From the NCBI GenBank assembly GCA_965112155.1, contig OZ218099.1: a DNA stretch of 64,000 nt. One strand, written 5' to 3'. Source of the stretch: Podarcis liolepis. Lineage: Eukaryota. Positions 1 to 64,000 of this stretch are shown here, one piece after another. The notes under the pieces are model-generated. The model searched no databases. It was not told where the DNA came from and saw only the letters and a program-made list of their open reading frames with translations. Position 1 is the first letter of the stretch. Each line of letters begins with the position of its first letter. Made by a program: the position numbers and the translations under genes.

Positions 1-554
1 CAGCATTTAACATAATGGCTAAATAATGAAAACTCTGCCCCCTTTCTGCAAACACCTTGTGGCATCTTTTGCACATGGTGAGTATGTATTTGCAAACCAC
101 TGGTGCTGGTCGATACTGCAGTCAGCAGTATTGGAATTCAGCAGCTTTGCTTTCAAAGTGAAAACAAAGGAAGTGATTTAAAGCCCCCCCAGGCTCCAAC
201 CCCCTTTTCTGGAGCAACTTAAATAAAGACACCCAGGGATATCTGAAAAAAAAAAGAAATGGAGGAGCTTATATTTAGCTTGCCCTCCAGAGAAATAAGT
301 GATTTTTTTTTAGAAGCCCCAGTTCCCCAATCCCTTCTCCAAAATTTAAGGTCATTATATAGCACTGTGTATGTTACCAGGCAGACATTCAATATTTTTC
401 TTCTTGTGGCCCAAAATGAAATACAAATGCCATTAAAGAACAACCTTTATATATGCACAGTATTATTATAATTATTAGTTAAAAACCCTAGCTTGTGTGA
501 CAGCACCTCCACATTTTGACAAGTGTGATCGTTCCTTTTGTGTTACATTTTTTT

Positions 555-726
555 CAATGGGCATGCCACCCCAATATATATTCCAGCACAAAGAGGTATC
601 CTTCTTGTGGTTTTCAGGGAAAAAGAAAATGAAGAACCCAACAAAAATGCCCTAGTGTTTACCAAAATGTAAAATAACAGAGATGTCATTTTAGAATCCT
701 ACTAATTCAAGTTAGGGTCAGAAAAC
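555..726 (+). repeat. 172-bp intronic direct repeat, copy 1 (NPTX1 intron upstream of exon 1002)
   Basis: Ungapped match to 3210-3381 with about 12 substitutions by eye. Confidence 0.95.
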
Positions 727-1001
727 CTGATCCTGTGTCCTTGAAGTTAAAATAAGCATTGTCATTATCTCCACTTACTGGAGTTTTAAGAATCTAGAAT
801 GCTTGCCACCCCATCAAATCTTCATCTCTCTATCAATGGGAACCAGAAGGTTCTGTGGTTCATGTGAAAATTGAATGTATTACATAACAGGGCAGGTTCG
901 GGAAGACCACCAGCTTGGTGAAGTCTCTAGTACTGTACAGTTCATGCTTTTGTTGTTATAGGGCATGCCTGACTGCAGCAATCTCCCTCTTCTCTCACCA
1001 G

Positions 1002-1181
1002 GTAGCAAAGCTTCCTTTTGTCATTAACGATGGGAAATGGCACCATATCTGCATCACATGGACAACCCGGGATGGTGTCTGGGAAGCTTATCAAGATGGC
1101 ACACAACGAGGCAATGGGGAAAACCTGGCCCCTTATCATCCTATCAAGCCACAAGGAGTCCTTGTTTTGGGACAGGAACAG
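1002..1181 (+). CDS. NPTX1: Neuronal pentraxin 1, penultimate coding exon (pentraxin domain)
   Basis: Pyrimidine tract plus CAG acceptor ending at 1001, GTAAGG donor at 1182. The 180 nt phase 0/0 exon encodes VAKLPFVINDGKWHHICITWTTRDGVWEAYQDGTQRGNGENLAPYHPIKPQGVLVLGQEQ, containing the pentraxin HxCxTW motif and near-identical to NPTX1 as I recall it. Confidence 0.96.
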
Positions 1182-1356
1182 GTAAGGTAGCATGGTGGCA
1201 GCGGAGGAGGAAGGGGTGGCCACTGGAATTTATCCATGGTCTGTACAAGGTTTGCAGCAATTTGATTAGAAAGACTGGTAGAGAAGGTGCTCAAGCATTA
1301 TAGTTAAAACCTGCAGATTGTGCTGCTCTGGATTAAGTGTAGTAGACCTAGATATT

Positions 1357-1510
1357 CCTCTGAACACAGGAAGCTGCCAGAGTCAGACCATTGGGTCCAC
1401 CTGGCTCATGATTTTCAGCACTGGCTGGAAACTGCTCTGCAGGGTTTTGAGCAGGGATCTCTCCCAGCCATACTAGGAAATGCTGGGGACTGCAGCTTCA
1501 CATGCTACAT
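1357..1510 (-). mobile_element. Degenerate squamate SINE (Squam2-like)
   Basis: ggaagctgcc..gagtcagaccattgggtccacctggctca... resembles an old squamate SINE. A related fragment lies at 44380-44520. Confidence 0.5.
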
Positions 1511-1950
1511 AGTAGAATCCGCCTTGTATTCCAGATGCCTGTTCAGCAGGTCTCATCATGCATATGCCGGGGTCTCCAGTGCCAATGTAGCATGGTTATG
1601 TCAACCTGCCATACTGGCGGTCCATACCTTCTGAACCTACAGCATAAGGTTTACTGCAGCGATAGTTTCATAGGTTGCCTGTCAGAGTCAGCATTTAGTA
1701 CATTTGTTAGATGAATGCAAAGTGGTTCCGCCACGGGCAGTACAGGAAATTTGCCTCTTAAAAACAACAACTGTGGCAAAATTTGATGAAGTTTTTTAGG
1801 CATCGGATAAGAACAGAAGGAGATTAAAGAGAGGGAGGGAGGAGACCAAATGGTATGGGGGTGGTGGTGAGAGAGTTCTAAAATGAGTAGGAGACACAGA
1901 AAATCACCAATCTGTTCCCTTTAGTCATGCACATTAAAGAACAATTGAAC

Positions 1951-2090
1951 CATGGGTAGCCAACATGGTGTCCCCACACATATTGCTGGATTTCAGTGCC
2001 CATAATCCCTGACCATTGGTCATGCTGGCTGGAGCTCATGGGAATTGGAGTTTAGCAACATTTGGAGTGCACCACATTAGCTACCCCGTG
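1951..2090. mobile_element. Hairpin MITE (~135 bp, hAT-like CAGGG...CCCTG family)
   Basis: Self-complementary arms around a ccctgaccattggtcatgctggctgg core. About nine related copies occur in the window. Confidence 0.7.
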
Positions 2091-2245
2091 AACTACACAC
2101 ATGTTTGCATACACAATTACTCATAATTTTAAAGGAATGGGGATTGACGTTCCCATGGAACAAGTGGGATCTTCAGGGCACATAATAATTTTGACAGTGG
2201 TAGAGACAACAGTGCTGCCTAACATCTACACCTGCACATGGATAT

Positions 2246-2267
2246 ACACACACACACACACACACAC
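2246..2267. repeat. (CA)n microsatellite
   Basis: Direct reading. Confidence 0.9.
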
Positions 2268-3209
2268 GAATTATAATTCAAATTTTACAGGGTGATATGC
2301 AAGTCCTGGAAAGGGCCCTGTCCTCGTTGCTTCTATGTCTAAAGCTAACCAACTATTTCACACTGAATTACACACCACAGGGCATCTAAATTTCCTTCCT
2401 GCGTTTCTCATAAAAACAAGCAGTTATTTTCCCCATCACTTATCGCACAAGTGACATAGATCAACTCTGCCTGCCAGTTACACAACATGCTCACTCAGAT
2501 ACATTGCCATAGTCAGAAAGCAAAAGTCATGGTATCCAATTATTCTGGTGCAGGCTTTCCGTTTTTAAAAAATATTTTCACATCCAAAAAAGTCTCAAGA
2601 TGGAGGATCATAGCAAATCACCACGGCCCATTTCTTTAAATGCCACTTGTCTTCTTCCTCTCTCAAAACAACATGTGAGGCCTTTGTTTACATGTGCATA
2701 CAAATTTACATTAAAAAATAAATAAATCTGTACTGCCATTCAAAATTCTCAGAGTGCCTTATACCACAGAATGAAAGGAGAATAGAAACACTGCAAAATT
2801 TAACACTACTAATTAGAGACAGAGTTATCCAGTACTGTAAAGGTAAAACAGCCTGGGAAAAATAGAAGGTCTTTTCCTAGCACCTAGAAGATAGGAGAGC
2901 AGGCTGCAGGCAAGTCTCCTCAGGGAACAACTTCCATCTCCATCGTTCTCCTTTCCAGACATACTGGCACTGCTGGAACCAGGGGCCTAAGTTTCTATTT
3001 TTGGAAGTTCCATCCATGGAAGATGCACTTAAAAGGTTGCACGTCGCATCCTCCTTATTGAACTTCTCTGTTGCAGCTTATTCCTGCTGACCTTTGCATG
3101 CTGCCATGAAAGCTTTCTGGCTCATTTCAAGTGTTTACTCTGTCAAGACTGTAGGATTCCCAGTGTTGACTTACCTCTTGGGTCTTCTTTTTTTTAATAT
3201 AAAATTTTA

Positions 3210-3381
3210 CAATGTGCATGCCATCCTAATATATATTCCAGCACAAAGAGTTATCCTTCTTGGGGTTTTCAGGGAAAAAGAAAATGAAGAACCCAACAAA
3301 AATGCCCAAGGGTTTTCCAAAATGTAAAATAATAGAGATACCGTTTTAGAATCCTACTAATTCAAGTTAGGGTCAGAAAAC
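3210..3381 (+). repeat. 172-bp intronic direct repeat, copy 2 (last NPTX1 intron)
   Basis: Ungapped match to 555-726. Confidence 0.95.
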
Positions 3382-3463
3382 TAACTTTTAGATAAGGATA
3401 TATATTGCGTATTTCCAGGGTGAGATGTTTTCAAATCTTTTATCTTCAATTTCTCTCTTCAAG

Positions 3464-3685
3464 GACACACTTGGAGGTGGATTTGATGCCACCCAGGCAT
3501 TTGTGGGAGAACTAGCCCACTTCAACATCTGGGATCGGAAGCTCACCCCAGGGGAGATCTACAACCTGGCCACGTGCAGCACCAAAGCCCTGTCTGGTAG
3601 TGTCATAGCCTGGTCCGAGACCAACATTGATATTTATGGTGGAGCCACCAAATGGACATTTGAAGCCTGCCGTCAGATCAACTAA
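3464..3685 (+). CDS. NPTX1: Neuronal pentraxin 1, last coding exon to stop codon
   Basis: Acceptor ttctctcttcaag ends at 3463. Encodes DTLGGGFDATQAFVGELAHFNIWDRKLTPGEIYNLATCSTKALSGSVIAWSETNIDIYGGATKWTFEACRQIN*, in frame with the previous exon (GQEQ|DTLGG). The ACRQIN C-terminus is typical of NPTX1. Confidence 0.96.
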   Translation, partial: DTLGGGFDATQAFVGELAHFNIWDRKLTPGEIYNLATCSTKALSGSVIAWSETNIDIYGGATKWTFEACRQIN

Positions 3686-6012
3686 AAAATGCTGCTCTTC
3701 CCCGCCCTTCCCATTCCAAATCCATTTAACCCTTGGTTAACAGACATTCTCCTCACCCAGGAATGAATTATGGACAAATCTATTTCCTTTCTCTCTTCTG
3801 TCTTTCTTTTAAAAAAATATCTTCTTTGTTTGTTCTAAAGAATCAATCACATTTTTTTTTTAATCTAGGAGACTTGGAGTTTTTCAGTCAACTCTAAGGC
3901 AACCTGGGACTTTGCAACCTTACAATTTTGAAGAGGGGGTTCATTGTCCCCCACCCCCACCCCTCTCTCCCACTCCCTCTTTTGTCCCTTTCTCCTTTGG
4001 ATCGAGACTTTATTATCTTTTTTCCATTTTGCTTTATGAAGTCTCATCATGAATGGTCTGATTTTTCTGGCTTGCCAACTTTGTTTCAATGCCTGAGTGC
4101 CTTTGGGCTGGTGCGACTCTTTCAGCACATTTGTCTTCATTTGCATATACTTTTTAAAGGATATCTCTATATTCCTACTCTACTCTATGTCTTTTAAGCA
4201 GCCAGTCACCTGTGGGCAGATATTTATTTTTTATTACGAATTATTCTCTGAGTGATAGGAGGATAAACGCTTTTTGAGAGACGCATGATGGTGGCTTGAC
4301 TAGGAGATTTGAGGGGTGGTGGTGGGGGGTAGGACTGTTCTCTGAAATTCTTCTGGTCTCTCATTGCTCCCCCACCAATTGTGTAAACCTCTGGCTATGG
4401 CCGGAGCAAACAGAGCCATCTTTGCCCCCCAAGGGTACATGTGAGACTCAGGAGCATTGCCAGCTCAAGGATCCAAGACGACTTGTCCAGATCCTTGGTC
4501 TTTTGTAGGAGCAGCTGGCTCCTACCTATTTTAATGGAGCTGCAGAGCAGCTCCCTTCCCTTGTCTGCCTTCATTTTGCTGTACAGCCTAAAGGATCTGC
4601 CTCTGTTAGCCATCACAAAGCCTATGCGTAGTCCAGAAAACCTTCCTTCCACAGGCATTGATTACTGCTTCTCCCAAAACTCTGTGACCCAAAGATGGCA
4701 GAAAATCACCCGGTCCATCCCCTTACCTCTCCCTTCCTGGTTCCACAGCAGGCTCCTACTTGCCTTCCCCTCCAAAGGTAATGCACCCTGGGCCTTTCCC
4801 AAGAATACTTGGCTTGAAGATGGGACTATTTTCTTATGACTTTATGAGGCATTCCCAAACCCTTACCAATGCTCCTTTACTTTCACTAAGAGCCATAAAC
4901 CTGAAGGGCTGGGGTAGGGGGGAGTTTTAGTGGTAGTCGGATGCAAAGCATGTGGTTGCAGTCCGATTTCCATGGCCATACCGCTGAGCTGAGATTTTTG
5001 CCTTTTAAATACAAATTGGGTTCACTGCAGGTGGCAGGATGTATAGCGCAAGGAGCCTTGCCTGCCCTGTGCTTATTGGACCCAATGAGATTTGAGGTAT
5101 ACTTCACTTTCATAAAGGTTCATAGCTCTTCCTTTGTGAAAGGAATAAGGAACTGCTTGAGAGAGGTTTTAAGCAAATGTGTCAAGAAACTGAATAAAGT
5201 GCAAATCCTGGTTTTGCTCCAAAGCCCCAGGGAATTAAGAAGAGGCTGTGACCTCTCCATGCATCTGTTTTGCCCAATAACCAGAAACAGAGCCTGCACT
5301 ATGTTTTGTTTTTGTTTTTTTAAAAAAGAACAGCACAAGGGATACCTAACAGACTGTATGCCGAGCCTTCAGATAAACCTCTGCAAAAAGGCAAAATGTG
5401 TGTTTCTTATCGTGCTATAGACGGAGCTGTTTGCATCCTGAAGGGCACCAACTATTTTAGGAGGCTGGGAAGGTGTTGCGTTTAGCCTTTCTTGCAAGGA
5501 TTGTGTTTTGGTTAGATAAGAGTGCCTATTTGACCACCTTTAGTGACAATGGGTTGCATAGTGCTCTTTATAGATTCCGTCCTAGTTTATGGTACCCTTA
5601 GATTTCCTGCAGGCTTATAGGGAAGGCAAGGGGTGTACTGTCGTTTCTTGCATGTTTTCAGTAGGTGCCTCAATCGTGTTTTACCTGGTCTAATGCTTGC
5701 CTGCTTGCATGGGCTAATGCAGAGCTGTGGGGGGTTTGCTGAGTGATAGTTCATGCTTTAAAAACAATTCAAAAACTAAAGTCATCCAAGCACGATAGTA
5801 TAGGTCAGGCATGGCTGGAAAAAGGTGGCTAATGATACAGCATTCTTCCCCATGATAAACAGCACTACACATTTTTGTATTAAAAAAGAGAAGAAGAGCC
5901 ACCAGTTAAAATATAGGTAACTTTAAAAGAAATCAATCCATGGGAACTGCTCCACTCAGCTTTGTCTTTTCCTATAAATCCTGGAGAAGCCAGAGCTCTT
6001 AATCCAGTAGTT

Positions 6013-6203
6013 GTGCTGTCCTAAAAAAGCAGCTATAGGAGCTGTTCTTTAAGCACTTCTGCGGTGCAACGTACACTGTGCTGCTGAATCAGTCCTGTTG
6101 ATGTTTACCAACCTGGATGTACTTGGAGCTGTCCCTTCAGCACCACCATGGGTGGGTATTTTCCATGCCAGACTCCCTGGGAGCTGTCCGTTCAGCACCA
6201 AGG
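6013..6203. promoter_or_regulatory. Cluster of REST/NRSF RE1 half-sites in non-canonical arrangement
   Basis: GGAGCTGTCC-c-TTCAGCACC at 6125-6144, GGAGCTGTCC-g-TTCAGCACC at 6180-6199, a degenerate GGAGCTGTTC-t-TTAAGCACT at 6038-6057 and a lone GTGCTGTCC at 6013-6021. Confidence 0.5.
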
Positions 6204-7749
6204 CTTCTCTAGCGAGCACAGAATAAATAGCTGATCCAGCCAAACTCAAGCCTACTGCTTAATACGATTGATGTCCCCTCTTGCACTGAATAATACATGC
6301 CTCTCTCAGGTAATGCCCTTTTATAAAAACATACATACAAGTAAAGAGCACTGCACAGGCAGTGCATGTGTTTGCCTAAAGACTGTCTGACAGTTCCCAA
6401 AGGCCTCCTTCTAAAGGAGGTGTTTTCACTGGCCATTTACACAGGTGTAGTTCCACTGACGAATATAAGGTCACACCAGTTTAGGTAATCAGCGAAGCAT
6501 TCTCCGGCAAGTGTTCCTAAACATGGGTAACTTAGAAGTCCTATTCACTTCCCTAGGACTTAACTTACAATCAGTGTATAGAAATCACAGCTCAAATGTG
6601 ATATTAGTTGAATCAGCATTTTCTCTCCCTTGAAGGGTTAGCTACTCTTTGAAATGTCAAGCCTTTCTGCTTTTGTAAAACAAAATACACACAAATTATT
6701 TCTCTTGTTGTAAAAGGAGTTTACTACCAAGAAAGGTATTTTTATTAGAAAAGAATATATGTAGAAAAACAGGTATTCCCTGAAAAAAATACTTTTGAGC
6801 TACAGATGAAGGATAAAAGGATGATAAAGCTTATTTTGAGATAAATAATATTTTATATGGTTTCTTTTTTTAAGAAAAAGAATTTCTGGTTTGTACTAAT
6901 AGTCTGCAGCCATCACCCCTTTAAATGACCTCGCCCTCTCTCATCCTGGTCAAGGAGTTTTTCTTGGCTGTGAGTGAAAAGGGAGGCGTGAAGGATAGAA
7001 TTTGTGAGGCTCACTGAGCCATTTTGACCAACCCTAAAGCTGTGGCAAATGAATATGCAGCATGGATGGGCATGTAATAAGCAGTTCAAGGTCGATGTTG
7101 CACTATTGAAAGGTTGCTGCTCATCAGATATTGAAGTGGGTCATGTGACCACCCTATGAAATCACAATGCTAAAGCACTAGGAGAGGGGGTTGGAAATCT
7201 GTCTAAACATAAACAAACCCAGCCTAGTTATCTTACTTTTAAATCTTGGCTCAGGGCAGCATATTTTAAGCAGTGCTCTTTAAAAGCAAAACCAACCAAT
7301 CCCAACAAAATTCTACCTTGTAAGATCGATCTGCTAACGACCCTTATTGGAAACCTTCTTGTAACTAATAATGAATGTTAAGTGTAAACTGATGAAGGGG
7401 GGAAAAACATGTCAAGGTAAATAAATCCAGTCCAAATTGCGCAGGATTTGCCAAAATAAAAAAAATAAAAAGGGTGATAGTGATAAAATTGTATATACTG
7501 TACAGCGTGAAAGAGGATAAATGTTTCTTGAGTTGTCATTCTGTTAACCAAAGCTGTATATTTTTCCTATTTCTTGCTATCAGTCTTTACTGGGTTTTGA
7601 ATGAGTTGATGTTATATCTTACATCCACAGTCCACATCAGCAATTCTTAAAATGCACTGTTTCTACTGGTTCTTCATGCTGTTTTTTTTCCCTTTCCTTT
7701 TTTCATTTTATTGCTTAAACTACATGAATTGTTGAATTTATTTTTACAC

Positions 7750-7755
7750 AATAAA
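7750..7755 (+). terminator. Candidate distal polyadenylation signal (AATAAA) of NPTX1
   Basis: AATAAA preceded by U-rich sequence at the end of the AU-rich block, after which base composition changes. Confidence 0.6.
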
Positions 7756-9189
7756 GAGTGATGAAAGACAACACGGCTGCAGTCATTTCCCCCACCAAAC
7801 TTTCCTCTCCCAGAAAGGACCCCAGTACAGCCAGGAACTCCCAAAGTCAGCTCCACTTGGGAAGAAGCATGTCTTGTGCTGCTGAGTCGGCAGCAGCAGA
7901 GATCTCACACCTGCAGCATAGATTGTGGCCTGCTGCCATGGTTCTGCAAAACCAGTCCTGAAAACAACTGCATATGCTCTCTAGCCAAGTGAACCAGATG
8001 ACCATTGCCTGTGGTAATCTCCCTTTTCCTGCCAGTTCTTCTGTCTAAACAATTAGGGTTGCCAGCTTTTGCTGCTTTGGGATGCCCAGTTTTGCTTTCA
8101 TCTCTATCCAGCTGATCTCCTGCACATACCTCTTACTTGTTTTTTTTCTGGCCCAACCCTATATTGGGATAAGAGGACTGAGCAACATATCTTCTCATCC
8201 CCTGTCTCAATGACTTGAACCCTTTACAGGGCTGTAAACAAATTGGTTGATCCCTTGGCGCTTGTCTCATGCAGCCTGCCCCTGTTCTTGACCTCTTTCG
8301 CTGGCACTGGTATTTCAAGAGACCAGAGGGACAAAGCAAGAGGGGTGAACTAGCATTTCAGTGATGATATTGCGTATCTCCCTCTCAGCAGCAGAGACTA
8401 GGAGATGCAAGTGAGGGAACACCAAAGAAGTGGGTGGGATCTCCAAGTGTGATTTAGGACAGCTATGGTCATGCTACACAGACAAGCACTAGTCCTATTA
8501 TGTCCCTGAGAGCCCCAGAGACTCCACATCAACTTCCACTTTGGCAGAGCCAGTTAATGACATCTCTGAAAAGTCACCTCCCGTCTCTCTCTTTCATCCC
8601 TGCCTTCTGGTTGTCAGGGAAACAGCATCTTGAAACCTGGCTCTCCTTCATTATGTGCATGTGACCCTAACGTAAAGCCTCTACTCTCTAAGAGAGCTTG
8701 ATGTCAGAGTTTGCCCTATTTCTTTTTTAAATGGTTCTATGCACATTGCTCACTAAGGAGGAGGGATTTTGGTGGAGTGAGAGGAAGGGAGAAGGCCTCT
8801 TATTCTTAGGAAGCAAAGCAGTGTATATTTCTTTCCTGAGGAATAATTCCAAACAAATCTGCAAATGCTTGGAGCACATGCAGCCAGAATTTCAGCAACA
8901 GGTGCAAATTTAATTTATTTACAATATTTGTATGCTGTCCAACAACAAATGTTCTCTGAGCGGTTGACAGTCAGCTTAAAACCAGCAAAAGGAAAACGCC
9001 AAGCACAACATAAAAGCAAATTAAATAAAGCTACCAGCACTAAAACATTAATACAACGCAGCATAACAAAACACACACAAAGATTAAAACACCCGGGCAA
9101 ATAAAAAGGTCTTCACCTGGAACCAAAAATTAAAACCTGGATGCCAGCAAGCCTACCTGTGGAGGGCAGTGGCAATGAGGATGAAATGG

Positions 9190-9311
9190 CAGGGATAGCT
9201 AATGTGGTACCCTCCAGGTATTGTTGAATTACAACTCCCACCAGCTCCAGGAAGCATGACCAATAGTAAGGTATGATGGGAGCTGTCCAACATCTGGAGG
9301 GTACATCCCTG
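9190..9311. mobile_element. Hairpin MITE, same family
   Basis: cagggat...ccctccagg...tacaactccca / tgggagctgt..aacatctggaggg...atccctg inverted arms. Confidence 0.7.
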
Positions 9312-10419
9312 GTTGAATGAAATAGCCAGTGTTGTCAGCTTCCTCCCTTTGGTGAGAGGAAGGAACATAGGGAATATACTCAGTCCTACTCAACTCCAAT
9401 TATTACATCCGCTAATAGAGGTTGCACAAGTCATTCACCCAATAATAACGGGCCAACAGAGGGAAACTGAGGATTCAGCAAAGGGATAGAAGACCTCGCC
9501 CAGAAAACAACTTTGAGAAAGTGGATTCCTGTGACTACTGCCCAGTATGTAGCTGTCTTGAGCAGATCTCTGTAACAGAAGAACGTTTGCTTTATTAGCA
9601 AAAAGGAGCAACTTTTCTTCCTTGGCACCACCTTTGCATGTTTCTGCTGCTCAAGAACCAGAAGGATTGAAGACCATAGAGGATGGAACAGAGGAGTTTG
9701 CAGTGTTCAACATTTCCAGGATATAGTGGTTTGGGTACATTTTTCGTTTCACCCTGGGGCTTGCAATGCCGACTGTGAGTGGCACACTCAGTGGATGCTG
9801 GGTGTGTTTGTCAACTCCATTAATCACACAGTTGTTTCACATGAGAAGCTGGGCAGCCAGGTGAGCAGTGCTGGCCTTCAACAGGGAACTGGCATGTAAT
9901 TAAGAGTAAGCAATCAGCCAGGCCACCTGATATTTTGAACACAACCTTCTCTTGACATGCTTTCCTGAATGCATACATATATTGAAGATGTGGCAAGATT
10001 TTAGTTTTACAGGGGAGCTTGTGCCTCTGGGTAAAAACACAAGTGTGATTCCATTGAGATGGTCAATGATATGATATGGTTTTTTCAGTATCAGTGATGC
10101 CTTACATTTCTTGAGAGTGCAAAAGAATGAAAGGGTTGGTGTGTCACTTTAATGATTCCAATTGCCTTTTTTTGGACCATACCCTACAACAGAGATAGAA
10201 AACTCAAACATGTTGTCATAGTGATTCATGGGATACTAGGACCTATGGGACCAAAAGCAGATGGCAATCGTGAGAAGGAGAAATGAATGTGAGCAACACC
10301 TCTGCTTTTTCTAGGTATTTACAGACATGCTTAAAGGTAACGCAGACACAAAACAATTTACAGACAAATATAATATCCACATCTCAATGGCTCCCTCTAA
10401 GCTGTGCTCTAAATTGAGC

Positions 10420-10790
10420 ACAATTCAAAGTGTTGGTGCTGACTTTTAAAACCCTAAACAGCCTTGGCCCCTTATACCTGAAGGTGCCTCTCTACCATCA
10501 TTGTTCAGCCTGGACACTGAGGTCCAACTCCTGTGAAAAGTTACAGGGAACCAGGCAGAAGACCTTCTCAGTAGTGGCACCCTCCCTGAGGAATGCCCTC
10601 CCATCAGATGTCAAGGAGATAGATGACTATATAACTTTTAGAAGACACCTGTAGGCAGCCCTGTATAGGGAAGTATTTAATGTCTGATGTTTTATTATGT
10701 TTCTATGTGTGTTGGAAACTGTCTGGGGTGGCTGGGGCGACCCAGCTGGATTGGCGGGGTATAAATAATAAAATTATCATTAATAATAGT
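10420..10790 (+). mobile_element. L2-clade LINE 3' fragment
   Basis: Encodes QFKVLVLTFKTLNSLGPLYLK...FSVVAPSLRNALP..FRRHL (L2 ORF2 C-terminus), followed by a 3'UTR ending ggggtataaataataaaattat. Confidence 0.85.
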
Positions 10791-12682
10791 AGTCAACTCA
10801 AGTGGTAAGTGCTGATAGGACTGGAGCCGCTGAGGGACAACCGAGAGGTATCAGCATGCTTAGGGAAACCCCAAGGTTTGCAGTAGTACATTTACAGAAC
10901 AAAACTCACAAGGGGGCAACTTCCTGCCCCCAGCCCAGTCCAAAAGGGGACTGGGCATGCTAAGTAGGCAAGTAGGAATGTACCAGAAAACCTGCAGGAA
11001 GGCATGGTTGACTGGAAATATGAGCAGGCACCCTCCTGCTAGGATGTGACGGTGTACTGCAACATTTTGCTGCAGGTTCACGTGGTAATCCTTCAGAAAA
11101 ACACAGCTCAGTACTAAACATGTTTACTGAGAAGTAATCCCTGGCGTTTCAGTGGGGCTTACTCCAAGGTAAGGGTGCACAGACTTGCAGCTGAACCACT
11201 GTTGCTGCTTCTCTCACACAAACATTTATGGCCAAACAGGGCCTCAATAATAATTTTAAAAGTACTGTTTCTAAGGACAGCCTTTTCATGACCAGGAGTG
11301 GTTACTTTTGCAACTAAAATGCTATTTTTATGTGGCAAAATGCAGAGCTTATTTTGTGTTTCTGACAGAGCTCCCATCCGCCTTCTCTTCTGCCACCGCC
11401 ACCCCCACCACGCCTGTTTGCTCTTTCCATACAATGGTGTCTGGCTTCCAACCAGATGATTCTCCACAGAAACTGGGGGAGAGAGGGAGAGGGTTGTTTT
11501 TGTTGCAGCCCAGTGTTCCATCTGCTGGGAAAGAATGCCAGTCACAGGCACCACAGCAGAAGTCACCCCGTGATGCTTTAAAAGTGCACTCTTAGCTTAG
11601 CACTGACAAGGGTTACTATGATGAAAAGCATGCCGTCTTCATCCCATGGACTAATACAGAGATGGGAAATCCCCCTAGCCCTCCCACAGAGGTCCACATT
11701 CCTGTGGGGCAATATGTTGGGGGGGGGTCACATGCTAGTAGCGGCCAGTGTCAGAGCCAATGATGGGTTGAACCAGAGACAAAAGTGTTCTGGATTAATT
11801 AATCCAGGCTAGACTAATCCAGGTTTCAGTTTTCACCAAGGTTAACTCAGATTAGAATTTCCAATACTACACAGGGTTGCTCAGAAGCAAGCATTAATGG
11901 GTTTGGTGGGTCATTTTCAAATACGTATACAAATGATTTTTGTTTTGTTTTTTAGTACAATAGACCAACACAACTACTATTCTGGAAAGCAAGTGAAAGC
12001 AGTTCCTGACTTTAATGTTGCAATGCATAAATGCACATGCAAGCACGCACATATAGCAGAAACCTAACCATTTGTTCTCAAACAGCTGGGAGGGGGATTC
12101 TTTCTCTCAAGTCATGGAACCAGTAAATGAATTTTCAGAAATCAATTAATTTTTACTACCCAAAAAATACTGTCCCTCCCAATTGTTTGGAAACTATGTA
12201 GAAAGAAAGAGGAACACTTTAAAAAAGCCGGGAGAAGTAAGGAGGAAATGAACAGGACAGAGAGAACTATTGTGGGGTGGAAGGGGGCAGCTTTAGGAGG
12301 AATTAGCAGTTGCATAAAATGAGGCTGGGACTGCGAGTTAAACTATGGGCTGCATTCAACTAACCCAGTGGGTCAGAAGCCATCGGCACAAGGGCTCCTG
12401 CTAGCACAGTGGAGCTTCCCCCCAACTCCCCCTAGTTCCTCACCCCCCAATCCACTCTGAAAGGTTGGAAGAGCCCCCCAGAACAGTGCACAGGGAGAGG
12501 AGAGGGGAGAGCATTCCATCGGGCAAGCAGAAATGCTTGTACTGATGGAACAACTGTGATAGCATTACGTTGGATCCCACCCAGTGAAATTTGTTATTGC
12601 AAGATGTGGTGATGACAACCAACTTAGATGACTTCCAAAGAGGCTGACAGTGCAGAGGTAGAGAGCTATCATGAAGAGGCAC

Positions 12683-12958
12683 TTGTTGTTGTTGTTTAGT
12701 CATTTAGTCGTGTCCAACTCTTCGTGACTCCATGGACCAGAGCACGCCAGGCACTCCTGTCTTCCACTGCCTCCCGCAGTTTGGTCAAACTCATGCTGGT
12801 AGCTTTGAGAACACTGTCCAGCCATCTCGTCCTCTGTCGTTCCCTTCTCCTTGTGCCCTCAATAATCTTTCCCAACATCATGGTCTTTTCCAGGGAGTCT
12901 TCTCTTCTCATGAGGTGGCCAAAGTATTGGAGCCTCAGCTTCAAGATCTGTCCTTCCA
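12683..12958 (-). mobile_element. BovB (RTE clade) LINE 3' fragment
   Basis: LKLRLQYFGHLMRREDSLEKT.MLGK.EG.RRR.RQRTRWLD...WRALVHGVTKS plus a (CAA)n tail. Confidence 0.93.
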
Positions 12959-14885
12959 GATAAAACTGCATGCTGACCATTTTATTTCTCACTGGCAGGA
13001 AATAAAAAGCTGTGGCCTAAATGTTTGTGTGCGTTGGATGATTTTAGTTTTTTAAAAACTATATACCTCACATTTGAATGAATAGGCCACTTGTGTACAC
13101 ATTAAATGCAATACTTTGAAATATTGAGGTCCTTCTAAAATACACCCCAAGCCTTCCTTTCCTTATCTACTAGCAATTTCACTTCAGTCCTGTCTTTTCA
13201 TGTTTCCTCCACAAAGTTCCTTTCCTTCCACTTACCCCAGATATATGTGCAGCACTCATTACACTGCTATCAGACCCCAGACTCTCTTTCCCTATAGTCA
13301 GGTTGCATGACACTATTTCCCAATTATTTCAGTGCATAACCATACTACACTTTGACTCCCATGCCACTCGTTCAAATGAGCAGAGCCTGAAACATCCAGA
13401 ATTCACAATGACATTCTCATCACCGGTGTAAAAATATAGATTTCTTGCTGCCTTGGAGAAGAACAGACACTATGCCACTCAGATGAAATGATTCCATTGG
13501 CATAGTGAAGCTTGGAACAGTGAGTGCTTTCTCACATCACGAAAATGGGATTCATTCAAAACTGGGACCTTTAAGCTTTGCAAAACGTGTAAGAGTTAAT
13601 CAGTCCACAGGCTGGGTACGTTCTCTGTATATTCTTCTAAATGACTGTATGTATGCCACAACAAAAGGTAAAAACTCTTGTTTCCTAGTAATCGCCAGCT
13701 GTATAGGAAGGTTTCATGACAACCTAAATGGAACACTTGCTGATCATCCTGTCTCTTGCCCACATCACATCTGATGATTGGTGTTTTATGAGTCAGATGG
13801 AGTGTGCTATCTTCACGACCCCAGAAGTGATATCTGGAAGGTGTCACCAAGTATTTAGATTGTATTTTTAGCACCTCAAAATGCAACCGAATACTGACAT
13901 GTTCAAAAGGCTCATGCAATCCTGTGTCTCCTCAAAATTATTTATTCCATTTTGACATGCCAACAAGTCTTAGGAAACAAGACTGAAAGTCAAAATGCTT
14001 GGGAGCCACAGATCTAGCAGACTGATTCATGAAACATAGTTACTGGAATGTGCTATTCCATTTAATTTTTTGCTCAAGACTCCTGCCAGTAACTCTTACT
14101 TTTGATCTAAGGACCTTTCCCCTCACATTCTATCTCTCTCTCGCCAGCATTCATTTACACTTATTTCCCCGGTGCATGATTGTAGCTTTCTGAGCATCCG
14201 CAAGCATGCTCAACTACGTGATACTTTCTGCTAGGAAGGAGCTATAGAATCAGAGGTGGAAGGGATTTAATCAAGTCCATTCCCCTGTCAGACATATGAA
14301 CGTGCTTAAAACTACCTTTGTCTATGTACATTCAGCTTCAGAGTTGAACATATGGCTGGAAATGGTATGATCCAGTCCAATTATATTGCTACTATCTAAA
14401 CTAATCTAGCCATAAACTTGTCTAGCCTGCTCTTCTAGTGATGATTGTACCACATTCCTAAGCAACCCATTCCAATGTACCTCCACTCTTAACAGGGAGT
14501 CCATTTCCCCTGACATCCAGGCTAAATGTGATCAGTAACACTTTGAGCCCATTCTTTCTTCCCTTGTCTATTTTAGACAAGGAGAACAGCGGATAGTCTA
14601 TACAAAACCCAGCTTTTCCATTCAAAGGAAGCTCTTGCTTGTTCCTCTCCATGGGTATTCTCAAAGGCCTTTCACCAGCACTGGATATCTGGAGGAAACT
14701 CTCCCTGCAGTGGGCAAACTTGATCAGGTTTGGGACTTGACTTGCTACTGAATTTTGCCTCAAGCAAAGTTTCAAGGTAGCTTTGAAGGTTCCTCTTCAG
14801 GAGAAACACAAGAGGGATTTCAAGGAAAGCTAAACAAAGAAGAATCCCAATAGGACTAGCATTGTTTCTCAGAGGGTTCTAGTTA

Positions 14886-15006
14886 CAGGTAGGTAGCTGT
14901 GTTGGTCTGCTGTAGTCAAAACAAAACAAAATAAATAATAAAATAAAATAAATCCTTCCAGTAGCACCTTAGAGACCAACTAAGTTAGTTATTGGTATGA
15001 GCTTTC
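14886..15006. mobile_element. Penelope-like element terminal fragment
   Basis: caggtaggtagctgtgttggtctg...cagtagcaccttagagaccaactaag...atgagctttc. An inverted copy lies at 18864-18990. Confidence 0.65.
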
Positions 15007-17430
15007 ATTTTATTTATTTTATTCTCAGAGGGTGGTGAGGGTGACTTCCTCACATCCATAAACATTTCCCCCTGAATTTGCTCATTCCATCCTTTGTTTT
15101 CCTTTGCTTCTCTCATCCCTGACCTTCCTCTGTCTATATGCTCACCCTTTAGACTGCAAGCTCTTTGGGTCACTGAACTCTGTCTCAATTGCTTATACTG
15201 TGCAGTGTCCTGTACATTATACTAAAACAGCACACTTCCAGGCAAACTGATAATATGACAAAATAAGCAAGCATAGCCCGTGTAGGCAGGGGGTGGGGTT
15301 GCCATTAGAATCCCATCAGGTATTATTGGCTATTAGGGCTGGTTCAGCTGGGTTCCTAAGCACAACCTTCCTACGGAAGTAGCCAATGCAATTATTTGGT
15401 GATGCAGACTTTGTTGCTGTCAGCAATCACCAGCCTATTGTCACTAGTCCTAAACAGGCACTTTGTCCTTCCATATGCATAGAGGGAAGGCAGTATTACT
15501 GTGCCCCATCCATTCCCCCAGTTGTCAGAGGAGCCAAGATTTCTACACCATGAGGATGAGAAATGTTTGGGATATGGGATGGCTTTTCCACTCTGGAAGG
15601 AAGCGGGCAAGCAAGGAGGAGGAATTAGTATGGAAGTGAGAGGCAAAGAAGATGAGAAGGTTTGGGGAATGCTTTGAAGAGGGGGTTCTTTTCATGTTTC
15701 GGCTTTCTTCCCTTCCCTCCCATTCCCTTCGTCTACAAGAGCAGCACGACTCGCCTAGCAGCTCAAATAATACTCCCCCCCACCTCTTACATCAATATTG
15801 TTATGTTTTATACAATAGCACCAGCTGGTAGCCATCATATACAGTTAAAGGCATCGGTAGGAATCACTTGCAGTATGCAAACACCTTGCCATTGATCGGT
15901 GAAGCTCGGACACTCAAAATCAGTGTGAGTAAAGGCCAGTGCATTTGCAGGAGTGTCACCAGGGCAGAAGGTCCAGGAGCTCTTTCAGAAGAATGAGCAG
16001 GACGGCTCCCCAATGCAGCAGGGCTGGGTTACTACATTTTGAAATGAGGTAATACAAGTAACATCTGAAAAGCCTCTCCTCCCAGACCCATAAGACTATT
16101 AAGTCCAAAGTTTAACATTACCTAAGTGCACTGCTGGATATATGACCTGAAGGCAAAGTGCAGACCAGCAGAGGGCCTCTGTTGAATAAGCTATATGGCA
16201 GATGATTACCTGACGCTCTCTCCTCCTTCCACAGCAACAAGCAATACAGAAACCAGAAAGACATCCTTGTCAGAGCCATAGGTCTATTAAGAAAGTGGCA
16301 GAGAGGGAGGGAGGGAGGGAATTTTACTCTCCAGAGCTAAAGCCCATTAAATCTGGGGATGGCAGAGCAGATGGAAGGCTTCGGTTGAGTGAGGACAAGA
16401 CCCAAGACTTGGGGGGAAGGGTCAAAGGAACAGACAGACTCTTAAGAGCCAGGGATTTAGTCTGACCTGACTCCCTTTACTTGGCAGCCCATATGGAAAA
16501 AAATAACATTTCCCCAGTACGGATTGGATTTTACTGTTAGACTGAGGAAAATTAACCAGAATTGAAAGGGAAACTGGTTTTTCTATCCCTCAAAATATTA
16601 TAATTTTGTAATAAAACAGTTTCTTATGAATATGGAATTTTTTAAAGAAAGCAAAACTTGTGGTGAAACATCAGAATCAGCCCACCTATCTTTTTCTTTC
16701 TTTCTTCTTTCTTTTTGTTTGGTCTTATTGTATGCCAGAGTCTTACCAGCAAATGACAATTTACCAACCAATCATAAATTACATGACATTTGTTATGGAG
16801 CTTGAGGGATTTCAATAGGGTTTTTCCCTCCAGGCAATCTGAAGAATTCTGACATAGCAAACCTACTATAATGACACGTCAAGATTTTTTTAAAAAAATG
16901 GTATGGTTCCAATGGGAAAGTTTTCCTGAAGTTTGTCTAATCAGGGGAGAAGTTAACTTTAAATGTTATATTTATAATAGTTTTTTCCTTCAGCGCATAT
17001 ATATGTTCTGTCTTAAATAAAATGAAGCTGTCTTTACAAAGGTCAAGGTAACTTACTAATCAATCATAGGCAAACCTACATTCTCAAGAATTTAAGAGAA
17101 GTCCCTAAGTATCATGAATACTCAGCCTTTCTAATTCCAGATCCTCAGGCCCAACCAAGCTATTTAAAATTCTGTTCAAAGTGTTGTTTATTGAATAGAC
17201 ATAATTAAGGCACATTGATATCTATGATTTATCTGAAGTACAAATGAATAAAGTTTATTGTGTAAGTCCATTCCAGGACATACAAAGTACCAAAACTTTC
17301 CTAAAAGCATAGCAGTTACATAAAATATATACATATCCTTAAAATAAACAGAGCTTTGTTTAAAAAGAAACAGAAGTATGTTTGTGTGTGCGCGCACATG
17401 TGCGCATACACACACACATATATATGGAGA

Positions 17431-18043
17431 TGACATGAGAAGATGTGGGATAACTGGCCTCATATAACCAACATGATTAAGTCTAATAACTGCATGAAAG
17501 GGTTAATACCATAGAGTAAGCTGTCCTGCCAGGGTTAGCTATATCCACTTCTCCTCACCTTGGGATGAACTAGAGAAGCTCATTGCGTGAAGAGGTTTGA
17601 GCTGGTTGCTCCAGCTCAACCACATGGCTCTCATTAGCCACTCTTGAGTTCCTATACCAATAATTTAGGAACCTTCACTGCTTTGTAACTAAGCTATGTT
17701 TTACTGTCTGTGCAACCTTGTCTGAAGCACATGAATCTGACCTTTGGAGAATGTGTAAGTAAACCATTTTGTAACTTACCAAACATGTGGTCTTTTTCCT
17801 ATGCTGGGGGAAGAGGAAAACTATGGAAAGAAAACTTTTAAGGGGACATTTTGGAACTCACTTGGAGGGGCACATATTTTAAAGGTCTAATAGCCTTTAT
17901 CTCCATGATTTACTTTGCTGCATATTTTGTGACTTTAAAACTCTGCTGGGGTTCTTTCACCTCAAACTTGGATCTTGACATCCAGGAATTCGAATTCATA
18001 TCCATCCATCCATCCATCCATCCATCCATCCATCCATCCAACA
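17431..18043 (+). mobile_element. Probable solo LTR
   Basis: TG...CA ends flanked by GGAGA on both sides (17426-17430, 18044-18048). Internal AGTAAA near 17758 and a (TCCA)n microsatellite at the 3' end. Confidence 0.5.
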
Positions 18044-18315
18044 GGAGATACATTTAGTATTTTTGTGTCTTCATAGCTCCTTGACAAATAACAGAAAAAG
18101 AATCCAAAAATTCTTCTCTGCATTTACCTGCCTTTACTGCGAACGAAGCAACCCTCCAAGTCCCATGCTGGTTTGGTGCTTGCAACAGAAAGCCCAATTT
18201 CTCTTTCACTTCCTAGTACTTCATTCTTTTTAAAAGGGGCTCTAAATAATGTTGTTCTATATCAGCACACATGTGACATTTGAGGACCAAATCCTCCAGT
18301 ACTGGTTCCCTCACA

Positions 18316-18570
18316 GAAGAAGAAGAAGAGGAGTTTGGATTTAATATCCCGCCTTTCACTCCCTTTAAGGAGTCTCAAAGCGGCTAACATTCTCCTTTCC
18401 CTTCCTCCCCCACGACAAATACTCTGTGAGGTGAGTGGGGCTGAGAGACCTCAAAGAAGTGTGACTGGCCCAAGGTCACCCAGCAGCTGCATGTGGAGGA
18501 GCGGAGACGCGAACCCGGTGCCCCAGAATACGAGACTACCGCTCTTAACCACTACACCACACTGGCTCTC
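18316..18570 (-). mobile_element. tRNA-derived SINE (Squam3-like), full length
   Basis: Reverse complement of the 22826-23084 copy, with A/B box head and (CTT)n tail. Confidence 0.88.
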
Positions 18571-18863
18571 ACGCAGATGCCTTCTATCTTTTAGTCCCAC
18601 TGGCGGGTTACCCACCAAAATACTAGGTAGAAGAACATTGGGACTTCATTCTAGAAAACACGTTCTGAGGCACCACATTCCCTCTTGTGCTTCAACTTTA
18701 GAAAAGTCACTCTGCCTGTCCATCTATGTTTGCAGGAATTCAAATTCCGCTAATGTGGTTTAGCGAACAACTTTGATCTAAAACAGGCTAGAAACTAGTC
18801 CTTCTGGGTTGAGCTACAGTGGTGTTACAAAACAGCCACAAAGACCCCATTTGCTATTTCTAG

Positions 18864-18990
18864 TGTATCTGAAGAAGTGTGCATGCACACGAAAGCTCAT
18901 ACCAAGAACTAACTTAGTTGGTCTTTAAGGTGCTACTGGAAGGAATTTTTTTTATTTTGACTATGGCAGACCAACACGGCTACCTATCTA
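18864..18990. mobile_element. Penelope-like element terminal fragment
   Basis: tctgaagaagtgtgcatgcacacgaaagctcatacc...taaggtgctactgg...cagaccaacacggctacc, the inverse of 14886-15006. Confidence 0.65.
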
Positions 18991-19149
18991 CTACTAGTAA
19001 CACTGAGTAATTTCTAGTGACACTGAGAATGCTGGAATGCACTTTTACTTCCATGACTTTGGCATGGGGGACAGATTTCACACAGAGTCTAGCAACATGG
19101 TGACAAGGAATTAGGAAAAAAAACAAAACTGGAAGCACCTCAGTGCTGA

Positions 19150-19520
19150 AGAAGAGCAGGGGCTGTGGGCTTTTTGGCAAAGATTTGTATGAAAGGTTGA
19201 GCTTCACATATTGATCCAAAATAACCAGAGAACTCTTTAGCCAAAGAAGCATTAGACGGTACATACTATGCAGTTGGGAGATAATTAGAACTATGCCGTG
19301 TTTTTTAAAAGGAGACCAGCCCTGATATGCCCAGTACAAGTCGTACACCCTGAGTAAGCACACAACTGCAATTTCATTACAGGAAGAGACTCCAACTGGG
19401 CTGTATAGGATATCTCATCAAATGGATATAGGAGTGCCACATCCAGGGCCAAAATTGGTTTATATTCCTTTACATCCAGTTGCAGTAGAGGCAGCAAGAG
19501 GAGGGATGCAGGTACAGTGG
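19150..19520 (+). mobile_element. Highly decayed RTE-clade LINE ORF2 C-terminal remnant
   Basis: Frameshifted residues KEALDGTY ... RKRLQLGCIGYLIK ... AKIGLY...RGSKRR resemble RTE 'KLDGxY...RRLxxxGHxxRM...PKxxL..G.R.RGRP'. Confidence 0.4.
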
Positions 19521-20412
19521 AGAGACCAGCAACTTTTGGACTGTCTCTTCTTGAACTGTTTCCATCCCATCCGGTCATTAGAACTCGTAACTAAGAACTT
19601 GTATCTGAATTTGCTTATCTCCTCCTCCATCCCAATCAACAGTCCTTTTGTGCTGTGTCTTTTTAGACTGTAAGCCCAAGGGCAGGGGCAGGCTTGTGAT
19701 TTGTAAACTGCTCTGGAAGCTGTTTTTTGTTTTTGTTTTGCTGAAGAATGGGATTCAATAAATAAATAAATATCCCCCCTTTAATAGCTGCTTCAATGGA
19801 CACCATTTAGCAGAAGCTGCCCTTCCACTACATTACAGCATTAATGGAAGATGGAGAGACTGCCAGGTTTCTCCATCACTGAACTATTAAAGGCAGAGGG
19901 AGACCCTTTGAGGCCAGGAGGTGGCAAATCTAACTGCATCGGTTTTGACTTGATGAGTTTGCACAATAGACCCTATTTCTGTGCTACTTGCTGCTATAGC
20001 CCGTCAGTACCTGGCTGCTGCTGGGAAAAGAAACAGGAGCAGCATCTGAGGACAGCTTCACACATAGCAGATTTCCAGCAAAGGATGTATTTCTCTGCAG
20101 GGAAATAGCATAAAACCTGCAAGCAGCTCATAAAGTGCAGCAGCGCTATTGCAGAAGGCAAATGTACAATTCTGGGAAGCAGCCATGGCGGCTGGTGGCC
20201 CCCAGACCTCTTGGGGCTGCTAGGAGGTCAAAAGGGCATGGCCTCGTCATCCTGTTTTTCTCCCCATCCTTGTCCCTCGCAAAGATAACTGCGAACATTT
20301 AAGCATTGCAGTTCAGTTAGCAGCTAACCAAACTGAAAAGTGTCTTATCTTGGTTCAAAAAGAGTCTCTTCTGTCACAGAACGGCTCCCCTTTTTGGAGG
20401 GGGAGCCTGCGT

Positions 20413-20848
20413 TGTTGGCGGAGACCCAGGACCTCCCAGTGACCCGACTGTGGACGGAGGAATTCTGCCCATGCCATTAGGACTCCCAGCCACCGCGTCA
20501 CACACATCCCCGGCTGACCAATCGGGTTAGGCGGGGTGTGTGGCCACGTGGTGATTAAACGGCAGCACAGCTGGGTAGGGCAGCCTCCATTCGTCTCCTC
20601 CGTCGGTGACCCTGTGGGTGCTCAATTGATGTACATCATAGGGCTCCCCTATCAGTGGTTGACCCTTACGGGACTCCTGCAGATAGGCAGGAGTCAGGAT
20701 ATAGTCTTGCTTCACCCAATTGCCTAAGCCAAACTGCTCACATCTGTAACCAGTAAAGTCGTGGCCTAATTGACCCCATTAACCCAACATTTTCGTGTCT
20801 GTGTGTTTATTTCTGAAGGAACTGTGGGGCCCGGGGCCTCGCCACACA
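20413..20848 (+). mobile_element. Possible solo LTR (CpG-rich insertion)
   Basis: tgttggcggag...ctcgccacaca imperfect inverted ends, AGTAAA at ~20752 followed by a GT-rich tract. No clean TSD. Confidence 0.45.
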
Positions 20849-21239
20849 ATTGCATCTCTGCTGGGAGAAAAGTATAAGTAAAAAAACAAAACAAAAACAT
20901 TTATACTACAAAGAAGAGACTGCTTGAGCCCAATGGTGTGGGTGTTGCCTTCAAGGAAACAAGACTGAGCATGCTCAAACTGCACTTCCAGGCAGCCCTA
21001 CTCATTCTATACTGAGACTGCTGAATAGGCCTCATAACAACAGGTGGAGTAGGAGTTTTCCAAGCAGGGGCTTGAAAAGAGGCAATCCTTCTAACAGTCA
21101 AATGTCAGCCACGTGATTTTGTTGCCCAGAGACAGATGGGGGCAACCTCTTTGGCATAGCTATACTTTTGGATTAGAACTGCTAGAGTGATGCAGAGACC
21201 TGATTGGTCAGAGAACAGGAGAGTAATTAGCAGTGAGCT

Positions 21240-21254
21240 ATAACAATAACAACG

Positions 21255-21289
<35 letters not shown>

Positions 21290-21452
21290 AATTAATTTAT
21301 ACCCCACCCATCTGGGCGGCTTCCAACAGAATATTAAAATACAATAATCCATTAAACAGTAAACATTAAAGGCTTCCCTAAACAGGGCTGCCTTCAGATG
21401 TCTTCTAAAAGTCTGGTAGTTGTTTTTCTCTTTGACATATGGTGGGAGGTCA
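21240..21452 (-). mobile_element. L2-clade LINE 3' end with (TTG)n tail
   Basis: Minus-strand LPPYVKEKNNYQTFRRHLKAALFREAF plus a tail matching the 10420-10790 copy. Confidence 0.85.
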
Positions 21453-22659
21453 TTATACAAGCAACGTGCTACAAGGCTTGAAGTCCTTAAGATGCAGGCA
21501 TGATACACATAAGCAGTATTAGGGTGGCACCTTGAAATTCAGGTTGCAGGTGAAGAAGATGGCGGTACTTGCTACCGAGTTTTGCTGCACATGACAACTC
21601 CTAAATTGTTCCCTTTGGGAACTCACCACTTCCCCTCCAGTACGTGCCCTTTACCCTAAACTTTGGAGGTTTCAGTGGACAGAAAGCCCTAGCTTGTTAA
21701 GATCCATACTATTTAAGCAGGGTTAGGTAACCATCACATTTCAGCCGCAAGCACTGTTGAGTATGTACCTCTTGCCAGTTTCTCTTGCTCAAAAGCTAAT
21801 GAGAAGCTACAAGGCCTGCAAAATTGCTGGCCTTTCCTGCCATAACTCATTGCCTGTGACATGACTGACCTCATCGCAGGGGCCTGACACTTGGCAAGGG
21901 ACTAATTACTGAGCTAGGGACTGTGAGGGAGTTCGGTGAAGGAAGCGCCGGAAGATGGGTAGAGGAGTAGGGCGATGCTAGGAGGAGAATACATTAAGTT
22001 CAAGAGAGGAAGTTTCCTCCAACTAAACTTCTTCCCTCCTCCAGGATTGGCAATCACAGGTCCCCTATACTCCAATTGCAGAAATACCGCAAGAGTCATA
22101 AGGCATCTAAAACACCATCTAGTCCTCATCCATTCTTCTTCTCAGACAAGCATCACTAATGCATTTTCTTATTGCCTCCGCATTTGTCATGACATTAAAG
22201 TGAAGCCAACATTTCAGAAAAACCTCTTCCCATCCTAAGGCTCTTGGTGACTAGGCTATTCTCCTGATACTGATATGCTGAAAGCTTTTTAACTCTCTGC
22301 AGCTTGAAAATTTGTTATTATCTATACAGGCTGGGTCATGCATGCATTTTCATTACTTGATGACAGCAGTTCTTCATGAACAAGCCATCACAAATCATAC
22401 ACCCCAGAGAAAACATCACCATAATGCAGAGCTTTCCAAAATTTTCATGTTGGTGACACACGTTTTAGACATGCATCATTTTGTGACACAGTAATTTTGT
22501 TTTACTAGCAAACCAGAGGTTAAACTAACTCCTTTCCAGCCCCAGGAAGAGTGCAGGGAGTGTTCATGTGACACATCTACACACTACAGCCTACACACTA
22601 ACATGTTACAACAGACAGTTTGGAAAGCTCTGCCATCTTGCAGTGAAGAAAGCTCTGCC

Positions 22660-23395
22660 ATCTTGCAGTGAAGGAACCGCCAGAGGGCCCTCGGCGCTGG
22701 ACCTCAGTGTCCGGGTAGAACGATGGGGGTGGAGACGCTCCTTCAGGTATGCTAGGCCAAGGCCTATTAGGGCTTTAAAGGTCAGCACCAACACTTTGAA
22801 TTGTGCTTGGACTTTGAATTGTGCTGAGAGCCAGTGTGGTGTAGTGGTTAAGAGCGGTAGTCACGTAATCTGGGTAACCGGGTTCGCGTCTCCACTCCTC
22901 CACATGCAGCTGCTGGGTGACCTTGGGCCAGTCACGCTTCTCTGAAGTCTCTCAGCCCCACTCACCTCACAGAGTGTTTGTTGTGGGGGAGGAAGGGAAA
23001 GGAGATTGTTAGCCGCTTTGAGACTCCTGAAGGGGAGTGAAAGGCGGGATATCAAATCCAAACTCTTCTTCTTCTTCTTCTTCTTGGAAATGTACTGGAA
23101 GCCAATGTAGGTCTTTCAGGATGGGTGTTAGATGGTCTCGGCAGCCACTCCCAGTCACCAGTCTAGATGCCGCATTCTAGATTAATTGTAATTTCCAGGT
23201 CAACTTCAGAGGTCACCCCATGTAGAGCGCATTGCAGTAGTCCAAGCGAGAGATAGCTAGAGCATGCACCACTCTGGCAAGACAGTCCGCGGGCAGGTAC
23301 GGTCTCAGCCAGCGTACCAGATGGAGCTGTAGACAGCTGCCCTGGACACAGAATTGACCTGCCGCCTCCATGGACAGCTGTGAGTCCAAAACGAC
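22660..23395 (-). mobile_element. L2-clade LINE fragment interrupted by a SINE
   Basis: Minus-strand LHLVRWLRPYLPADCLARVVHALAISRLDYCNALYMG ... QFKVLVLTFKAL.GLG.AYLKERL (L2 ORF2). Confidence 0.9.
22826..23084 (+). mobile_element. tRNA-derived SINE (Squam3-like) nested in L2
   Basis: gagagccagtgtggtgtagtggttaagagc (A box) ... gggttcgcgtctcc (B box) ... aaatccaaact(ctt)n. Confidence 0.9.
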
Positions 23396-24353
23396 TAACA
23401 TTGATTCACCCATGCTAACTGCAATTCCCACTGCGAGCCTTTCCAGCAAGCATAGAAAAAGAGATGCTTTCCTTTTCAAATGAGTGGAGGGTGGCATGCT
23501 TGATATATTCTCAGATACCATTCAGGAATGCGGGTCTAGATGGAAACATGCTTAGTGATCAAACACCATTCTGTTGCCACTGAACAGCCGCCAGTAAATG
23601 GATGATATCAATAAAAACATGAGGTTGGAAAGTATCCTTTTTAATACCTCCAGTTTCGGCAGAACGAGGCATCAATTCTCTTACTTGCCAGCTTATGTCC
23701 CAGTCCTCACACACAAGAGAAGTTTTCACACACATGTTCCTCACACAATGACTGCAGCATTGAGGAATGACTCACATGTGTGAATGAGCCCTCTCACCAA
23801 TCAAACGGCACAGACGAACTTCCATATCACCTCAGACGCAATGCTTTTTGGTGGAGGCAGTGACACATTCAGCTGCATCAATCGATGAGGAATCAAATGA
23901 TAAACATGCAGGTGTGAACACTCACAAGTCTTCCCTGCATTTCCCTCAGTTTTGTTCATCCTCATTAAAACAAAAAGAGCTGTAGAGAAGAGGGAAGAAA
24001 GGGAATTACAGGTAGTTTTAGGGAAGTTCATTTTAAAAAAGGGATTCGTTCCAGTTCACCTCCCCAAAAGGAATTAGTTCCATTTCAACTTTGCCCCCCC
24101 ATCAAAAATAAACTAATTACATTCCAGTTCAATTCACAATTCATTCATGTGGTCCACAGCATTTTTCTCAGCCTTCAGAATTTTACAAGCTGCTTGCTAA
24201 AGTGTGTAGAATATACTGAAAGGTTAGAAACATCAGAACACACACACACAATGTAATTTGAACAACTGTTTTAAATATTTCCCATGACAATTATGATATT
24301 TAAATTTAAATAACAGAATCACTTTTCAGAGAGGTAAAAACGGTAAATGCAAT

Positions 24354-24588
24354 GGCCACTGTGGTGTAGTGGTTAAGAGTGGTGGACTCGTAATCTGGGG
24401 AACCGGGTTCGCGTCTCCGCTCCTCCACATGCAGCTGCTGGGTGACCTTGGGCCAGTCACACTTCTTTGAAGTCTCTCAGCCCCACTCACCTCACAGAGT
24501 GTTTGTTGTGGGGGAGGAAGGGAAAGGAGAATGTTAGCCGCTTTGAGACTCCTTCGGGTAGTGATAAAGCGGGATATCAAATCCAAAC
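24354..24588 (+). mobile_element. tRNA-derived SINE (Squam3-like)
   Basis: Near-identical to 22826-23084. Confidence 0.88.
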
Positions 24589-25801
24589 TATCAAACGCAA
24601 AGTGTGACAAAACCTATATATCCATATATATTAGAATTTAAAAATAAATTTCAAAATGCCAAAAGTCCAACTGCAAAATAAACTTAATTCATGTTCAATT
24701 CACTTGGAAATAACAAGAACTATTTTCAAATGTAATTCAGAGACTATTGAATAAACCCAGTAAATTACTTCAGTTCGAACATTGGACACAGAAGGTCTAG
24801 TATATTTATTTCTCAAGTCGATATGATTTCAGCATGGTATTATTGCTTACAACATCAGACAAATGGCTTTATAAACCAATTTGCTTTACTTAAATAAATA
24901 TTTTCCACAGCTTTCTGAGCTAGTGGCCTCTAACTCCCTGCTCCAGCCAGAAGTCAATGTTGGCTTTTAACTAGTTTCTAGTACATCCCAGAAAGCACAA
25001 CATACTCAGGCTGTATATAGTGTCTATTTCATATTGGTAAAGATGTGCTGCTGTTTCTGGCCAAATAGACTTCAAAGAAGCTTATTCTAGCCTATGTTCT
25101 TGTCCCAAAATGGCCGCCAGATGGGAAATGCTTTCCCTTCCTATACACCTGAATTTTTATCTGGCTGTCCATCACCACATTTGTTTTTTTTGACACAAAT
25201 TTACTGTCTTGTTCAAAGCTGCTCCAGTAGCGGCGAGATAAAAGGGAGCCAAGTTTCCAAAGGTACTGAGGGAGGAGAGCAAAACAAAAACACTCTGGCT
25301 CAAAGTGGCAGGTAGCTGACCCAGCAGACAGCCGTCTTATTAATATTCATGGGGTGAGCAAAGTAGACTAGTGGTAGCAGGAGAATAGAGGCCACAGGGG
25401 AGCTTCTGGAGCTTCCGCTCAGATCTGTAGGTTCCAGGGCGAGGGGCATTGGGGATTTGCTGGAAGGTAAATCCGTTCCAGCATCTTCCATTTAGCAACT
25501 CAAACAATGCATTTTAATGAGTCTCTAAACAGCCTGCTACATCCAGTTAAATAATATCCTTGACTGAGAGAGTCTCGGCCACGGATAAAGAGAGGGCAAG
25601 CCAAACAAGGAGGACATAAGTAGGCCAGTCAGAATTAAACCCATAAACCCATTCCTGTCTCAATATGTGGATTTATTGGAATGTTTCTTACTTGAGACCA
25701 GTTTTTGGCCCATGAGCTGCAAGGTGCTCACCCTGGGTGTTCAATCAAGGTTGAAGCCTGAAACTAAGGATCAGGGTCAAAGCCAGTCCTGGAACATATG
25801 G

Positions 25802-26126
25802 CAGACCCTCCAAGTCTCTCTATTTTCCGGTGACAGTTCCGGATTTACAGAAGCCATCCCGGTTTCTGATTTAATGCCAGAACATCCTGCTTTTCCTAGG
25901 ACATCCCTATTTTCACTGGAGAAATGTTGGAGGGGATGGAGTTATGCGATCCCCAAGCCAAGCAGATCAGTAACTATACAACCTTTAGTAGATATCTGAA
26001 GGCATCCCTGTCTAGATAAGTTTTTAATGTTTAATGTTTATTTATGTTTTTATATATGTTGGAAGCCACCCAGAGTGGCTGGGGCAACCCAGTCAGATGA
26101 GTGGGGTGTAGATAGTAAAATAATAA

Positions 26127-26168
<42 letters not shown>

Positions 26169-26213
26169 GAATAGGACATCCCTATTTTCATTGGAGAAAT
26201 GTTGGAGAGTATG
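25802..26213 (+). mobile_element. Composite MITE carrying an L2 3' tail
   Basis: TIRs CAGACCCTCCAA / TTGGAGAGTATG, 7-bp TSD CATATGG (25795-25801, 26214-26220), duplicated right end (25897-25938, 26172-26213) bracketing an L2 tail with (TTA)n. Confidence 0.8.
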
Positions 26214-28105
26214 CATATGGTATCATGTACACCTGACTCATGTGTAGAGTGGATTTCTCTTGTCGTACCCCCAAATGTCCCTATCTACCGATCAGCCCTC
26301 CACAACTGGGATTAGAAGGCAGGCTCATTAGGTCAGACTTGCTAGCTGGTTCTTTACAAAATAAATAAATAAACTGAACGTGACTTAGAATAAAATTACA
26401 ATATATTTGGCTGCCCATCACCTGCTATTTTTGACGTACATTTCCTGGCTGCAGCATATTTTTGGAGGGGGGAGGGGGGTTAATATGTTGGATGAATTCA
26501 AGTATTCAAGTATTCCTTAAATATTTGTGACGATAGCCTACTGCTGCCTCATAACTGTCCAGAAATCAGCCTGCAATTCCTATTACTTAGGAAAGTAAGA
26601 TTAACTGTTGTGTTGTTCACAACCGGTCTTCCAACTAGTACATTTCATGGAGCGAATTCTGGAACTTTTCCATCTCTGTTGTCTTGTCTTCCCTTTCATT
26701 TCTTAAAAAAGTACCTGTTCTGCCACTGACTGACTGCCAGGTATCCTGTTAAGCCTTCATGTAGCTGAACTAGATTTAAATCTGCTCATTAGGGGAGCCA
26801 GGTCAGAAACCAATAAGTACAGGCTGTACATTATTAGGAAGAGAGGTTAAGGAAGACAGCTGGGTCAGAAACCATGCAAAGGATGGCCTTTGGAAATAAG
26901 GCAACCTTATCTCAAACCATAGCCTTTTAAGTCTGCCTCGCCTCTCTTCCAGAGCAGAAGCAGAAAAACATACTTGCTCCTTTGATTGTAGTCGCATGAA
27001 CCTCGGTGACCTGATTCTACTTTAGTGGCAAGTTAACTGATCCTGTTCAGCAACATTCACAATCACAAATGGCTAGCCATCTTTTGTAAAAGCTCTGCCT
27101 CTGCATCAGATATGGCACAAAGTGCAAGGCTGATCTTACTTTTCTCTCCAGAGGTATTCATTCATGTAGAATTAAAACCATAGCATCATCAAGCCACAAA
27201 GACAACCGAATTCAGACCACCTTTTGTTTACATTGCCAGAGCAGTTTACTGCCTTTCCCCTCTTATCTTGTTTGAAGTAAGATGGGTGGGGTCTGCTTTG
27301 CAGGCCACCCAATGAAAGGAATGGGAGCAACAGGTCCAGAGCAGCAGTAAGTTGAGCTATACAAAGTTCTGTCCTTTGCTGGTAACAAAGATGCAATTGA
27401 TTGCATCACTTTCCTTTCCAGCAGCAAGTATCAGTGGTGCAGTTATGGACTTAGCTACATTAGTAAAACACAACGTTTCAAATTCATTATAAACATGCAA
27501 CACCAGATGGTGCCAGAGAGCAAAAAGAATTTCAAAGCGATTTTTACATAGTGTTTTTCCCCCTTTTGTTATAATGATTTAATTTTTGACTTATTTATAG
27601 TGAGTTTCCCCCCTGTGTGTAGATCCACCCTAGGTTATTTCAGACTCTGAACTTCTTGGCCTGTGGATGGTAGTGAATATTACTTCAATCACTTCTAAAT
27701 GTGGTAAGCTAGCCCTGCTGCATTTGGGCATCCGCTGTGAAGCGAGGCCCTGGAATTCTGCCCCAAATGTCTCTTATGATGGCACCACTGGCAAGCATGG
27801 CAGCCAACTCCAGCCATAATATGCTATGGCCAGATAGATTCATGGGGTCAAATATACACAGAAACTGCCTTGCTGGATCATGGAAATTTAGGGAGCTTCT
27901 ATATATAGAGTCATGCCACTGGCCTGTCTCAGAATCGTCTATGCGCTAAAGCAGCTTCCAAGGGTTATACATTTAATACACAAATAAATGCTGGAAGATG
28001 CACAGTGCTGCCCTTCAGACATCACTCAGAAAACAACTCCCATGATGCTCAGCAAAGCTGATTCCCTAGAAAATGTGTTTAGGGTTGCAGCCTTAATTCT
28101 TAGTA

Positions 28106-28705
28106 CAGTGGTACCTCAAGTTACAAATGCCTCAGGTTACAAATGCTTCAGGTTACAAACTCCACTAACCTGGAAGAGTTACCTCGAGTTGAGTACTTTG
28201 CCCCAGGATGAGAACGGAAATCGTGTGCTGGCAGCACAGCAGCAGCAAGAGGCCCCATTAGTGAAAGCATGCCTCTAGTTAGGAACAGTTTCAGGTTAAG
28301 AACGGACCTCCATGAAGTGAAGGACACGAGTCAGGTGAGCTGTGCATAAGCAAGCCGCCAGCTAGCTCTGCCAAGGCTCTTTTTATTAGCACAATATGCA
28401 AAACCAGTCAGGTACATTTTGGACTGTGACCTTTACACATCTTCCAATCCTGAGATCGAGGGGTGGTACAAAGTTATTTTGGCACCTGTTTCCACTGAGT
28501 CACTTTCCCCTTGCACAATGTTTAATCGAAAGAGACAAAGGTCACAGACAGGGCAAGGCAGACTACTAAGAGAGCAAAAGGTTAGATAGAGGGCATGATG
28601 TTCAGACAGCTGTGGCTTGTCTGCTGGTGGAAGTGTGCTCCACACCTTTCCACATCATTCCTTCACCTCCAGAACGAATTAAGTTTGTAACTAGAGGTAC
28701 CACTG
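28106..28705 (+). mobile_element. Tc1/mariner (Tigger-like) MITE with a nested LTR
   Basis: TA|CAGTGGTACCTC ... GAGGTACCACTG|TA. Homologous to 38424-39151 and 61462-61679. Confidence 0.88.
28313..28665 (-). mobile_element. Solo LTR inserted in the MITE
   Basis: TGAAG...CTTCA inverted ends, 6-bp TSD CCTCCA (28307-28312, 28666-28671), AATAAA on the minus strand near 28382-28387. Confidence 0.8.
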
Positions 28706-28959
28706 TACAAGCACCATCTCCAGAGCTAGAAAGCAACACTCAGCCTTCTTGTAGGGTGCTTCCACATGGCATATCATTGTGGAATCTGTGCTGCTCATGT
28801 GTGCAAATTATGAGCAGCGACAGCATCCTCATCAAAATACCACCACCACTCCGTGTATAGTGCCCCCCCGACAGCAATAATGTAGTAGCATAACAAACTG
28901 AAGCAGAATATAAATCCACCACTAAGGCTGTCACCACTACTGCACTGCCCGTGGGCCAG

Positions 28960-29830
28960 CCTTTTTGGCACCGGTTTGGAGTCATACCGACAAGGTTGGG
29001 TTTTGGGTTGTCCCTGTGGCCCCCAGTTTGAGCGTCACTTGCTCAGCTTGGGGGGCTGCAAAGAAAGCAGGGTTTGTGGCACAAAACTGTGCAAAACCAG
29101 CACACCACTTGGGCACTGGTTTGGTGCCAGTCAGACAAAGTTGGGTTTCTGGCCCTTTACTTGTGACTCCAGTTTGAGTTTCAGCACACCACTTTGGCAC
29201 TGGTTTGGCATCTATGGGACGAGATTGGGTTTTAGGGTCGCCGGTGGCACTGTGGGTTAAACCACAAAGCCTAGGGCTTGCCGATCAGAAGGTCAGCGAT
29301 TTGAATCCCCGCAACGGGGTGAGCTCCCGTTGTTTGGTCCCAGCTCCTGCCAACCTAGCAGTTTGAAAGCACAAAGTGCAAGTAGATAAAGAGGTACTGC
29401 TCTGGCGGGAAGGTAAACGGCGTTTCCGTGCACTGTTCTGGTTTGCCAGAAGCGGCTTAGTCATGCTGGCCACATGACCTGGAAGCTGTCATGGAGCCGC
29501 CTCCTTTGGCCAATAAAGCAAGATGACCGCCGCAGCCCCAGAGTTGTCCACGATTGGACCTAATGGTCAGGGGTCCCTTCACCTTTATGGACACCTGATT
29601 GTCAGTTACTCAGCTTGAGGGGCTGCACACTAAGCAGTGTTTGTGGCACAAAACCATCACACCACTTTGGCACTGATTTGGAGTCATTCTGACAAAGTGG
29701 GATTTTTTTGCATTAACTTATGACCCTGATTTGCTTTGTCAATTACTCGGTTGTGGGGGGGGGGGGATGGCACAAAACCTGGGGTTTGCAGCACAAAACG
29801 GCTCAAAACTAGCACAAAGCTTTGGCATTA
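28960..29830. repeat. Degenerate complex tandem repeat split by a Sauria SINE
   Basis: Recurring motifs cacaccactttggcactggtttgg, gacaaagttgggttt, tttgtggcacaaaac and ctcagcttg.ggggctgca on both sides of the SINE. Confidence 0.7.
29235..29587 (+). mobile_element. Sauria SINE (Squam1-type), full length
   Basis: tRNA-like head ggtggcactgtgggttaaacc...gatcagaaggtc.gcgatttgaatccc, central gtgagctcccgttg...gcagtttgaaagca and terminal acctttA. Confidence 0.9.
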
Positions 29831-32800
29831 TTATTTGGGGGGGGGGGGGACACAACCCGGAATTTCAAGGTCACATGCTGATGAAGCTTACAATTCTGAA
29901 AACTTTGCTTTGTCCTTGGTTCTATTCACCACCCAAGCTTTTTGTTTTATGCAACAACCATTCACCGAGTTCTTGAAGCCTGCTTGACATAATTATGTTA
30001 ATTCCCATTGTTGTTCTACTTGATCTGGCTGATGGCTCTTCACAATGCACGAGCGATTTCTGTAAATGCCAGAAAGGTCCCACAGAGAGCTTTGGGGAAA
30101 GTGAGCAGGAAAGACGGAGACTGCATTCTGGGGAGTTGGAAATGGCATCCGCAAGCTCGATTTGATACCGGGCGCTGAGGAACATTTCACCCTTCCAAAG
30201 ACTGTACTTTTACCCTATTCCCCTTCCACTGCCAACCAAACAACTTACTTGTTTTCATAGCACCTTTTCCCTCCATCTCCAAGATGCCCTTTGCCTTGCC
30301 TCCAAAATATGAAGCTGATTTGTGGTTTTCTTGGAATATCATATTCACCATTTTTTCCTCAGCCTTAACTTTTATTCATTCACTTGTGGGAATGAAGAAA
30401 TGGCTTTTCTTCAATTCCTGCACTGTGCTTTGAAGCAGGAAGGCAACTGGGACACATCTCTTTCCTTTCCCAAAGGAAAGCTACTGGATTGAGTATCAAG
30501 GGCCAATTGCAAACACTATAGGGGGTAGGAATATGGCGGCAAGAGAGATTTCCCTACCTTTATACCCATGGGGGCAGGTGGTACTTCTTCAGACAGTTTT
30601 GTTCGCTGACAGTCTCATCGGGCAAACGCTGTGCTGTGCCAAAGGGAGAACACACTTCTGAAGACCCTTTTCCACAATAGATTGAGATTGGGAACTTAAT
30701 TAGAAATAAATGCAGCTACCTCCTCAAAGATAAAGCTGTCAACCCTAGTGATGCACGACAAGCAATCCAGCAAGAGGTTTTTTTTATATATATACCATCA
30801 GTCCACTTATGAACCTTGAGCTATCTGTGCCTCAGATAGTCTCATAACAACTACTGGCAAGGTTTCTCATCAGGGCTTTATATAGATCCAAAAGGAATTA
30901 GATGTGCCCCCTTCTAGTAAGGGGAGGGGAAAGCTGGCTACCTGAATTCAGCAGCCAACCCTTCCACACCAAATATGGGCCATTACAGAAGTCATCCAAA
31001 CAAGCTCATAGAGACTTTAATGGCCTTCAAACAAGCAGGTCATACTCAGAGCTTTCTGGGTCAGACCTTGTAGCACCTGGTCCACCATGTTTTCTTCCCG
31101 GTCTCTAGACTACCTCCACCCTGGGGAGCCACAGAGATGTGGCTATGAGCTGCTACCTTTTACCCCTCAGCAGACCTGCATGATTGCCCTCAATGGAGGG
31201 CTGTCCGTTAGGGAAAATAGGACTCTGCCCCACCAAGCTTAGCCTGCTCTCAACCAGCCCCCAGCTGTCTGTCCTCTTACTTGCAACCAGTTCAAGGGGT
31301 TGGAGGGATTGCCTTCCTTCTCCTTAGACTCAGCATTTCCTATATAGAACTCGGGAGCAGGGAGGAGCAGGAGGGCAAAACTAGAATGAATTGGCTCTGC
31401 CTATCCTAGGACTTGCCGATCAGAAGGTCGTCGGTTCAAATCCCCGCCACTCCTTATCCATCCACCCCAGCATCTGCTCTGCTGTCTGAGGTGGCAGCCT
31501 CCTCACTATGTCTAATGGTAGGGATGGCCTTGTACACTGTCTGCTGCCTGCCCACCTCTCTTTTATCTTCCTTGTCTCTCACCTCAGGCAATCCACATTA
31601 TTTATTTATATTCATGCCACAAATATTCCTCCTAATTCATGTCTGTGGCAGGATGCTGGAAGGCTGTTAAAGGCTTGGGAACATCTGTTTGGGAAATAGT
31701 TAGTAGCTATCCATCTGAGAGTATTTGTCTGTCTGTGTGTGCCTGCACATTTCCGTTCTTAAATGTCTTTGTGCATGCATATGCAAATGTTGTTTGTGTG
31801 TGATTCTTCTCTGGCAGTGACTCCTGACCGACATTGCACAGGCAAGGTGGTTTCATCACAGCAAGTTCACCATCATGTGTCCTGGAGCGAGCACTAATAT
31901 TTGATGGTTCTGGAACGTGGGATGTGGACCACAGAGAAAGCAACCCACTACTGCCTCCCATTGAAGAAGACTGGGGTTCTAAAATAAGCAGAGGAGCAAG
32001 GAAGGTTAGGCAATGCTAGCCTTTAGGGATACACACCAGCTTCCTTGAGGAAGTTTTAAGAGCTACACTATTAAGTTTTGGGGTCCGAATTCCCCACACT
32101 GGGCAATTATGTTTGCCATTCAAATAAAGGCATAAACCTCAGTTTGAAGGGGAGGGGGAATGATCTAGATTTTTGTTCTCCCTGGGTCACAGGGTTGCCC
32201 TAATTTCCCCTAACAGACACGTTTTTTGCAAAGCGATTCTTTCAGTAGAAAATATAATCTTGCAACAGAGCTACCAGCATTATCAAAAGTGGGACTCTGG
32301 TTGGCAGAGAGGACTCCTCTTTTCCTTCGCAGAAATGCGTACATGGAATTATGAGATACCGAGAGAAAACAACATTCTCCTATCCTGACCCAGGGCTGGC
32401 ACTAACTCCACAGCTGTTTTCAATGAGCCTTGTAGTTCCAAGCAGCTTGCCGAGGGCTGTCAAATGTTTTCAAGGGGTACCTCCTTGGCATTGGACATTA
32501 CAAAAGTGTCAGCCTAAATCTTGCATCTGTGAGTAGGTTCATCTGAACTGAGGTGCTGAAGGTCCTCCACTTGTACTAGGATATAGGAGAATTTTTGTTG
32601 ATCTGTTGAATGCAATATTCCTCAATTTTGAATACTTTGGTGTGTGTGCATGTGCACATTCAGATTATACACAAGCACACTTTAACTTAGATGTGTAGCA
32701 CACTGCTGGGAGTCCCTTCGTAGCTGGTGCCTTGCTGATGCACTCCACACAGGAGATTTCTGGCCAGGGGGTCTCTAGCAGCCTGCAGTGACAATGCCAG

Positions 32801-34229
32801 GCTAACTGGATCTCAAGACTTCTGCAAACAACTACATACCAGGTGACATTTACCTAACACTAATTGATATATGAGCAATTTGTCACAGCAGCCTTTGAAG
32901 TTGCCAAGTGGATCCCCTGCAAGTGCAGCCATTTCCTACTCAACCGAAACAAGATTTGTGTGTTAACCAGAGAGCTTTAATCATATTGGCTCGCTACCGC
33001 TGTTTGGAGGGAATTACAAAGCTAGGCATTTTCTCAAAGACTTTCCAATCCCCACTGCTCCCTTAAGAATTGCTTTGATATTTCATTAGCTTCTGGAAAC
33101 ACGTTTTGGAAAAGGAGCTGAAATTTTAGCAGTTAAGGGGATCACGTGGACTGCAAAACCTGAGCTTTCCTTCCTTTGAGTTATTTCTAGACCTAGTGCC
33201 TTTCAGTGAAAATGTTGTTGGGCTGGTGTTCCTACTCCACCTCAGGCATTCCTTGGCTCTCTGAATTCTGTAGATGTTTGAAAGATTTATTTGGAAGGCA
33301 AGGAAGTGAGAAATGGGGGGGGGGGGTATAGAGAGAAGGAGGGAGGGAGGGAGGGAGAGATGAGGAGGAGGGGCAGGGAGATGGGGAGGGAGAACTGTAT
33401 AGCCTTGGAAGCCTTGCCCCTTGATTGCATACCAGACTCTCTGTGTGTTTTTTAAAAAAATATTCATTATACTACCTACTCCTTGTACACAGCCTGTGGA
33501 AAGAATGAAGGTGCTGTATTTCTTGTGGATAGATGAGATTTGCACCACTGTATTCCACACGAGACCTGCCACAGCTTCCCAAGCACAAACGTTGGGACTG
33601 AATGGATGGGCAAGGTTTGCAATCAAGCAATCCATCTACGTCCATCTCTTCTGCTGGCCAGCTTCAAGGTGCCAGGAGACCATGCACGTCACAATACCAT
33701 ATCTACCCCTATGCAGCTTCTTGCCTTGCCAGCCATGTTGGCTCTGAACAAAGATAATGCAGGGATGTAGGCCACCCACAGTAGCAGCTTGAGAGAGAGA
33801 CACAGCCTGCCTGCATTTTCCTTGTATCACAGAAGCCCAGCTGCAGCAGCTGAGGCTAAGATAAGGTGCAGATGCCATTAGGAAACCAATAAATCTGGGA
33901 CCATGAATCCACCTGAGGATTAGGACAACCCAAGTTTCCAAACACTGTTAGGTGGAGACACTTTTATTGTCTTAGGTCACTAACAGTGACCGGAAGCTAG
34001 GCTTGTTATAAAACCAGATGCTTTCTCAGCCTCGTTTTTTCTCTGCAGGGATTTATTAAAAGAAACTCTTGCTTTTATTGTGGGTCAGATAAGGGTTTAT
34101 TTAAAGGTACTGCCTACCAAACGGGTCAGGTATTTGAGCAGCTTCAGTTTCCCACTGGACAATGTTCATACATTCATTGTATAATGTATTTAGACTCTTA
34201 GTGTCTTTACTGGGGATTAAAAGACACCT

Positions 34230-34775
34230 GCTTTTTGGGAGAAAAGCAGTGACAAACCTAGATAGCATCTTTAAAAAGCAGAGACATCACCTTGCCGACA
34301 AAGGTTCATATAGTTAAAGCTATGGTTTTCCCAGTAGTGATGTATGGAAGTGAGAGCTGGACCATAAAGAAGGCTGATCACTGAAGAATTGATGCTTTTG
34401 AATTATGGTGCTGAAGGAGACTCTTGAGAGTCCCATGGACTGCAAGAAGATCAAACCTATCCACTCTGAAGGAAATCAGCCCTGAGTGCTCACTGGAAGG
34501 ACAGGTCCTGAAGCTGAGGCTCCAATACTTTGGCCACCTCATGAAAAGAGAAGACTCCCTGGAAAAGACCCTGATGTTGGGAAAGATGGAGGGCACAAGA
34601 AGAAGGCTACGACAGAGGACAAGATGGTTGGACAGTGTTCTCGAAGCTACCAGCATGAGTTTGACCAAACTGAGGGAGGAAGTGGAAGACAGGAGTGCCT
34701 GGCGTGCTCTGGTCCATGGGGTCACGAAGAGTCGGACACAACTAAACGACTAAACAACAACAACAACAACAACAA
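34230..34775 (+). mobile_element. BovB LINE 3' fragment
   Basis: VKAMVFPVVMYGSESWTIKKAD..RIDAFELWC.RRLLRVPWTARRSN...HGVTKSRTQLND* plus a (CAA)n tail. Confidence 0.95.
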
Positions 34776-35380
34776 AGCCTCACTGAGTAGCAGAGAAAGC
34801 TATTTCCAAAATGCCAGTGCTTAGCGATAAACAAAAAAAAATACCTAGTTTAATTCAGTGACAAAATTACAACTGCACATAATGAATCAGGAAGGTCTTT
34901 CATCTGGTGGTTCTTGCTCAACCTGTACTGATTCATTTTTTTCTTTCAGAAGAACAGGAATGGGAAACCTAAGGCTCTTGAGATGTTGGAGTACAACTGT
35001 CACCACCACTTACTATTCACCATGCTGATTGGAGATGCTGTGTGGCAACATTTGAAGGCCACAGTTTCCGCATCCCTGCAGGAGAAGACTTTGATAGCCA
35101 ATGTTCTCATTATGGCTGCCATGTGGGGAACACTTTTAAGTCATCCCACATTGTGTGTGGTTTTGTGCAGTGGCTAAGTTACCTTAGTATATGATGAACT
35201 GGGGTTCATGAAAAAGCATCCATTCATGAAAAGGCCATATATTATGACCTTCAAGAAAGGTCTAACATCTCCACAGGGAAGCTGGAAGGCATAACGTGTC
35301 CCCTTGGAGCACCCAACATTTCACATGAAAGTTACTTCTTGAAAACTGTGGAAGGCAAGAGGTTGTGGTGCCCTTCAAAT

Positions 35381-35518
35381 CAGGGGTGACTAAACTATGA
35401 CCTTGCAGATGTTACTGGATTCCAAATTCCATCAACTTCAGCCAGCATGGCCAATGGTCAAGGATGATAGGAGCTGTACTCCAACAACATCTGGAGCGTC
35501 ACAGGGTAGACACCCCTG
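35381..35518. mobile_element. Hairpin MITE (CAGGGG...CCCCTG family)
   Basis: Inverted arms. Further copies at about 34955-35078, 36110-36242, 37010-37139, 38240-38346 and 44260-44378. Confidence 0.7.
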
Positions 35519-38423
35519 CTTTACATGTGACCCAACCTCTTTGGCAGAGGCCAATCATGCAGGCCCCAATTATAGACCCGGTGCCTCGCTGGGGAGTTAA
35601 GTACATGCTGGCCAGTACAGTAGCCAAGACCCACACAGTTAGCTCACTTAGTTGGAACATTTCACCAATACCCAAGCTATACTCATGCAAAAGTTGAGCC
35701 TATCTGGTCTGGGGGACATTTAAAATGACCATGTCATTTATATAACCATGAAAAGCATTGAATCGTTTTTATATTCAAATCATCTTTTTTCAAGAAAGGA
35801 AAAATTGGAAAAATTTGTTCCCTAGCCCCTCCGGGAATGTTAAATCCAGAAAAGCTGGGTTATTTCAGGCTTTAGGAGACAGGTATGCCTGAGCACCAGT
35901 TGGAATGCAGATCCTGTGTAAAAGGTCCAGCCTATGTTCTGAGAGTGAATTCTGTCTGGCCCTTAAGAATGTGGAAGCTTCCTAATGTAAGTTTTCTGTG
36001 TGACTGCCTGCCTGCCCCTCGAAATAAAGAAAGTGGGACATGTGGGCTTCATCATGCCATGGACAATCGAAGTCAGGAGAGGCAGGGGGAACAGCTCTTC
36101 TCATTCTTCATCAACCTGGTGCCACCCTCCAGATGATTTGGACTACAACTTCCATCAGACTCAGACAGCAGAGCTATGCTGGCTGAGGCTGTTGGGAGTT
36201 TTGATCCAAAGGATCTGGAGGGCACCAGGTTGGCAAAGGCTGCTTTAAGCACACTTATTTCCCTCAGCCACAAAATATTTGCTGAACAAAATGAGGTGTA
36301 CCAGAAAGCCTCATGTCTTAAGAGTTTCACGAACGAAACCTAGGAAAAAACACACACTACATTGCCCTACCTATTAGGTAACTCTCTTCTTTTCTGCCCA
36401 ATTATTTCCCATATATCCCCTGTTCCTACCAGCCTGCACAGTCTTTAATGTATTTCAGCTTTTATCCCTGCAAGGTGAGCCAAGGCTGCTATTTCCAGCT
36501 CTCCTGGAAAATGTGGAATTATTGCCTACAGCCAGGAAAGCAGCTGTTGCCTGTTTATCAAGATAGCAGCAAATGAGCCACATATTGATTTGCAGACAGG
36601 GTTGTTTTCTTGAAAACATTTGCCCCATTAGAAACATGTAGGAACTTCTTTGCTGACCCCTAAGCAATCACACAACTCTTTTCTAGAGTGTTTGCCCAGT
36701 GCTAGCAGAGCAGCTGTAGTAAATGTATTGACAACAGGCAAGTGATTTGGTATTGCATCCTATTAGGGTTATTGGGCTGTAACTCAAAGATCCTCATTTC
36801 CCCTATACACTTGTTGGGCAGCTTCCATCCGTTCTAGTTCGCCTCTCCCTTTGTCTGCACTATCCTATCTGTGTCAGACTGTCTATCAAGTCAGGGCAGT
36901 TGAAACATATAGAAAAGCATTTTGGTTTCCTACAATGATGGAATGGCTTCCCTTGGGAAAATGCCAGCGTCTGATAATAATTTGGCAGTGCTGCTAAGAT
37001 CTTCTACATCAGGGATGCGGTCCTTCAGATGTTGCTAGACTACAGCTCCCATCATCCCTGACTATTGGCCATGCTTGCTGGAGCTAATGGACGTTGCAAG
37101 TCCAACATCATCCATATGGTCACAGATTCACCATCTCTGTTCAATTTGAACCGGTGGTGGTGGTTGGCATTAAATTGAGGAAAATATGACTGTTGAATCA
37201 TTTTGCTTCATTTGTTATTTAATTAGATATTTAATAATTTTTTATATTGTTTTAAAAAATGGAGACAAGGCAGGCTATAATATTTAAAGGAAGAGCTGGC
37301 CTTGCCCTCAACACTGGCACCTTCCCACCCCATCTCAGATTACCAGCTACAGGCTGGTTTGTGCTGCACAGAATTCCTATGAAGTCAATCTTGCCAGTTT
37401 TTCTACTCTCCCCTGGGCCGGGCCAGTGCAGACTCTTCCATCACACTAATGGCACCTCTCATAATTAACTCATTCACTATTAATTTGGATGTCAAAAGAC
37501 ATGCGTCACATTTGCCTTTAATTAATATGCCCTTAAAATAAAACTAAGGGGCTTCGTCGGCAAACTTGAAAGGGAGACACTGCCCTACAGAGAACTTGGC
37601 TGGCATCAAGCCGCAAGAATAATGTGAGCACATGCTTTCTTTCCAGGGGCTCTGATGATATATAAAAAGGGAGAAAAGGTTAGAACAATGAGGGAATGAC
37701 ATTGGTCCCCAGGTGCTCATTGCAGTCCCTGCCACCCCATTACATTTTTTACAGGCAGGCATCAAACATAGTCAAGACCATCAACTGTGCAACACACACA
37801 GGCCAGTGGGGAGCAGCTTTATGAAGGCTGTCCCATGAATCGGTCTGGTAAGCTCTTACGCACTTGCTAGAGCTGTGTTGAAAACAGACATGCAATGTGA
37901 TAGCTAGGGTACATCAAAGAGAGATAGAGAGAGAAAACATGAGTATGCCGTAACTCCAACAGCTGAATTTATGGTTGCTGTCCAAGGAAAGACACATCCC
38001 ACCAGGTAACTGCATTTTCCAAAAATTGGATGGTTGCCAGAAACATACAGTTTTGCAGCCAGATGAGCTGCTTCTTCAGGGATAAGTTGGGGCAGCGAAT
38101 GAGAATCTGCCCCAGTCTTAGAGTGACCAGAAGCAAGAGAGGCCAGGGTTCCTGTGCTTTATGAACTTGCACAAAAGAAATAATTCCGGAAGGTGCCAAT
38201 TTACTCACCCCAGCAGATGTAGTCCAAAACCATGGGAGGGCACCACACTGATAACCCCCATCATCCCTGACCATTAGCCATCCTGGGTGGGGCTGGTGGG
38301 GGTTGTAATCCTCAACATCTGACGGGCACCACAATGACTATTCCTGCTTGACTAAGAACTCAGCTTCCAGTTGACCAGGAGATCCTAGGTGGCAGGACAT
38401 TTAACATTTGGAAAAAACCGCTA

Positions 38424-39151
38424 CAGTGGTACCTGGGGTTACAGACACTTCAGGTTACAGTGGTGCCTCGCAAGACGAAATTAATTCGTTCCGCAAGTTT
38501 TTTCTTCTTGCGAGTTTTTCGTCTTGCGAAGCACCGTTTACCATAGGAATGCATTGAAAATCAATTAATGCGTTCCTATGGAAACCGCTTGCCAGGCTTG
38601 CAGTGCGGAGAAGGGCTTTTCTCCCCACCGCAAGCCTTCAGGACAGGTACGGGAACAGAGGGGAAGGGGTGCAGCGCTTCTCCTCTGTTCCCGGGGCTTG
38701 CGGTGGGAGGAGGGTTTTTCCTCCCCACCGCCAACATTCAGAACAGCATTCTGAATGTTGACGGTGGGAAGGAAAACCCTCCTCCCACCGCAAGTCTTCA
38801 GGACAGCCATCCAAAGGCTGGCGCGGGGAGAAGGTCTCTCCGCCCCACCGCCAGCCTTCAGAGGAGCCTTCCGAAGCCTGGCGGCGGGAGGAGGGCTCTC
38901 CGCCCCACCGCCAGGCTTTGGAGCAGCCTTCCGAAGGCTGGCGGTGGGGCGGAGAGACCTCCTCCCGCCGCCAGCCTTCGGAGCAGCCTTCCGAAGCCTG
39001 GCGGTGGGGCGGAGAGCCCTCCTCCCGCCGCCAGCCTTCGGAGCATCCTTCCGCAGTGGCAGCGGGAGGCCCTATTAGCTAAAGTGGTACCTCAGGTTAA
39101 GAACAGTTTCAGGTTAAGAATGAATTAAGTTCTTAACCTGAGGTACCACTG
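38424..39151 (+). mobile_element. Tigger-like MITE with a second mariner-type element inserted at an internal TA
   Basis: TA|CAGTGGTACCT...AGGTACCACTG|TA outer ends. The inner element begins TA|CAGTGGTGCCTCGC at 38458 and lacks its other end. Confidence 0.82.
38701..39053. repeat. 60-bp GC-rich palindromic tandem array (~6 units)
   Basis: Successive 60-nt lines align. Each unit contains ccagccttcgga-gcagcct-tccgaaggctgg dyad symmetry. Confidence 0.9.
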
Positions 39152-41127
39152 TACAAGCTTCTTTGAGCCTATGGGTTGGAACAGTATAAAAAATAAATGT
39201 TCTTCATTGAATAGTCAATCCGACCGAGGATTAATGCAGATCAATTGCACTGGCAAAAGTCATCCCTCTAGTCTCCATCACTCAAAAACCCACAATAGTT
39301 CACAAGACTGGGCTACTGAATGAGGAATCTGAATGGATTTTCCCAGTACGTGGCAAGTTCTAAACTGGATATTGTGGATTCTCTCCAGGCCTTCTACAAG
39401 CATACCTTACGCATATACCAGCACAGAGGCCCCTGCAATACAAGTGCTCCCAAACTGGAAGTGTGGTTATAACTCAGGAAAAAGCCAAGTCATTCTGTTT
39501 CCATATGTAGTCCAACAGCAGTGTGGAGTTAACTATCCTCTTCCAGTAGTTGGTACTTGTAACATGCTAAGAAATTTGGAGGTTTGTGCCATAGCATAAA
39601 GAGTAGACAGGGGCAACCAAGACCTGTTAATGGGAGATGAGATTATAATTTTTGACGGAGAACACTTTCACCAGTGGAGGATCTTGGGGTCTCAAAATTC
39701 AGTGGTGCCCTGTGCAATGCCAAAATTTGGCACATACACCAGCTGTACCTTCCATTCTACATCACAGTTGCAGCTCCCCCTGTGGTGCCCCTGAAGCTCT
39801 CTGCACACAGTGCGACTGAACTGATCATGTTTCCCTAAATCCACCTCTGCTTCCATCCACACTAATTGATATCAGTTGCATGAGCAAACTCAGAAGAAGC
39901 AGCCATAAGGCAGCAACTGGCTCACAAAGATCAGAGAAAGCCAGAATCTGACTTTCCCCAGGCACTGCTGCCACCAACCAACTGCGCAGGAATCCAATTA
40001 AAGCCCTGGCATCTGAGCCTTATTTGCATTTGGACTGAAACATAAGCGAAAGGAAAGTGCCGGCTATTTGGCCAGTGGTGGTGCCTACTTGCCCATAAAA
40101 ATATTGGCAGCAAAGGAGGCTTCCAAGCCAGTTCTTTGCTCTTGCTTGCAGGTCATCATGGTCCACTGTCCTCCATCTCCAGCGATGTGGCATTTAAATA
40201 GTATGGGGTAAGCTTTAGCAGTGCTATCTGAACAACGGCCCTGACATTCTAAAATTAAGGACATCATTATGTTCTGTGGAGTTACAACGCTATGGAACAT
40301 GGGCACCATTGAAAGCAAGGAGGCAAAGACGTTAATTCCATCTCCCATGGATTTCCCCAAAGTACCATAAGAAATTCAGAGCTGTCGCTTGCTAGATTAG
40401 AACTGACAGAGCTAGTGGTTTAGAAAGAGCAGGCAATCTTGTTGCCTACCCATGCAAAGCAGGACGGGCTTCTCCCTCCAAAAGCAGATTTCTTATTTGA
40501 TTGCCCAAACCTCACACCTCTGCTGTCCCCAAATACCATTGCTTTACTCACTTAGAACGGCTGCGACAAGGAACAGCATGTTTACAACTTACTGAGCCAT
40601 GGAACCAAAGCCCTGTTGCTTGGGCATCACGAGTCACCCCTGAAAGCTGAGCTGCAACCCTCCGTCATTTAATTCTCTATTGCTACATAATCATCTGATA
40701 GTGATTCATTATTAACAAAAGCAAAACAAAATGTTCAGAGTTGAAGGTCAACATATTTCATAAAGCTGCATAACAACAAGCTTCATTCAAAGCTTGCCTT
40801 TACTCTGAAAATGTTGCAGTCATAGTTCGTGGAGATGTTTATCAGAAACTGGAGCACCTAGGTAGATGGTGTTGAGAATTTGCTTGTTGGAGCAACTTCC
40901 CTGTGAGAAAACAGCCTCAAATGTTTGCTTTTTTGTAGTTTAGACAGGTGGGGAAAGGGCTTTAAGGTATGTACCTTTGTGAATGGTGAACAGCACACCC
41001 TCCAACATGTTGAAGGAAAATCAGGACACACATCTTTCACCTGACTCACATGAGAGCACACCCCTAAAACACACACACATCTTTGGAGGCCATGCTTTCA
41101 TGGGAGCCAAAACAGGCCATCTAATCA

Positions 41128-41265
41128 CATACTCTCCAACATTTCTCTGATTAAAATAGGGACGTCCCATTCCATAAATAATAATTTTACTATTTATACC
41201 CTACACATCTTTACTGGGTTGCCCCAGCCACTCTGGGCGGCTTCCTGTATATATTAAAACATACA
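41128..41265 (-). mobile_element. Truncated second copy of the composite MITE/L2-tail element
   Basis: catactctccaacatttctc...aatagggacgtcc joined to the L2 tail (tttataccc...ctgggttgccccagccactctgggcggcttcc), the same junction as 26060-26213. Confidence 0.8.
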
Positions 41266-41269
41266 GCTG

Positions 41270-41885
41270 GCTGTGAATTACAATAAAACTAAAGTCATTG
41301 TGTTTTCAAGAAACTATAGGGCCCATAGATGGTATATGGATAATCAGTTGATAGAACAAGTTAAAGCCTTTAAATACCTCAGCCTTATTTTTCAGTCAAC
41401 AGGGTCATGGGGAGCACATCAGAAATATGCAAAGGAAAAAGCGCCTCAAAGCACCAAAATTCTAACAAACTTTTTCCATACAAAAGGTGGCAATCACACA
41501 CAGTCAACCCTTGAAGTGTTTAAAGCTAAACCCCTAGCACAGTTGTTATATGGGGCTCAGATTTGGACAGGCACTCACCTTGGATCTACAGAAGCTGTTC
41601 AATCTTCTGTAGGCAATTTTTTTCCTGTTCCATCCTGTGTTCCAAAATGCTTCATTGCTCGAGGAGGCTAATCTCCCCTCTGTTGAATTATAGATTTGGT
41701 GTAGGACATTTAATTATTGGCTTCACCTAAATTTAAACCCCACTGCTCTACTACCCTTAGTATCGCAAGATTGTCATGAGAGCGCTTGGACTAAAATTGT
41801 CAACCAAAAGCTTTACTTTTCTGGTTTATCACCACAAAGAGTTATTAACACTGGGCTTCATTAAAGCAAATAATTTAATTAGACA
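41270..41885 (+). mobile_element. Non-LTR retrotransposon RT C-terminal fragment (RTE-X-like)
   Basis: VNYNKTKVIVF...IEQVKAFKYLSLIF...LLYGAQIW, matching LINE RT late domains and thumb. Clade assignment is tentative. Confidence 0.75.
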
Positions 41886-42641
41886 GAGCTCCATATCCTC
41901 CCTGAATATTTTTTGCCTGGCTGGAATGTGTCCTTGAACTCTGATAATGCCTCTTGCTTGCCTGGACAGAGGATAGAGGGGTTATTGTGTTTATGTGCAA
42001 AGCTAGTCTACTCTAAAAGGGTAAATTATGCATTCTTTGCTCTGCCTACTTTTGCCCTTGATCCCACCCACAACCAGCACATGGTGCTCAGAAGATCGTC
42101 CAGGAGGAAATTTTGCTCTTGTGCCTAAAAAAATAATAATAATCCAAACCCTGTTCTATTTCCCTCTCTACAGCAAAACACAGAACCCTCTAATAACTAA
42201 TAACATTTATTGGCAGCTGGTTCATGAGAGAAAATCTTTGCTCTCTCATGCACACACATATATATAAAACCATAAGATTATGAGCTGAGCAGAAAAACAG
42301 TGGTCTGGCCTACTTGTGTGTCTTTTAACAGTTGCTTGATTTGTAGAAATCAGGAGGGGAAGCTTTACATGCCACCGTGATAATATCACCACCTGCTAAT
42401 GTCTGTACAGCAGGTGTTCAAGGCATCGCTAAAGCTGCTGGCTGAAAATCTGGAAACACTTGATTTGATCTGGTGGCCATTAGCTGCAGCCTGGTCTACA
42501 CATGCAGAAGAACGAGGCTGTAGAATGGACTGTGCCCCTTCAGACTGCTGCTATTTTTTAATATGTTCCCATGTTCGTGGAGGAAAAGGCCATCAGTGGC
42601 TGGCTAACAGCTATGCCCCGCCTCTGCAGTTGGAGCCAGTA

Positions 42642-43113
42642 TGTCACGGTCCAAGTCAAAGTCCCGGCTGAGGATGTCGGGACCGGGGGCAAGATGGCAG
42701 GGTGGGAGCAGGAACAAGAGTCCAGAAGCCAGAAGTCAGGAAGCCAAGAGTCTGAGGGTAAGAGAGCCGGGAGTCAAAAAGCCAAGGGTCCGAGGGTCAG
42801 GAAGCAAGGAGTCACGAAGTCGAGGGTCTGAGGATCAAGAAGTCAAGGGTCCGGGGATCCAGAAGCAAGGAGTCACAAAGTCAAGGGATCAAGGATCAAG
42901 AAGCAAGGAACCAAGGAGCCAAACGCAGTAAGACAGGAAATGTGTTGATGTGGCAAAGAACCAAAGGGAAATGCTGACCTTATATCCCTTCCCGGCTCTT
43001 GCCACCAGGTGCTGTGAGTTACCAATCAGCCTCACCTTGCCTCCTCAGAATAAACTTAGGAAGGCCTCAGTCCTGCTGGTCACAGGGCCTGGCTCCTGTA
43101 CACACTCCTGACA
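42642..43113 (-). mobile_element. Solo LTR (Gypsy-like) with internal tandem repeats
   Basis: TGTCA...TGACA ends, 5-bp TSD CAGTA (42637-42641, 43114-43118), TATA-like GATATAAG on the minus strand near 42980. Confidence 0.85.
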
Positions 43114-45199
43114 CAGTAATGCTTTTGGATACCAGTTCTTGGAAGCTTAAGGAAGAGGAGAGTGCTCTTGTGCTTGGGTCCTGCTTGTGGCGTTTCCAAA
43201 GGCATCTGGTTGGCTACTGAGAGAACAGGATCAGGACTAGATAAGCCATTGGCCTGGTCTTCTTATGTTGTCGTCTGAACTGCCCTACCCATGAGGTGGG
43301 GTTGAGAACCTGCCTCAGGCAGTGGAAGTGTAAGGGGCGGCGCCGGCTCCACCTGCCCCGCCACTTCCACCGCAGTGAGGGAGGTGTTTCGGCGTGTGGC
43401 ATTTCCACTCATCTGCCCTGTCCCTGGCTCCCGCTGAACCGTCAAGTTCAATGAGAGAGCCAGGGTATTCCTGCACACCTCGTTGCTGCTCAGCTCCCTA
43501 CCCACCTCAGGAAGAAGCTGAACAGCAAGGCTTTCAGGAGTACCGAATTTGGCGAGAGCTGGGATGCAGTGGTGGTGATGGTGGCAGTAGCGGGGGAGGT
43601 GGCAGCAATTCCTGTTTCGCCTCAGGTGTCAAAACGAGGTGGGCGGCCCCTGGTGCTGGTGGTTTTAAACCTCCTGTAGATAAAGAACTACCAAACATTC
43701 ATTGCTTTTTGCAGGGAGCTTTATACATGGTGACAGCTTGCATATGAGACTGCAAGCTACTGCTTGGAAACCCTCTTCTTCGCAATTTTTATACGTGCAG
43801 AAGCCTTGTCCTCTTCCCTGTTATGGCCGTGATACTCCTGTTTTGTGTTTCACCCAAAGCACCCACTGCTGAACTCAAAGGACTGGCTCAGATGCGGCAA
43901 ATGAAAGGGAGGTTATTGATTGGCTGTTTTGATTTTTAATTATTTGCTGTTTTTATCCTGCACTTTATTCTGTGAACCACCCTGAGATCTTCTTATGAAG
44001 GGCGGTATATAAATCTAATAAATAATATAAATGAACAGAGCTCCAGGAAAAGAGCATGGCTGTGTTGCGGTCTTCTGGGATGCGGGGAGGCAGAACAGCA
44101 ATTCCCTTTGCCTAACGGGATATTCTTTCCCCTTCTAGTAGAGCCCTTGTGCCTTTAAATAGCTGCATGATAGGCAGAGAGTTAGCAGATGGAGCTTGTC
44201 TTGGATGTAGTAAGCAGAGCCAGAGCATTACTGCATCCAACTCAGTATTGTCTTCCACGGGTAGCCACCATGGACTCATGGATGTTTTTGGGCTCGGCCC
44301 CAGCCAACATGACCAATGGTCAACACTGATGGGAACTGCAGTCCAGCAACATATGGAGGGCGCCATATTGGCTACCCCATAGTGGCTGGCAGTAGCTGTC
44401 TGCAGAGTTTCAAGCTGGTGTGTCTCCCTACTTGGATATGCCAGGATTGAATCTGGATACTTCTGCATGCAAAACAGATGCTGCAGTGGTCCAATGGTTC
44501 TGCTACCATTGAGATATAGTGATGGGAATAACCACCATCTATTGAGTTTTTGCCCATCGCTAAGCTCAGTTTCCAGTAATATCTGTTGCCTTCCTTGGGT
44601 CAAATTTTAAACTGCAAGATCCTCAGGGCAGGGACTTGCCCTTTTATCATCATATGCACCGGCAGTGCCGTATTGCTGTTGCAAAAGAAATATTAACGCT
44701 AATAAAAGCCAAAGGGGCACTGCTAACCAAGAACCAAGACTGCAAATGATAGTGCCTGAAATTAGTTCACGACTTGGCTCTGCAAATTTCGGGCTGGGTT
44801 ATCCACGCTTGAGAGGTCCTCTTTGCACAGCCAACCTTGTAATCAAGAGCATGATGCTACCCAGATGCTTGGGAGCCTCTCTCCTCCCACCCAGCGGAAG
44901 CTTAAATGTCATTCTTCACTTTAATTACCAGTTTTCCAGCTGAAGGAGGATGCACACTCCACGCAGCTGTGGTTCAGGAAGGCCACATGGGCACCTCATG
45001 AATATGCTGGTGAAGAGGGCAGCACAAGGAGGCAGCCTGCTCCGAAATATGTAGCATGGATGGGAGGCAGAGTGGGGACAGGCCAGGTGGGTTTGACTCA
45101 TGCCAGGAACACGCTGCTGAGTCAAAGTGAGGAGGGGTTCCAAAGAGAGTGCCAGTTGCCTCTTCTACTGCCTCCATTCAGGCAGATGGAGCTCTGGGC

Positions 45200-45228
<29 letters not shown>
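45200..45228. repeat. (TG)n microsatellite
   Basis: Direct reading. Confidence 0.9.
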
Positions 45229-45231
<3 letters not shown>

Positions 45232-45529
45232 AGCCTGATTTATCTTCACACTTGCAGGGTCTCTAGCCAGAAGTTATGGGCTGGACTAGAGGACGGGGGG
45301 GGGGGGGAGGTCAATTCCTCCTGGCCAGAAACACATCTGTTTAAGAGTTATTGCTCTCATTAAGAATACACTTTTTTAAAAAAGAGGAAAGAGAATGGCA
45401 TCTAACAAAGCAAGATATTTTGTGCTTATAGAAAAGCTAGTTAGTTTTTCCTTTGGGGCTCTGGGGCTGTTAGGGAGATAGGATGGTTTTCTGAGTTGGG
45501 ATGGGACGTGCCAGAAATGGACGGTGTTT

Positions 45530-45658
45530 AGTTAGTGATGCTGGCCACATGACCCAGAAGCTGTACGCCGGCTCCCTCGGCCAGTAAAGCGAGATGAGAG
45601 CCGCAACCCCAGAGTTGTCCGCGACTGGACCTAACGGTCTGGGGTCCATTTACCTTTA
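45530..45658 (+). mobile_element. Sauria SINE 3' fragment
   Basis: atgctggccacatgacccagaagctgtacgccggctccctcggcc...tttaccttta matches the 3' part of 29235-29587. Confidence 0.85.
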
Positions 45659-46050
45659 GTTAGCCCCAAAATGGAAAAGCAAAGTCCCAACGAAAGAAGA
45701 ATGGCAAATTAAACTGATGGAATATGCACAGCTCACGGACCTAACATATAGAATAAGAGAACAAGAAGAATATACGTGTAAAGAAGATTGGAAAATGCTT
45801 ACTGAATATATAGGGGAAATTGTGTACATTTGAAAACATGGCCAGCATTAAGATAAATTCAACAGTGTAAATAAGTTTTGATGGATGTAATAATGGAATA
45901 CTGAATGGCTTAGTTTATATAAAATATGCAAGGATTATATTATGCAAAACAAACCATGGAAAGAGAAGAAGGGAAGTCATTGATATTGTAAGATTGTTTG
46001 AATGAATATTCTAAAATGTAAAAGAGAAAATTTAATAAAAATTATAGAAA
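45659..46050 (+). mobile_element. L1-clade LINE 3' fragment
   Basis: LAPKWKSKVPTKEEWQIKLMEYAQL...EDWKMLTEY plus a 3'UTR with AATAAA. Confidence 0.8.
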
Positions 46051-46609
46051 CAGACCCAGCCCTGCCCTGCATGTGGTTCAGCCAGAGACCTGGCAAATGA
46101 TCCCTCTTTACCATGCAATCCTAACAGTGTCTGCTCAAAAGCAAGGCCTACTGAACTCCCTGGGACTTACTCCAAAGTAAGTGGGGTTAGGGTTGCAGCC
46201 TTAAGCACTTTTGTGTATTTAATGTAGGGGAAGAGAGCCTGCCAAATAGGTATGCAGAGGTGCACAAAAATCTCTCAGACACTGTTGGAGAGATAGGTTT
46301 ACTGCTAACAATCACCGGGCATAATATAACTTGGCCAGGGATTGTATCCAGTGGATAGGAGTTTAAAGGGTCTCAGGGGTGGAGGAAAGTTCCAAACATG
46401 TGTCTTTCCACTAAGGCTGGCGATCCACGAATATTGAACGAGGTTTTCCTGTTTCTTGTTTCTAAACCAATTAGACAAAGACCAGGCTAATCCGCCATTG
46501 TGTCTGCAGGGTCAGGAATAGAAACCAAACAATGGGATTTATGTACTGAGAAGGTAGGTGTGCGTTTAACTCAGCTGGGTTAAACGTAGCTGCTTCATTG
46601 AAACGTATT

Positions 46610-47235
46610 TATTTGTGAGATTTATAGTCCACATTGCATTAAATATAATGGGGGGGGGGGAGATGATAAACTAAAAACACAATTAAAATCAACACAACCT
46701 TAAAACAGCAAATAGGAACAAGTCAACAGGTTTGGTGGGGGGCAGACAAGACCAGCTCCACCAATAAACAGTTTAACCAAAAGTCTGGGTGAAACTGGCA
46801 CTGAAAATCCATCAGGGTGGCACCAGTTGAACTTGAGAGGGAAGGGTAATCCATAACTGGGGCACTAGCACTGGGAACACCCTCACATGTGTTGCCACAA
46901 AGTGGATGTTTGGCAAATGTGGCAGTCAAGAGGACATCCACACAAGATGAAATCATGTGGGCAGATGCCTATGGGAACAAGGGCTCCGTCAAGAATCCTG
47001 GTCCAGGATGGGGAACCTGTGGTCCTCTCGATGTTGCTCGATGATGTCCCATAATTCTGCAGCCGTTGGTTATGCTGGCTGGGGCTGATAGGAGTAACAT
47101 TGGGTGGGTCACTGATTTTCCCATCCCTGATCTGGCTTTATATGCCACAACAAACATCTTGAATGTGGTTTGGTAGCAAACTGGCAGCCAACAAAGCTCC
47201 TTTGGAACTGGTGTGCTATGCAAGGACTTCTGCGG
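46610..47235 (-). mobile_element. Old L2 fragment interrupted by a hairpin MITE (47004-47129)
   Basis: Minus-strand TPVPKELCWLPVCYQTTFKMFVVAYKA resembles L2 'TPVL.ELHWLPV..RI.FK.L...YKA'. Confidence 0.6.
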
Positions 47236-49581
47236 CATGTTAAAGGAGGTAACAGCTGTGTAACTATGCAGAAGACAGGGGTAAGGGGAATGAATAGTAT
47301 ATCCAAGTGATGCCTTGGTTATTGGAAATTCACCCAGACATACACAGTCTCAGTTATCCTAAGCTTTGCAAAAGCTGCCCCGTTTTTGTCTGCAACCAGG
47401 AGAGTTAAAAGCTTATCCTTTTAAAAAGGAATTAAGGGAAGATACCCATATTCTGCCACACCTACAGGACTTTGTATTAGGTGCTAGATAATAATTGTGC
47501 AGTCCGATCGACTCCTACAGGTTGGGGATAGGAAACCTGTGGTCTTCCAGATGTTGTTGTACTCCCAACTGCGAGCCAGCATGGCCAATGATGCAGTGGC
47601 AGGCTTTCAAATGTCAGCAGTGCCCTGGGTGACACCAAAATCCAGGGCCATGGCACCCCTCCCCTTCTTGCATTTCATTCTACATCATTGTTGTGGCACT
47701 CAGTGTGGGCGAACCGGTCCCACTCCCCTAAATCTGCCTATGAAGGGCGATAGGAGGGTGCTCAGGGGTGGGTGGTCTGATGTGATGGAAGCTCTTGCCT
47801 GACTTCCTGGCAGGTGTGTTGTTGTTGCTGCTTATGAGAATGTAGAGCGGGAGGACATGGCAGGGTCAGCATGTGGTACAGACACGTGCCAGCTGAGCCA
47901 ACCCAACATTCCTGCTGGTGGGCTTCGCATCACGCCACCCTCCCCTGCCGCCTTAATGCTCCCTCCAGATTCAACACACACTAACAAAATAACTAATGTG
48001 ACAGAGGGAAGGTTTTGACTAAAAGTGGGCGGCAGAAGGGAGAATTCTGGAGACAGAAACCAGCTCTGGGGGAAAAAATGAACATTCTGTTGCTCTTCGT
48101 GGCAGGCAGGAGAGAACTGAGTAGGAAGGCACTTTCCCATTCTCCTGCTGCCGGTGCGGAGAGCAGGCAGAAAAAGAAAAAGGCATCTAGCTGACACTGT
48201 GCTGTGGGGTGGGTTCCCTCCTGTCTTGCCCAATGTTCCAGAAGGTTCCCTTCCTGCGTCCTCAGAAGCCACAAAGGACTATGGGAGACAGTGGTCTCTC
48301 TGTGTGTGTCTTTTTCTGTTGCTTTCCAGGTTGCATCAGCTGGGTCCATGAACCCCTTGCCATTCACTCACTGTTGCTCTTCAACCTCTTGCTAATTTTG
48401 GGCTCTGTTCTCTAAGAAAAGAGAGTAAGCGGGGTATCCCATTCCTTTCTCACACCCCTCTCTTTGTTTTCTTTCCTTCTGACAGCTTGCAGGCTTTCTT
48501 CCAAACGGCCCTGCTATATACCTGGGCAAGAGATCTTCCCTTTCCAAAGCAACCAACAGAACCCGAGTAGGTGAACAGGTGGAGCAGTAGGATGATGGAT
48601 GGACCCATCTGGCGGGTGGCCTGGGGGCTCAGGCACTGCCACCTCAACAGCTGTGCACAGATGGCACCATCTCACTCAGCCAGAGTGAATTTGCTTTTGC
48701 AGGCAGAGCTCGCCAATGACACTTTCTGCAGATCCTTCCCCGTTACAAGATGCTTGGGTGGCAGAAGCTGCTTAACACCCCCTCTTCTCCAGCCCTTTGA
48801 CTTCCACCCCAGCTTTGAGTCACAGCTGAGCTCCCCATCCAGCTCACATCTGGGAGCTGAGACTGTGGCTGCTGCAAAAGGGAAACGCCAGCTGCAAGGA
48901 CTCCCCCCCCCCCCCGTCTGGCTCCTTGACAGCACTGGGCCATTGTGCCACTCACTAAGCAAAGAGCTAACTCCCAGGGAAGGCTGGCGATGGCAAGGAT
49001 ATTTGCAAAGCTGTGTTGGGTACCCAGGCGGTCTCAGATGCTGTAAGGACCTGGATTGCCACTGGAGAAAGGGACTCAGGCCCAGGATTTTGTGCCATCA
49101 GCATAAGCAGAGATGGCGGAGGAAAGCCAAGGTGTTGGAAGAGGAGGATGCTGCAGATTGGATTTAAGAGGAGAGAGGGCGGTGGAGGAGGAGTTCGAAT
49201 GGCACATCACGATAAATGGGAAAGAGGGAGAGAACCAAAGCTCAGGATAACAGATGGACTGTGGGATGGGATTGAGGAAAAGGGAGCCGAGAGTTGGGCT
49301 GTGCAGCTGGGGGTGAAGTGGGGGCTGCAGGTCAAAACGAAGAGACGTGGAGCTTAATTCAACATGGACGGGAGGAGCTCAGGCCTTGCATAACAGGTGG
49401 ACTGTGGGATGGGATTGAAGGGCATTAGCAAACCTGAAGGGTGGGGTGGGGGCAAGGAGGGAGAGATCCGACAAATGCACTCATAGGTCAAGGCCAAGTG
49501 CCATTGTCAGAGTTGATCTGGAGTAGATCACAGGACCAAAATAAGCAGAGGATGAGACGAATGCTCATGCTGGCGTTTCTC

Positions 49582-50255
49582 TTCTCCTGGGCATGGTTGG
49601 CCAATTGGTGCCAAAAAAGGACAGAACTTTCTTTATGTACGCCACAACAGCAGCAAGAATACTTATTGCAAAGTATTGGAAGACACAAGATCTACCCACT
49701 CTGGAAGAATGACAGATGAAGGTGATAGACTATATGGAACTGGCAGAAATGACTGGCAGAATCCGAGACCAGGGAGAAGAGTCGGTGGAGGAAGATTGGA
49801 AGAAATTTAAAGACTATTTACAGAAACATTGTAAAATTAATGAATGTTAGAATGATGTTGGAATGAATCTAGGTGATTTTAGCAAAAATGTATCAAAGAT
49901 TTAAGAAAAATAGACTGTTAATTGGTGAAAAGAGGGAAAGTAAACTTATATCAAGATAAATTTTCAGGATAAAAATTTTGAAGAGAGGGAAAGGATTTGC
50001 TGAAATGGATAATTGACTTAGAATACAAAAAAGGGAGGTGTGAGGAGGTCAGGGAAACAAGCAAATGAAATATAAGTTATGGGAAAGTTCGATTTGTTTT
50101 GTTTTTTCCCCCCTTTGTTTTTAATTGTCTCTATTTTTCTGTTTTTTATTGTGATGTGTTGGTTTTGTTATTGTTCAATTTGGTGTTTTTTCTTTTGTCT
50201 TTTTGTAAACTTAAAAGTTTAATAAATACTATTAAAAACAACAACAACAACAAAA
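49582..50255 (+). mobile_element. 5'-truncated L1 insertion with 16-bp TSD
   Basis: RTFFMYATTAARILIAKYWKTQDLPTLE..MKVIDYMELAEMT...EEDWKKFKDYL, then AATAAA and an A/(CAA)n tail. TSD CATGCTGGCGTTTCTC at 49566-49581 and 50256-50271. Confidence 0.92.
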
Positions 50256-53200
50256 CATGCTGGCGTTTCTCCTGAGGCCTGTTGTTCCAGTTGCCACAAG
50301 AATAAATAGGTATACAATATACGTATTATTTCTACAGTAGTTGTTTCCCCTGTTAATACTGAGCAGGGCTGAATGGTTGAGTCTCTACATACACCCTGAG
50401 CAACTCCGGACTAATTCCATAAGGCACAACAATTAATGAAATAATGAAACCTATTATTTGGTCTGACTACTAACAGTTCGCTACTATGAACATTTACTTA
50501 GATTTAACTAATGCTTTAATATCACACAAAATAAAGTTAGCTACATAAACATTTTTTATATTAAAAAAACCCTCATAGGTCTGATGCATTTCATGGAGTT
50601 TCCTGGTCAGGCTCCCGCTAATACGATGCCAGACCAGAGCATGTGACCAAGGCATCATGAATCTCCTTTTTCCAGTTCTGGCTGCCATAAGACGCTGCTG
50701 GCCATTGCAAGCCCAACTCTCAAAGGCAAAACACTGTCACCCTTGTGGGCTAAGTAAAGGCTGCTTAACTGAGGCACCCGGCAAGATTCTGCAGCCTGAG
50801 CGTCGCCCAGGCCTCCTACAAAACAAGGAGGCAGATTGTTGGCTTCCTCAAGCTACACCCACCCACGGGATACACAGAGTCCTCTCACTATCCATCTGCT
50901 GGGACCATCAGGAGTTGGGGATTCAGCATCTGCTCCCAAGGGAGGTGTGAAAGTGGCAGAAACGATCACGGCAGAGCGGAGAGCAGAATGAGCCAGGAGG
51001 CTGAGTGACTTGATGTCGCTAGAAAAGCTCAAGCAAAAGGGCGGGAGGTGGGGGGAGAGGAGAGAAAGAGAGAGAACACTGCCCAAATGAGTTGAGCCAT
51101 ATTGCTTGGCTAAACTCACAGCCTTTAATGGAATCCCTTCCCTTGGAATTCCCATTCCTTGCCGTATTATTTCCCCATTAGCAGCCCTACTCAGTCTGGT
51201 TTCTTGCTGTAGAATTGAGCACAGGTTCTCGGACGCCTCCTTGTTGGCAAACCGCACATGTGTGTGCATGTGTGTGGGAAATACAATCGTTCAGAGATTA
51301 CCAACAAAGGTTTATTTTCGGCACTTGGAAGATCTCAAATATGACTAAGATCTTACAAACAGAAGCAATGCTTTCTTCCTGACCTATGTGTGGCTGTGTC
51401 AGGAAAGAAGACAGACAGGCACAGGCACAGGTTTCCACTCCTTTCACAGCAGGACTTGGGGCTTCTTCTTCACACATTGCAAGCTTAAGACAATACTCTC
51501 TAAATGTGTGCATAGAAAAATGTAATATATGGACCTGCCCAAATTTTTATTGAGAGCAACCGGGGTAGAATGCAGTTTCCCAATCAAGGGCTGAACTAGA
51601 GGCGATGCAAGTTGTGTGAATGCAATTTGCCCGCAGGGAAGAGGGAGCAGCCTCAAGACCATGAGGAGGAAGGGGACCTGAACTCTGTTGTGGTTCCGAG
51701 AAGACCTGCTTCTCCTATATAACTATTTGCATTTCTATTAGTGCCAGTGGGAACCTGAGGCTAATCACAACTAGGTTTGCTGTTTGTTCTGATTTAGCAC
51801 CAAAGAGTGCGTTTTTCAGGGGAAAGCTGCAGGACAAAGGTCAAGTGCAAAACTGCTTTCTAGGCACAGGAGAAGTGGAAGTGTAAATAAGCCCTTCCTC
51901 CGAAATGCAAATAGCAGCTTTGGGGAAGAGGTGGGACTCTGGTAGGCAAGGAAAGAGTTACACTTCACTCCCAGGGTCCCCACAAATGCTGTTCCCATTG
52001 CCCCGACACACAGATTTGAACTTTTACCTGTTCCCAGCAGTAGTGCTGTGTACATTTTCTTCTTTGTGCAACTAACATTGCATCTAGTCCGGGCTCTGGT
52101 AACCAACAGAGTTTTTCCTGCTACCAAAGGTGAGAAGCAGCCCCGAGATTGCCCCAGCTGTACGACTGGGGGATCAGGGCCACGATGTTGGTGGCACTGA
52201 AGCTCCATTGTTCCTTCTGCTGAACGTCTGCACAGGGGAGTCAACAGAAGTAACAGAGCAGCTGGGAGGTCGTTGTGTCACTTGTCCCGGACCAAGAGGT
52301 TTCAAAGAACATCCTCAATGCTGCATTAATGTTCAGAGTCTGTGTCTTCACTCATCCTAGAGAGGAGAGGAGGTATTAAAAAGAGGGGGAAAGAACGAAC
52401 ACTTCCACAGCTGCCAAACAAATTAGAGGTTTTTTTTAAAAAAAATTCTCATCAACAGCCTTGCCGTTAGCTAATTAATTAGCCAATTTGTGTAACATTT
52501 TCAGTATCTCAACAAAAGCCACTATTTGGAGATTACTTATTGATGGGAACAGTTCCTACAGTCACAGGTTTCTGTATTTGTAGGCGGCTGCTGTGATACC
52601 TGGAGGAACAGAAGCGGCAATCCTCAGCTCATTTACTTTCTAGTAAAGCCCCTCAAAATGCAGTAGGACTTCTCAGTCAAAGTGAACTGGCTTGCTAAAG
52701 AAAAGTGCCCTCAACACCAACCTCCACTGGGGGGGGGGGCGGGGGCGGGACTCAGGCCTTGCAATTTGGCACAGCTCATACTAGACAAGGAGTGGCTAAG
52801 CTAGGCCCTGCAGGCCGTAGGCTGCCCTGCCCCCTCACAAAACTCACTACCACAAAGTTGTATTTTTTATTTTTTTAAGCATTATTTATTTTCTCTATGC
52901 GTGCATGAGTCCCCCACTATGAGTCCATGACTGCAAATGTTTTTTCTGGGTCCCTTCTCAATGCGCCCATCTTTTAAAATGGCGGCAGGCATTTGCGGCC
53001 CGCTAGGCCTCTCTAGCTATCCCTCAGAACTCTACTTCTCCCTTGTCCTGCTTCGTACTCCCGCTAAAATAAATACTAGAACTCTGTTAGTATCTCTTCC
53101 TTGTCTGGACGGGGGATAGAGAAGGGTGTGTGTGTGTAGAAACAAGCCTAATGCACCAGGGTAAAATTTACATTTCCTCATTTTTCTCTCAAGTCCAACC

Positions 53201-55797
53201 TATCACAGGGATACGGACGGCCCTTGGAAAGTTGCCCAGAAGCGAATGTGGCCCTCAGACTGAAAAATGTTCCTCAACCCTGTTTAAACACACACACACA
53301 TTGCTCTTGAAGGTCCCCTGCTTTGATGCTAAGAGTTTTTTTTGCAGACCCCACAACCTGCCACATTTGACCCAGCCAATATATATTTTTTAATTTTGAA
53401 AAAAGCACACACAATGAAGGACGTTTTTCCTTACTGGCCTCCTGCTGCGACACCATGATCTAAAAAGCTTTTTGTGATTCCCCAGGACACTGCGCCCTCC
53501 CCACCCCCACCCCTACTTGTCCTTCAATAAAAAATTAATCTGTTTTTTCCTGAACTGAATAATCAATAATGAATGATAAGGCATGATTTAAGACATCGTG
53601 GAATAGTTGACGGTAAAGGCTCCCGGAAGGCAGCCTTGAGAACTGCAGGCCTCGTTTGTGGCCTTTTGCATTTAAGCCATTCCCACTTCTGAGATGTAGC
53701 CCCCACAAGATCAGCCATAGGGCAGTGTGCCTTTGATGGTGGGTGTCCCTAACATATCGGAATTGTGCAGAACAGAAGCCCTGGAACTGTATACCCACAC
53801 CCTCCCGGGCACTAGAGAAATCAGGGCCTAAGCAGAGATGGCATGCGATATTTTTCTTGGTTGGAACTGGATTTCCATCGCGAACGTGTGCTGCTGCCCA
53901 GCTCTGACCCTGCAGTGTGAGCCTCGTTGGAAACCTATGACCGGGGCAAACAGCAGCAAGAAAGAGGTGAAATTCAAGGCATCAAAATAGCTTGTACCTT
54001 TTGGAAGGTGTGGGCAGAATAAGCACCTACATCTGAGTGTCTTTCCCTTTTTAGGCTAGAATGTGTAAAAGGAGCATAGAACCAAAAGCACCGAGGAATC
54101 CATGATCTGGGGGTGGAGAGAATCCACCGCTCATAATAATAAATAATAATAATTTTGTATTTGTACCCTGCCCTTCCCAGTTCAAAAACCGGGCTCAGGG
54201 CGGCTAACAACAACTTTAAAACACTTAATTGATGCAACAAAAAACAGCATAAAATACAGTATAAAATGTGAATAACAATAAATTCAGAATTCATGTACCT
54301 TTCCTGAATCTAGAATAGATCAAGCACAGCGCCATTTGGGGGTTACACTGAGCAACGCAAACCTGTTAAAAACTTGCAGCCCTGGTAAACACTCCCAGCA
54401 CATGCACACACACAAACATGCAAACACAACTAGGCGTATCATAAAAAGCAGGAGCAGCATGGGACGGGAGGGCACAAGAGCCTTGGCCTGGGGCAGCGCA
54501 TGCTGGGGGTGTATCCTGCACTCAGCACCCCTTGAGCTGAACAGAGACAACAACAGCTGGGATGGTGGCAGATGGTTCTCAAACCCCAGTGCCCTGAACG
54601 AATGCAGAATCCTGCATGCATCAGGCTCCAAAGGGTAGGAGGGCAATTTGCCAGCTCTCTGCAGAGGGACTTGGCCTGCCTCATCTTCACCTCTTCCATT
54701 ATCCCGCCTTCAGATAAATGCTAATAGCCTTTCAGGGGGGTTGACACTTGCACTCACTTAAAACACCTATCACTCCCTCCCTGCCAAGATTACGATCCCT
54801 GCTCCTCCAAGAGCTTCAGCCTGAAGGCAACTGTCAGATTACGGAGGGGAAGCATCTCCAAAACAGCTTCCCTGGCTGCCTTTAACCTCTAAGGCAGGGC
54901 TTGCGTATTATGAATGGAGGTGGTCCCAGGGTCAGTGGACATTCTAGGCTGAAAATGAGACTAGGGGCTGAAAATGAAGCCACTACAGATAAAAGGCAGG
55001 TCATAAGTGCGGCGAAAGGACAATAATAAGGACAGCATTAAAAAAAAAAACGGATTCTGGTTTATTATTTGGACATAGCATCACATTTGGATTGCAGATC
55101 TGGAATGAAGCAGAAATGAATTGGAATGAAAGCAGGGTTTGGGGCAGAGTGGCAAACAGGGCCAGGCCAAAACATTTTGCCGCCTGATCCACAGCACCTA
55201 ATCTGCCCCTCCCCACCACGCTAGGTCAAATGCTTTTTTAAAGTTCTGCTGCACCATTCAGAGATTAATCCCTTTCCTCATCAACTATCCTCCTAAACGC
55301 CAGCCTCCCCCTCCGAACAGAGCAAATCTGCCCTGGCTGCAAGCCGGAGTGACGTGGGTTGGTTTGTAGGAGCAAAACATCACCTGGGTGACTGTGGATT
55401 TAACACAGCATAGAAGATGCAGCAGTCTCAATGCCCAGAGCAGCCAGAGTCCTGCAACTCTGAACTGGAATGGGCAACCTCCAGGCTTGCAGGATCAACT
55501 TTGGTTTCGTAACAAGAACCAACTGAAAGTGGGTTCAACATAGTGGCAACAGAAAACCAGGGAACAGGGTAGTGCAGAGCTCACGCTCAGCCCAAGAATT
55601 GGTTTTCACTGTGCCAGAAACTGAGCTACACAATCCCGACACACAAAAATCCACTTTCTCCCCAAGCTTTCTTCATCTTTTCAGTAGCCTAACTCATAAG
55701 GGCAGGTTGTGCGAAGCATTTTTGCTGTTGCGATTGTAGAAGAAGTGAGAATTGGGAAAGAAACTGTTGGTAAATCTACTGCAGAGCACCCAGACGT

Positions 55798-55900
55798 CTA
55801 CCTTCTGCCTACCCCATCCGTTTCAGGACTTGCATTTTTCTGCAATACCACCACCAGCTTCTGTTGCATTTGCTCAAAGGACAGCAAATCCTGTGACCTT
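55798..55900 (-). CDS. ENDOV: Probable ENDOV C-terminal exon
   Basis: Acceptor ttcgcatttgccttcag lies 249 nt after the previous donor. The phase-2 join gives an open frame (R)RSQDLLSFEQMQQKLVVVLQKNASPETDGVGRR*. It could instead splice out at GGG|GTAGGC (exon end 55813). Confidence 0.5.
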
Positions 55901-56149
55901 CTGAAGGCAAATGCGAACCAAACGCATTTCTGCCATGCCCAGCCACGTGATTCCCCAGAGAACACACGACGCAACATGGTGCTTTGCTGGAAATAGCCTG
56001 CTCCCGGAGGCTGTGTGGGCCCTGCGGTCATTTCACCTTGCCAAGTTACCCTAGCTGTCCCTTTAATGCCATTACCGAAGAGCATTAAAAAAGCAGATTG
56101 CCCGAAGGGGATGCGCGGCCACGCATCCCACCCAATCGCCCACACCTAC

Positions 56150-56220
56150 CTCTCTGGCTGAGGTGATGCAGAGACGGCTTCCAAATGTTTCCGGATGTAC
56201 TCTCTGGATCTTATGTCGGC
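56150..56220 (-). CDS. ENDOV: Endonuclease V, exon completing the PEPxRQAD motif (conserved C-terminal active-site Asp)
   Basis: CAG acceptor at 56223-56221 and GTAGGT donor at 56149. Encodes ADIRSREYIRKHLEAVSASPQPE plus AG (phase 2). It continues PEPIRQ in frame and is not shown as such in the ORF track. Confidence 0.92.
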
Positions 56221-56748
56221 CTGGAATCAGGGCAGAAAACAGAACCGGGGGGACACACACACACACACAGTTTGTTTTGGCTGGCTGATGTCTGCGGTTG
56301 TATCTGAGGAGCTTGTGGTAGGACGAGAGGGAATTAATAACACCCAATAAACAAGGAAGAAGAAACGCCCAAAGCCCAGTCCTGCCCATGCTTAGGCCAA
56401 CCATCTGAGGAACATTTTCTGGACTGACCTCTCACCCAACAACTCACCACAAGGACTCCATATTAATTCCAGGCTACGCTCCAATCTGGCTCAAGTAATT
56501 AGGCAGCAAAACACATCCCTGGCACCCGTCTACAGCCATGGGTGCCATTTTTTTATTATTATTATTATAGAACGGGCATTGAAATCAAGGAACAAATCCA
56601 GAGGCCTTGTAGAAGGGTCAGGCTACCCTGCGCCCACTTAGCCTTGGGTGTTTCCACTCTGGAAGCCATCTTTCTCATTGTCACTTCTGACCTGACCCCT
56701 TCTAAAAGTTAAAATGATGGGGATTTGACCTTCTGCACGCACAGAATG

Positions 56749-56950
56749 CAGAAGACCCTGATGTTGGGAAAGATGGAGGGCACAAGGAGAAGGGGATGAC
56801 AGAGGACAAGATGATTGGATAGTGTTCTCAAAGCTACCAGCACGAGTTGGACCAAACTGTGGGAGGCTGTGGAAGACAGGAGTGCCTGGCGTGCTCTGGT
56901 CCATGGGGTCACGAAGAGTCAGACACGACTAAACGACTAAACAACAACAA
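56749..56950 (+). mobile_element. BovB LINE 3' fragment in an ENDOV intron
   Basis: gaagaccctgatgttgggaaag...gtcacgaagagtcagacacgactaaacgactaaacaacaacaa. Confidence 0.92.
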
Positions 56951-59900
56951 TGCCCAGAATGTACTCTGCAGGCATGAGCTGCTGTGAGCCTTCCCTAATC
57001 CATGACTTGATTCAATGGGAAGTGCCTTCTGAATAACTTGGAGAAAACGGTCTTCTATACCTATGACTTGTTCAGCAGGTTAGAGATTTCCCAAAGGCGA
57101 TTCAAGCAGTTACTTCTAGGCTATGAATATATTGTATGTGAGCATGTGCATGTATGTATGTGAGAGTTTTTGACTGATTCGCCGGCTCAAACAGCAGGTG
57201 TGCCACTTCAGTGTTCAGAATGAAGTGATGTGAGCAGGCGCATGCTGCCAAAATGGCTGAGCTGAGTGAAATAACAGAGAGCCAGTGGGACAAAATTCTC
57301 ATCACGGGTTGTCACATGCTTCCTTGGGAAACATATTTCACTAGGCTTCCCAGGGGAATAACTTCCTAATTCTAGAACAAGCCAATACTTGGTGGCGGAT
57401 TTGTGGTCTGGCTGGGTTTATTGATATATATATATATGGGGGGGGGATTATAGATTGCTTACTTAGAAAAATATTTAAGTGGTGTATACAATAAAATAAT
57501 GTCAATAATTACAGCAATGCTTTTAAAAACAAATATATCTGACAGCAAGACCAGGGCTGCAACGGGATCATCAGCTTTCCTCATCGGAAAGATTTAGGAA
57601 CCCATGAGGTCCAATAAATCTCCAAGGATGAACCATCTGAATGGGCTCATCACCCTTGCGGGGGAAATTGCTGCCACTAACTCAGAGCTCACCAGATGGT
57701 AGACAATAAAGACGTCCCACAACCCACCCTTCCCAATTTCTGACCACTTCTCACACCACTTGGGGCAAAGACTTGGTGTGTTTGACCAGCAGTCATTTGA
57801 GATAGTCCCTGTGCCAGGGCTGAGAATGGGGTGGAGGGTTTATCATTTCCTGTGGTTGGCCAGCCAGGATTCAGAACAGATCTCACCAGGCCACCTTAGG
57901 CCTGCACACAAGTCTCCAGCCCCTCTGAATTGCCATTGGCCTTTGCCAGGGCTTAGAGCTACCTATTGTAACTTGCATGGTACAGCTCAGACTCTCCCTG
58001 CCATGCCTACAGAGTTATCTGAGGAAGGTCTCATTTCGTGCCATTAGCAAGCAGAAGGCCTGGGGCACAATATACCCCATGCATGCCCTAGATCTCCCAA
58101 GCCTGCATGTTGTAAACTGAATCCATGGAGGCAGCAAGGGAAGGGCTCCATTTGCAATGCTTAGGCCTGATGTACAAGCCAATACCCAGTTTCACCATCT
58201 TCCAGGCTTCCCAAATATCACAGAATAATCTGCCTCCCCAACCCCTATCACTTGGGATTGAGTTTCTGCAGCACTCCGCAGGACAAAGTTGGTTTGCCCA
58301 TATTTGGACAGGTTAACTTTCTTTCAGTTGTTGTTAACCACTGGTTTTCGTTAACTATTTCAAACCAATACATGGCATTCAGCCGTTGTCCTTCTTCTCC
58401 CCCAAACATAGTGCAGCTGCTCCTATTAAAGTGTCCCTGGTAGAGTCTCCCTCCCATCGCCTTGGCAATTGGGGGACCCCAGCAGCCAGGCTCCTTGCCC
58501 TCTGCAGAGACGGCTCCTCCTGTCCCCCAGCTAGGCATCTTTCCCTCTCCTCCATGTAGCTACACAGTTGTCCTGCACACCCTCAAGCCTCTTCTCCTCT
58601 TTTGCCCAAGGCAAAGCTGCCCCCCCACTTTCACTGGGGAATGCTAAAAATAAAGATTTCCTCTTCTCCCCCTATAACTGGCTAATATTCTTTAATACCA
58701 CTGCAGCTCAACTAATGCCTTTGAAGAGAGAGAAGCTTACATACAGAGGCAGCGTTAGTCTTTGTATGCAATGGGAACTGTGGTCAAAAATGACATGGCT
58801 GATTGTATCAGGCCCTCAGCCCAATTGCTTCTTAGGTCTCACTGCTCCATTAGAGCTTGTCAGGTCCATACTGAGACGGTACATTTAATAAGAGTTAGAT
58901 TAGGGGAATTTCGCAATGTGCTGCTTTTCAATGCCTGCCAGCTACCAGCATCTCTCAACATTGGGAAGGTTCATTATGACAAACTTTGAGACTCCTTCTC
59001 CTACACTTTTCATTAGTCCCCATCATTCAGCTCCATACCAGAATTCCCTTTGGGACAGGGGAATCTAGATGGCTCAAACAAGTAAGTTGTGTTGTATGCT
59101 ACAGTAGAAGCTAAAAGCCACCCTGTTCTTCCAAAATAAATCCATCCATTTGGAGTGAAAATGGAAAATGGCTCTAGGTGGAACTGCTTCACTGGATGAA
59201 TTTCTCTTATCTTACACCCAGCTGACAAATAACTCTGCTTCTTTGATTAAAAAGTTGGCTTTGCAATGAAATTCACGACCAGGGACTTCCAGTCCCTAGT
59301 GGCCCAAATGGGTTCATAACCAGGGGATTTAAATGCATTCCAGTATATTTCAATAGAACATGGGGCATTTCATTTCTAGTTTATCAAGTGTTACACTAAC
59401 TGGTAGCAGCATCAAGAGCTACCTTCATTTCACTTTTGGTAGCCTGGGTTTGGGAGACACTCCCAAAGCAAGTTTATCTGATGCATCATTAAGTGTCCTT
59501 TTATATTGCAAAAAAAGTCTTGCCAGTCTTCACTCCTAGCACTGTGCTAAGAGTCAGCTTAACCCGGCTTATTAAACCAAGAGGCTAATCAATAAGATGG
59601 ATCATGTTGCCTTAATAATCCCCCCAGATCACACCTATTTTTGGAATAGACTAGCTGCAGCAGCAGCATTAGGGGCTGGAGGTTATGCCGGGAGTATTTT
59701 GGGAAGAGATTTGGGCATATCAGCCCAGGGCATGGTTGGAGACTGTGGAGCATGGAAGTTCTGTTGCCACTGGACTGGAATCTGTTTCATTCCAGTGCTA
59801 GGAAGCATGGAAAGAAGGGCCTAAAATTACACAGCAAGCTTTCCTCCTGCCCTTTTTTGGACAGGGGACTTTCTCCCGTGTAGCAGTGAGAGCAGGGGTA

Positions 59901-60964
59901 GGGGTGAAGCAGCCCACCATGACTAGAGGGTTGTGAGATGTGGGGCACGCTGCAGCAATCAAACAGAAGCACTGGAGCAGTTTTTCTTTTCAAATATACA
60001 TTGGAATGAGCTCCATTTTCAAGCGCACACAAAACCTTGGATCACTGAACACTTGGTGACTTGGAAACGCAAACCGATCACACCGAAAGGCCTTGTGTTT
60101 ATGCTGATGTGGTGCAGCACAAGCATTTTTCTCCCTCCCTCTCGTTCCCTCCCTCCCTCTGATGCTTGAACTATTATGGCTTCTTAGGCAATGCTGTAGC
60201 CAATAAATGATGAGCATGTGCAGGTTCGTGCGAAGCAACCACAGATCAAGAGGGAGCCCCAACTACGCACACTCCGCCAACTAAGAAACGTTCCCTGCGG
60301 TTTTGGTAGCTGGGCCCTGCTACAGAGAAGGGAAAAGCCGCTTCTCCTGAACTTTTTCCTACCTTGCAGTCAGCAAAGGCACAGGCTATTGGCATGTCTG
60401 ATTGCCCACACACCACTCTACAATCTCCCGCTGCTCAAAGGCAGCCTCTAGGTTAAGAAAGGTGGTCTAGCACTGCCACCTTCTGGCTGCATTCTCAACT
60501 GGTAGCTTCTGCAGACCCTCTTGCAGGGTCCTGAGCCGGAGGCAGCACCGCAGTCTAGTGATGTGAGCAATGCCGCTAGAGCTATTCAGCCAGCCAGCCA
60601 GCCAGCGCACAGCCTCTCAAAGGGGCTGCAGCTGGCAAGGTATTTCCATGTCAAGAAAAGAGAGGCCTTAGGAAGGAGGTGGACAATTTAGCCTACTCCT
60701 TTTATTGTTTGCCATTTAAGTCTGCTGATGTGCAGGTTTGCCAGTTATTTGTGGGCAACCTCCACCTGCATCGTAGGCAGTAATATATCATGCAGTGATA
60801 TCAAATCCTGCACTCCAGGAACACCCAGGCATGAAATTCGGATGGGAGACTTCATCCACCTATAGTTGGGCACTCTATAGTTTTCTCAGTAAAAGCAAAT
60901 TGCTCCCCTTATGCAGTGGCATGATTGACAGAGGGGTGACAGGAGAAAATGTCATTGGCTAGGA

Positions 60965-61295
60965 CAGTGGTGTCCAAACTTTTTTTAAAGAGGGCCAGAT
61001 TTGATAAAGTGAAAGTCCATGAGGGCCAACCAGAGGGCCAACCAAAGTTGTTGAGATTTTAGGATTGAAGTTGTTGAGCTTTTTTACGATTTTTACCTCA
61101 TAAAAGGGCATGCACATACGTGCTTGGAAAGCAAAAGGAACAGCTGGTGTGATGTAATGGCTGGAGTGCTGGATCTGGCCCATGTCATATGTAATGCATG
61201 CATGGGCATGGCTTAGCTAAAACGGCCTCACAAAACAAAATGGGGAGCTTCGGCAGGTCCAATTTGGCTTATGGGTCGGCGATTCCCCACCTTGA
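60965..61295. mobile_element. Probable non-autonomous hAT element
   Basis: Starts CAGTGGTGTCCAAACTTTTT..GAGGGCCAGATT (hAT-like terminus) and ends ...attccccaccttg. Confidence 0.5.
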
Positions 61296-61461
61296 AGGTT
61301 GTGAAGGAATTGAGCCTTGCTTTTATGAAATGCTGTATACTATCTCATACATCCAGTTGGGGATTAGAAGGTGAACTTGTGCAGCCTGACAGGAGGAACT
61401 GAAGATATAAAGTGGGGGCAGGTAAACAAAGTTTTTTTGTTTTTTTTAAGCATTTAGAATA

Positions 61462-61679
61462 CAGTGGTACCTTGGGTTAAGAACTTAATTCGTTTCGGAG
61501 GTCCGTTCTTAACCTGAAACTGTTCCTAACCTGAGGTACCACTTTAGCTATTGGGGCCTCCCGCTGCCGCCACGCGATTTCTGTTCTCATCCTGAGGTAA
61601 AGTTCTTAACCTGAGGTTAGCGGAGTCTGTAACCTGAAGTGTCTGTAACCTGAAGTGTTTGTAACCCTAGGTACCACTG
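61462..61679 (-). mobile_element. Tigger-like MITE, uninterrupted copy
   Basis: TA|CAGTGGTACCT ... AGGTACCACTG|TA. The internal sequence is the reverse complement of the 28106 and 38424 copies. Confidence 0.9.
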
Positions 61680-62791
61680 TAGTTTGGAGGTGGGCAGACC
61701 AAGGTGGGTCTCAGTGTGATAAGAAAAGGCTTTGTGAGAATAAGTGAGAACCAGCTCTAGTGCATGCAATGAGAGAAGAGGAAAAGAGGATCACATTTTA
61801 ATCTATTTTGATATTTTGCTCCATTGGGGAATATATTGCTTTTCTGTAACTTTTTCTTGTAATACCTTTTCTTTAAAACACCATATTTTTTCCATCCAAT
61901 CTTAGTCATTTCCTTTTGCTTTTTCATAAACCTGGGGGGGGGGGATGTCTAAGATGATTGCAAACACCTTCCTACCTGGGAGCCATAAACTTTGCAGTAC
62001 CTTGAGAAGTTTCAGGGAGACCCCGGGGGAGAGTTTAAGCCTGATTTAAGGCAGCCTTGTAAGTTTAAGGCAGTGTTGTAAAAAAAAAGATAGAAAGAAA
62101 AAGTTCCCCTGCTTTACCTGGTGGCAGCAAGTTACTTAAACAGGAATAATCAGCTGAGCAGAGGATTACACTCTGTGTTAGCCAGGAAGACCCTCCCCTT
62201 AGATGGCCCAGGGCCCAGAGGCTGGCTAGCTGGCAGGTGGCCGGCGGCCGTGAGAGGTGTAATTTGCTGGTGGTCACATGCCAGGAGTGGGCAGGGTAGT
62301 AGTCAGCAGTGGATGGGGCCAGAGCTAAAAGTGGTCCATAACAACAACAACAATTTTATAATTTATCCCCCTGCCCATCTGGCTGGGTTGCCATGCCACT
62401 CCTTATGTCTGCCACCCCATCCCTCTCTGTCTCTCTGCTAAACCTGCTAAAGAAGAGACAGATTGCTCTTGCCCAAGTTCTGAGTGCTTTGGCAATTTAG
62501 GCCAAAACCAGCAGGCTACCATCCCCTGTCATGGAGGACAGATCTTCGATGGCTATCACCAGCCAAGATACCTAAACTGGAGCCTTCGCATATACAGGAC
62601 GTAAGAACACAAGACACTGAGGACAAACAACAGGACGATGGTCATCGCCATGTTTGCAACCTTCTAGCAGCCATCAGGTCAACCACCACTCGAAGCATTA
62701 GCCTACAACTGACGCGGCAAATTGGCAGATCAGCTGGTCCCTTGGTCTGAGGCTGCCAGCACCACCCTTCCACCTGAAATCCTGTTCTCAC

Positions 62792-62920
62792 CTGCCGGAT
62801 GGGCTCAGGAACCCGATACCTGCAGCAGGAGTGCACTAACCGCACAGCAGACAGAAGGCTCATTTTGTGGCCCACAGAGACGTACACGGGTTTGGTGCTC
62901 TTGGCATAGCTGCGCAAAGC
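62792..62920 (-). CDS. ENDOV: Endonuclease V, internal exon
   Basis: TAG acceptor and GTGAG donor. 129 nt encoding [43 protein letters not shown], with the EndoV motifs P(V/L)YVSVGH and R(I/V)PEP(I/V)RQ. Confidence 0.95.
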
Positions 62921-63044
62921 CTAGGGCAGATTTAAAAACAAATGAACAAAAGATGGTATAAGTGACAACAAGTTGGGTGCAAACGCCAAAGCAACTGGAG
63001 CCAGTTCAGGGCTCGTTGTTGCCAGATGGAGGAGCATCATCATC

Positions 63045-63262
63045 ATCATCGTTTTATAATCTATGCCCTACCCATCTGGCTGGGTTTTATTTTGCTTCCA
63101 CCAAAATACTTTTTTAAAAAAATCAAACATAAAAAACTTCCTGATACAGTGCTGCCTTCAGATGTCTTCTAAAAGTTGTGTAGTTCTTTATCTCCTTGAC
63201 CTCTGATGGGAGGGCGTTCCTCAGGGAGGGTGCCACTACCGGGAAGGCCCTCTGCCTGGTTC
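63045..63262 (-). mobile_element. L2-clade LINE 3' fragment in an ENDOV intron
   Basis: gctgccttcagatgtcttctaaaagt...tgggagggcgttcc..agggagggtgccactacc, the same family as 10420 and 21240. Confidence 0.8.
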
Positions 63263-63799
63263 AAGTACAGGCAAAGGATTCACTGTTATGATTTTATGTA
63301 GCCAATGCTGGCTAATGTGATTAGTATAAATCACATGAGATGTCTGAGAAGGGTGTGGGAACGGAAGACTGTCTTATCTCTTCCGTCTGAGAGTGTTATT
63401 GGACTGTACTTTCGCTTTTGCTGTATGCTTTCTGTTTCTGCCAGAGTTTGGAGAACACAGACGCGATTATGGATTCTCTGTATATATTGTGAGTAAAACA
63501 TAGTTTAGATCTACGAATGTTTCTATCTTCTTGCTGTGTGATGCCAGAAGACTTGTGTGCACTTTTCATATGAGAAGTGTCGCAGAGGGGCACTCTGGAG
63601 TGAAGGGACATGCCATTCCAGAGACGTGCCTACTGGGAGATGCTCGGAGGTACTGGGGGTCTGCCATCCCCCCCAGGAGTGTTTGCCAACATCCACCAGG
63701 GCCTACTCCCCATCTACCTGATGACGCCCTTGGCAGGGGCTCAGTGCTTCCTACTCTGCTCACTATCAACAGTGCTCCACTCTGCACCCCAGTACTTAC

Positions 63800-63868
63800 C
63801 ATACCCAAGATTTTCCCTGAAGTACTCAATAGGGGGAATGTGTCTCCTCCTGCCTGAAGGTCTTGGAT
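63800..63868 (-). CDS. ENDOV: Endonuclease V, internal exon
   Basis: TAG acceptor and GTAAGT donor on the minus strand. 69 nt encoding IQDLQAGGDTFPLLSTSGKILGM, matching the ENDOV GDxFPL...SG.xLGM segment. Confidence 0.92.
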
Positions 63869-64000
63869 CTAGAATACAATAGGTTTGTTGCAGCTAAAAT
63901 GAGTCCATGGGGTTTATAAACTTGATCGTAAAGTGACTTCCTAGAATTCCTTCTGCTTTAAGAGGTTGGGATCCAACAACCTAATATCCCCCCTCACTTC

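What the first reader, a model, noticed from the sequence alone, without database searches (positions are those of the whole stretch)
6013..6203. Repeated rearranged REST/RE1 half-site motif in the NPTX1 3'UTR
Seen: the 20-mer GGAGCTGTCC-N-TTCAGCACC occurs twice, 55 bp apart (6125-6144, 6180-6199), with unrelated flanks. A degenerate third copy is at 6038-6057 and an extra GTGCTGTCC at 6013. Established: canonical RE1 is TTCAGCACC-nn-GGACAGC(G/T)CC, and REST represses neuronal genes. Here the right half is reverse-complemented and placed before the left half with a fixed 1-nt spacer. Inference: a homotypic cluster of non-canonical REST sites, silencing a neuronal gene from within its last exon. 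Recurrence of identical geometry without flanking homology argues for selection on the motif rather than simple tandem duplication. This is the best candidate for an undescribed regulatory grammar in this window.
Basis: partly seen in the sequence, partly recalled or inferred. Interest (0 to 1): 0.7.

Follow-up and report, generated by a model that had tools for sequence, protein, structure and literature searches.

The report
Half-flipped REST silencer sites in NPTX1
Downstream of the nerve-cell gene NPTX1 lie repeated copies of a binding site for the repressor REST with one half flipped in place; this exact arrangement recurs across the genome, often beside nerve-cell genes, its likely human counterpart is bound by REST in published data, and it likely helps keep such genes off outside neurons.

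Summary
The 20-mer is a 'divergent' RE1 (REST site), a class already named in the literature. What stands out is its geometry. In this genome the same two half-sites in this orientation occur 33 times within 0-30 bp; 32 have a 0-2-bp gap and 19 a 1-bp gap (reversed-pattern control 0). Flanks are unrelated between loci. Convergent, flipped, left-left and right-right arrangements show no such peak. With the following A (29 of 32 sites), the 1-bp form is a canonical RE1 with bases 1-10 inverted in place. Genes were found at 15 of 32 loci, mostly neuronal, in both orientations. In a published human table 17 of 41 divergent rows have a 1-bp gap, all bound in 18-23 of 23 REST ChIP-seq sets, including the likely NPTX1 orthologue (22 of 23). 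Silencing is not shown: a reporter study found no repression by divergent sites, but pooled all gap lengths. Verdict: an under-described variant of a known REST site class. The NPTX1 pair may stem from an old 55-bp duplication.

The parts
6180..6200 (+). Divergent RE1, copy 2: reversed right half, 1-bp gap (G), left half, conserved A; likely orthologue of the human REST-bound site
   Evidence: Exact match; following A; the human oligo has the same spacer base, 1 mismatch over 23 nt and a shared 8-mer downstream (compared by eye)
6125..6145 (+). Divergent RE1, copy 1 (1-bp gap C, conserved A)
   Evidence: Exact match; in-place inversion of a canonical RE1
6038..6057 (+). Degenerate divergent RE1, copy 3 (3 mismatches)
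6012..6021 (+). Lone reversed right-half-like word, no left half beside it; weak
   Evidence: Read; 7-mer core occurs 19 times in the window
6080..6088 (-). Lone left-half-like word (1 mismatch) on the other strand; weak
   Evidence: Read directly; not tested further
6090..6199 (+). Possible decayed 55-bp tandem duplication holding copies 1 and 2
   Evidence: Spacers 15 of 35 identical, p about 0.02-0.03; motifs 19 of 20 identical
3464..3685 (+). Last coding exon of NPTX1 with stop codon
   Evidence: Pfam Pentaxin; best PDB match neuronal pentraxin-1, 6ype, E 5e-42
3686..7770 (+). Inferred long 3'UTR of NPTX1 (candidate poly(A) signals at 6222 and 7750)
   Evidence: Signals; extent is inference, no read evidence

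Best explanation
The 20-mers are DNA sites made of the two RE1 half-sites with the left half flipped in place and a 1-bp gap, which REST likely binds here as it does at the likely human counterpart, and which would help repress NPTX1 outside neurons. Shown: the motif, its genome-wide spacing rule, its left-with-right pairing, its position near neuronal genes in either orientation, and published REST occupancy of human sites of the same form. Inferred: one REST molecule reads the right half with zinc fingers 3-5, finger 6 leaves the groove and bridges about 8 bp (as modelled for the 8-bp-gap class in PMC8096226), and fingers 7-8 read the flipped left half backwards in the same 10-bp footprint it has in a canonical site. 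Also inferred: this mode is weaker, so it needs near-perfect halves and gains from local copies; bound REST would recruit SIN3/CoREST (recalled) and damp the promoter about 8.6 kb away. My odds: REST site 0.9; contributes to repression 0.65; single-molecule mode 0.55 if REST binds.
For: 19 exact 1-bp-gap sites in 1.574 Gb, reversed-pattern control 0; naive expectation 0.005. Gap scan 0-30: 33 hits, gap 0:3, 1:19, 2:10, 5:1. Flanks share nothing at the motif but the motif. Controls over gaps 0-30: convergent 12 hits, at most 2 at any one gap; flipped 12, none below 7; left-left 1 site, gap 20; right-right 1 site, gap 21. The same halves in canonical order give 28 sites at gap 2 among 100 listed of 101, so the 0-2-bp divergent form (32) is as common as the canonical form for these exact words. 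Inverting 10 bases in place turns both copies into canonical 21-mers. A follows in 29 of 32 against 11 of 28 canonical gap-2 sites (counted by eye). Genes at 15 of 32 loci: NPTX1, Nova-1, KCNK3, CACNG3, a Kv3 channel, another Kv channel, FAM155 family, HRH3, Rab39 family, CAMK2N, a DHHC enzyme, a GPCR, a bHLH and two CRMP-family first exons named from recall only; 6 sense, 9 antisense. 15 of 29 loci are CpG-island-like against 1 of 127 window tiles. Human: 17 of 41 divergent rows have gap 1, bound in 18-23 of 23 sets; gap 1-2 median 22.5 against 7 for gaps above 2, p 1e-5. None of 7 gap-1 peaks checked appears in the canonical table. Row 1180 (chr17:80468133-80468667, 22 of 23) has the site at the peak centre; the same motif is in hg19 oligo chr17:78442036-78442236, 8.2 kb below the NPTX1 5' end given in PMC3140517, against 8.6 kb from the start codon here. 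No canonical-order site with fewer than 3 mismatches in 84 kb around NPTX1.
Against: PMC9903721 tested 54 divergent elements and found no significant repression; only 8-9-bp gaps repressed; gaps up to 100 bp were pooled. For the human NPTX1 element the readable rows (GM12878 only) show only mild low expression: 1.92 and 1.98 against a median of 2.90 for scrambled controls, rank 5 of 56 rows in one of 400 parts; this is not a test, since the scramble left the divergent site intact. No binding, chromatin or RNA data for this species. 17 of 32 loci gave no gene, only the 5-9 longest ORFs per locus were scanned, two gave non-neuronal hits (weak EED insertion at L023, reverse-transcriptase fragment at L033), and no random-locus control for gene type was run. 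Two gap-2 sites overlap coding sequence (L045, L050), where codons may constrain them. The ninth base C is kept in 32 of 35 divergent sites against 28 of 50 canonical and 58 of 79 long-gap sites; PMC8096226 ties that base to an engaged finger 6, which fits two molecules better than a bridging finger 6. The human peak has one strong site, not a cluster.
Confidence: 0.7

Rival explanations
1. Two REST molecules bind head to head: one holds the right half with fingers 1-5, the other the extended left half with fingers 6-8, and a contact between them fixes the 1-2-bp gap.
For: The far end of the left half is more conserved than in canonical sites (C9 in 32 of 35; next A in 29 of 32), as if finger 6 were engaged there; half-site-only binding is reported.
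Against: No left-left or right-right head-to-head sites at short gaps, so the dimer would have to be strictly asymmetric; PMC8096226 reports one REST molecule per site for the sites it tested. Long-gap sites also keep C9 more than canonical ones (58 of 79 vs 28 of 50), so the conservation may just compensate for a weaker geometry.
Confidence: 0.3
2. REST binds the sites but they do not silence NPTX1: they are weak tuning or docking sites, or act on another promoter.
For: Pooled divergent class not repressive in the reporter assay; site is 8.6 kb from the start codon; NPTX1 also has a convergent-type site in its 5' region.
Against: Retention beside neuronal genes here and in human; many sites lie within 2 kb of a start codon; the human element scores low with the site intact (weak).
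Confidence: 0.22
3. The copies are remains of a 55-bp tandem duplication or of a transposon and have no function.
For: Upstream spacers 15 of 35 identical, p about 0.02-0.03.
Against: Motifs 19 of 20 identical while spacers decayed; 17 other loci carry the exact motif with unrelated flanks; human counterpart bound by REST. A duplication may explain the copy number, not the motif.
Confidence: 0.03
4. The motif acts in the mRNA (a small hairpin, since it is an imperfect inverted repeat, or microRNA or protein sites).
For: It lies in an inferred 3'UTR here and 3.1 kb past the Nova-1 stop in the sense direction; the two halves share a CAGC core and could pair.
Against: 6 sense against 9 antisense relative to nearby genes, many upstream of the start codon; folding z -1.61 and the copies pair with other parts, not within themselves; no Rfam match in 3600-8200.
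Confidence: 0.03

Closest known systems
Divergent non-canonical RE1/NRSE (PMC11025195; PMC9903721; 'atypical orientations' in PMC2573930)
   Same: Same two half-sites, 5' ends facing each other; both halves are the exact words listed in the human table; the likely human NPTX1 site is listed there.
   Different: Those papers define the class over gaps of 0-49 or under 100 bp. In the text I read none names a 1(-2)-bp optimum, the added A, the in-place inversion or the left-with-right-only pairing. Their figures were not visible to me (Fig. 2d of PMC11025195 counts forms by gap).
Canonical 21-bp RE1 (JASPAR MA0138.2)
   Same: Same bases, same 21-bp footprint, same right half and position 11.
   Different: Positions 1-10 are reverse-complemented in place, so a continuous zinc-finger wrap cannot read it in the standard way (inference).
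Long-gap non-canonical RE1 (7-11 bp; finger 6 flipped out, PMC8096226)
   Same: Two separately read halves with a strict spacing rule; shows that REST can bridge about 8 bp.
   Different: Halves keep their order and direction; shown to repress in the reporter assay, whereas the divergent form is not yet.

Membership tests
Canonical RE1 | Left half, 2-bp gap, right half on one strand | tested here: not met
   Left half is on the opposite strand from the right half; gap 1
Long-gap non-canonical RE1 | Same order and strand, 7-11-bp gap | tested here: not met
   No such site with up to 4 mismatches near 6000-6200
Divergent RE1 | Both half-sites match strongly | tested here: met
   Copies 1 and 2 carry the words scored 15.46 and 16.37 in the human table; copy 3 has 3 mismatches and was not scored
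Divergent RE1 | Halves on opposite strands, pointing apart, within 0-49 bp | tested here: met
   Gap 1; same layout as rows typed 'Divergent'
Divergent RE1 | Occupied by REST in cells | not testable with these tools
   No ChIP for this species; likely human orthologue in a peak in 22 of 23 sets
RE1 silencers | Represses transcription in a REST-dependent way | tested here: inconclusive
   Pooled class negative; human element mildly low with no proper control
Transposon or tandem repeat | Copies share flanks beyond the motif | tested here: not met
   All-against-all blastn of 19 loci: matches at the motif end within about 38 nt; only weak local spacer similarity
Known structured RNA element | Rfam match or unusually stable fold | tested here: not met
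   0 matches at E up to 1; z -1.61

The most novel reading that the evidence does not exclude
REST has a third, conserved binding mode besides the canonical and long-gap ones: a 21-bp site whose first ten bases are inverted in place, read by one zinc-finger array that makes a U-turn and runs its two modules in opposite directions along the DNA. It is the main REST site of a set of neuronal genes (NPTX1, NOVA1, KCNK3, Kv3 and TARP genes) that canonical scans miss, and it does silence them, contrary to the pooled reporter result.
Probability: 0.35. Interest if true: 0.75.

Novelty: new variant of a known kind. Interest (0 to 1): 0.52.

Why it matters
Standard RE1 scans miss these sites, and a reporter study concluded that only 8-9-bp-gap variants silence. 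If the 1-2-bp divergent form is a real mode, neuronal genes with strong REST peaks but no canonical motif gain a defined site, variants in those sites become interpretable, and the published negative result can be retested by splitting existing data by gap. A zinc-finger array reading two modules in opposite directions would also bear on how long zinc-finger proteins recognise DNA.

Tried and rejected
Read evidence: none obtained, so 3'UTR extent, expression and conservation in close relatives stay open. The run search listed 20 rows holding part of 5700-6500, with no RNA holder listed on record; not used as evidence. Tandem Repeats Finder: nothing at the site. RNA structure and Rfam: negative. 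Symmetric-dimer model: rejected, no left-left or right-right short-gap sites. T versus G in the right half: 32:2 in divergent against 28:10 in canonical gap-2 sites, p 0.03; weak, not relied on. C9 test to tell one molecule from two: confounded by compensation. ORFs of 130 aa or more in 8000-64000 gave no recognisable gene by eye (not scanned against families). Reporter values for other human divergent sites: the main results table of PMC9903721 (mmc7) and two more files were too large to read, and four readable files were cut; these may hold the decisive numbers. NPTX1 not found in the supplements of PMC4055426. PMC6672685 not held. Ten paper searches found no paper naming a 1-bp divergent rule or printing six versions of the site; subscription journals and figures are not covered. 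Earlier scan findings: none. No protein-complex job was run, since the tool takes no DNA chain.

Full report
Observation. The two exact 20-mers are at 6125-6144 and 6180-6199 and a 3-mismatch copy is at 6038-6057; 100 shuffles of the window gave a mean of 0.01 matches. The upstream gene is NPTX1: its last exon (3464-3685) matches human neuronal pentraxin-1 at E 5e-42 and NPTX2 at 2e-24. The sites are 2.4-2.5 kb past the stop. AATAAA signals lie at 6222 and 7750; placing the sites in the 3'UTR is inference, as I have no read evidence. The flanks are not wholly unrelated: the 35 nt before copies 1 and 2 share 15 bases, p about 0.02-0.03, so the pair may come from an old 55-bp duplication in which the motif stayed 19 of 20 identical while the spacer decayed.

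Genome-wide rule. The exact motif occurs 19 times in the 1.574-Gb genome, at 18 loci, with 0 for the reversed-pattern control; a naive expectation is 0.005. All-against-all blastn of these loci shows no shared flanks at the motif, so it is not a transposon. Letting the gap vary from 0 to 30 gives 33 hits: 3 at gap 0, 19 at 1, 10 at 2, 1 at 5. Other arrangements of the same halves do not peak: convergent 12 hits, 8 of them spread over gaps 1-5; flipped 12, none below 7; left-left and right-right head to head one site each, at gaps 20 and 21. In canonical order the same words give 101 hits; of the 100 listed, 28 are at gap 2, 58 at 7-11, 5 at 1 and 9 at 19-22. So the known REST spacing classes are visible in this genome, and the 0-2-bp divergent form is as frequent as the canonical form for these words. 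The tool notes that its counts are lower bounds.

Anatomy. An A follows the left half in 29 of 32 exact sites, against 11 of 28 canonical gap-2 sites (by eye). With that A, the reverse strand of copies 1 and 2 becomes a canonical 21-bp RE1 when its first ten bases are inverted in place. The simplest description is therefore a canonical site whose left module is flipped within the same footprint. The ninth base of the left half is C in 32 of 35 divergent sites, 28 of 50 canonical and 58 of 79 long-gap sites. Second, degenerate copies within 75 bp were seen at 4 of 20 other loci scanned (L021, L032, L038, L039).

Nearby genes. I fetched about 10 kb around every exact 0-2-bp site, 31 loci besides the window, and scanned the 4-9 longest or most coding-like ORFs of each against Pfam. 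Genes were found at 15 of 32 loci. Named by best PDB match: NPTX1, Nova-1, KCNK3, CACNG3, a Kv3 (KCNC) channel, FAM155 family, HRH3, Rab39 family. Named by Pfam only: a second Kv channel, CAMK2N, a DHHC enzyme, a class A GPCR, a bHLH. Named from recall only: two CRMP-family long first exons (one search found no PDB match). The motif is sense to the gene in 6 and antisense in 9, and often upstream of the start codon, which marks a DNA element. 15 of 29 loci are CpG-island-like against 1 of 127 window tiles. Limits: 17 loci gave no gene, L023 and L033 gave non-neuronal hits, two gap-2 sites overlap coding sequence, and no random-locus control was run.

Human data. PMC11025195 (whole text read; supplement 4 searched) names this orientation 'Divergent'. 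Of its 41 divergent rows, 17 have gap 1, 5 gap 2, 6 gap 0 and 13 other gaps; gap-1 sites are in peaks seen in 18-23 of 23 ChIP-seq sets; gap 1-2 median 22.5 against 7 for larger gaps, p 1e-5 (two peaks give two rows each). The first 15 of 31 convergent and 15 of 34 flipped rows have scattered gaps. None of 7 gap-1 peaks checked is in the canonical table. Row 1180, chr17:80468133-80468667, has the site at the peak centre and is bound in 22 of 23 sets. The same motif is in the hg19 oligo chr17:78442036-78442236 of PMC9903721, 8.2 kb below the NPTX1 5' end at 78450404 given in PMC3140517 (passages); here copy 2 is 8.6 kb from the start codon. Orientation to the gene, the spacer base and a downstream 8-mer agree with copy 2 (by eye). 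By recalled coordinates, seven more human rows fall at NOVA1, KCNK3, KCNC2, KCNS2, CACNG3, CAMK2N2 and NALF2, matching genes or families found here; those names come from no call. The organism of this window was not determined.

Does it silence? PMC9903721 (passages; supplements searched, some cut or too large) found no significant repression for 54 divergent elements, pooled over gaps below 100 bp. The human NPTX1 element was in the library, but its scramble changed another 21-mer and left the divergent site intact; reference and scramble did not differ with four enhancers in GM12878. With En19 the values were 1.92 and 1.98 against a median of 2.90 among 56 neighbouring scrambled controls, rank 5. 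That is a hint, not a test. Within 84 kb around NPTX1 no canonical-order site has fewer than 3 mismatches, so this cluster is the strongest REST candidate of the gene by sequence.

Mechanism. PMC8096226 (abstract and passages) assigns fingers 3-5 to the right half and 7-8 to the left, with finger 6 flipping out to bridge 8-bp gaps; the words 'divergent' and 'convergent' do not occur in it. In the flipped site the entry point of finger 7 lies about 8 bp from the end of finger 5, within that bridging range, so one molecule could turn back on itself (inference, not modelled). The lack of left-left and right-right pairs fits this. The strong conservation at the far end of the left half fits two molecules instead, but could be compensation for a weaker mode. 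I put 0.55 on one molecule and 0.3 on an asymmetric dimer.

Novelty. The orientation class and the human site are on record; PMC2573930 (passages) already mentions atypical orientations. PMC4055426 and PMC2824720 (passages) do not treat it. Ten searches found no text naming the 1-2-bp rule, the in-place inversion or its conservation; figures, subscription journals and unreadable supplements could hold it. I rate it a new variant of a known kind, interest 0.52.

Noticed in passing
G000 genome-wide: Canonical-order half-sites show a further small peak at gaps 19-22 (9 of 100 listed; none at 12-18 or 23-30), one helical turn beyond the 8-11 class; several end in CAGT, AAGT or CAAT before the right half. 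One contains an internal canonical site.
   Followed up: no
L044:7534-7554 (G000:C2:29757534), about 55 nt upstream of the NPTX1 start codon: A convergent-type site (left half, 2 bp, reversed right half with one mismatch) in the NPTX1 5' region.
   Followed up: partly
L038:4930-5002 (CACNG3 5' region); L021:4961-5053 (past the Nova-1 stop); L032:4956-5005; L039: Other same-strand pairs of divergent sites, 52, 73, 30 and 38 bp apart; the human peaks recalled as CACNG3 and NOVA1 also list a second half-site.
   Followed up: partly
L050:4940-4960 and L045:4981-5001: Gap-2 divergent sites overlapping the start codon of an HRH3-like gene and the reading frame of a bHLH gene: possible dual-use coding sequence.
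   Followed up: no
L030 and L037: Two paralogous CRMP-family first exons (names recalled) each have a 1-bp divergent site nearby, which would date the form before their duplication.
   Followed up: no
window 600-730 and 3230-3380: A stretch of about 150 bp appears twice, in two NPTX1 introns, with high similarity (seen by eye).
   Followed up: no
window 38700-39069 and 42715-42922: GC-rich 30/60-bp tandem array and a degenerate 7/23/61-bp array.
   Followed up: no
window 6222-6227: An AATAAA 22 nt after copy 2 could be a proximal poly(A) signal for NPTX1.
   Followed up: no
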